DNA of 64,000 nucleotides. Source: the human T2T-CHM13v2.0 reference genome, Homo sapiens. Position 1 is the stretch's first letter, and each line of letters starts with the position of its first letter. Both the position numbers and the translations under genes were made by a program. The notes under the pieces are model-generated. The model was not told where the DNA came from. It did no database searches and saw nothing but the letters and a program-made list of their open reading frames with translations. The stretch is from NCBI RefSeq assembly GCF_009914755.1, contig NC_060933.1. One strand, written 5' to 3'. Positions 1-64,000 of this stretch are shown here, in pieces.

Positions 1-627
1 GTCTGAAGTCTTGCTGAATAGAATTACTGTGTGCTGGCATCATCTGGGACTTCAAAACTTGGAATATTTGCATCTACTTGTGTTTTACTGGCCAGTCTTA
101 AAAATAGAGTTTAACAGTTACATTTGTTGAAGTGGGAGGTTCAGTAAAGTGGCTACTGCATGCAAATTATTTCTCAAATCTAATTTATGAGGGTATTTAT
201 CCATGTAGAAAGGGATTAGCTATCCAAATTGGATTTTGCATGTTAAAATAATTAGATAACCACATACTTCCGTGAATTACACTGTTATAACTAAAACTAT
301 TTGTAGATATAAAATATTAAAATGGATTTTGTCTAACATCTTGATTTATGCATACTAGTTATATGAGAAAATCAAGTCATGATTTGATTGGATGAAACTT
401 ATTTGTGGCCTAACTGAAAATCTGAATGAGCCATTAATTGCACAGAATAGAGGGACAAACAAAATACCCACAAGGACTTGATGATTGGTAGTTTTGCTAA
501 GGAGAGAATGCATTGTTACCTGAGAGGCGAATCTTTAGACCAGTTACTAGAGCTGCTTGTTTTTGTTAAGACTGAAAGCAGGTGAATGATGCATGAATGT
601 GTCTTCTCTGGCTTTTTTTTCCTGTAG

Positions 628-877
628 TTTCACCAGTGATCATTAAAGAATGGGCAGCTTACAAAGGAAAGTCTCCTCAAACCCCGGAACTGGTTGAAGC
701 TCTTGCCTTCAGGGAGTGGACCTGCCCCAACCTGAAGAGGCTGTGGTTGGGTAAGGCGGTAGAGGACAAGAACCGCAGGATGAGGGCCTTCCTGGCCTGC
801 ATGAGGTCGGACACCCCAGCCATGCTCAACCCTGCCAACGTGCCCACTCACCTCATGGTGCTCTGCTGCGTCTTACG
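628..877 (+). CDS. FAM120A: FAM120A internal coding exon (probably exon 11; VSPVIIKEW...LCCVLR)
   Basis: Acceptor ttttttttcctgtag|, donor CG|gtgggt. 250 nt, phase 1 to 2. Translation recognised as FAM120A/OSSA. Confidence 0.95.
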
Positions 878-1267
878 GTGGGTGCCATGCATGGGAGCTG
901 GGACCTGGGTCCCCGCCAGGTGTAGGGGCCATGACCATGGTGTCAGATGAGTTCTAGAAAGGATGTAAAGTTTATTCCTGATCAATCATGTTGAAATTTA
1001 TTGTCATCCCATATTTATATATGTGATAGAAATGTAGGTTATGTAAATGCAAAATATATTTTAATTTATATGATACAGTATGTTTATAGGTATATTTTGT
1101 AAGCATGTATGGTATGTAAATATTATATAATGATTTTAAACATGGTTTATTATTTAAATATTGAAGATTTTGAAGGCTATAAGAGGGGATTCTTGTTATA
1201 TATTATTTGGAGTTCTTCTGTAGGGAAAATGTGCCACTTCTTCCCCCTTCATTTATTTAATCATTTA

Positions 1268-1480
1268 CAGTCACACATTGCTTAATGATGGGGATACATT
1301 TTGAGAAATGTATCATTAGGTGATTTTGTCATTGTGTAAAACATCATAGAGTATATACAAACACGGCGAGTATTTGTGTATCTAAATGTGAAAAAGGTAC
1401 AGTCAAAATATGGTATTATAATCTTATGCCATTATATATGTGGTCCATTGTTGACCAACACATTAGTGTGGCACATGCCG
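1268..1480 (-). mobile_element. Tigger3a-like (TcMar-Tigger) MITE, internally deleted
   Basis: Begins ta-CAGTCA and contains ggggatacattttgagaaatg and aaaaggtacagtcaaaatatggtattataatcttatg, which match the recalled consensus. Confidence 0.7.
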
Positions 1481-3127
1481 TATTTGTATCAGTATGGGCT
1501 CCTGTCCTCTTTTTATAGGGTCATAATCAATTCACTTGAGGTTATATCCAGCTCTGCCTTATCCTTACGCACATTGTCCCGGCTTATCCTTGGGAGCTGT
1601 CTTAGGTTGGCCCGTGTGACACACACCATCCTCTTGTTTTAGGAGAGCTTCCTTGCTTTTTTGCCCTACAAGATGCTTCAGGCACGCTTTGTGTTTCCCT
1701 GCTCCAGCATCAGCCATCTCTCCAAAGAGCAGCCCTTGTTCCTTGTTGTGAAAAAGGTGTCTGGAAACCCAGGTCTGGGTGCTGGTGTGGTCCTGCTGCT
1801 GGGATGTCTCTGTGTCTGTGCCCTCACAGCCCACAGCTCAGTATGGGTAGATACTGTTGACGTTTTGAAGTTCAGTTGAGTTGGGATACATACTGGATGT
1901 TCATTAGGTTTTGGAGTTGATTCGTTTGGTTTGGTTTCATTTTAAAAGAACTTCAAACATAGAGAAAAGTTGCAAGTACAATACAGAAACCTTTTTTTTA
2001 ACTTAAATACTTTACTGATTTTCTAACAGTTGATGGCATTTTACTTTATAACCACCAAAGAACCATCAAAATCAATCCGCAGTGATGCTGTGGTCCATTC
2101 CACCCTTCAGAGCTGTTAGGCTTGTTGTCCCAACAGTGTCCTTTATGACAAGGAACCTGTTCCTGTTCCAGGTCGTCTCTGCTTTCAGGAGTGATGCCCT
2201 GCCTGGGGGTGCACACCTCCTTCTGTCCCATTAGGCAGGACACTGGCTCAGAGGGTTTGGTGCAGGGTGACTGTGGCTTCTCCGTGTGGTGCTGCTCTCA
2301 CCTTTTGTAACCGTCTCACATGGAAGTGCTTAGAGGCCCTGTAAAGGTTTCACTCCTCAGACAGGCAGCACGTTTTTATCAGCATGAACTCAGAGCCTCT
2401 TGTTTCTCTAGGGGCCTTCAGCTCACTGCACCATCATCTGTTTTGATGTTCCCTTTGTCACCTTGCAAACTGGCCTTCGTCATCTTCTCTGAGCACCTCC
2501 TTTCTTCTCCACAGATGTTCTGCTTGCCCCTGTGTCTCCCTGCCTCAGCCCTGGGATCCCCATTTCTCCAAGCAGCCCCAGTTCTTCCAAGTGGGGGATG
2601 GCATTTAGAAGCCAGGCTCTCAGAGTCGGAGGTTCCGTGCTGCAGGAACTTTGCCGCCCTGGCCCTCCCAGTGCAGCATGAGGGATCCACCCCAACATTG
2701 CTGTTGTGTATTCCTATATCTCATTGAAAACAGTGGATTTACCCTGGTCCTTCCAAGCTGGCACAGTCCAGTGTCCCTCCCTGTGTTCATAGGGTACGGT
2801 CTAGCATCCTGCTGCATTCGTAGCTTCTGGCTCTGGCAGTGAGAGGCTTGGCTGGGAAGCCCCATGGCCCCTTACTTGGTCAGGATCCCTGTGTGGTGCA
2901 GTCCCTATTGCCCCTGTTTCTTTTGGGGCCTGTCTCACCCTCTGGGCTGGCACCGCTTTTGCAGGCATGACTGACCATCCCTCCCACTGGGTCCCAACTA
3001 CCTGACTTTAGGAAGGGAGGGACAGAGCTTATTCTTGTTTTTATTTCCTGGTGGTTCTTAAATTTATAACAAATGTTAAGGCCAATAACTTATTTAGGAA
3101 GATTCAATTAAATGGAGATTGACTTAA

Positions 3128-3532
<405 letters not shown>

Positions 3533-5518
3533 TGATAGCAAATTCAATTAAAGACATGTTTTTATTAATAACAATATTATATTCATAGAAAGTTTAAGAC
3601 TTTGGATTCTGTGAGATCAAATTAGCAATAATGAATTTGATTACTTTTTTTGTATTTTTCTCTTCCAAGTTTAGTGTGACACATGGCCTTTAATCTAGCA
3701 GAGCACCTGACAGGCCACCATATACTTGACCTAAGGTACATACTGGGACCCTGAGTGAGGACACACTCTGGGGCCCCGCGGCCATGGCAGAGGATGAGCT
3801 GCTGTTGCACTATAGGGGGCTAGGGTCACATCGTTTCAGCTTCGTGTTTAAGTTTGTGCTCAGACTCTTAATGCCGTCCCATCTGGTGTATTTACTCTGC
3901 CCCTCCTGTGGCTGGTGCCTCGTGGCCTGCTGTGTGTGAGCACTGAGATGCACGGACAGGGAAGAGGCCATGCATGCAGCTGGTCCTGGTGGCATTGTCT
4001 CCCAGCCCACTCTTTTGTTTGCTCCTCTCGATGCCTGGGGCCTGGCAGCGGAGTGCTGGCCCTTTCTCAGCAGTGATCCCAGAAACACCTGAGCCATCTC
4101 CTCAGCACTGTTGAGATGGCTGTCGGCAAGACAGAAATGAATGGGCACGGCCATGCTCCAGTAACCTTCTCTTTACAAACACAGGTAGCCAGCTCATGGC
4201 TACAGTTTTTTTTATTCCTTTATAGACTATTATCAATTTCTATTGGACACATGTTTCTTCACCATTAGAGTCAGGTGATGCATTTGGGGTGGAACCCCAC
4301 AGAAGGGGTATGGTGGTCTTCTCATTGCTCCCTAAGGGAATTTAGTTTTTGCTTTTACTAGTGATGTTAACATCGATCACTTGGTTAAGGTAGAGTTGGG
4401 CATACATATATTTTAAATGCTATACTATGGCAGCAATGGGGATGGACAGTGGAAGAATATCAGTCAAATCTCTAGAATCCCTGATAGCAGAGACGGGGGA
4501 TGGAGTCTGAGCAGAGGTTGCTGCAGTGTGAGGGTGCAGGCTGAGGGCACAGAGCAGAGCAGGTCTTTTTGGGGATGCAGCATGGATAAAATAGACAAGG
4601 CTCTTGTCCAAAAGCAGCAGCTTATGTTCTTGTAGGAGCAATATGGCAGACACAAAGATGCAGACTGGGTTAGGTTTTAGAAAAACTTGACTTAAATCAG
4701 TAAATACAGTAACAGGGATGGAGGGCATAAGGCTCCAGAGCAATGCTGGCGCCGTCAGTGTGTGCTCTAGAGGTGCAACCCGGGTGGTTGGTGGTCAGCC
4801 TGGGTGACACAGCAGGTGGCCCATGCTGGCTGAGGCCTGCTTCTCTCCTTTTGGAGCTCTGGCTTTACCCCAGCTTCCATGCTTGTAAAGGGCAGTGAGA
4901 GGAGATGGGGTCAAGGTCAGCCAGCCTTAGGAGGGCTCCAGAACAATTTATAATGCCCCCACCCTTCTGTGGTAAGGAAATGAAGGCTGTGGGAAGTTAG
5001 ACAACTCCCTGAGGCCCTATAGCTGTCTATATTAGCACATTAAGTGACATGTTCATAATCTGCTTGATTGCATGGAAAAGAACATGGAGAGAAAAAATTT
5101 CCAGAAATACCATAGATAGATTTAGTAGCGTAAAAGGGATCTGAAAACATTCTAAATGCACAGGTAGGAATTAGCACAAATAAATAAGCTGACCAAGAGT
5201 TAAGTTCTCAGCCGCTCTTATCTTGACTCTTAACCAGGATCTGTTTTGATATTTAATCTATGTATGTATGTATGTACCTAGTAATTCATACTCTGTATCC
5301 AGCAAGGTGTTCAGAGGACCTATGATGAGAAGGGTCTAAACACTAACTCTGTTATAGAAAGCCAGATGGAGGAAATAGCAGATAGTCTGACCAACAACAT
5401 TGTTTGCTGTCCTGGCGAAGTTGAATTCTGAGAGTCTTAGCTGCCAGGAAAGCCAGGAAAGATCTTGAGAGAACCAGTGTATCTGCAATACAGTCTTTTT
5501 CTGATTAAAAAAAAAAAA

Positions 5519-5790
5519 TTTTTTTTTGAGATGGAGTCTTGCTCTGTTGCCCAGGCTGGAGTGCAGTGGTGCCATCTCGGCTCACTTCAAGCTCCGTCCT
5601 GGGTTCACGCCATTCTCCTGCCTCACCCTTCCAAGTAGCTGGGACTACAGGTGCCCGCCACCACGCCCGGCTAATTTTTTTGTTTTTGTATTTTTAGTAG
5701 AGACGGGGTTTCACCATGTTAGCCAGGTTGGTCTTGATCTCCTGACCTCGTGATCCTCCTGCCTCAGCCTCCCAAAGTGCTGGGATTACA
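5519..5790 (-). mobile_element. AluY/Sc-like, lacking ~20 nt of its 5' end
   Basis: Diagnostic gggttcacgccattctcc and ttagccagg; ends at gggattaca. Confidence 0.9.
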
Positions 5791-5810
5791 ACATTTTAAA
5801 AGGAACCAAT

Positions 5811-6030
5811 AGCTAGGGGCTGAGGTAGGGAAGACTGGGGAGTTGTTGTGTAAGGGGAACAGAGTTTCAGTCTGGGAAGATGAAAGGAGTTCTGTGGATG
5901 GATGATGGTCATGGTTGCACAGCAGTGTGAATGTGCTTAATGCCACTGAACTGTACACTTAAAAATGGCTTAAATGGTAAATTTTTTGTGTATTTTACCT
6001 CAATTAAAAAATAAAAAGAAATTAAAATAA
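5811..6030 (+). mobile_element. L1MB-type 3' end fragment
   Basis: cagagtttcagt...gatggtcatggttgcacagcagtgtgaatgtgcttaatgccactgaactgtacacttaaaaatgg followed by an A-rich tail. Confidence 0.8.
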
Positions 6031-6164
6031 AAGGAATATAAAACATAGATACTTCAGGGCAAAGAACATTGTATATAATTTCTTGAGACAAAAATAGGAG
6101 GAGAGGACCTTCTTCATATTTGCTGTTTCTTGCATCCGGCCCTGATTAAAACTCAGTAAGACCA

Positions 6165-6526
<362 letters not shown>

Positions 6527-6714
6527 TCAATTGCAAAGGATGTGATTTTGTCATTGCAAATATTGATGGTTTAATTAAATGAAACTTTCACATCACTCTT
6601 TTATGTATCTCATCAAATATAAATACCATAGAAATGTAACATTTGCTGTTTGTTCTCCTTGAAATTGCATTTACATCCTACTTTTGCCACATTAATTTGA
6701 CCATGACGTATATA

Positions 6715-6850
6715 AGCTCTCTGTGCTTCAGTTTCCCCTTCTCTAAATTGGGATAATTATTGTTCCTGTCTCAGAATTTCTATAACAGTAGATGAGTTAA
6801 AGTGTGTAAGGTGCTTAGACCAATGCCTTGGCACCTAGTGAGCACGTAAA
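6715..6850 (+). mobile_element. MIR fragment
   Basis: Core ctctctgtgcttcagtttccccttctctaaattgggataat...gtaaggtgcttag...tggcacctagtgagcac. Confidence 0.7.
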
Positions 6851-7981
6851 CTTTCTACTTTGGGCTTCAACTGAAAATATATCTCAATGAGCTGTCTAGA
6901 ACCTCCCTTACTTAGTTTGTGTACCCATGGATGAATATTAATTAATACAAGAATGATTTAGTGCTCAGCACCAACTCTAACCCTGGGTTTTGTTAACTCA
7001 GATTTTAAGCACTGAGCAAACTTACTCTGCAGATGGGAATGGAAAGAGCTTTGTTAAGCATGTCACGGTTCTCTGAACTCCTTTTGAGTTATTTGCCAGA
7101 GATCACGTCGTAATCTATCATCAGAAGTTATTTTTAGTGATCAGCTGGCAACTTGATTAGGTTGTCCTTCAAGTTTATGGAATGCAAAGAACTGGGAACG
7201 TTAGACTTCAGAAAGGTTTATGACTAAGTCATTATAGTTAGCCCTTCACTTTTTCACGCCCAGACACTCCTTGGGGTTGTGCCTTGTGCAGTACTGTAGG
7301 GTGTTTGTGATTCAGGCAGTGCTGTTACTGAGAAGGGAAGGAGACTCCCAGGCAGACCTGTTCTAGTTGAAGTTGAAGATTTGGAGATTGATTGTCCTTT
7401 AGCAGCCACTTCAGGGTGGGCACATTTTGCCGTGGCTCTAGTGATGGTCCTACGCATTGCTTTTCTTGAGTCTGACTCCCGCTCACCTTGTGGTACTGGC
7501 CCTATCTTCGGTTATTTACCTGCTCCATGGACCTGCAGCTGCAGAGTGGCCAGGCAATGGTCTTTGCTTTTCATCTCGGGATTTGTCTTTCTTATTTATA
7601 CCTAGGGTCTGCCTCCTGGCTATCCTGGCTTGAACAAAAAAATGAATGAATCCTGAAAATTGGTACTTAGAATGTACTTCCAGGGTTTAAATGTTTCACA
7701 AGAGTGAGGTTGTATCAAAAATCACTGACTAGCTAGTTTTCAGTATCCACAATTCAGTGTGCTATTTTTAATTATTCTAAAGTAAAACATTCTGACATCC
7801 TGTTTTCATTTGTAATGGTATCATCAAATGAAAGTAGAAAAGTAGAAAAGCTGAATAAGAAATCACATGGGTCTTCTTAGCTCACATCATCCGGGATTTA
7901 CCTAGAACCTCCCACTGGACTTGTCTATATGACGGGCGACCACTCAGTAATCACCAACCTTTTGTTTCTGCCCCTCACCAG

Positions 7982-8096
7982 GTACATGGTGCAGTGGCCG
8001 GGAGCACGCATCCTTCGGCGTCAGGAGCTAGATGCCTTCCTGGCTCAGGCGCTGTCCCCCAAACTCTACGAGCCTGATCAGCTCCAGGAGCTCAAG
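7982..8096 (+). CDS. FAM120A: FAM120A coding exon (YMVQWPGARI...QLQELK)
   Basis: Acceptor cccctcaccag|, donor AAG|gtaatt. 115 nt. CG|G completes Arg in frame with the previous exon. Confidence 0.95.
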
Positions 8097-11000
8097 GTAA
8101 TTTATCAGCCTCATTGCATTGTCTTGGACAGTCTCACTTTGGATTTTGGTGTAATACTGCTAACTTTCAACAGGCAGAATTGCTAATTCTTTAAACTAAT
8201 TGCTTTAGTCCACTAAACTAATAATACTAATATGATAAGAACTTGATCAATCGCCTTCATGGCAAAAGGAATATTCCTTTCTAGTTATGGATTTGCTATC
8301 CCCAGTTTGGAAATGATTAGTCCCACTTTGTCAGAGAATGATTTCCCCTTGTTTACCATTGGATGTTTATTCTTATTTATCACATCATGAAATAAACTTG
8401 CCTTTTATATTTTAGGGGGGGATTCCAAACCCTGAGAGGGCTTGATCTTAAGAATTTTCTAACATCTAGCAAGGATTCTTTTTCTTATTTCATTTCATTG
8501 TTCCTAATTACAACTTTAGTTTTCTCTAAAAAATATTCTTTGCCCCTCAACTATTATAAAATCCCTTATAAAAAACCACTTGAAGAACGATGTTACATCA
8601 TCATTTCTATCCCTTTTTAAGTCAGCATTTAACATCATATTCCTTTTAATTTTGCCTTCTAGTAATTCCTTTTGTTCTTTAATTGTTTTGACAATATTGA
8701 TTTTTCTCCAAGTTGTCACCTAATTTTTCAGTGTGGATATCTTTTTTGGTATACTTTCATTAGTTACCTTGTTCACATGGTTGTAATTGCTTTCTAATTT
8801 CCATATTAAATTTTAGAAAGTTCAAGACTTTTCAAAGCTAGTTAAATTAGTAGATCAGCCTTTTCTTTTCAATGTATAGGGTTTTGTTTTTTTCTTTGCC
8901 ATCAGTTCTTGTTTTGTTTTATTTTGTTTTGTTTTACAGAGTTTGATTTGTAATCAGTTAATCTCTTTCCACAAAATTGCCTTCACCTTTAGATCTTTTT
9001 GGCATTCTTTATGAAGGCATTCTTTCCATGGAGGGGAATTTTAGGCTCACTTAATAGATTTTCAGTATTCAATAGTTGTTGCTTAATAAATTTCTAGTTT
9101 TCCCTAAATTATCATGTTAAATTGAGTAATTTGGTGTTAAGTGACCCTCCTCAATTGTGTGGAGCTCACCTGAGACTTCTTGTGACTTAGAAATAAGCTA
9201 AGTAAAAAAAACAAAACTTAGGAGAATTCACTTCAAATTGTGTTCTTTACTTTGTAGATCAAGCTTTTCTGTTTGTTAGACAGAAATTATTATTTTTAAT
9301 GTTTTTGAATTTACGTTTCTGTTTTCAATGTTTGGTCAGGTGTCCCCGTCAGGCAGTGTGGCTGGTGCTAAGTCAGGTCCTTTCCCGTGTCCTCACCTGG
9401 TTTGTCTCATCACCACCGTCTTCGTCACAGATTGTGCTTCAGGGGGTTGGAGATACTTTTGCTAGTGTGTGGTGCCATCCCTCTACCTCTACTCCTGTTT
9501 CTCTTATATAGATTATTACATCAGTATTGACATCCCAGTTCTGAAAATCAGACCGCCAGGTATCAGGTATGCCCACTAAGCCTTATTCACCATCAAGTTA
9601 CTTTTACTCAAAGTTCATCTTATATCCCATATCCTTTTCATTTTTGGATCAACACATAGGATATAACTTTTGAAAAACAATCACACTCTAAGCTTTCATT
9701 TTGGTTCTTTTGAGATCTTAGTGCTTTCATGGTTTTCTCCTGGTTCTTCATCTAAAGCCAGACATTTGTAGAGATATGCTCAGAAAGACATATGTATGTA
9801 TAGTAAACTTCAGTCTGACTCATCGATCCTCTGGGTCTTGCTTGTCTGGAGGTCGACAGTTCCCTTTAATAAGAGCAGCCTACACCTGTAAGTGCTTCAT
9901 TTTCATGATTAGTATAAATTCTGAGAAAGCTATAAGGAAAAATAGCATTTGTTGCGGGGGAAAGGCAGTTATTTGCTTTTTTGTTTTTTAAGATTGAAGA
10001 TCCTCTCAGCTATCATCAGATTGAGAATTGATAGGAATGATCATTATTTAAATGCTACAAAAATTCCTATGCAGAGCTGAGGGTTCCAAAATTCAGTGAT
10101 AGAAAATTAAATTCTAAAATTGCCTTTTCATTTAACCATTAAAATTTTTTGCAATATCAAAAGCAACAACAGTGCTTTGTTGTAATACACCATTCATAGT
10201 TTGTGATATAGTCAACTCTTGACTGTTAACTGGTGTGTCTGGGCCTGCTACCCAGTTTGTGGATTGCCCAGACCCTGTTTCTCTTCTCCCATTTATCGTC
10301 CACTCTGTGGTTGGCCATCAGAGGAGGAAAAGAGGAAGGAAAAACCCAGTGGTGACAGTTAGGACTCTTGTTAGCTTTTTCTGATGGGAGGTTTGGTGGG
10401 ACAAGACATTGAAACCATTAGTTACAATGAATTTTTAAGAATTTCATCTCATCCATGCTTTCTTCGTCTGCCATGTCCATGAATAATTGAGAGTGTTCCA
10501 TGTGGCTCCTTAAATACCTGTGACAGTGATTGATGACCCTCATTTTTCCTGTTATATTTTTTAAGCCCGTCTCCTAGGTTACCAGCATGAATGTAATTAA
10601 GGTAAAATTAGCACTGACCCCTGTGTTTTGAGGAGGGTGGGTAAAGGATGAGAAGGAACTTTGTACCATTATAGTATTTGTCCAGTTTCTTTCTCCCTTG
10701 CCTTGACATTCCTATAATTGCCTTAAATTCTTTTAACAGTTTCACATGCCAAGTGCAGAATATAAAAGATGGAAAATGAAGAGCTTTAAAGACAGTATTA
10801 GGGGCATGCAACATGTCTGTGATACGTGTAAGAATTATTTTGCATATAGGTAAATATGACAAATTGAAGTAAGAGTCTGTTGCCCAGTAATCAGATGTTG
10901 GACAAAGTAACTTTACTGGAATTTGGTTCTTGAGCTAATCGGTCAGAGAGATTAACTTCCATATTTGTATTTCTTATAAAGTCAGAATTTTTTGTCTGTA

Positions 11001-11523
11001 TTTCTCTAGTTGAGGAACTTTGGATGATATTGAATATTTTATCTCAATTGATATAAGAGAATGAAGTTAGAATGTGAATATTGCAGCTATTTTATAATCA
11101 AGGGTTCAGATTTGGGTTCTCCCAATTACCAGCTCTGTGACCTTGAACCCTCTGTGACCCGTCTGTACAAGGGAGTACTATTTAGAGGTGCCTGCATTCT
11201 ATGTTGTTTAGAGATGGCAGTGAGATAATGAAAAAAGCAGTGCTTGATATATATTTCTTAAGTTCCCCATAAATATTAAATGTTATTATTTATATATAAC
11301 ATTTAGGGAAAGAAAAACACCACATAATGTAAGTTTAAAAAATTTTCAAAGGAAGCAAATTTACACTGCAGTCAAGATTTTATTCAGATTGTTTATGCAA
11401 GCTCTTATTCTAAGAACTTTTCTCTATTAGATTAATGCTAATTGAACCATTAATTATCTTGAAACTATAAATAACATTTAAAAAATTCTTAAAAGTATAA
11501 TCCTTTAATGTTAAGGCCATTTG

Positions 11524-11525
<2 letters not shown>

Positions 11526-11585
<60 letters not shown>
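11526..11585. repeat. Perfect (AC)30 microsatellite
   Basis: 60 nt of uninterrupted AC. Confidence 0.98.
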
Positions 11586-11588
<3 letters not shown>

Positions 11589-11725
11589 CCTTGCTGCATT
11601 CTTCCTGTCAGCAAATTTGGAGATTAATAGTTTTAACTAGGGCGCTTGTGTGCCGTATACATCTGCTGCTGTTTCTTCAGTTTGGCAATGCAGATAGCCG
11701 TTTGCCGGGTAAATGGTTTTGGTTA

Positions 11726-12182
<457 letters not shown>

Positions 12183-13786
12183 TTAGAGCAGCATTTTCTC
12201 TCCCTAATCCTTGACCTGGATTCTCTGTTCTCTGGTGTAGGGCAGAGAGAGGGGCACGGAGGCCCCTGGGCTAGAAGCAGCGGAGCCCCACCTGACTGGA
12301 AGGGATTTGTGGTCATAATTTCTGCAGTGCAAGGGGCCAGGAGATGGGTGTCCTATTCATTCATGGGCCACACCTGTGCTTGGCTGCTTTCCAACAGGGT
12401 TGGCTCCCTCTTTCTGCCTTGAGAATTCTCCCTTTCTGCAGCTCAGAGGTGGGGGTGGCTGGGGTCTAAATGAATCAAGTACATTTTCTCCATTTTGTTC
12501 TAGTATGACCTCTCTTCCTCCACTTTGCACATAAATATAAAAATGCATCTAATTCTATCACCCCAGCCCTACCTGCCCCCAAGGGAACATTTTTTAGTTC
12601 ACTTCCCAACAACTGCATGGGAAAAGGAGGAGCTGGTGATGTACAATAGGATCCAGAGGTATAAACACCTTTTATAAATTGGTGAACAGACTTCTCCAGG
12701 TTTTGGAAGGTCAACTGTATTGTGAAAATTTAAAAAAAGGTTGGGAAACAGTGTTAGTTGATAATAGGAACTGTTAACACAAACAACAAAAACAGCAGAT
12801 GATTGTAAGTTTATTAGCATTTGGCACCAGAATGACCTTTTTCTCTTTAATGAAAAGCCCCTTTACCTGCCACATGTAGGCATTGCTTAGATTGATCTCC
12901 CATAAACATTGCATTCTTGAAAAGCCACCAAAGTCGGAAGACAAAAGCCAGAGCAGGGCTAAACTTTGATCCTGGATAATCCACAAACTAGGCCTTTCAC
13001 ATGCAGATGATCAAGAGTTGACTGTACTCGTGTTAATGTTTCTCACTCTGCTTATCAGACACTAGAAGCGTGGGCTCTACGTATAGAAGGTAGGCACCCA
13101 GCACTTAACACTGAGGGAAGTAAAAGTCTGCACAAATTCTAGTAGTATGTATGGTTCAAGAACCATATTTTTGTTGTCTTCTTTCATTTATAAGCTATCC
13201 ATTTCTCCAAAAGACATTTTGACAGTCTTATTAATAAGTTGCAATTAAAAACCTTGACATATAAAATAATGTGAACATAAAGTATAAATTTATTTTAGAA
13301 TGTAATTATACCAAATAATCTTTTAATGTAACTATTTAAAAATGCAGAATCTTAATAGAGTGTTCAGTTTTGACACTCTTTCTGTTAATACGTTACCTGT
13401 GTGCAGATCTGAAATGTGAAGTGTTATTTTACGAAGAGATTGTGGAGCCCTGGGCTCTAAGGAGACCACACATCATTGCTCATTTTGTCACACGTCAGCC
13501 TTAAGTACAGTGTTACTCTACACTGCGGAACGCTTTATAAACCCAACCTGAAATACTTGAGTATGTTTATAAAATATTCTCTTAAATTCAAATGTGTTAA
13601 ATCACATAAGTATTTCTGTTCAAATGAGGCCAGTGTTAGGTCAATATAAGGTAATGGTAGGACTACTTAGTGGTGCTGTTTTGTTGAGGAATATTCTGTT
13701 AACTTTGGAGAGTTTTACTAAGACTTTGAAAGAATTTAATACTGTAGTACTCTTATTCCATAGAAATTACTCTTTTCAATTTAAAG

Positions 13787-13996
13787 ATTGAGAACCTAGA
13801 TCCCCGAGGAATTCAGCTATCAGCTCTCTTCATGAGTGGAGTAGACATGGCCTTGTTTGCAAATGATGCATGCGGACAGCCAATCCCCTGGGAACACTGT
13901 TGTCCTTGGATGTATTTTGATGGGAAGCTCTTCCAATCCAAACTCCTCAAAGCCAGCCGGGAAAAGACCCCACTCATTGACCTCTGTGATGGTCAG
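13787..13996 (+). CDS. FAM120A: FAM120A coding exon (IENLDPRGIQ...DLCDGQ)
   Basis: Acceptor tcttttcaatttaaag|, donor CAG|gtatgc. 210 nt, phase 0-0, open frame containing PWEHCCPWMYFDGKLF. Confidence 0.95.
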
Positions 13997-14179
13997 GTAT
14001 GCTGCGGGGCCGGGTGGCTGCCTTTAACTGCAATGAAATAAAGCTCACTGGTTAAATCTGTCATCTTTTATACCATATTTATCATCCTGTGTTTCAAGAT
14101 TCTGTTTTAGGTTGGGCCTGGTACTGAGTGTCACTAAATATCACTTCAGTACCCAGGATGAGCCAAGCTCCTGATATAA

Positions 14180-15139
<960 letters not shown>

Positions 15140-15233
15140 TATAGTTGATAGATCTTATTTCTTTAGTGCTCATTTAAATTCAATTAAAACCCCCTGTGGA
15201 TGGCATTTTCACATGCTGGTCCTTGTCTTCCAG

Positions 15234-15417
15234 GCTGATCAGGCTGCCAAGGTAGAGAAGATGCGCCAGAGCGTCCTCGAGGGGCTCAGCTTCTCCAGGC
15301 AGAGCCACACGCTCCCTTTCCCGCCGCCACCTGCCCTGCCCTTCTACCCTGCCTCTGCGTACCCCCGGCACTTTGGGCCTGTCCCACCCTCTCAGGGCAG
15401 GGGCAGAGGCTTTGCAG
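15234..15417 (+). CDS. FAM120A: FAM120A coding exon (ADQAAKVEK...GRGRGFA)
   Basis: Acceptor ccttgtcttccag|, donor CAG|gtgagt. 184 nt, phase 0 to 1. Confidence 0.95.
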
Positions 15418-15987
15418 GTGAGTTGATTGGGACGTATTCCTGTGGGTAACAGATGCCAGATTCCTGTAAAGAAAGTGCAGCCCTTATAGGCAAGCCCATC
15501 TGCTGTGTTGACCTTGTCACTGTTGGTCTTGGAGATCCTGCAGCAGCAGTTCTTCAAGTCCGTGAGGAGCAAGTTTAATCCTGGAGATAGGGGAGAGGGA
15601 CCTGCTGATGCAGATGCAAAAGCTGCACCGTAAAATCTGTCAATCAAGCTGAAAACTCTGCTCACATTTTAAGATATATTTGTTTCTCATGTGTAAGGGA
15701 AAATAAACCCACCCAGGTCAGAGAGAGCCATCTTCCAGGACTCATCTCCCAGGGCCCTTCCTGAGCCCCATGCTAGTGCCCTGTTGAATGACCCACTGCA
15801 GGGAGGGTGGCCTTACAATACTGGTCCCCAGGGACCATGGGCACAGGACAGTGAGGTGACAAGAGGGGCCAGGAGACCCCTCCATGGCAGCTGGAGGAGG
15901 CAGGGGCCACTCTGCCTGAATACCCAGCAGGGCCCTGAGTCCTGTCCCTTACACTTCTCCCCTCTCTCTCTACCCCGGGTCCCACAG

Positions 15988-16125
15988 GCGTCTGTGGCTT
16001 TGGAGGCCCCTATGGGGAAACGGTAGCAACAGGCCCTTACCGTGCCTTCCGTGTGGCGGCAGCATCGGGACACTGCGGAGCCTTCTCAGGCAGTGACAGC
16101 AGCAGGACTAGCAAGTCCCAGGGCG
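15988..16125 (+). CDS. FAM120A: FAM120A coding exon (GVCGFGGPYGE...TSKSQG), symmetric phase 1-1
   Basis: Acceptor cccgggtcccacag|, donor GCG|gtaatt. 138 nt and open in the FAM120A frame, which the ORF track does not list. Confidence 0.88.
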
Positions 16126-17281
16126 GTAATTATACCCACCCCTTCCCAGAGCTTCTGCCTGCCAGCACTTCCTTCGCTCCATCGTCTGGCGCCTTCCTTC
16201 CTCTACTGTCCTCATGAGCCCCTCCTCCAGCAGAACGGCCTTTCTTCTGGGTCCCCGCTCTGACCCTCATTGACCACTCCTCCTGAGACTCTCTGCTCTC
16301 AGGTCTCAGCAGCGGCTCTGCTGTGGCCAGTCTCTCCTTTCAGGGTAGACCACTGAGTGTCCACCTAGAACAGAACCTTTCTGTGCACCTGGGTAACCTG
16401 ACCATCGCCTCGTGTTCATAGGATGAGCTGCTAATAGTGGCGTTTCTTTCCCAAGCAGCCATCTTTTGGTAAAGATTATCATGCTTGTATAGAAAATGCT
16501 AATGGTCACAGAATTCCTGACATAAAAAGTCTGTCACAGTTTGTTTCGCAGAAACATTTTTAAACAAAGATCTAATGTTGGGCATATAAACAAGGCAGTT
16601 TACTGTAGATTCCCAGTGCTTCTCTTTGCATTTGTATTAGGCTTGCAAAAGAGAAAAGGGTCTTAACATTTAGCATAGGAAGCAATGTCTTGTGATGGTG
16701 CTGTAATTGGAAGTCAGTGACCTGTATCTTTGTCCTAATCCCACATTTTGGGACTGCAGATCTAAATCTGCCCATCAAGTCACATAACAGGATTAACTGT
16801 TCAGATGTGATTTTGGAGTTGCATTGAGGATGGGCAAGCCTTTCTCTCTTGATCAACAATGTTTTTCCAACTCAGTTACATGGGATAGTTAGGGAGGCCA
16901 GCAAGGGAACTGTGCGGAAAGGTGACTTGCAGATTTGGCGACGGGTCAGCCCCTCTGTCTGCAGGTCACCTCTCCTTTCCCTGGTGCAGCTGCATGCCTC
17001 TCTGCCTCCTCTGTCTGCCCACCAGCCTCCTGCAGTGTGCTACTCTGCTCTGTGACTGCTCCTCATGCAGCTCGCAGCCATGTTTCCTCTCTGCTTCTTG
17101 ATTTGCTTCAGCTCCTTCTAGTGCCTTGAAACTGAAGCTGGCCTGTAGTTGGGATCAAAGATGGAGGGAGAGGGGAGATTGTACTATGGATAGTGTAGGG
17201 CAAGAAGTGAATTCTTACACTGGAATGATAAAAGGAACCTGCTTCCTGAGTTTCTTAAAATTGTGTCTGGAACTCAGATTT

Positions 17282-17862
17282 GCACTGCCTAGTATAGTAG
17301 CTGCTGGCCACTGCTCTGTTGAGCACTTAAGCTCTGGCTAGAACATGTAAAATACATATCAGATTTTAAAACTTAAAATGGGAAGCAGACTAAAATAGCT
17401 AATCAATTTTTTATCTTGGGCCAGGCACAGTGGCTCATGCCTATAATCTCAGCATTTTGGGAGGCCAAGGAGAGAGAATTGCTTGAGGCAGGAGTTCAAG
17501 ACCAGCCTGGGCAATATAGTGAGACCCCTGCCTCTACAAAAAATTTTAAAAATTAGCCAGGTATGGTGGTGCACACCTGTAGTCCCAGCTACTCAGGAGG
17601 CTGAGGCGGGAGGATCGCTAGAGCTGGGAGGTCAAGGCTGCAGTGAGCCGTGATTGTGCCACTGCACTCCAGCCTGGGTGACAGAGCGAGACCCTGTCTT
17701 AAAAAAAAAAAAATCTTGACTACATGTTGAAATAGTATTATTTTGGATACATTGAGTTAAATAAATACATTTTTAAAACTTCTTTCCTCTGTTTCTTTGT
17801 ACATTTTTCATGTGGCTACAAAAAAATATAAGCTTGTTGTAGGTTTCTGTTGGACAGTGCTG
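17282..17862. mobile_element. MER33-like (hAT-Charlie) element interrupted by an Alu
   Basis: tagtagctgctggccac...ttgagcactt, tacatgttgaaat...ttttggatacattgagttaaataaa, ending ttggacagtgctg. Confidence 0.6.
17419..17713 (+). mobile_element. AluJ
   Basis: J-type features (agcctgggcaatatagtgagacccc; ggaggtcaaggctgcagtgag). Confidence 0.93.
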
Positions 17863-18515
17863 AATTGCCACAGCTAACACCAAGATGATAGTTGTTTATT
17901 ATCCATTCTCACTGTCAGAAAACAAGATGCTTGGGGCTCTGGTTTTGTTTGCTTATTTTTTTGTTTTTAAACAGAAGTTTTGCTGCCAATTAGCAATTAG
18001 AGAATTTTCTTAGGTCAGAAAACTTACAATTTGCAGTAATCAAAAGAAGTTAGTAAATTCTATTTGTGACTCTGCTTATGGAAATTCTAATTTAAAAACA
18101 CAGTAAGAAATACAGGCTAGATTTATTGATTCTATGATGTTCAGTTAAGGTAGTAAACCTAGAAGTATTCGCCTAAAGAGAAAAACATTCTTGAGTTTGC
18201 AGATTGCCATCTTGGTAATATAGAAGGCATGCCATATGCACCTGATGACACTTTATTGTATCTGTTTCTATCTAAAAAGCCTTGCACATTTGCAGTTGTA
18301 ACCTAATTCAGTTCTCATGGGTTCTTCACAGTAGTTTAAAGTCAAACAGTGTGCACATAGATACACTACATAATAAAAAATTGTACAAAACAGGAGAAAG
18401 TAGCTTCATAGTAAATATAAACCAAAACTGAAAAGAAGTTTCTTGCTTGTATCTTTTTGCTATTCTTAATTCTGTGATTGTAAAGATTTTGTCTTTTTGT
18501 ATATTTTTTATGCAG

Positions 18516-18657
18516 GAGTCCAACCTATACCTTCTCAGGGAGGCAAACTAGAAATAGCTGGCACTGTGGTTGGCCATTGGGCTGGGAGCAGGCGGGGCCG
18601 TGGGGGCCGGGGGCCTTTCCCCCTGCAGGTGGTTTCTGTCGGAGGACCAGCTAGAGG
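18516..18657 (+). CDS. FAM120A: FAM120A coding exon (GVQPIPSQGGKLEIAG...GGPARG), RG-rich
   Basis: Acceptor ttttttatgcag|, donor AGG|gtaagt. 142 nt, phase 1 to 2, open in frame. Confidence 0.93.
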
Positions 18658-18798
18658 GTAAGTTCTGAGCCACGAAAATGTCTTTTGTATAAGTAAAGAA
18701 AACAGCTTCTAACTTGCTTTTTTTTGGAAGTTTAAGTAGGAACATTTTTATATCATTAGATACATTCTTCTTTAATATCATTTGTATTTAATTATTTA

Positions 18799-19101
18799 GT
18801 TTTTATTTATTTATTTATCTTAAGATGGGGTCTCACTGTCACCCAGGCTAGAGTGCAGTGGCACAATCACAGTTCAGTGTAGCCTTGACTTTCTGGGCTC
18901 CATCGATCCTCCCACTTCAGCCTCCTGAGTAGCTGGGACCACAGTCATGTGCCACCATGCCTGGCTAATTTTTGTATTTTTGGTAGTGACAGGGTTTCGC
19001 CATGTTGCCCAGGTTGGTCTTGAACTCCTGAGCTCAACCAATCCACCCACCTCGGCCTTGCAAAGTGCTGGGATTACAGGTGTGAGCCACTGCACACAGC
19101 C
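18799..19101 (-). mobile_element. AluJ
   Basis: Full Alu with a (TTTA)n tail. Confidence 0.93.
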
Positions 19102-19272
19102 TTTAACATCATTTATAATGTTTGCATAGGATCCCATTTATAGTATTATGTAATTATTTAATTAACCATTAAATAATTAACAATTATTAAATAATTAACC
19201 ATACAATTTTCAATTAACCAGGTGCCTTAATATTTTTAAAGTATTAGTTTTCAAATCAAATGCATTGGATAT

Positions 19273-19308
19273 GGGAAATGTAGCTCAGGGGTAGAGCATT
19301 TGACTGCA
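19273..19308 (+). pseudogene. Tailless tRNA-Cys(GCA) 5'-half retropseudogene
   Basis: TAGCTCAGGGGTAGAGCATTTGACTGCA matches the tRNA-Cys D-arm through the anticodon. Flanked by the 17-nt direct repeat caaatgcattggatatg (19257-19273 and 19307-19323). Confidence 0.88.
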
Positions 19309-19379
19309 AATGCATTGGATATGAACCAAAAAAATAAGATTGATTCCTTGGAATAAATCTTCCCTATGATCATACTTAA

Positions 19380-19497
19380 CCTGTTTACGCCTAGTGTTCC
19401 ATTATTGGAACGCAAAGCATGTGGGAGTTCTTTATGTCCTACTGCTCAAGGTCTGACTGCAAAAATTCAACAAATTGCAACTTCCGGCATAAATGGG
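19380..19497 (+). mobile_element. MER85 (piggyBac/PGBD3-derived MITE)
   Basis: TTAA target duplications at 19376-19379 and 19498-19501, TIRs cctgtttacgcct / cggcataaatggg, internal palindrome GTTCCATTATTGGAAC. Confidence 0.92.
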
Positions 19498-19614
19498 TTA
19501 ATTCAGTGCTTCATAAAACGTAAGATTGGATGGCTTTAAAATCATTTGATACTATTTTAAATGTTGTCTGTAACAGATTTAAGTGTTTACTGTTGTCCTT
19601 TTTCATTCATTTAG

Positions 19615-19711
19615 GCGTCCAAGAGGAGTTATTTCCACCCCAGTGATTAGAACATTTGGAAGAGGTGGAAGGTACTATGGCAGAGGTTACAAAAACCAGG
19701 CAGCAATTCAG
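19615..19711 (+). CDS. FAM120A: FAM120A penultimate exon (RPRGVISTPV...GRGGRYYGRGYKNQAAIQ)
   Basis: Acceptor tttcattcatttag|, donor CAG|gtaaga. 97 nt, phase 2 to 0. Confidence 0.95.
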
Positions 19712-19979
19712 GTAAGAAGACAACATGATGTTTGTGCCAGTTCAATGCCCTCAGGGATGTCTCCTGTCTGAGCTTGCACTTCTAGTACCTGCGCTCAGAC
19801 AGAAGAGCTGTGAGGGTAATGCTTTAGCTGTCAAGTGTCTAACACAGTAACTGGCACACAGCTGCTCACCAAATGTCCATTCCCTAGAGCCCAGATCATT
19901 TTGCTGTTAAGTGCCTCTTCAGGTTGTCTCTCCCCTTTGCCATGACCCTGTGTCTCTGGTAGCTTCCCGCCTGGTGTGA

Positions 19980-20423
<444 letters not shown>

Positions 20424-20768
20424 TGACGATTGCATTGATTCATGGAGAAGGGTGCGTTAATATTTCTGAACTTTAGGGTTGGAAGGTAAAATAGAGGATG
20501 TTGTAGGAGAGTATGTGGGGACCCTTGGTTTATGGGGGCCATTCCTTAGGCAAGGGTCACATCTCCATCTGGGTTGATGATTTTGTCATCAACAAGGCAA
20601 ATACCCTGGTTTTCAGAATGGGAGGCCTAGAAGATGCTGGAAGGTACCACCATCTTTGTTGGGAAGGGAATGCGATGACGAGCTGGAAGGTTCCTGTTCT
20701 CGTCTGTAAAATGACTGTTTGAAGGTGAAAAACATCCATGTTTTCTTCAGCACCGAGTCAGTCTATGA

Positions 20769-20991
20769 CAGTGGCTCTCAGCCCTGGTGATTGGCCCCCA
20801 AGGGACATTTGGAGACGTTGATTGTCAAGACTTGGTGTGGGCACTGGATTTTAATGGGTGAAGCCTAGACATTTTAACGGTTGAAGACAACATGATGTTT
20901 GTGCTGCTAAACACCCTACGGTGTGTGGGACAGCCCCATCACGGAGAGTGGACAGAGCCAGCGTATCATATGCTAAGGTTGAGGAGCCCTG
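20769..20991 (+). mobile_element. MER20 (hAT-Charlie) carrying a small insertion
   Basis: cagtggctctca...gggacatttgg...tgctgctaaacaccctac...gacagcccc...aggttgaggagccctg. Confidence 0.78.
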
Positions 20992-21635
20992 GTCTAATGA
21001 TAGGAGCAATTCAAGATCTGTCTTCACTGCCTTCACAGAGAGCCATGTCTTTCAGAAAATGTGCTGGATTAGTCTCAAGGACCATTTTTTTCAGAGGCTT
21101 ATTTTTAAATCTGTTCAGAGGAGTGGGGAAGACCCATTCAGAAGAGTTATTTCACAAACACGTGGCAATTATCAGTGCAGATTTCTTGTTAAGGTTCCCT
21201 AGCAATGACTGTATTTCCCCAGTAGAAATGGGGTGTGTGTGCTGCTGCACATCACAGGCAGATGTGGGAGACCCTGTTTGTTTTGTGGCAGTGGGAACAG
21301 TCGCAATTTTAGAGAGGACTTATTGAGGGGCATTTGTTACTTTAAACAATTTAGTGCCATACAAAGGATTAGACAGAGCTCCTGAAGGGGGAATCTCCCT
21401 CATTTTCAGGGTGTTAACTACAGAGGAGTTGAGGGAAGGGGCCATGGAGGGAACTGACTGAGACAGGTAGAGCATCTACCGCCCAAAAGTCAAAGCAAAG
21501 ACAGGGTTAGAAGGACCCAGCTGGGCATTTTCTGCTCTTGAATCTGCAGAGAGTGTCATTAGGCCAAAATTGGCATCCTCTCTCTTCTGTTTATCAGAAA
21601 CCACCTTCTCATTTGTTGTCCTTCATTTTAAACAG

Positions 21636-21947
21636 GGCAGACCTCCTTATGCTGCTTCAGCAGAAGAAGTGGCCAAAGAACTTAAGTCAAAATCTGGGGA
21701 ATCGAAGTCCTCTGCTATGTCTTCAGACGGGTCCCTGGCTGAAAACGGAGTGATGGCCGAGGAGAAGCCGGCTCCCCAGATGAACGGGAGCACGGGTGAC
21801 GCCAGGGCCCCCAGCCACTCTGAAAGTGCCTTGAATAATGACTCTAAAACGTGCAATACAAATCCTCATTTAAATGCACTAAGTACAGACAGCGCTTGCC
21901 GCAGAGAAGCTGCTCTGGAGGCAGCTGTCTTAAATAAAGAAGAGTAA
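21636..21947 (+). CDS. FAM120A: FAM120A last exon, coding part (GRPPYAAS...AAVLNKEE*)
   Basis: Acceptor cattttaaacag|, stop TAA at 21945-21947. Confidence 0.95.
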   Translation, partial: GRPPYAASAEEVAKELKSKSGESKSSAMSSDGSLAENGVMAEEKPAPQMNGSTGDARAPSHSESALNNDSKTCNTNPHLNALSTDSACRREAALEAAVLNKEE

Positions 21948-22147
21948 ACTTATTTTTTATAGAGGGTGAAGGATGCTGGAAGGGTAAGGATTTAGGAATA
22001 TCTGGAGAGAAAGAGAGCCTGCAGTTATGTACATTTTGTCCTTTCCGTAAGAGAAAAATGAGGACTTTGGAAATTCAGATCCCTCTTTGATATCAGAGAT
22101 TTAAACAACACATTTTTAGTTTTAACCAGTTGTAGTCAAAATGCTAC

Positions 22148-22153
22148 AATAAA
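22148..22153 (+). terminator. Possible proximal polyadenylation signal AATAAA
   Basis: AATAAA 200 nt after the stop. The downstream sequence is A-rich, so usage is uncertain. Confidence 0.35.
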
Positions 22154-23490
22154 ACAAAAAAGAGAAAGAAAATGAAGAGCATTTGACTCCCGCACTTAAA
22201 ATGAAGTACACATAAAGTTTAAACTGGTTATGACAAAAGCCTATAGTTGTGTTTCTTGAACTATAAAGAAAACAAATTTTGGCAGTCTTTAAGTATATAT
22301 AGCTTAAAATATAATTTTTAGCATTTGGCACCATATGTATGCCATTATATTTGATTTTGCATTACTGTTTCACAATGAAGCTTTCTTTAAGGCTTTGATT
22401 TTTATGATTATGAAAGAAATAAGGCACAACCACAGTTTTTCTTTCTTAAATTTCATCACTGTTGATGTGGTTCTTTTGTGTTAAAAAAAAAAAGTGCAAC
22501 TATCAAAACTAAAAAATTATAGAGTAATATTGCCGTTCTGCTGATTTTAAATATACAATACATCATACATACTTTACAAGCAAGTTAAATGGAGATAAAG
22601 TTGAAATCATAGAAGATGCAAATGACCTTTCAAAATCAACACAATGTGTTCTGAAACTTTCGTGACTAATACCATGCATCTGTGATCAATGAACTATGTG
22701 GTTTTGAATCGGATGTAGACCATTAGTACTACTACTTGAGCTAAACTTCTGCATGGTTCATAATTTTTAAAGTGTGTAGTTAATATGCATGTTATCGTCC
22801 TTTCTTCCATTCTTACCAGTATGTGCCCATTTGCAAAACAAAAATGCTAATAATCAGTAATAGTCCTATAAAAGATGTTAACTCTGTTTAGTCATTGACT
22901 GATCTTGCTCTAACCTTAAAATTTTGTGATTATTGACCTCTGTTGCATTTATTCTAAAGCCCCCCAAAAATTATCTAGCCGTTTCGAATATCAACATTAC
23001 CCTGGTGTATTCACTGCTGTATGCATTATTGTTCTTTGTTGCTGTTTTATGCCTTCATATTAGCAAATATGAAATTCTGTGAAAAAAAACCCTTTGATCT
23101 TAAAAAAAAAAAAACCACCCCCCCCTTCTGTAGCAGGAAACAAATTGCTTGTTCTTGAGAACTTTCCCATCAAGAATTTAGTAGAAGCAGGTATACTTCT
23201 ATCATTTTGATGTTTTTGTTAATGTTTCCAAACAATGTACTTTGAAATCAGAATCACTTCTTATCGTTTTCATATACTTCTGATGCTCTTCATCACATTA
23301 GTGATCAGAAATGAGGTGTAATTCCCCAACCCCTGCCCGCAAGAGCTAAGTAGGATCTTACTGTAAGTTGAAGGGAGTTTTGCCCTAACTCATGGATTGT
23401 GCAAGAATGAACTGCTGTTGGGTTTGATTGACTGTCGATGGATTGTGGTGTGGTGTATCTGAAGGCTATTGAATGCAACTTACAATGCTT

Positions 23491-23496
23491 AATAAA
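23491..23496 (+). terminator. Distal polyadenylation signal AATAAA of FAM120A
   Basis: AATAAA followed by tctttattcttttagtat and downstream ggcgtggctttt. Confidence 0.75.
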
Positions 23497-23889
23497 AATC
23501 TTTATTCTTTTAGTATAAAGTATGGCGTGGCTTTTAAATTCACTTGTAAAAGCTAATTTTATAGAGGTTTAATTCAAATCGAAACAACTACTGAAAAGAT
23601 CAGAAAACCAAAGTTGAAAAATATTTTACCTTTTCAAAGTAATTCCAGGTTTCCGGCTTAGAGGGACATTAATATATGATTAATTTGTTTGATAGCTCAG
23701 TTTCAAGCAACCAAGGGGATAAAAAAATTCTGTTTGATAAAGCAGACTTACAGAAGAGGTTTTTTTAAGCCCTGAGGAAGCAATAAATTTGACTCCACCA
23801 CGTTTTAAAAGCTGGATGTTACAAGTATAGTCCGTTTTTCATGCCATCCTTTTGACTGAAGGCTCTTCTCTGCAGCCTGATATGAGGTC

Positions 23890-24330
23890 CCCGTACCCAG
23901 GTCCGCCGAGCGCCTGGAGAAAGCGCCCCGTGCTGCCCTCTAGCGGGGGATGGTGGGCTAACGGCGCCGGAGGCGGCCAGGAGAGCTGCGGCGATCCCGC
24001 TCCAGGGAGGGGCTGGCGCTCGCCCGGGGGCGCGTTTCCTTCCTGTGGAAGGGCGGGGCGGGGCCTTGCGTGGCGCTTCCCCGTCCGCCACCGCGCAGGT
24101 CCCGGTGCGCGCGCAGCCCGCGAGGCGGGGCCGTGTCAGTGAGGCCTACTCCCAGCTTTTTCCTCCCGGAGGCTGAGACTGCGCCGTTGAAGCCGGTTCT
24201 CTGTGCGGGGCCGGCGCCGGGCCCAGCAAAGACCCGAGTGCCCCGAGAGAGACCGAGCAGACCCTGGGAGCCCGAGTCCCAGCAAGGCCCGAGCCGAGCC
24301 AGTTTCTCCAACTAGCAGCCTGAGAGCGCT
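23890..24330. promoter_or_regulatory. Small orphan CpG island downstream of FAM120A
   Basis: Abrupt CpG-dense segment with GC boxes (gggcggggc 24051, gaggcggggc 24122) and an NRF1-like palindrome TGCGCGCGCA at 24106-24115. Confidence 0.8.
23931..23946 (-). promoter_or_regulatory. CTCF motif
   Basis: Minus strand reads CCGCTAGAGGGCAGCA, a close match to the CTCF core consensus. Confidence 0.65.
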
Positions 24331-26215
24331 CTTGGTCCTGGCTGTTCAGACCCCAGACGAATTTACCCCTTCTTTTTATGGGGTGGGCCTTCAGAGTTTG
24401 AAGGAAGTGAAGCTAGCCTCGCTCACTCCAGGGCCTCTTCCCACCCTGACTCGCCGGTTCCTGACGGTGGCCCGCTGTTCCGGGGCCACGGCTGAGTCCC
24501 TCTGCGCCAGCCTCCCGGTGGCGGGCCAGCCAGCCCCTTCTCTGTGCTGTGAGAAGATGGGGGCGCCCGGACGCTCCATCTTTCAAAAACACCATTCCAC
24601 TGAGGACCCTGCCTGTGACGGGAACCAGTCTAACCCACTCTGGATCGCACGTGCCTGGCAGAGGGACAGCGTTGTGGAGGAACACTTTCCAGGCCCACCA
24701 GCTTCCACCATCCATTGCTAGGCAGTACCTCTCCCACCGTGACAACCACGCGCTTTTCTTCCCTCTCTCAAGGGGCAGGCCCACGCCACTTGAGAATAGC
24801 AAACTGACAGGGAGAGCCCTCTGGCTTTAAGAGGGGAGAGGGACAGGTTTCTGAACAGTACAGTCTCAGCAGCAGGAGCGCGCGCATGTCAAGGGTCCCT
24901 CTCTGCTCCCTGACAAGCAGGTGCTCCTTCTTTCCGGTGGTTCTCATCTCTTAGTTGCAATTGCTGTAGGTGAGAGAGCAGCACAGCTTGCTTTAGGTCA
25001 CTCTCAGCAGGGACTGGGCTGGAACCCAACCCTTAGCTCCAAGTTGGGTCTGTCCACCCGCTCCTGAAGCTCCAGTAGGTGCAGGCGTGGGCATTAAGGA
25101 GAGAGGAAGGGAGAGGGTGCTGGGGCTCCGGCGACCCTGTGGCTGGAACAAGGAGGCCAAGGACATCCCTCCTTGCTGGAGCCATGCTGGCCACTCCTTC
25201 CACACCACCAGAATTGCAGAGGAAGGCCCAAGGGCGATGCTGTCATGGGCCCAGGGGTCAGTGGCTGTGGGTGGCACTGGTGCGGGCTGGACTGAATGGT
25301 GATGCTGGTGTTTCTCCTTCCTGGCAGCATGATATCCTGGGGCAAGTCGTATGTTCTGCTGCCTGGCCATTTATCCTCTTCCTTTTCAAAAAAATAGGTT
25401 TTACTGATTTTTTTTTCTTGTTTCAAAAGCAATATGTGTTTATTGTGGTAAGTTTAAGAAATACTGGCTAGATACACAAAAAGGAAAAGAAGTCCTCGGT
25501 AATTCCCCCATCCTGAGACACCTGTTTTTAACATTTGGTCTCTCTCCTTCTATACAATATATAGATTTTTTTCTTATACAAAAAAAATCATGTTAATATT
25601 TTGTAACATTTTCCCAACTTAGCGTCATTTGATGATTGCCTTTCCCTACCATTCCATATTCTGCCATAGTTCCACAGACTCCACGGTGGGGCTGCATCGT
25701 AACGTATTCAGTCTTTCCCCACCAGCATGGTTGGACATTACCTTGTTCTGCAAGCACTTGCGGAGAGTCCGTGTCAGGCCCAGCCCTAGGCCCCATGGGA
25801 CAGAAGATGTCAAGGCCCCTGCCTTTCTGGCATTTACATTTGAGTAGGGGGACAACATACATGTGTACAAATAAGAATATTTCAAGCAAGAAAATGAGAA
25901 AAGATGGGGAGATGGGTGGCATGGGCAAGTGATGCAGCCATGAGTGGAGGCTATCTGGGAATACAGGTCTGGGCCAGGAGCAGCGGATGGAGCACCCAGC
26001 CAAGGGGAATCCATGGAAAGCGGAGAAGCCCATGGCCACCCCGAGGACAGGGCTTGCTGTATCCTCCAGTGCTGTGGTCTGTTGAAGGCTTTGAGGCAGG
26101 ACGGGTTGTGCTTGGATGCCCAGTGGGCTCCAGGTATCCATGCTACCCTGTAGGTGAGTCTTGTGAGGACCAGTGTCATTATTCCTGGTTAGCATTTCAT
26201 CAGAAGAATCTCCCA

Positions 26216-26270
26216 GTGGGGAAGGGTGGGGGAAGGGTGGGGGAAGGGTGGGGGAAGGGTGAGGGAAGGG
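26216..26270 (+). repeat. (GGGGGAAGGGT)~5 G-rich repeat, G-quadruplex-capable
   Basis: Ten G-runs with 1-3 nt loops. Confidence 0.85.
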
Positions 26271-27535
26271 AGTCTTTTGGTGCTCCTGCTGATTTAGCTC
26301 CGGAACACTGCTTGGTATCCAGGGTCCAGGAGCTCTTTGTCTGTACTAGCCTGGCTGCTGGGCACAGTCAAGGCACTGGTGTTTGCCAATTTGACAGGTT
26401 AAAAAATGGGTTTTTATTTGCATGACTTTGATTTCTAGTGAGGGTGAACATTTCCCCTCTTACATTTAATTTGCCCATAATTTCTTCATTTTTCAATTGA
26501 CAGGGAACTTCTAATGTCTCTCCTGGCTGTTTTATGATCTCCCAAACAATCAGGTAAGAATTTTAAGAAATAATTCACTGTCTATACCTTTCTCTATACC
26601 ATCAACAACAAGGACCAAGGTAGTGTTAGGCTGCTCTGCTTTCCAGGACACCCCTCCTTGCCCTGCATTCCTTCTCCCTGCTCAGAGGGAGCCTACCTCT
26701 GCACTGCATGGGGCAGACAGCAGAATACAGGTGTTTTATGATGGACAGTAACCTTAGGGGTGACTCTCATCCCTCCCTCAGTTTTATTCTACTTTCAGTT
26801 CTTCTGAGAATGCAATACTTTCTTGTTAGCCTCAACTCCCTACCCTTACTCACTATATCTTGGACAAAAGTCCTATGCTACTTGGCTCCCCACGTTGTGG
26901 AGTAGATGGTGCAGAGGCCTTTTTGCCAGGAGCCTGCTGCTGGCCAGCCTGCCAGCCCTGCCCTCATCCACCCCACCTTGGTCCCCAAGCTGTCTGGTTA
27001 CTCCTCCCTGTACCCCAGGGAAGCTTCCAGTCTTGGCTGTAACACAGCCCAGGCTAAGTTGACCAAAGACCTGCACATGGGACAAAATAAGCTTTTCATT
27101 AATGTGCTTTGCCCTGTGCTGAACTGGCTGTGGGACTTCACCAGAGTTTGTAAAGGACAGCCATGTGAAAACGCACTCAGGAAAAAAAAAATGCAACAGC
27201 AGTGGTAATAAGTTCTATGAAGGACAAATGCAGAGGAAATGAGGAACTTACATGGGTGGGGGTAGGAGGAAGGTGTCAGGGAAGCCTCTCTGAAGAATGA
27301 CCTAGAGGGCAGGTGGGAGCTACCCAAGCAGATTCCAGGCACCTTGGGTGGACCAGGATGGCCACCCAGGATGGCCTTTTCCCAGGCTGTGCCCAGCAAG
27401 TTCCATCAGTTCAGGAAGCAAACAGCTGGAGGCACCTGTGCAGACCCATCCTGACCTCATGAAACCATGCCTACTCCTGGCATTTGTGAATGTCCATCTC
27501 TACAAACTCAACTGATGCCAGTATGGGCTATAGAG

Positions 27536-27640
27536 AGGGTCACATCAGTCTCAGTTTGCCCAGGATAGCCTCAGTTTGCCCCTGTTTTGGTGCTTTATTA
27601 ACAGCACCCTTTTGGATAGTAGTAAATAATGTAGTCACCT
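27536..27640 (-). mobile_element. MER94-like (hAT-Blackjack) fragment
   Basis: agggtcac...cagtttgcccagga...cagtttgcccctgtt...ttattaacagcaccc...gtcacct. Confidence 0.55.
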
Positions 27641-27986
27641 GGCTCAGAGACTTGTCCACAAGCTCACTGCATCCAAACATCACAGGACCATCCTAGAGAT
27701 GGTCAAGAAGGAGGGTCACTTTCATACCTGTCAGAAAAGCCCAGATGGCTTAAAAAATTTCCCCAGGTACTCCAAGAAGGGGCCCAGTATTTGAAGTTTC
27801 TATGCACTGACCAAATCAACTGATCTTTCACAAATACACACCCAACCTCAAGCTAGTATTTCCTTTCTAACATTTTCCACCCCCATCAATTATTAGTTAC
27901 CTGTCTCTTGCTCTGGCCTATGGTATCTATGGAAGTAGGAATGTTTCTGCCTCATTCAGTCTATGAAACCTGCATTGGTTGTGTGC

Positions 27987-30356
<2,370 letters not shown>

Positions 30357-30964
30357 AACCTGCACTTGCACTCAACACATGTTTAGTGAATGTGTGAACC
30401 ACAGGCCCTGGAGCAGGCTATGCTGATGGCTGGGTAGGAAGGGGAATAAAACACATCCATGCTGCAGCGGCACTGTCATTGCAGCACCAGGGTGCAGGTG
30501 CATGGAGGCCCTGGAGCTTGTGAACCCACTCATGCTGCACCTGCACAATGCCAGTCTGACTGAGGTTATGGGTAGGGACATCTTGACACTGGCATAGCCT
30601 CCTAAGTGCTGAAGTGCAGCTGAGCCCTGGGCAACATGGAGGGTGTGGTGGGCAGGCATTGAGGCACCGGGCAGTTAGTAGTTGAGGCAGTTAGTAGTTG
30701 GCTAACCACTAAGCAGAGGAGGCCATTGAGTTTGGGGCCAAAGGCAATGAGGTGCGGGAGGCAGTAAGATGCTACCTGAATTTCCAAGGCCACCGTCCTC
30801 CTCTCTGGGGCCTTTCCCTCCTTACCACCAAGCAAGAGTGAGTTCGCTATGGTCCTTACCCTCTGTGAGCAGTCCTATCCTGGCCTTTGCCCCCAGCTCA
30901 CCTTCTCAGGGGAGTGTCCCTCTAGCCAGTGCCCTTCTTTCTCCCCAATCATCTTGTATGCATT

Positions 30965-31082
30965 GATGTATGTATTGACTGTCTCCCTTTATTCCAATGT
31001 GAACTCCAACAGAGCTGAGACTCTGCTGAGTCCCCAGTGTCTACAACACTGCTCAGGACACAGTAGATGCTCAATAAATACC
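30965..31082 (+). mobile_element. L2 3' end fragment
   Basis: ctgtctccc...tgtgaactcc...tccccagtgtcta...acacagtagatgctcaataaata. Confidence 0.65.
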
Positions 31083-31171
31083 TCAGTAGAGGAGTGAGAG
31101 AGAAGGAGGGAAGGAGGGAGGAGTGGGGAGGTGCATGTCCTGAAGGAGATGGAAAAAAGAAAGGGGAAGTC

Positions 31172-31555
<384 letters not shown>

Positions 31556-33052
31556 TTATCCCATAGATGGCAGGCAGCCATGGAAGGGCTTTGAACAAAA
31601 GGAATGTATCTGGTGGGCACAGGAGACCATCTGAAGGGCAGGGCTGGGAGGTGGGTGGGGTGGACACCCCGAACGACTAGCAGGGAGGCCGAGCTTCTCC
31701 AGACACATTCTGTGCGGTGGCTGCGGGGCAGGGAGCACAGGCCCAAGACTTGGAGACCAGCTGAGGGCTCCTCACTGGCTCCCACCCTCTGCCCTCTCAC
31801 CAGGGAGCTGACATCCTCTGTCTGGCTGGATGTTTAATTGCTTAGCGCCTCAGTTTTCACTTCTGTGAAATGGCACTAATACCAATACCTAAAGGCACCA
31901 AAGGAGAGTCCTGAGTATGTAGTAATAGCCATCATGACCCAGGAATTTGCTAAGCGCTTACAAACATCTGGTTAGGTACTGGTAAAACCTCGTGAAGAAC
32001 TGAGCCCAGGGCACTGTCCTGGTAAAAGCATTTGCTAAATGTTGGCTAACTACTGTCACTGTTTGTAAACAGGCTAATAGGAGTGTTAAGGGATGGGGGG
32101 ATGCCCACATCAGGGCAGCCTCCCCTGCACCACAGCAGCCTCTAGAAGTTTCCAGCTTCATTTGGGCACTGCTCACCTGACTACTTTAGTACTGCTGTAA
32201 GGGTGAGGGAGAGTGTATCTATCAAGGAAGTGGGCACCACTCACCTGAAACCCGCCTTTTGGGCTCTCAACCTTCAGGCTGAGCATTCTATCTACATAAT
32301 AGTAGACAATGGCTTAAGAGTTACTTCTTTCCCAGAACTTCAGTATGTAAAAAAAAAAAAAAAAAAAAAAAAATTCCAGGCTTTCACCCAGGAGGAAGGG
32401 AACCAGTGACAACCGGAATTCAGGTAGGAAGGCCTATTGCAGGCCATCCTGGCCAGTCCAGAGGTGTGGGAGCTGGGGTCTCCTGCTCTTTCCTCTCCCT
32501 CTATGGCCAGCTACTTCTCCCCCCGCCCCCTTCCCCAGTGCCCAGTGCTTTGGGCACTGCCTTGAGTCTGTATCCACGGGGTCACTTGTTGGGGGTGGGT
32601 GGCTGACTCTGAGGGTAGATTTTGGCTCAGTAGGAGGAAGGACCTTAATTGAGCCGCCTGCGGTGGAGCAAACGGCCCCTTGGCAGCTGCAGGTGGGCGG
32701 TGATGGTGAGGGGCTGAGGGGCTAAGGAGCCTTGTCATGGATGCTGCTAGGAGACTGAGCCAGGTTTCCTGTCCGGAGATTCTGGAATTCCGAGCAGGGG
32801 TGGCCCACATTTCCCAGCACGATGCGGATTTTGCTGAGGGAGGATGGGGAGAGAAAGAGGGTGAGGGAGGAAGGGCGGGCAGGGATGTGGCCCCTGCCCA
32901 GCGCGGATGCCCCAAGGATGCAGCGCTGGCGAGGCAGGGAAGTCCTCCTCTAGAACGCGTGCAAGTGACCCCTCAGAGCGCACCTCCGCTTCTCCTCCCC
33001 ACCGTGGGGGCTCAGTTCCCTGGACACGGGGGCCAGGGTTCCCATACTCCTC

Positions 33053-33181
33053 GCCCCTTAGGTCACGGGCCTGGGGGGCTCAAATGCCAGGGAGCTCTCT
33101 CTTGACAGAGCTGACCAGCCCGGCCCCTTAGGTCACGGGCCTGGGGGGCTCAAATGCCAGGGAACAGAGCTGACCAGCCCG
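33053..33181. repeat. Tandem duplication (70 + 59 bp) upstream of PHF2
   Basis: gccccttaggtcacgggcctggggggctcaaatgccaggga...acagagctgaccagccc occurs twice. Confidence 0.92.
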
Positions 33182-33655
33182 TGCCAGCGCACTCCCGGCC
33201 CGGGCTTCTGTCCTCTTCCTCTGGGGCTGAGCATCAGGGAAGTCCGCGGGATCCTGCGAGGGAGGCGGCAGTCCCCAGCCGAAAATGAGGGGAAAGAGGA
33301 AGTGGTGTCCCAACCAGAAACTCAGTGGGGAACGGAGGGAGGCAGCGCGGCCGAGGAGGAGGAACACCCCCACCGTGGTGGGGGTCAGAAGAAAGTTAGG
33401 GCCAAGTATTTGCTTGTCGGCCTTCTAGACTAGGAAGGCTCTCCTGCGGGCTCCACTCCCGCACCCCGCGTCTCTCCTTCTGCCTTGCCCGGGTTCCCCC
33501 AACTTATCTTATCCTCGGGGCCCCGCCCACCTTCTCCCCGGGGTCCCACCCCACTTTCAGTCTCAAGGCTCCCCCAGCTCACCTTCGCGCCCGCGGACCC
33601 CTGGGTCTACCTTCAGCCTTGGGGGCCCTTCTCGGCCTATCTTCCACCTTCGAGA

Positions 33656-33764
33656 TCCCCCCACCCGCCTTCTCCCCCGGCAGGGTCCCCCCGGCCGTCT
33701 TCTCCCCCGGCAGGGTCCCCCAACCCACCTTCTCCCCCGCAGGGTTCCCCAGCCCGCCTTCCCG
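33656..33764. repeat. 30-bp C-rich minisatellite (~3.5 copies) in the PHF2 promoter
   Basis: Unit tccccccacccgccttctcccccggcaggg. Confidence 0.88.
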
Positions 33765-34194
33765 GCGGCGGGAGCGGCGGCCCAGGCCGGCGGGCGGAGG
33801 CGGCGCCACCCGGGGCGCTGACGTAGAGGCCGCTCGGCGGCCGGGGGTCCCTTCGGTGGGGCCGCGGCTCCCCGCCCGCCGCCCCCGCGCGTCCATTCCC
33901 TTTTGTGTCCCGCGCGCGGCCCGTCCCCCGCGCACACTAGCGCCCTGAGCCCCGCGGGCCGGCGGGCGGCTCCCGGCGCGGCCCCTCCAGCCAGCGCGCC
34001 CGGCATTGTGTGGACGCGCCTGGCCGGGAGCGCGCGCGGGGGCTGTCGTGCGCCCCCGTCCCCGTCCCCTCCCGGCCGCGGCGCCGCCTGCGCCCCGCCG
34101 CCCCCGCCGCCCCCGCGCGGCCCGGCCCCCGGCCCGGCCCGGACCGACCCGGGCAGCGCAGCGGCGGGGCCGAGCGGCGGCGCGGCGCGGCAAC

Positions 34195-34292
34195 ATGGCG
34201 ACGGTGCCCGTGTACTGCGTCTGCCGGCTCCCCTACGACGTTACCCGCTTCATGATCGAGTGCGACGCCTGCAAGGACTGGTTCCACGGCAG
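34195..34292 (+). CDS. PHF2: PHF2 exon 1 coding part: N-terminal half of the PHD finger of the JmjC histone demethylase PHF2/KDM7C
   Basis: Kozak caacATGG. Translates [32 protein letters not shown]. Donor AG|gtgagc, phase 2. Exon 2 was not found in the window. Confidence 0.96.
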
Positions 34293-36721
34293 GTGAGCGC
34301 GCGGCGGCTGCTCGGCTCGGCCCGGCCCGGCCCGGCCACCTTGCCCGACCGAGCCCCGCGCCCCCGGCTGCGCGCCCGCAGGCCCGGCTCGGGGACGGGC
34401 CGCCGCCGCCGCCGCCGCATTCCGGGCGCCCCGGTCGGGGCTGGGCCGTGCCGGGCCGCGCGCCCTTTTGTGCCCAGGGCGGGGGCGCCAAGCACGGGGC
34501 CCGCGCTGGGCGCCCCTGGCCGCCGCGCACAAAGCGAGGCCCGCGGGCCGGGAGGTGGGCTCGGGGCTCGGGGCGCGGGGAAGTTGGGGCTCCAGGCCCG
34601 GGCCGGGCCGCCTGTCAGCTGGGTCGCGGCGGCCGCAGAGGCCGGGCATCCGGAGGGAGGCCGAGGCCCGGAGCCCCCGCCGCCTCCCCCCTGCGAAGTT
34701 GCAGGAACTTTCCCCGCGCGGGCTCGGGGTTGGCCGGGCCGGGAGAAGCGGGCGCGCAGCCCGGCGCGGGTCCCGGGAGAGGCGCGAGTGGCGGGCTCCG
34801 ACTCCGGCAGGGCTGGGGAGTCCGTGGGGGCTCCGGCGAGGTGGCAGCCGGCGCGCCCACCCTCCGCCGTGGCCGGCGAGCTCCCTTGGACCTTGTCCCC
34901 GAGGGCAGGACCCCTCCCGGACCCCCGCGGAGCAGCTAGACCCGGCAGGCCTGCAGGTCCGCGGGCAGGAGTGCGGTGACAGAATAGTGTCTGTGAGTTG
35001 GGTAAGGGGGGTTTGTTGTGGCTTTGCCACCTCCTCCCTGGCCTTCAGTTTTCCCCGTTTCTCTCCTCTCCGTTCCCGGCAGGAACGCCGGTTTTGACAT
35101 GATCTTATGCTCCCTAAGGAAGATGGGGAGGGGGGAAGGAGGTAACGCTTGGAGACACTGAAAACCCCCGCCCTCTTGGCCCTTGCCGATGGCCATGACC
35201 TGGCCCCATGCCTAGGGCAGGTCCCTTCCCACCAAGAAGTAAATGGAGGAGGAGGAAGAGGAGGTGACAGTGTTGCCCAAACTGCTCCAACAGGTTCTCT
35301 TGCATCTGACTTTGCCTGTGGGATGTGTTTGGACCCGGGGCTGGCCAGGGCTGTATGCCCTCTGGGGCTCCAGTCCCAAACCACCGGCAGCAAGCAGCCG
35401 GGGGAAAGAGAGGGGTGTGTGGTGGTGGGTGGTCCGGGATTCTCCTTCCAGAGAGGAGATCCTCCTGCAGGTTCTAAGACTGGGTCTTCAAGACTGGTCA
35501 GTGGTGCTTAAGAGTGGGCTGTGGCCCCAAGTCCAGTCCTGCCAGTTTACATGTGGGGACCTGGGTGGCTGGGATGTGACAGGGCCTGCTATGTCTGTCA
35601 GCCCCAGTCCTGAGTCCTACCTCCCTGCTGTTAGAAGGGCCTGGGACTCTGTGGGGTGGGGATGCCCACGGAAATCTGGGCTGCCTTCCTGGGTATGCCC
35701 AGGGCTGTGGAAGCCCCTTAGAGCAAGGGAGACTGAGTGTGAACACCGGGCTCTGCCCAGAACAGGGCTGACATGCACACCCTCAACTGGCAGCCGTTGA
35801 GAAGTTCATGGCCGGGCCAAAGTGAGTGAGAGCCTCTAAGGCTCCTCATATCCAGGGATGCTGAGCTGCTGGCCCTGAAAAGCCCTGAAAGTGGTGGGGC
35901 CTCTGCCTTCTCCCCCATCTCCACCGGAGCCCTGACCTGGCGAGCGCAGTCACTCCGCTACAGAACCTTCTGGGCACCTGTGTCAGCTCCTGGCTGCTGC
36001 CCACACTCGGGGCCCAGAGTAGGGAGAGTGAGAGAACGCGAGAAGACCTTTGTCTCGCTGCTTAGGGGACCCTCTGGGAAGGGAAGGCTAGTTCTGAACT
36101 AGACTTCGAGGCCAAGGGAAAAACTCCAGGAATGAGGGGCAGGCAGGCGACAGGGGCTGAGAGCTGGCCTGAGAGCTGGTTGGTGTCATTTGCTGTATTG
36201 GCCCATGCAAAAAATCCCCAAAAGGGGGATGTCTGGGGAGGCTCTAGCTCCTTTTTTTCTTATTTGAGGTCTCTGATTGAATCCAATACAGGCAGTTGAT
36301 CAGCACAGATTTATTCTCACCTATTTGGGGTGGCCGTGGGGTCTGAAAGAAGCTGTGCTTTCCCTCAGCCATGAAAGTCATTTTCTCCTGCATCTAACCA
36401 AGAGTCATCTGCCAAAGTGAACCCTACAGGGAGAAAGCCTCTGGGTGTGCCTGCTCCCCAATGGTTCTGGGCAGGTGTGTGATGGGGAGGACAGCCGTCA
36501 GGGGTTGGTGGTGTTGGTACAGCTCTCACAGCCCTGGGCAAATCCTTTGGTCTCTCAGCATCACTTTTCTTTTCTCATCAGTAAAATGAACGTGTGTGAC
36601 CAGACCCCGGGGTTTCTCCACCTCCAGATAGTCTTGTATGGCCCCGGTGGTTCTTTCCTGATCTTCGTACCGCCTGTACTGTGATTTACTTCCTATTTAA
36701 CATTTCAACTCTCTTTTTAAA

Positions 36722-36995
36722 AGTTTGAATACTTTTAAACTTTTTATTTTGAGGGGACTTTAGACTTACAAAAGAGTTCCAAAAATGGTACAGTTTCCCT
36801 GTATCCTTCTCTCCCTTTCCCTGCAGTGAACATCTTACCCAGCCATGGGACCAGTACCACAATGAAGGAGTTAACGCTGGTGCCGGGCTGCTGACTAAAC
36901 TACAGGCTTTATTCAAATGTATTTAACCAGTGTTCCCCACTTAATGTCGTTTTTCTGTTCTTGGATCCCACCTTGCATTTAATCCTCATGTCTCC
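36722..36995 (-). mobile_element. Old L1MC/ME 3' end fragment
   Basis: ctttagacttacaaaagagtt...aacatcttac...ctaaactacag...ttgcatttaat. Confidence 0.6.
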
Positions 36996-39900
36996 TTACT
37001 CTCGAAAATATTGCTTTTAAAAGGAAACTTCATATCATTTCCTGAAATAAAACATTACTGTAACTTACCATACACAGTAACTATAAAAATAAACACACAA
37101 CTGTTAGAGTAAAATGCCTGTCTGTCCCACCTGTGGCCACATCACATTCTTCCAGCCAGCCCCGTTTTGGGGAGAATTGGAGAGAGGGTCTCTAAGTCAT
37201 CAGCTACAGTCGCGGTGGCTGCGTCTTTGCTCTTGGCAGCTTTGGCGGCAGCCGAGAACTTGTTTGGGATAGAGCTTTGGCCATTTGGGGCCAGAACTTG
37301 CTTCTAGGGTGTTTGCCTACTCAGGGACTCTGAGCATCCCTCCCAGTGTTCTTGCCTTGGTGGGTGGGGCTGCCCCGCTGGCCTGGGTTGGGGAGAATGT
37401 TCACCATGGGGAGGGAGAATCGTTGTGTTCTATCCTTGGGGTCATGCATCCTGCATTCACTGGAGGGGAAGTGTGGAGTAGAGGTCGGGGAAACAGGCCC
37501 TCCTTTGAAGCCCCCCTCTGTCCTTGGGATGTGTGTCCCTTCACCAAGTTCTCGCAAGATTCCTCCTCCGGCCCCATCTTGACCGTGGCTCATCACTCCT
37601 GGGGTGGGGATCCTCGCCAGCCCAGCCCTTCTTCACTGGCACCGACTGGAGTGCTGTCCCAGAATGTGGGCTTTGACCTGGGAGGGATGGATTTTTGTGG
37701 CAGGACCTGGCAGGAGGCCGCTGGAGGCCGGTTGCCTTCGGAGGTGTCTTGTCTGCCTCATTTGGTGGGGATGTGTCGCTCTGCACCGGCACTGAGGAGG
37801 ACCTGTCCTCTCCTTTTAGGGATCCTACTCTTACATAAAGCCACTTGGGCCGTACACTGTGTTCCCTTGTGCCTGTGCCTTCCAACTGGAGGATGGAGAC
37901 CAGGCCCCATGCCCTCCACTCCTGCCTGCAAAGTGAGCTGGCATCTCACTTTGTCACCAACTTACTTTGAATAATTTAAATCTCTGGGAAGCAGGAATGC
38001 TTCTGTTAAAGTTTTAAACATCCTTAACCTGTAGCTTTCTGGCCCTCTTTCAGCTGCTTGTTCTATTGGACTGGAAGGGTTTTTGGAGGTGTAATCAGTA
38101 AAACTGACTTGAAAGAAATTGAAAGCTGTTCAGGTCACTTAAGTGACAGACATTTCATTCATACCTCAGTAAATATTTGTTGGGCTTGTATTCTGTACGG
38201 AGTTCAGAGCTGGCTGTGAGGGCCCAGGGGTTAGCCAGGCAGCTTCTCAGATTGGTGGCAGCCACCCTGGAGGGGGAGTGTCTCAGCAGAGGAGGGGCGA
38301 GAGTGGACTGAGGTTTTGACTGTCCCCCGTGTTGCATGTTGCTGTGGGGAGAGGTTGGGAGAAGGTTAGGGGCAGGGAGCCAGTGAGGAGGTGACTGTCA
38401 CCCTGCCTGTGTACCCAGGGGGTGGGGAGTGAGGACTGGGGTCGGTAGAAGGGTCACATTCTGGAAGTGCTCAGAAGGTAGAGTGGACAAGACTTGCCTG
38501 GCATGGCTCCCTCCAATTCCTCTGTGTCCGTCTGTCTGTCTGGGCTCAGCCTGCCCTCCTCCTCAGGGCCCTGTCTCTGTGTCCACCTCCCTAGGGATGG
38601 AGTTGGCCTTTCTGGGCTCTCATTGTGCCCACCTAGTCTTAAGCTTCTTGAGGCAGAGCCATGTTCAGGGGCTACCTGGGAACACCAGGCGGGGCTGTGG
38701 CCTCGCGCTGCAGGCCAGCTCTGTTGTTGGCCAGTGGAGTGTGTGTGCGAGAGGGAAGGAGGTCCTGCCGTGGGTCAAATCTGGGTGATCAGAACTGACA
38801 GTTAAATCCTAGAACCTCAAATGCCGGGGAGTACTGGGGGAAGGGGCTCTCCTCATGGAGATGTTGTTGTGATGTGTTTAGGAATAAATCATTTTAAAAC
38901 AAGGAATTCTCCCCCTGTGTGAGTTTTGAAAGTTCTGGAGGAGGTGGGAAGAATGTCAGGCCAGCTTCTAGAGGGTAAAGTAGACATCCCTCTCTGTCGA
39001 TGCTTTCCAAAGGAGGTGTGTCTTGAAGGAAGCAAGGAGCTTCATCTTAATTGTCAGAACGTTTGCTATTATTGAATATACTTAATATTTGACTGGAAGT
39101 GTGCTTGATCTGAACTTCTGGACTGCAGCCCACGTTTGTTTGGGGCTGCTTGGGTGAAATGTGGCCACAGATGCCCTAAAATCTGGGCAGAGATTTGGGT
39201 GGACGCTGCCACCCCCAGGCATCCTCTTTTATGGCTGTCCCTGTAGTGCCTCGACATGTGCCAGGTCCTTCTAAAAGAGTGAGTTTTTCTGGTGGGAGCA
39301 AGTGTGGGCCAGAAAATAGTGTTCCGTGACACAGTTCTCTGGGAGAATCTCACTTTTGAAATTCAGGGTGTGGGTAAAACAAAGTCCATCTCTTGGTTTT
39401 TTTAAATAACAGATGGGCCTGATTGTGCTGCGGAAGCTAACATTCAGTCGGGGTTTAATGCCATAGGGGTTTTTCATTCATCATGTTTGGTTCCCACGTC
39501 GACTGCGAGGGGCAGATAGTGTGGGTCACCCTGTCACCTTCATTCCCAGCATGGACACAGAAGCAGCTAGGGCCTCTGTCACACACAGGTCTCTGGCTTC
39601 ATCAGGTGCACTCTGAGCTGCAGCAGGTGGACACACTCACCTCCCAGAGGGTGCAGGTGAGGAGGTGGCACCTGGCTTAGGTTATTCTGGCTCAAGGGCC
39701 TGAGCAAATACCGGGGCTGATAACTGCTCGTGTCCATGGTTTCAGCAGTGTAACACGGACGGAAATGTAGTCACAGAGGAAGGCCACATACTGAGCTAGG
39801 GGATGGGAGGTGCTTCCCTGTCCAAGCAGCTGACTGCAGCAGCTCCCTCCTGGGTCTGAATATACCCAGTGTCTCTCAGGGTCTCTCGCTGTAGTGCCTC

Positions 39901-40315
39901 CCTCTCTGCATCTCTCCTTCTCTGTCCCCTAACTTCTGCCAACCTTGATTCTCAGCTTTTTGGCTCTGTGGCAGGTAGGTGGCCCTAGCTGTGAGGTCCA
40001 GAATGGGACTTGGCTTCTATGCTTTAGGGTACAGGACCTGTTTACTTTTCTCCTGGACCCCCCCGCCACCATAGTGCTGGGTCACTCACAGAAGAACATA
40101 TGAACATATTTAGAATTCTAGCCAGTGGTTTGGATCTCAAAGCATAGGAACTGAAAAATCTTTGTGGTATCTGTCCCTGTCTATCAAAGCTTTCCAAAGG
40201 AGGCGTGTCTTGAAGGAAGCAATTTGGTGTGAGCCTCATCTTAATTGCCAGAATGTTTGCTTTTATTGAAAATATTTAGCTAGAAATGTGCACATGGGGA
40301 AACGAGCCTTTTACC

Positions 40316-42460
<2,145 letters not shown>

Positions 42461-44584
42461 GCACTTTTATCTTTTTTTGTAATCACCTTTTAATGTGTGA
42501 TGACTGAATTTACAGAACTGTACATGCGCAGGGTGCTGCCCACCCCTGGCATGCTCTCCGTGTTCATGCATGTGCTGCTGTGTGCCCAGTGCATGCCTGC
42601 ATGCTTGCGAAGGAGGGTCTTCTTTTTTAACCATAAGTATTTTTGCATCAGATGTCGAACTAGGCGTTTTCCATACATGTGTAAGACCTCTCTCATATTG
42701 TGTATGGGGTCCTCTTGTGTGGGTCTCCATCTCCTTTCCCTGACCGCCATCCTCCCCAGGGGCTATCTTTTTGGCTACATGCTTCACTGCTGAGGATCCT
42801 TTTGTGGAGCAAGGCCAGGGTTCTGGATTCCTAGAGTAGGGACAGCAGGCACAGTTATGGAGCAGTGCCAGCCGCTCTGTGTGGGCAGCACGTGGCCTCA
42901 TTGATCTCCATGCATTAAGTGGATGGTTCTGCTCAGGTGGAGAGCATGTGTAAAGCCCTTGTTCATTCTTGTTCCTGACATGCCATGGGTAGGGCGCAAG
43001 GCCACAGTATTGGACAAACATGAGGATCTGATTGGCCTTGGAGAGTGCTCTGGGACCAGGATCTGACCTGGGGACTGATACACCCACCCCTGGGGCTGCC
43101 AGACTCAGGCATTGAACCCTGACCCCAGCACCTTCACCCCACAATTCCAGATCACTGAGATCTTATTGTAGCTTTGTGATTTTGTCCCTTATTTTACCCT
43201 TCCCCTTATAAAACCCCATCAAGGCGTATTCTGTGTATGAATCTCCGGGAAAGCTTGGGCCATTGGAAAGAGTAGTTGGGAAGCACTAACCAGGAACGTG
43301 GGGCCTGGTGGGAAGGCAGCGTCAAGTGGAGCTTGAGGCCCTTCCCTGCCAGGTTCCACCTCACCAGCAGGTCTGGGCTGACCTGCTTTTGCTGGAGCAA
43401 TGGTGCAGACTGATTTAGGGGTTCAGGCCCATTTCCCTGAAGGAGAGACTGAGGCCTGGAGTCCTGAGACACTTGGTATCCTGGAACAGTATAGAAACTG
43501 CAGCCTTAGCTAGTCTTCTGCACATTGCCTGGAGAAGGGGTGAAGTGGGGCTTTGGGAGGGCTCACTGAACCCGGGGAGAGGGACCCCATGGCCCCGCAT
43601 GAAGCAGCACACACAGGCTCAAATGGGAAGCAGTGGGGAGTCTCACTAAACCTTCCTTGGCTGGAGTCAGCCAAACATGAGGATTAGTTGCCCTTGGTGC
43701 TTGTGGAATCTCTCCTTGGAAGTGGGAGGCACTGTGGCGACCACTGCCCAGCAGCACATAGCAGAGGTGTGCAGAAGCAGCCAGGCAGGGAGAGGTTTTC
43801 TCCACTGTTTGCACCCAGCACTGGGCACTTCTGGATGCCACCCTGTTCCTTGCAGCAGCTCCCTGGTGGGCTTTGGATGGAGGGGCTACTCAGGAGAAGC
43901 CAGCTGGGGGAGGGCCAGCAGCCGGCCAGCAGCCCCCACTCCTCCCATGCCAGCCAACGTACAGGCCGGATGGGAACAGTCTGTGAGGCTTTTGTGCCAC
44001 TCCTGGCTGCGCTTGGCAGCTCTGCATGTCACACATGAGGAATCCTGAGTCTCAAAATGGCCCAGGAATCCAGCATGAGCTGTGCTAGGAGTCAAGAGGT
44101 TTGCCACGACTGGGCTTGGTTCCTTGTTCATGAGCGAGCACGTCCCTCAGTCTATCCATCTAGCTGGTGACGTTTCCTGAACACCAGGGGAGACCAGGCT
44201 CTGTTCTAGGCACGGGCAGCAGTGAGGAAGACTGCACGGCCCCTGAAGCTAGTGCTGGGGGACAGGGTTGGGGTGGCATGGCCCTCATCACCAGCCGCCT
44301 GCGAGTCTGTGCCAGAGCAGATTGGGGTGACAACAGACTGCACTGTGTGGGGTGAGGGGCAGCATGTGGCTGGCCCCCAAATGAGGGGAGATATGGTTAG
44401 GGAGGCACCTTGGCCTGTTGGCCATGGGTGGGAGTTACATTTTGGCCCCAGTGCAGGAAGATGAGGACAAGGCACAACATTCTTTAGTTTGCAGTCTGTA
44501 AAGTTCTCTCAGAGTTCTGTGGGAGGCATGGAGTATAGGGCAAGATGGAGAGAGGCCAGAGACTAGTTAGGGGCTGGCAGAGCC

Positions 44585-45085
44585 TTGGGTGAGGGATGGA
44601 GGAGCCTCGGGTGAGGGACAGAGGAGCCCCGGGTGAGGGATGATGGAGGAGCCCTGGGTGAGGGATGATGGAAGAGCCCTGGGTGAGGGATGACGGAGGA
44701 GCCCTGGGTGAGGGATGACGGAGGAGCCCTGGTTGAGGGATGATGGAAGAGCCCTGGGTGAGGGATGATGGAAGAGCCCTGGGTGAGGGACGGAGGAGCC
44801 TCAGATGAGGGACGGAGGAGCCCCAGGTGAGGGACGGAGAAATCCCAGGAGAGGGATGACGGAGGATCCCTGGATGAGGGATGGAGGAGCCCCGGGTGAG
44901 GGATGATGGAGGAGCCCCCGGTGAGGGATGATGGAGGAGTCCCAGATGGTGGATGGAGGAGCCCCGGGTGAGGGATGATGGAGGAGTCCCAGATAGTGGA
45001 TGGAGGAGCCCCGGGTGAGGGATGATGGAGGAGTCCTGGGTGAGAGATGATGGAGGAGCCCCAGGTGAGGGATGGAGGAGCTCTG
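44585..45085. repeat. Purine-rich VNTR, 22/25-bp units (GGTGAGGGA[TGA]TGGAGGAGCCCYG), ~21 copies
   Basis: Clear tandem array with a 47-bp higher-order dimer at 44920-44966 and 44967-45013. Confidence 0.95.
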
Positions 45086-46073
45086 AGGGGTGGGAGGGCT
45101 GGACTGGAGGGTGTCTAACCCTACCACCCTGCTTGCCAGGCACTGCTTCTGCCCGAGCTCCCCCAGTGCCAGTTGGAGGGTGGAAGCACTAGCTGCTATT
45201 TGGTCTGGAGGTTCTCATGGGACAGTGTTGTTATGTGACTCTCATGATCCCAGCCTGTGTCTGTGTAGCCAGCCCTCTGGTCCACCTAGTGGCCAACTGT
45301 CCCTGGAGCTGCCCGTTGGCCTCACTGACCGTCCGTTCTCCAGCAGCATGGGCCCCCTGTCTGCTGGGTAGCCCTTGACCCTGCCATTGGCCGTCTGTGC
45401 CACCTGCCCACTGTGAAGGCATGTGACTTGGATCCTGGTGAAGGAGGTGGCTGTGTGGCGGGGTGGGCAGGTAAAGAAGCAGCACAGGGTCACCTCCCTG
45501 GAGGCCCCCATGACAGTGAGCTGGGTGCCTGGACTGTCGTGTGTCTGTGGGTCTGGGCGGCCACTGCACATCTCTCCCTGTCTCTGAGCAGCAGCTGGGG
45601 GCAGAACCACAGCTCTGCGGACCTGTTTATCTCAGTGCTTGACCAGATGCTCTGGGGGCAGGGCCTGTGTCCTGCACTGTGTGGCCCTAGGCAGGCAGGT
45701 CACTTCCTGTCGCAGGTGTACATCTGGATAAAGATGGTTCTGTCTTTGTGCCTGGTGGCGTTGTGTTGGGGACCATGGGACTGCGGGATAGAGGGGAGCA
45801 GCTCCAGGTGAGCTCTGGAGTCAGCTAGGGTGAGAGGTCCGTTCTAGCCTGGGGGCTGTGAGAAATGATTCCTCAGGCCAGACACAGCCCTTCTTAAAGT
45901 TAAGCCAGCAACGAGAATAACTCTCTTTGGAGGTCAGAGGGCATAGACCTGGAGGGAGCCTGTACCTGAGAGGCCCGAGTCTGTGGGACTCAGAGGATGA
46001 GCCCAGCCTTACTGAAGCTGCCCTCCCCACTCCCCTGCCATGCACTCCCTGCCCCCCAGAAAAACACTTTATG

Positions 46074-46551
<478 letters not shown>

Positions 46552-46788
46552 TCAAGGTCCAGGGATTCTGAGGCTTAGTCATGTCCTGGTATGTCTCTTT
46601 CTCTAGTTCCTTCTACAAAGCAGCTGTCCCAATAACAGTCCTGGGAAGGAACCAAGTGCTCACTGAAAGTTTGGAGCAGGAAGCTTTATAAGCAGGCAGA
46701 TTTGGGTTCAGTTTGAGGGAAACCTTTCTAATAATTGAAACTGGCCCCACAGCAGACACTGTGTAGGGAAACTGTGTGTGTGGTGGGT

Positions 46789-47000
46789 GGGATTTCTCAG
46801 CCTCTGCACGGCTGATGTCTGGGCTGGAGAATTCTTTGTGTAGGGGCTTTCTGTGCGCTGTAGATGTTGAGTCCTGGTCTCCACCCAGCAGGTGCCAGGA
46901 GCACCTTGCCGCTTGCCCCACGCCCACATTTGACAAGCCAGAGTGTCTCCAGAAATTGCCAACTGTCTCCTGGGGACACAGTTATACCCAGTTGAGGGCA
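46789..47000 (-). mobile_element. MER20
   Basis: gggatttctcagcct...ggagaattctttg...tgtctccagaaattgcc...cctgggg...cagttgag. Confidence 0.72.
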
Positions 47001-50000
47001 AGAAATGACTAACCTGTTGAATGTATTGTGTCTTTATCACTTGGAAATTAAACTCAGTGACCCACCTGTCTTTTCTTATATTTATTTATTTTGATAAGGC
47101 ATCAACTACATTTATTCATTTGAAATTGTTTGATTGAATTTATTTTGCAAACAGAACATTAGCACATGGTAAGAAAAATTTTAAAAAGAGTGAGAATTCG
47201 AAAGAAATGCAGTGGAATGCGTGCCTCTCCCCTGTCTCCCCGTTCTTCTCTCTGGAGCGGACTCCCAGCTCCAGTGATGTCTCATGTTTCCACAGCCACC
47301 CCCTTTCCCTCTCTCCACACAAACAGCAGTGCGCTGTGAATGTGATTCTGCAGTGACCCTGGGTCGTCACTCTTGACTGCTGGGGCTCCAGCAAACATGC
47401 TCCTCCTGCACTTCCTGCTTCCCCTGGTTGGCATGTAGCTCATTTCTCATCCGAGGCCACTGCGGTGTTGCTCCCTGGCTATCCTGGTCTGTATGTTTTT
47501 GTGCATGTATGCATGTATATCTGCTGGATATATTCAAATAAGTAAAGTTGCTGGGCTGAAGGATATAGCATTTCGGATTTTAAAATCGTCAGATTGGTTG
47601 TACTGATTTCTCTACACACTGGGCAACACATTTTCTGAGCCTTTGATCTTTGTCAATTCAACCAGAAAGGTGAAAAAGAATACCTCACTATGGTTTAATG
47701 TGCAGTTATCTAATTATTGAGTTCACTCACTTTTAAATCCTTTCCTCCCTAGAGTTGTAGAGTTGTGTCAGTAGCCCTGGTGCTTTCTAATGAAGACAGA
47801 AAAGCAGGTTTTCCCTGAGAAGTAGATATGAGAAGGGCGCCCCACTTTGATGGGCTGGGAACAGGCCCTTCCACTCTCTCCCACTCCTGCCCCAGAGCTG
47901 GTGGAGCCCCACAGAACTCCAGGGCAGGTGCTTCCTGGATGCTCAGTCCACAGAGGTGGAAAGCTCATCTGTTTCCTAAATACCCCTCTTTGTTTGACTC
48001 TTGTGGTGAGGCCAAGCCTCATTTGCTTTATTTTCCCCATAAACTTTTAATTTTAGAATTGTTTTAGATTTACAGAAAAGTTGTAAACATGGTACCAAGC
48101 ATCTCCACATACCCCAGCCAGTGTTCCTGAATGTGCACATCTTACATCTCCGTGGCAGGAGCCAGTGTCCATTCCCACCAAGGAGGCTGCAGGCTTGCTG
48201 GGGCCACAGTCCTCCCTGCAGCATCCTTCCCCTGAAGGGACCACCCCGGAGGCCATGGGCTGGTCCTCACGTCTCCTCAGCCCCTCTGGTTGTGGTGGTG
48301 TTTTCTGACTCCCCTTTGTCCTATGGCCCTGGCACACATGAGCAGCACTGCTGAGATTTGAATATCCCTTTATGATTTGTGTTCCTTTGAGGGGCCGCTT
48401 CTCCCCAGATGCCTTCACACACCTCTGGGTGGCTCCCCAACTTGAGTGTGGACATCCCAACAGCTCCGGGGCCATACTTGGCCTGGTTAGGTGGCAGACT
48501 GCTGTGACCCTCCGAGGGATCCAACATCACTCAGCAGACATGTGGTGGGTGAGGCCCTGTCATGGGGGCCAGCAGCCGTGCCTCCTGTGACCCATGCTCA
48601 CTCACAGTCTGCTGGGACTCAAGGTCCCAGCACCCCTCTCCCCACTGACATTTGTCTGGCCCTGACCGTGTCTGTCATAACCATTTATGGCCACAGATGC
48701 TTTTTCCTGATCATAGTTTCTTCTAGATGCCAAATGTGTATTATTTTATTAGATTTTAAACTACTCTTTGGAAAGGAAGATGTAATGAAATTAGTCTTCT
48801 GAACTCGTCTCTGTTAAAAGCCAAGTCTAGTAGAACAGTTTGGGATTGGGCTAGGCACCCATTCAGGAGCAGGCTGTACCGTGGCCTTGCTGCACGGGCA
48901 CCTGCCTCTGCATACCATGTGAGTAGGACGTGTGGACTGGGGGCGTCTCAGGGAGCAAGCCTCTTTTCACAAGCGGGAAACTGAAGCTGCACAGTGAGTT
49001 AGGGGCAGGGTGGGGACCAGAGTCCCTGCTTCCTCCCTTGACCTATTCTTTCCCTTACACTGAATTTTTTTCTCTGAATGAAATCACTGTAACAGAATTC
49101 AGCTTCGATCCTAGGAAGACTCCAGACCCTGGGCAGGGTCCATGTGGGTGGGGTGTCCTGGCCTACATGTCTGAGTGCAGGGATCCCCTCTGCCTCTGGC
49201 CTTGATGAGTGATAATCTACGTCACAGCTTCCCTAGCAAGGGAGTCAGAGGAAGAAGCCCGAGAGAGCATCTGTCAAGAGCCCAGTGCCCCACAGGGACC
49301 TCAACCCCAGATGCTTGGCCGTTGCTCGGGGACCTAGCTGTGTGGCCTGCTCCTAGTCTGGCTGCTCACCTGCAGAGGCCTTGAGGCTCTGGGCTGTGAA
49401 TACATACCTGCCCGAGGGCATTGCTGGGAGAGCCAGCTCCTTCCCCAGCTGCTCAGCGCCCACTCTGCTTCCTGCCTTCTCTGGTGTTTGTGCATTTCAC
49501 TCTTTACCCAGGGGTCATTGTAATTCTGCCTTAACCAGGGACACCTTGGTCCCCATTCTTGGAGGTCCCCAGTCCTGCCACCTTGTGATGGGTGGCAGGG
49601 CCAGGGGCTCTCAGTGTGCACCTCCCAGGAGCCCTTTTTCACTGGGGCCACACTTCTGTTCCTGGCCTGCTGGGATCTCAGGGTCTTTTTCTCAAACTCC
49701 TGGGGGATCCCTGGGAAGATAGTTGCCTCTGCAGGGGCTGCTGGTCCCCACTGTGGGAGCAGCGGGGTGATCCCAGGCAGACACAACACTCAGGGCGGGC
49801 CCATTCTTTACTCATTTGGGGAGCGCAGCATCATTGCCCCCATCACTGACCTGTTTAAAATTATCTGCATCCTTTGCCTAGTGATTTAAGCCATAGGTTC
49901 TTGGTGAAGTTCCCCTAGCAACACTTGGCAACCTGTAAGTTTTACCAATTGCTTGGTAAGAGAGTGTTTCATGGCAGTTCCTGGAATATCCCGCCTGCTG

Positions 50001-50553
50001 GGTGGAGCTTAGGGACAAGACTTAATGCTTGTGGTTGCTTGGTGAGTCTCTGTCGCTCAGTGTTCAGAGGCTCTTTCCCGAGCCAAAGCGTGCTGTTGTC
50101 CGTCCTTTCTTCTCTTGGTGCCAGTGACCTGAGGTGTAACTGGGGTATCTGAGCTGATGTCTGCCACCTGCAGTTCATCCGGTGAGCCAGGTTGTGTCCC
50201 TGTTTTATAGATGTGAACACTGATGTTCTGAGTGGCTCAGGAGCTGCAGACAGAGGGGGCCAAGCACCAGTACGTGGCCTTGCACCTTGGCTCACAGTCC
50301 ACCTGGCTGTTGTTAGAAGTATTGCTAGAGAGGCCCTAGCTGGTACCATCCCAGCCTCATAGCCCCAGACTCCCTCTCCAACTGGAGGACCACAGCTCTG
50401 TCCTAATCCAGGCCCCAGGCCCTGCAGCTGTACCCTCAAGAAGTCTAGGGCAGGGCACATCCAGAGGTCCTTGGAGGGAGGGCCTCAAGCTGCTTTTGCC
50501 CATCCAGGTTTCCACATCCTAATCTTTGCTTTTCTTGTCCTTTATGCCAAAAA

Positions 50554-50586
<33 letters not shown>

Positions 50587-52296
50587 AAAAAGGACTAAGA
50601 ACAGATGCTAAACTGTTCCAGCAGGACGGGACATGGCAGCACCCCCTTCCCTGGAGTTGTTGGGAGGGCCTCCTTTATTTCCATTTTCTATTCCAAAGCT
50701 GACCCCTGAGGGCTGCACCCCCTGGACCCAAGGCACCTGCCAGGTCATTAATTACCCTCCAGGGTATGGTGGGGGCTGAGGACAGGGCCCTCACCTCCCT
50801 TAGTCTAGAGTTCCTATTTCTGTTAATATGACCTCGGACTACATTTGCTCTCTGGTCAAATTTGTCTTGTGTCTCTGAGGCTTTTATCCAGATTGAAGGC
50901 TGTAATTCCCAGAACTTCCCAAAGGAGATATTTGCTCTACATCTGCATACAATTGGTTTCCTTAGAAACCACTGGAGTATGCTCCAAAACCTGCTTTGGA
51001 TTTTTTAAAGAGACCATGCCCTTTATCTGTAATATCTGTTAAAAATCCACCATAACAAATTTAAAAGTATATAAAGAATGAATATTTTAGATATTTATTT
51101 AATTTATCAAGAATTCTACACTGTTGAATGATGAAGTTGGGATGACTAGGCAAATGACAGTGTCCTCTTGTAAATCGGAAATTATGCAGTCATCAGCAGT
51201 GATGTTTACAGCAAGGCTTTAATGCTATGGGGATATCTTTATGATGATATTAAATGAAACACTACACACATAATGTGATGGCTGGTGTCAACCAATTAAA
51301 ATGGAAGACGGTCTAGGAGGGAATATGCCAACATGTTAAAGGTTAAGATTACGTTTTTCCTACCACTTTTGTACTTTTCTGTACATTCCAATTTGTTTTC
51401 CAAGAGCTTAATACTTTTATAATCAGATATAAAGTAAGCAAGGGAGTAAGACCATCAGGGTTTAGAGGTCATATTGCCTGGCCTCCTGTTTTACAGATTT
51501 TATGGACTGTGGGTTTTATAGACACTGGGGCTTGGGTAGCTCTCTCTGCTGCACAGCAATTGGCCCCAGGCCTCCCTGAAGGAGCTGTGGTGGGTGAGGA
51601 CACCTCACCCTTCCGGAGATATCTGCCCTTCCGGCACACCCCCTCTTCTCATGTGACCCCCCCCCTCCATTAATGCACAATGCACATTAGCTTAGTCTGC
51701 AGCCTATCTGCCTGTGTTGGCCAGAGCTACCCGAGGGCCCCTGTGGGTGGACAGGCCATTGACCATGAGCCTGCATGTAAGAGTTTTCAGTTGAAAAGGG
51801 CCCCGCCCAGTCAGCCCCTCCCCTGCTTTGGGAACATTCCAGGTCGGGGCGGCTCCTGTTCCCAGCCTCTTCAGGCTGATAGGTTCCTGACTCTTGGGTC
51901 AGGGATGGGCCTCCCATGGCACCAGGAGCAGCCACCACTTCCCAGAGCAGCAGGGCGTGTCACAGCTGTCATCGGGTGTACTTCCTCACCCCAAGGGTCT
52001 ACTGCAAGTGGGGATCCCAGCTTGTGGACACCTGCAGAGGACCCCACAGGCTGTGTGAACTGAGCTTCCTCTGGCACTGCCCTCCTGCTGATTGGCAGCT
52101 AAGCTCCCAGTCACTGCTCCCAGTGACAGCATGAGTGGGAGAGCACATTGGGACCTTGTGCCTAAAACATGTGGATTGCAAGGTACATGGGGGTTTGACA
52201 GAAGATAGGACCGCTGAGGAGAGCCCAGTGGACACCAGCCTTAGTCCACACCGGCTGAGGACACAGACCAGCCTAAGTTCCAGTCTGAAGATGTTA

Positions 52297-52367
52297 TTAG
52301 GTTGGTACAAAAGTAATTGCGGTTTTTGCTATTGGTTTTAATGGCAGTTACTTTTGCACCAGCCTAA
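52297..52367. mobile_element. MADE1 (Hsmar1-derived palindromic MITE) with a 9-bp deletion in one arm
   Basis: ta-TTAGGTTGGTACAAAAGTAATTGCGG...TTACTTTTGCACCAGCCTAA-ta. Confidence 0.93.
52309..52362 (+). ncRNA. MIR548AU: mir-548-family hairpin (recognised as hsa-mir-548au) inside MADE1
   Basis: 5p AAAAGTAATTGCGGTTTTTGC and 3p TGGCAGTTACTTTTGCACCAG match the recalled mir-548au arms. The mir-548 family derives from MADE1. Confidence 0.78.
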
Positions 52368-52429
52368 TATCATTCTGAAGGAATTATGTATCTTCATTTG
52401 AAGAATGGAGATTCTTCCTGCACAGGCTT

Positions 52430-52831
52430 TAAAGGAATACTTATAGTTACTTAGGTACTTACAGATGCCAATCACCAGCAGGTACTCAGGTACTTACAAA
52501 TACTAAAGGAATACTTACAGATACTTGGGTACTTATAGATGCTAAATAATTACTAACAGGCATTTGGGTGCTTATCTATAAAGGGGTACTTACAGATGCT
52601 AAATGATTACTTGCAGGTACCCAAATACAGATGAGAAATGATTAGTCATAACTATTCAGGTATTTATAGATACTAAATAATTACTTACACATACTTGGGT
52701 ACCTACTGATGCCAAATTATTACTAACAGATACTTGGGTAATTATAGACACTAAATGATTACTTATATGTACTTAGATACTTAGGGATGCTGTGTGATTA
52801 TCTGTGGATGCTCAGATACTTACAGATACTC
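52430..52831. repeat. Diverged AT-rich 39-bp minisatellite (~10 copies)
   Basis: Variants of atacttgggt recur at 52482, 52521, 52560 and at 52652, 52691, 52730, 52769, 52808. Confidence 0.85.
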
Positions 52832-54215
52832 TTCACCTGGAGGTAGAGAGTAGGGAAGCCTGACGCTACAATATGAGGAGCCGCTTTCAGTTGAATCTAC
52901 TTTAGGAATGACGGTAAGGAATTTATGAAAATATAATGTAAACCTGAAGAAATTTAGGATTTGGAGTCACAGAAGATATTTCCTAGTTGTCTTCATTGTG
53001 TGACCACTCATTGGCCCAAAGCTGTGTCTGGAATGCCTGCACATATGTCTGAGCGTTGTGCATGGCTCCTCTCTGCATGTGCAGACACACTTTATACACA
53101 GACCGAGATTTGCATCTTCTGTGAACAAGGATGAGTGCGGCTGTGCATGCGCCCACTGGGCATATGTGTGTATACATACCTGGTTTGCAGGTAAATATGT
53201 GCGTAACCAGAGATGCCTTCCTCTTGATGGAACTTCCCTGAGGATGCTAGACCTGGATTTCCTGAGGTGGATTTCATGAAACAAAAAGTCAACATCCTGA
53301 TGTTAATCCATTTTCTCTATAATCCCTGAGTGGGCAAATTTATAAGGGTTGTGTTAATGTTAGTTTTACTCCTGTCTCACAGGCACTGGTGATACTGTAC
53401 TCTTTCAGGTTTGATAACTAGTCTTTGAATTCTTATGTCTGTGGCCACCAGCAGGATGGGGCATTTCCCAGTTGCTGGCTTACCCACGGTCTGTCCTCAT
53501 GGGCGAACTGCCCTCCCGGCTCCACTGCTCTTGGCCTCTCTGGTTAAGCTGGCTCTTCCTCTTCTGTGTGCTGGGTCTAGTGGCATATGAGGCAGGCCGC
53601 ATGGAGTGGGGGCTGTCCTGGGAAGCTGACCTCAGTCCAGCATGATACTCTGCACAGCTGTGGGTTAGGAGGAGGTTTCCCTGTTTCTATTGGGACCCCC
53701 TGTGCCCACGAGTGGAGGGCAAGCTGCATGTCACCTGGATGGCAGCTGGAGGAGTGGAGCTGACTGAAGCTTCATTGGGGCCCCTGCATTTTTCATTTAG
53801 CCCAAATTCAGCACCAGGGATCAAGGCTCCATGGATGCTTGAAGGAATGAAGGAGTGCTTGAATGAATGAAGAAATGCGTGTGCACTGGCCAGCTGGTGT
53901 GTACTGTGATGTCTCAGCCCTAAAAACCTGCCCTTCTTGAATATGGTGTGCTTCTTGGTGGGCCAGGTTTATCCTAGTGGGAGAGCCAGCACCCAGAACC
54001 TTCAGAGGACTGGGAGTCGGGAGGGGCAGGGCTCGAGTGCTACTCCTTTTTGTAGCAGGAAGAGAGGCTGTGTGGTGCTGGAGGGCTTCATGATCACTGG
54101 CCTCCTGTGTGCCTAGGGAGCTTGCTTCCCAGGAAGGTGTTGATGCATGCAGCTGAGCATGTGTCTCTGGGCAGAGTCAGGCAAATTGCACCTTCATGCC
54201 TCAGTGTTTCTGCCG

Positions 54216-54703
<488 letters not shown>

Positions 54704-57509
54704 TAAAAAATCTTAAAAAGAGTGCCTGGCCATGGAATCTGGCTAGGCTGCAGGAGGGTCAGGCATTCAGGGTCTTTGGTCTTAGCTTCTCTTTGCTCCT
54801 GGGACTCCACACCCTTTAGCTCTGAGAAGTGGGAGGCTGAGCTGCAGAGACCATGCAGACCCTTGGGCCACTGGGCTTGGAGGGAGACTGTGCAGGTAGC
54901 CTCCCACCTGCTCTCTGTCAGGAAAGGAGAGCATGGTGGGCTGACCTGGTTGAGAGTGTAGGGCCCTGGAATCAGGCAGGCTGTGGGGCAGGAAGCGGGG
55001 TTGGGGGTGGCATTGGGGGCAGGCAGTGGGACATTGGTCCACAGCATGGCTATGGCTTGGCTGCCCGGCTTGAGTTTCAGGGTACAGGTATGGTTGAGTG
55101 TTTTACTGCCAGGGAGGAGCCTGGTGTTGTCCTGAGGTGAGGGAGGCTCATCCCCATGAGGCTGGAACCTACCCTTAGGCCTATGTGGCACTGCAGTCAC
55201 CTTGCTGCTGAGCACCTTTTCATGTGCCCGTTACATTTGTGGGTTCTTCCAGCCTCCCTTTTGAGAACAGTGTTGGGAAGTATCTTATAGCCAAGATTGG
55301 GGGATTTTTAAAGAACTCTCCCCTCTTCCTCTCAGATCTTCCTTTAATTTCCAAATCCCTCCTCCTCCCCAGGAGAGCATCTTGGCCTGACACCTCTACT
55401 CCTCTGGGCACTCTGGGGTCACTCTGATGGGCAGGGGTCCTCAGGTCAACATGGCACATTGGGGGCACCTCTGCCAGCTCAGCTGGCCATCAGTGGGCTT
55501 TATGGGCCGGCCGAGTGCATTTTGTTCTGGCTGAATGGTCCCCAGCTGGGGTGGAGGCTGGCAGGCCTGCCCCTGCAGCTCCTCAGGCCCCTTGCGGGGA
55601 GGCCTGCCATCTGCCTGGTGACACCCCAGGGATGGGGCTTGAGAAGTCCAGATGCCTCTAAGGAGAGACAGGAAAAGCCCAACTCACGCCAGGCATGCAG
55701 CACACTGTGGACGGGTTATTTTGACAAGTGAGCATCAGACTTAGCATTTAATCGCGATTCACTCCCAGCCAGTGAAGAGGGCCGTGCTGCGGGAACCCTG
55801 CCACTGCGCTTATCATCAGGACCTTGGTTCTCATCCTACCAGAGGATGGCAGTCCAGAGGGACATTGGGTGTTTGTCGGGCTGTCAGTCCATGGGGCCCC
55901 GGGGGGCTGGATGTACCACCCTTCCATAAGTGGCAGTTTTGAGAAAACAAAGCTGCCAACCCCCGTCAGAAGTGGGTTGTGTCCATGATAGTCCTGGCCT
56001 CTGAGCCACCCTTGTCCCATCACCTGCTAATAGCAGGCATGGTGCAGGCATTCTGTCAGCCCCCCACCCTCCTAAGAGGTTGTTCGTGAGTATCAGGGCG
56101 GGGGTTCACCCTGGCAGGCCCCACTGAGGAGGGGCATCCACGGGGCCTGGGGCTGGGATGAGGCTGTACTTTGACCATTTTTCCTCAGTCCCCATCCCAG
56201 GCTGCTGACAACAAGGCAGGCAGGGCAGGGCTCACATGGAGGCCCTTGTTTCTTTAAAATTTTCATTTTAATCACCTCCAGCTCATACAGGAATGCATTC
56301 CCCTAAGAAGCCCATCACCACATCCTGTAAGCCCCTCCCCGTAAGCCCCTCCCTTCCTGTTGGCCTCCACACCGTTATGGGCTTCCCACTGAGCCCCACC
56401 TTTTGACGTGGCTGGTATGTCCGTGTGCGCCCTTGGAAGCAGCATTGTTTTGTACTGTGCGTGCCTCTCAGACATGATGTCATTTATTGCACTGTTGCTC
56501 AGCAGCCTGTTTCTTGTGTCCAGCACAGGTCTCAGCGAGCTAGCCCCGTGTCCATCTCCATGGGTGTGGCTTTCATGGTATCCCAGGGACCCTCTGCCAG
56601 GGAGATGGGGAAGTACCAGGTGGCCTATTGCATGCACCTGCAGGGGCTCTCCAGGGTGGGTTCCGAAGAAGGCCTGCTGGACCTCGGGCTGCTGCTGTGT
56701 TTATTTTTACCGTCATCGTCTTCATCTTCAAGGAGCAATGATAGGCAGGGATTAGGTGGCACTGGTGTGGCTGGAGAGTGGCTGTGCCCACTGGGAGGTT
56801 GCCCTGCCACCACGTTGTGGGCTGCTCTCCCCTCTCAATTACCACAGGCCAGCTCCTGTTGCTCCAGCAAGCCCAAGAAGTGGGACCCCATTGGGATCCA
56901 GGCAGGGGGTTCCTGACAAATTCCAAATGACAGTGGCAGAGGTGGTGCGAGGAGATGGAGTGCGTGGAGGTTGGAAACAGTGATTTTAGAAAACAAGCCA
57001 AAGAGCATGCCACACTCACTGCCTGAATGCCAGTGTTTCAAAACCAGGAACAAATGCCGGTGAAGCAGCTCATGGGGGACTGGCCTCTCAGCCGAGATAT
57101 TCGGTGGTTACCTGTGAGTTTCACCTTTCCTGGACTTCACTAAACCATAACATGCCACCACGAGGGCTGATGTGGTCCAGCACCTCATTTCACATGTGAG
57201 CTGCTTGCAGCAAGGGGGATTCGGAGCACGAAAGGGATTTAGAGGCGCCGGTGGGGCCAGGTGTATACATGATGCCCAGCCACGCTCCCAGTTCCGTTGA
57301 TCTGAAACTCGTCTGACTGGGTGTCCTGTGGTTTTGTTTGCTGAGTCTGGCCACCCAGGTGGAGACCAGCCCTTTGTCTTTATCAGTGAAGACGTTGAGG
57401 CCAAGAAAGATAGGACGTCCACGGCCCTCATGCTGCCCAGGAACAGCCCCGGGGATTCCCCTGGCCCCCAGCTCCATGCAGCCTGCGTGGCCAGGTGAGA
57501 GGAAGTCCC

Positions 57510-57728
57510 TGCTGTGCTTGTGGGTGGTGTGTGGCATGTGTATGATGTTTGTGTCTGTGTGGTCTGTATGTGTGTAGTATGTGTGTGGTATGTGTGTAAT
57601 GTGTGTGAATGTGTGTGGTGTGTGCAGTTTGTGTGCTGTGTGTCTGTAGCATATGTGCATGTGTGTGTGGTATGTGGTGTGGTGGTGCATGGGGGGTGTG
57701 TGGATGTGTGTCTGTGTGTGTGTGTGTC
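57510..57728 (+). repeat. Degenerate (TG)n / GT-rich tract
   Basis: About 220 nt of tgtgtg/gtggtg repeats ending in (TG)6. Confidence 0.92.
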
Positions 57729-57984
57729 ACCCTGACAGTCTGCTGGAGGCCCTGGTCCTAAGTGTTAGGCACCTCACATTTCTTCCAAGGGGAAGAGGCA
57801 GCTCCTGGAGGGCAGGGCACTCAGTGTCCAGAGCTGCGTCTTTGTGATCTCCCAGTCCGATGCCTGTCCTTATCTGTGGGGACCCACATTACCTTAGCCA
57901 CACTGCTTTGAGGGGGAAAGGCCCAACATGGGACGGTATTGCAGTGTGGGACAGCTTTGCAAGCTCTTGTAGCTTGGGACAGCT

Positions 57985-58105
57985 TTGCAATTCAGATCTG
58001 CTCAGCCACCTCAGGTGTGACCAGAGTGAGCTCTTCACCTCTCTCAGCCTCTTCCTGCTCACCTGTAAAATGCAGATGACACAGCCATCTCGCAGGTTGT
58101 GGGAT
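57985..58105 (+). mobile_element. MIR fragment
   Basis: tgtgacc...cttcacctctctcagcctc...ctcacctgtaaaatg. Confidence 0.6.
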
Positions 58106-58258
58106 GGTGGCCCTGGCATGTGGGAGGGCTGGGTAAATGGTAACACAGGCTCCATGCTGTGGCAGGAAGCAGCTGGCACTGGGGGAGGGGAGCTCGGCCC
58201 AAGCAGTCACACCCAGACCCTGCCCTGAAGGGGACTGCTGCTCTGCTGCGCTATGGGG

Positions 58259-58355
58259 AGGCCAGCCTCTCATTCAAAGTCTAACCAGGCCTGATCCTGC
58301 TTAGCTTCCAAGACTGGACCAGATCTGGTGTGTTCAGTGTGGGGTTGCCATAGAT
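58259..58355 (-). pseudogene. 5S rRNA pseudogene, 3'-truncated (about nt 1-95)
   Basis: ctaaccaggcctgatcctgcttagcttccaaga...agatc...gttcag.gtgg...gccatagat is the reverse complement of a diverged 5S rRNA. Confidence 0.85.
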
Positions 58356-59685
58356 GATCTGAGCCTCCTAATGCAGGTGCTTGTCCACCACATTCAAGGA
58401 ACAATTAACTTTAAGTTTGTATTTCTGGATTTATAAATGTTAAGAGTGACTTCAGAGAATGACAGAATTCTCTTGCAATAACTGAATAGCCTTCCGTTGT
58501 GCTATGGTGGTGTAAGGGTTTCCTTCTGTAGTTTTTATTAATTAGCACAAATGACTTTGTCCCGTGAGTACTTACATCCCCTAGGAGAAAAAAAGGCATA
58601 TTATCCTTACTTCCCCTGCTATTTGTGTTCAAGAGTGTACAGAGCTTTGCATTCCCATCTACTGAAACCGTGCAGATTGGCCGGGGCCCACCCAGGTTTG
58701 GCTGTCTGCACATATACAGCCAGGGACTCCAGCCCATGGTGGGAGCCTCTTGAGGGCCCCCAGTGGCAACTGTGTCAGAAAGGGACATTGTAAGTAGCAT
58801 AACTTTATAAAATAGTTAAGGTTGGTTCGGGCTTGAGAGGGAAGGAATGTCAGACACTACAGTGGTGCTAAGTTTGCAAATAGGCTGTGGCAGGTGGAAA
58901 ACACACCTAAGAGGGCCTAGTCTTTTTTTCCCTTCAGTGTCTTTATTTGATAAATAAAAGAGGAGGAATTAGCCAGTGGTGGACTTAAGCAAATGTTTTA
59001 GATTGGCATTTTGGGAGGGCTCTGTGTGGTTGGCAGGATGGTTGGCACCCCCAGGCTGGCCCACTGCTGCGAGGGTGTCTCCGTGGTCCCAGGGAAGATC
59101 AGGGGATGGCTCAGTGTGCAGGGAGGGCCTCAGCAAGGTCTTGGGAAGGTGTGTGCAGAGCCCCTATGAATCTCGTGGATTGCTTGCTGTGTGCTGAGGG
59201 CTGTGTTTAGGCACCCCTGTCCCTGGAGGAATCAGTGGCTCATTAATTTCCTGGAGCTCCACGGGCAGAGCAGCCAGGGTCCCTGATGAGGGTGACAAGC
59301 AATGGGAGGAGGCTTGTGGCTTGTGGAAATGGAAGGGAGCCCTGTGAGTGTGCAGGTTTTCTCATGGGGATCTCACGCCCAAGGATGGGAGTGCGGGGGT
59401 GGTAGGGTGGGGTGGGGGTGGCCAGCCTTTTGTCAATTCCACACCATCACACGGCCATCTGTCCTCCTCTCTGGAGCTCTTTTTCACCTGTCCTTCTTCT
59501 TCCATCCCAGTGGCTCCTAACTGGGCTTTCTCATCCTCTACCTGCTTCTCTGTGTCCCAGCCTGGGTTGTTTCTTCAGATCTCTCTTCCAGTTCACGAGT
59601 TCTCTGAAGGTGGTGGAACTATCGAACAAAAGTATGTAAATTGTTCGTTGAGTATGTAAATTGTTCGTTGAGTTTTGCATTTTAA

Positions 59686-60002
<317 letters not shown>

Positions 60003-61789
60003 TCCTAGAGGTTCTTGTTTATTGACTTTGATCATTTTTTTCTAGCGTGTGTGAATGTGCAGTTCCCTGTTTTGAATTTTTTTTTTCCCAGCAAGCTCAT
60101 GGTTATGCCTGGGTCCTAGCTGTATGGACATCTCTGCCACCTGGGACCTCGGGTGCATGGGAAATGCCAGAAGCATCTTTTTAGATTCTCTGGACTCACT
60201 CTTGGGGGCAGATTGCCAGGAGTAAGGTTATTTGGTCAAAGGATTGTAGTCGAGTTTTATAGCTCATTTGTTGTGATGTTGCCCCTCAAAGGGTCACTTA
60301 GGTGTGGCCTAGCCTCAGGGCAGACTGGTGAGGCCTGCATGAAGAATGGAACCTTCTGGCTCTCCCAGAGCCCGAGGCTGGGAGCCCTACCCAGGGGTCT
60401 CAGGATACAGCAGGGCAGAGGTGAATGCTGTGAAGCAAGGGAACCGCTGAGTTGCTTGGACTGGGAGGGGGGCGCGGAGGTGGGGGCCAAGAAATGTAGT
60501 GGGTGACCAGGTCTGCCCTTTCCTCTCAGGGCCCTGGGGCTTCAGCGGTTGCTGGGCTGGATGATCACGTTCATGCCATGAATCTTGTGGATTCCGTGTT
60601 GGTGCCGAGGGCTGGGCTCTGCCTCAGTAGGCTATGTGGACAGGAGGAACAAAGGCCAACCTAAACACTTGCTTTCTATGATCCCGGTCTGAGAAAAGAC
60701 CCCAGGGTCAGAGGCACTCGGATGGCCCAGGAGAGGCCAGTGACTGCACGCTGCCCTCCCGACCCCGACTTAGCTGTGGTTGTCTACGGCAGGGAAGGCT
60801 GGCATTTCCGGCGACAGAGTTTAGGGCATTGACAAGCAGTGGACACGGTCTATGTTGTTGTGGTTATTTTTGAGAAGCTCATGGTCTTCCCAAAGTAATG
60901 CTGGCTCTGGACTCCTGTAGGACACACTGCTGGGGTCACTGTTCCCCTCTGGGCCAGCCCTCACCTTGGGACCTACAGCTGCTGATCTCTGTCTCTAGCC
61001 TCTCCCTGCTTAAGTCCAGTTGTGGAACATTCACCCACGATGCAGACCTTATGGGGCCTGGGACACCCGTCATCTGCAGATTCAAGGGGGATCTGACCTC
61101 AATCTGCTGTCAGGACATGCTGGGTGCTACCCTACATCACTGCCAGAGCCACCTCAAGGTGCACATTCACCTTTCTTTGCCTGGTAGCGCCCCTCATCTG
61201 CACACCTACCTACCTGGGGAAGCCTCATTCATCTGTCAGGACCAGCCCCAGCATCGCCTCCTCCCAGAGGCATTCCTCTCTCCCATGGCATCCCCATAGG
61301 GTTCTGTGTGCCCTGATACAGTGCATTCTCCTTAAATGCTCACCTTCAGTCTGAGGCCTTGGGGCTGGCTCTGCTTGGCCACCTCCAGATCCCCCAGCCT
61401 GAAGCCTGGTTCTGGCCCCAGCAGCCTATTGCTGGAGTCAGGAGACGGCAGTGTGTGCCCATTGGCCTCTCCTGGACTGTCAAAGTGAGCATCTCTGCTG
61501 AGTTGGGCAGAGTCCCAGCTTCTAACTCTGGAAACAGATGGGGGAGTGCAGGGAGGCACAGAGGGGATTCTGAGATGGGGACACCCCTCTGAGATGGGAA
61601 AAACAGGTTGATGTGTGGTAGGGAAGAGGCCTGCAGGGCTGAGGTCTGGGCAAGGGTGGCATAGTGCAGGTGCCGGGGACCGAGTGAGTGAGTTGGCTCT
61701 CGACTCCTGGGTGTGGGAGGAGCCCTGGAGGAGGAATGGGCTCTGGCAGGGGCAGGAGGCCTTGCTGTTAAATTTAGCGAGACTTCTTT

Positions 61790-61811
61790 TTTTTTTTTTT
61801 TTGAGACGGAG
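61790..61811 (-). mobile_element. Ultra-truncated Alu (9 nt of 3' end plus tail) with a 14-bp TSD
   Basis: T-run plus gagacggag between agcgagacttcttt (61776-61789) and agcaagacttcttt (61812-61825). Confidence 0.75.
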
Positions 61812-61879
61812 AGCAAGACTTCTTTATATTCGTAGAGGATTTAGAGGATTCTGAGATTCCATAGCAGCATGGTTCATGA

Positions 61880-62199
<320 letters not shown>

Positions 62200-62454
62200 C
62201 AGAATTTCTTATATTCTAGTGCTCATCCATTTGCATGCCCATTGTTATTTTAAGTAATACCTGAGATAGAATCCTTGAATTCTGAGCCTTTTTTTTAGCA
62301 TTTCCTTCATGAGATTTTCCCATCTGGGTAGTTCTTCCCTTTATGTCTTAGCATTCCCACCCATGACCACTGATGACCCCACATTTCCCCAGAATCTTTC
62401 CTTTAGGAAGCATGTAGACATGCACACAGAACTTCTTCTACGTGATTTATTTTT

Positions 62455-64000
62455 AGTAGACTTAAGTTTTTTAGAACAATTTTAGATTTACAGTAAGACA
62501 GAGTGAAAAGATCGAGAGTTCCCACATAACTCCTCCCCGATTTCCCCATTCATAGCGTCTTGCATTAATGTAGTATATTTATTATGATTGATGAGCCAGT
62601 ATTGATACATACTCATTAACAAAGTCTGTAGTTTACACTAGTATTTACTTTTTGTGTTGTACATTTTTATTTTATACATTTTTTTGAAACAGGGTCTTGC
62701 TCTGTTGCCCTGGCTGGAGTGCAGTGGTGTGATTAGAGCTCACTGTAACCTCTAAAGGCTGGACTCAAGCAGTCCTCCCACCTCAGTCTCCCAAAGTGCT
62801 GGGATTACAGGCGTGAGCCACTGTGACTGGCCTTCTATGGGTTTTGACTGTAAAGTCAAACCATTACAATGTAATATACACCATTAAAATGTATCCACCA
62901 TTGCAATGTAATACAGAAGAGTTTCATCTAAAGTCCTCTGTGCTCTGCCTATCCATCCCTCCCCGTACCCCCAAACCTCTGATAACCACTGATGTTTTTA
63001 CTGTCTCCATATCTTTGCCTTTTGCAGAATGTCATGTAGTAGACATTCTGTCTACTTTACTGTCTCCATAGCTTTGCCTTTTGCAGAATGTCATATAGTA
63101 GAAATCACGTAGTATGTCGGCTTTTCACTTGGGCTTCTTTTACTTAGTAATATACGTTTAAGACTCTTCATGTTTTTTTCATGACCTGATAGTTCTTTTT
63201 AGCACTGAGTAATATTTCATTGTCTGGATGTACCACAGTTTATTTATCCATTCACCTACTGAAGGGCATCTTGGTTGCTTCCAAATTTTGGCAATTATGA
63301 ATAAAGCTGCTATAAACATCCATGTGCAAGTTTTTCTGTGTAGACATGTTTTCAGCTCCTTTGGGTAGATACCAAGGAGTATAATGATTGCTGGATCATT
63401 TGGTAAGAGTGTGTTTAGTTTTGGGTTTTTTTTCTTTTTTTTCAACAGGGTCTGGCTCTGTTGCCCGGGCTGGAGTGCAGTGGCGTGATCTCAGCTCACT
63501 GCAACCTCCACCTCCTGGGGTCAAGCCAGCGTCCCACCCCAGCCTCCTAAGTAAGTAGCTGAGACTCTGCCACCGTGCTCAGCTAATTTTTGTATTTTTT
63601 GTAGAGATGGGGTTTTGCCACATTGCCCAGGCTGGTCTTGAACTCCTGAGCTCAAGCAATCCACCTGCCTCAGCTTCCCAAAGTGCTAGGATTACAGGCT
63701 GGGCGCCACCATGCCCAGCCTGTGTGGTTTTATAAGAAACCACCAAACTGTCTTCCATAGTGGCTGTACCATTTTGCATCCCCACCAGCAATGAATGAGA
63801 GTTCGTGTTGCTCTACATCCTTGTCAGCATTTGGTGTTGTCTGTGTTCTGGATTTTGGCCTTACATAATAGGAGCTCATTGTTGTTTTAATTTGCATTTC
63901 CCTGATGAAATATAATGTGGAACATCTTTTCATGTACTTATTTGCTATCCGTATATCTTCTTTAGTGAAGTGTTTGTTTAGTTATTTGGCCCAATTTATA
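62455..64000 (-). mobile_element. L1MC/MB 3' region antisense to PHF2, with a nested FLAM/Alu monomer (~62679-62832) and an AluJ-like element (~63426-63720)
   Basis: Minus-strand peptides MFIAALFIIAKIWKQPRCPSVGEWINKLWYI and [10 protein letters not shown] are the L1 ORF2 C-terminus. Confidence 0.88.

What the first reader, a model, noticed from the sequence alone, without database searches (positions are those of the whole stretch)
57387..57728. In-frame 108-nt cryptic exon in PHF2 intron 1, guarded by a long UG tract, that would split the PHD finger
Seen in sequence: a good acceptor (ccctttgtctttatcag|, ending 57386), 108 nt with GAA-rich enhancer-like words, a good donor (CAG|gtgaga, 57495), and ~220 nt of TG repeats starting ~15 nt later on the sense strand. 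PHF2 exon 1 ends in phase 2, and in that phase the segment has no stop codon. It would read S-EDVEAKKDRTSTALMLPRNSPGDSPGPQLHAACVA and rejoin exon 2 in frame (+36 aa). Established: TDP-43 binds UG repeats and represses adjacent cryptic exons, and PHD fingers need Cys4-His-Cys3 spacing. The insertion falls between His31 and the next Cys ligand. Inference: inclusion would give an NMD-escaping PHF2 that cannot read H3K4me3 but keeps its JmjC domain, plus a neo-peptide. I recall PHF2 in TDP-43 cryptic-splicing lists but cannot say whether this is the same event.
Basis: partly seen in the sequence, partly recalled or inferred. Interest (0 to 1): 0.8.

Follow-up and report, generated by a model that had tools for sequence, protein, structure and literature searches.

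The report
Unused pseudoexon beside a UG tract

Summary
Every sequence statement checks out. A 108-nt segment (57387-57494) has an AG acceptor and a CAG|GTGAGA donor. It is stop-free in the phase left by PHF2 exon 1. A degenerate UG tract of about 210 nt starts 16-25 nt after the donor. Inclusion would insert 36 residues between Gly32 and Ser33, in the middle of the PHD finger.

The exon-like part is what chance gives. Twelve site pairs of equal or better score lie in the 53.7-kb intron, and three of them are in-frame and open. 27% of 108-nt intron segments are open in that phase. The acceptor is only moderate, with four AGs just upstream. Only the abutting UG tract is unusual.

The PHF2 event in TDP-43 lists is a different one. 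It is a cryptic last exon inside a 2.3-kb intron about 62 kb further downstream, outside the window. In TDP-43-depleted i3Neurons that event goes from 0.1% to 51%. All three PHF2 rows of that junction table belong to it, and none starts at exon 1. RefSeq annotates no exon at the candidate.

Best reading: an inert pseudoexon next to an old microsatellite (about 0.72). A real, uncatalogued UG-guarded cryptic exon remains possible (about 0.12). Junction databases could not be queried.

The parts
34195..34292 (+). PHF2 exon 1 coding part. It encodes Met1-Gly32 plus the first two bases (AG) of codon 33, which is the N-terminal half of the PHD finger.
   Evidence: translation. Pfam PF00628, residues 8-31 match profile positions 1-24 of 47, E 1.5e-5, 25.4 bits against a cut-off of 24; 100% identity to PDB 3kqi, 7m10 and 8f8y over residues 1-32.
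57367..57386 (+). Candidate 3' splice site: pyrimidine tract ccctttgtctttat followed by cag. Its strength is moderate. AG dinucleotides lie 17, 22, 28 and 41 nt upstream, and the only YTNAY branch-point match lies 71 nt upstream.
   Evidence: The matrix score is 6.84 bits, and 226 of 4549 AGs in the window score at least as high. Only 1 of 8 annotated acceptors in the window scores lower. It is the best AG within 240 nt upstream of the donor.
57387..57494 (+). The 108-nt pseudoexon. It is stop-free in upstream phases 1 and 2, is 65% G+C, and would encode SEDVEAKKDRTSTALMLPRNSPGDSPGPQLHAACVA.
   Evidence: No Pfam match. No other copy in the window. One paralogous copy on chromosome 13 at 89% identity.
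57495..57500 (+). Candidate 5' splice site CAG|gtgaga, which is strong.
   Evidence: 11.03 bits, and 9 of 3700 GTs in the window score at least as high. The sequence is identical in the chromosome 13 paralogue.
57510..57728 (+). Degenerate UG-rich tract, a decayed (TG)n microsatellite. By motif it is a likely binding region for TDP-43 or other GU-binding proteins.
   Evidence: Tandem Repeats Finder, 57519-57727, period 2, 62% matches. (85% T+G, 78 UGUG/GUGU words, 14 pure runs of 6-15 nt, strongest tract on the + strand of the window). Binding itself was not tested.
57656..57691 (+). Two TGCATG words (57656 and 57686), with one more GCATG at 57534, inside the tract. These are RBFOX-type motifs downstream of the donor.
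   Evidence: 37 TGCATG in the 64 kb, or 0.58 per kb. They may simply be a by-product of CA interruptions in a TG repeat.

Best explanation
The segment 57387-57494 is an ordinary intronic pseudoexon. It is a chance pairing of a strong GT donor with a moderate AG acceptor in a long (53.7 kb), fairly G+C-rich intron, and it happens to lie directly upstream of an old, decayed (TG)n microsatellite. It is not spliced into PHF2 mRNA at an appreciable level, whether or not TDP-43 is present. The UG tract very probably binds TDP-43 or other GU-binding proteins, as most long sense-strand UG tracts in expressed pre-mRNAs do. That binding is not what keeps the segment out. The weak 3' splice-site region is enough: there is no consensus branch point within 70 nt, four competing AGs lie 17-41 nt upstream, and exonic enhancer content is poor.

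Shown: the anatomy, the chance frequencies, the different location of the published PHF2 event, and the absence of an exon-1 splicing unit from one TDP-43-knockdown junction table.

Inferred: that the segment is not used in other cell types, and that the acceptor is limiting.
For: 1. Pairs scoring at least as well are common. There are 4 in the 29.7-kb window part of the intron, 4 on its antisense strand, and 2.7 on average in 20 Markov-random versions. There are 12 in the full intron, and 3 of those 12 are in-frame and open.
2. The open frame is not informative. 27% of 108-nt intron segments and 41% of shuffles are open in that phase.
3. The acceptor scores 6.84 bits, against 6.57-11.31 for the 8 annotated acceptors of the window, and only 1 of those 8 is lower. 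AGs lie at -17, -22, -28 and -41, and the only YTNAY match is at -71.
4. There are only 3 GAA words in the segment.
5. RefSeq (hub table) lists no PHF2 exon in the window other than exon 1, across 5 transcripts.
6. Brown 2022 (PMC8891020), supplement file 1, was not cut when stored. It has 3 whole-word PHF2 rows, all from the splicing unit whose source exon is 93660192-93660560. In the same experiment the PHF2 cryptic last exon rose from PSI 0.001 to 0.507 and PHF2 expression was high (baseMean 6520). The calling threshold was a PSI change of 10%.
7. In the tables I could read, PHF2 is absent from Ma 2022 (12 of 14 files searched), Humphrey 2017 (2 files) and Sinha 2025 (1 file).
8. No number beginning 93599 occurs in the 6 supplementary files of PMC12586162. 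That is the prefix of the candidate's estimated hg38 position.
9. The chromosome 13 paralogue shows no extra conservation of the segment: 96 of 108 positions identical, against 128 of 143 aligned columns in the upstream flank.
Against: The anatomy is what TDP-43-repressed cryptic exons look like.
- The donor ranks among the top 9 of 3700 GTs.
- The summed site score of 17.87 lies within the range of the 7 annotated internal exons of the window, 11.6-22.8.
- The tract is the densest on the + strand of the window, and I estimate the adjacency at about 1% by chance.
- Donor, an AG acceptor and the UG tract are all retained in an 87-89% identical paralogue. The arrangement is therefore old.

The negative evidence is limited. 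It rests on one neuron type at a 10% PSI-change threshold. The largest compendium (3,905 cryptic events, PMC12667841 Supplementary Table 2) and the Seddighi tables could not be read. No junction database, CLIP data or deep-learning splice predictor was available. The scoring matrices are recalled approximations.
Confidence: 0.72

Rival explanations
1. The segment is a true cryptic exon, kept silent by TDP-43 bound to the UG tract 16-230 nt downstream of its donor, where it blocks U1 snRNP or exon definition. On TDP-43 loss it is included and gives an in-frame PHF2 that escapes nonsense-mediated decay, with 36 extra residues inside the PHD finger.
For: The donor is strong. The tract is dense, about 210 nt long and multivalent, directly after the donor. 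The published position rule fits (PMC13343711). A preprint reports that responsive cryptic exons have stronger splice sites and denser, longer UG-rich regions (PMC12667841, passages seen). The frame and PHD logic were verified. PHF2 pre-mRNA is already a proven TDP-43 target at another site.
Against: No PHF2 exon-1 splicing unit appears among differentially spliced junctions in TDP-43-depleted i3Neurons, although the PHF2 last-exon event reached PSI 0.51 in the same samples. The published PHF2 event lies elsewhere and is described as leading to a premature stop, not as in-frame (PMC12143990). The acceptor is moderate, with four AGs between it and the only consensus branch point. There is no annotation. 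Eleven other pairs of equal or better score lie in the same intron.
Confidence: 0.12
2. The segment is a rare or tissue-restricted alternative exon, or a stepping stone in the stepwise removal of the 53.7-kb intron, and its use does not depend on TDP-43. For example, RBFOX proteins bound to the UGCAUG words downstream of the donor could promote it in neurons or muscle, and other GU-binders (CELF, RBM24) could modulate it.
For: Two TGCATG and one further GCATG lie within 200 nt downstream of the donor, against 0.58 TGCATG per kb in the window. The donor is strong. The intron is very long.
Against: There is no RefSeq exon here (hub table). The segment is not more conserved than its flank between paralogues. 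GCATG words arise easily from CA interruptions of a TG repeat. There is no juxtaposed AG|GT recursive-site motif. No expression data could be consulted.
Confidence: 0.08
3. The UG tract matters and the pseudoexon does not. The tract would be a TDP-43 docking region, a Z-DNA-prone element or a polymorphic repeat that affects PHF2 intron-1 processing or transcription. The neighbouring splice-like sites would then be irrelevant.
For: Intron 1 holds a second, larger degenerate UG tract of 813 nt at L005 2173-2985, with no donor of 7 bits or more in the 150 nt before position 76100, which lies just upstream of the tract start at 76173. Such tracts therefore occur here without abutting exons. The tract is retained in the chromosome 13 paralogue with many indels, as expected for a microsatellite.
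Against: Nothing tested here points to a function for the tract. A repeat-splicing association study had no PHF2 entry in the 10 of 11 supplementary files searched (PMC10078293).
Confidence: 0.06

Closest known systems
The published TDP-43-dependent cryptic alternative last exon of PHF2 (junction hg38 chr9:93660560-93661348; Brown 2022 PMC8891020; Bryce-Smith 2025 PMC12586162)
   Same: Same gene and same pre-mRNA. It is an unannotated splice site next to a long repeat of TDP-43-type motifs.
   Different: It is a different place: extended-window 118608->119396, in a 2.3-kb intron after a 369-nt coding exon, about 62 kb downstream of the candidate. It is a last exon with polyadenylation signals (6 AATAAA), not a cassette. 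Its acceptor scores 13.5 bits against 6.84 for the candidate. Its repeat is about 1.4 kb of (GAATG/GGATG)n rather than UG. The reading frame stops after 4 codons. It has experimental support: PSI 0.001 to 0.507, and detection in 77 samples from tissues with expected TDP-43 pathology against 1 from tissues without. The candidate has none.
UNC13A cryptic exon (TDP-43 binding region in the intron next to the cryptic exon)
   Same: It is a cassette-type cryptic exon in a long intron, with the UG-rich repressor region beside the exon. The position of the UNC13A region is recalled from memory. The general rule comes from PMC13343711.
   Different: The UNC13A exon is out of frame and a target of nonsense-mediated decay (PMC12667841 passage), and it has been validated in cells and tissue. 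The candidate is in-frame and unvalidated.
HDGFL2 in-frame cryptic exon
   Same: It is an in-frame cryptic exon that escapes nonsense-mediated decay and gives a new peptide usable as a biomarker (PMC13343711 and PMC12667841 passages).
   Different: HDGFL2 inclusion and its peptide have been measured in patient fluids. Nothing of the kind exists for this segment. The review puts in-frame events at about 3% of cryptic exons.
Generic intronic pseudoexons (decoy splice-site pairs that outnumber real exons; the concept is recalled from Sun and Chasin 2000 and was not read here)
   Same: The splice-site scores fall within the range of real exons. The segment has no annotation and no extra conservation. 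Many equivalents lie in the same intron.
   Different: This one abuts a major UG tract, which most pseudoexons do not.

Membership tests
TDP-43-repressed cryptic exon | Unannotated intronic segment flanked by usable 3' and 5' splice sites | tested here: inconclusive
   The segment is unannotated in RefSeq (hub table). The donor scores 11.03 bits and is strong. The acceptor scores 6.84 bits and is moderate, with upstream AGs and no nearby consensus branch point. The matrices are recalled. MaxEntScan and SpliceAI were not available.
TDP-43-repressed cryptic exon | UG-rich TDP-43 motif within or next to the exon | tested here: met
   There are 78 UGUG/GUGU words in 57510-57728, starting 16-25 nt after the donor. 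It is the strongest tract on the + strand of the window.
TDP-43-repressed cryptic exon | Inclusion below 5% in controls, rising by more than 10% on TDP-43 depletion (definition used in PMC8891020) | tested here: not met
   This was tested only through one published table. The 3 PHF2 rows in Brown 2022 supplement file 1 all belong to the splicing unit at 93660192-93660560, and none starts at exon 1. Other cell types and lower thresholds were not tested.
TDP-43-repressed cryptic exon | TDP-43 cross-linking (iCLIP or eCLIP) on the flanking tract | not testable with these tools
   No CLIP data are held.
Published PHF2 cryptic last exon | Junction hg38 chr9:93660560-93661348, inside a 2,347-nt annotated intron | tested here: not met
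   That junction maps to extended-window 118608->119396. The match rests on geometry: a 369-nt coding exon, a 788-nt step to the new acceptor, and 2,337 nt to the next exon. The candidate lies in intron 1 (53,718 nt) at 57387.
PHD finger (Pfam PF00628), for the claim that the insert splits it | Exon 1 ends inside the domain, between the His and the next Cys ligand | tested here: met
   Exon 1 residues 8-31 match profile positions 1-24 of 47. PDB chains 3kqi, 7m10 and 8f8y are identical over residues 1-32. Exon 2 starts with Ser33-Cys34. Loss of H3K4me3 reading was not tested.

The most novel reading that the evidence does not exclude
The segment is a real cryptic exon that no catalogue I could read lists. 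It would be guarded by TDP-43, or by another GU-binding protein, through the abutting 210-nt UG tract. It would be included only in certain cell types or at levels below the 10% threshold of the table I could read. Its product would be a stable, in-frame PHF2 with 36 extra residues between His31 and Cys34 of the PHD finger and an intact JmjC domain. That would be a reader-dead demethylase and a new peptide that could be tracked as a marker. PHF2 would then be hit twice by TDP-43 loss, at intron 1 and at the known cryptic last exon.
Probability: 0.1. Interest if true: 0.5.

Novelty: new member of a known kind. Interest (0 to 1): 0.2.

Why it matters
If the segment were truly TDP-43-repressed, it would join the small class of in-frame cryptic exons, which a review puts at about 3% of such events (PMC13343711). 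These are valued because their peptides escape decay and can serve as fluid biomarkers. It would also separate the chromatin-reading function of PHF2 from its catalytic function.

As things stand, the practical results are these:
- The half-remembered link between PHF2 and TDP-43 is now pinned to a different, well-supported event outside the window.
- The candidate is reduced to a testable but low-probability prediction, with exact junction coordinates.
- In this intron, splice-site pairs of equal score and open frames occur at chance frequency, so they carry little weight without junction data.

Tried and rejected
- MaxEntScan and SpliceAI are not on the script machine. I used position weight matrices recalled from memory, so the scores are approximate.
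- Earlier findings of the scan were not open.
- Seddighi 2024: not held by PubMed id or by PMC id.
- I did not ask for the supplements of the Brown 2025 preprint (PMC12667841), because preprint supplements are closed. Its Supplementary Table 2 (3,905 events) may bear directly on the claim.
- Only one small supplementary file of PMC12143990 is held, and it has no PHF2 entry. The coordinates of that paper's PHF2 event were therefore not seen. Its description as leading to a premature stop fits the last exon.
- O'Neill 2025 has no PHF2 in its main text.
- In one search I searched the coordinate prefixes 93599, 93600 and 9366 with whole-word matching. That cannot find longer numbers, so those zeros mean nothing. 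Only the PHF2 counts from that call are used.
- Is the segment part of a dispersed repeat? No. There is no other copy in the window, and the genome holds only one other copy, a segmental duplicate.
- Is the known event the same as the candidate? No.
- I did not fold the insert-bearing PHD finger. That protein is a join of three exons, which the tools do not accept.
Full report
**1. Observation**

- The acceptor ...ccctttgtctttatcag ends at 57386.
- The segment 57387-57494 is 108 nt.
- The donor is CAG|gtgaga, with GT at 57495-57496.
- PHF2 exon 1 coding sequence (34195-34292, 98 nt) encodes [32 protein letters not shown] and ends with the two bases AG.
- In that phase the segment reads S-EDVEAKKDRTSTALMLPRNSPGDSPGPQLHAACVA without a stop.
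- Upstream phase 1 is also open. Phase 0 has three stops.

Tandem Repeats Finder reports a degenerate period-2 TG array at 57519-57727 with 62% matches. The stretch 57510-57728 is 85% T+G. It has 14 pure runs of 6-15 nt and 78 UGUG/GUGU words. It is the only major tract of this kind on the + strand of the window: its peak is 76 words per 200 nt, against a median of 2, a 99th percentile of 12, and 15 for the next best region.

**2. Consequence if included**

The window's own genome could be searched, so I fetched the rest of the gene and located exon 2.
- Exon 2 lies at extended-window 88011-88096.
- Its acceptor is tctatttcgtctcgtttcag|C.
- It reads [29 protein letters not shown].
- Intron 1 is therefore 53,718 nt, and the candidate lies 23.1 kb into it.
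- Codon 33 is AG+C (Ser), and Cys34 follows.

A 108-nt stop-free insert would add 36 residues between Gly32 and Ser33 and keep the frame.

Exon 1 residues 8-31 match Pfam PHD profile positions 1-24 of 47. Exon 1 is identical to residues 1-32 of the solved PHF2 PHD chains 3kqi, 7m10 and 8f8y.

Loss of H3K4me3 reading is a reasonable inference that was not tested. The new peptide itself ends in His-Ala-Ala-Cys, four residues before Cys34. I regard that as a curiosity.

**3. Is the exon-like part more than chance?**

I scored all GT and AG sites with simple position weight matrices. The matrices are recalled from memory, because MaxEntScan was not available.

| Measure | Result |
|---|---|
| Donor score | 11.03 bits; 9 of 3700 GTs in the window score at least as high |
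| Acceptor score | 6.84 bits; 226 of 4549 AGs score at least as high |
| Annotated acceptors that score lower | 1 of 8 |
| Equal-or-better pairs 40-300 nt apart, 29.7-kb window part, sense strand | 4 |
| Same, antisense strand of the same DNA | 4 |
| Same, mean of 20 Markov-random versions | 2.7 |
| Same, full intron 1 | 12, of which 3 are in-frame and open (45592-45807, 57387-57494, 78253-78405) |
| 108-nt intron segments open in the required phase | 27% |
| Shuffles of the segment that are open | 41% |

Upstream of the acceptor, AG dinucleotides lie at -17, -22, -28 and -41. The only YTNAY branch-point match is at -71. Real acceptors normally have no AG between branch point and splice site (established knowledge, recalled). 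I therefore infer that this acceptor is weaker than its matrix score suggests. Locally it is still the best AG within 240 nt of the donor.

The splice-site pair and the open frame are thus what chance gives. What is uncommon is that such a pair abuts a major UG tract. From the densities I estimate this post hoc at about 1% per tract. Across all sense-strand UG tracts in human introns, that still predicts many such coincidences.

**4. The known PHF2 event is a different one**

PHF2 does appear in TDP-43 lists (review PMC13343711, passages seen). The coordinates are in two supplements.

Brown 2022 (PMC8891020), file 1:
- The source exon is hg38 93660192-93660560.
- A novel acceptor at 93661348 goes from PSI 0.001 to 0.507.
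- The annotated junction 93660560-93662907 falls from 0.999 to 0.378.

Bryce-Smith 2025 (PMC12586162), file 2:
- It lists a cryptic alternative last exon at 93661348-93662683, called in 7 datasets.
- Its junction was detected in 77 samples from tissues with expected TDP-43 pathology, against 1 from tissues without.
- The main text ranks it eighth among disease-specific events.

The annotated intron there is 2,347 nt, so it cannot be intron 1.

I found the site in the fetched DNA by its geometry:
- a 369-nt open coding exon at extended-window 118240-118608;
- an acceptor 788 nt further on at 119396 (ttttgtgttctctttctcag|G, 13.5 bits);
- the next exon 2,337 nt after the donor.

The last exon consists of about 1.4 kb of (GAATG/GGATG)n repeats with 6 AATAAA signals. 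The frame stops after 4 codons. That fits PMC12143990, which describes the PHF2 event as leading to a premature stop.

This event is about 62 kb downstream of the candidate and outside the window. It also serves as an in-gene positive control. The proven site has a far stronger acceptor and a far longer motif array than the candidate.

**5. Direct evidence on the candidate**

- RefSeq lists no PHF2 exon in the window other than exon 1 (hub table).
- Brown 2022 file 1 was not cut when stored. It has exactly 3 whole-word PHF2 rows, all from the one splicing unit above.
- That study used MAJIQ with a 10% PSI-change threshold. PHF2 expression was high in those cells (baseMean 6520).
- So in TDP-43-depleted i3Neurons, no differential splicing from exon 1 was reported.
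- PHF2 is absent from the readable supplements of Ma 2022 (12 of 14 files), Humphrey 2017 (2 files), Sinha 2025 (1 file) and a repeat-splicing association study (10 of 11 files).
- No number beginning 93599 occurs in the 6 supplementary files of PMC12586162. That is the prefix of the candidate's estimated hg38 position.

Limits of this evidence:
- It rests on one cell type and one threshold.
- The compendium of 3,905 events (PMC12667841, passages seen) and the Seddighi tables could not be read.
- No junction database or CLIP data were available.

**6. Paralogue**

The segment has one other copy in the genome, at G000:C13:18284324-18284587 on the minus strand, 89% identical. It is part of a segmental duplicate of PHF2.
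- The duplicate runs from about window 55136 onwards at 86-88% identity.
- It includes the exon 2 region at 92% identity.
- It does not include window 49000-51000.

In the copy, the donor CAG|GTGAGAGGA is identical. An AG acceptor is present but shifted by one base. Three bases are deleted. The UG tract is kept, with many indels.

Identity is 96 of 108 positions in the segment, against 128 of 143 aligned columns in the upstream flank. There is no sign of extra constraint. The arrangement is old, but it has drifted like the neutral sequence around it.

**7. Mechanism and verdict**

The most likely reading (about 0.72) is an inert pseudoexon. A strong donor is paired by chance with a moderate acceptor that is poorly served by a branch point, next to a decayed microsatellite that probably binds TDP-43 without needing to repress anything.

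It cannot be excluded. I give it about 0.12. A TDP-43-independent rare exon, possibly helped by the two UGCAUG words downstream of the donor, gets about 0.08.

No full-text search returned a description of an exon at this place. The searches were PHF2 with 'cryptic exon' and TDP-43 (7 papers) and PHF2 with TDP-43 and 'cryptic' (12 papers).

If real, the segment would be a new member of a well-known class. Interest as it stands is low.

Noticed in passing
L009:4240-6945 (extended-window 118240-120945; outside the window): The published TDP-43-dependent cryptic last exon of PHF2 starts at a very strong acceptor (L009:5396, 13.5 bits). It consists of about 1.4 kb of (GAATG/GGATG)n repeats with 6 AATAAA signals. 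The reading frame stops after 4 codons. Its motif array is of the GAAUG type rather than pure UG.
   Followed up: yes
L005:2173-2985 (extended-window 76173-76985, PHF2 intron 1, outside the window): This is a second, larger degenerate UG tract (813 nt, period 2, 62% matches) in the same intron. A pseudoexon pair at 75538-75746 (acceptor 8.0 bits, donor 12.2 bits) lies about 430 nt upstream of it. Acceptors of 6.9-11.7 bits lie within about 200 nt downstream of it.
   Followed up: partly
L012 (G000:C13:18279501-18289500) and G000:C13:18257180-18257681: A segmental duplicate of PHF2 lies on chromosome 13. It begins inside intron 1 at about window 55136, possibly from about 54108 through an Alu, and runs past exon 2. 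Identity is 86-92%. It lacks exon 1. It is probably one of the PHF2P pseudogenes; that name is recalled and the location was not checked. Window 57703-57852 is missing from the copy.
   Followed up: partly
window 45592-45807: This is another in-frame, stop-free pseudoexon (216 nt, acceptor 7.1 bits, donor CAG|gtgagc 11.4 bits) in PHF2 intron 1. It overlaps the RefSeq enhancer element 45673-46173. It scores at least as well as the candidate and has no UG tract beside it.
   Followed up: no
window 11340-11767: A CA-rich tract lies on the + strand inside FAM120A, with up to 57 CACA/ACAC words per 200 nt. It would read as UG-rich only on an antisense transcript. On the sense pre-mRNA it is a CA repeat, the motif type linked to hnRNP L in PMC5959245 (search listing only).
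   Followed up: no
window 57477-57494 with L006:4011-4016: The predicted new peptide ends ...LHAACVA and is followed by the native SC. The insert would therefore bring its own His-x2-Cys motif four residues before the native Cys34. This is probably chance.
   Followed up: no
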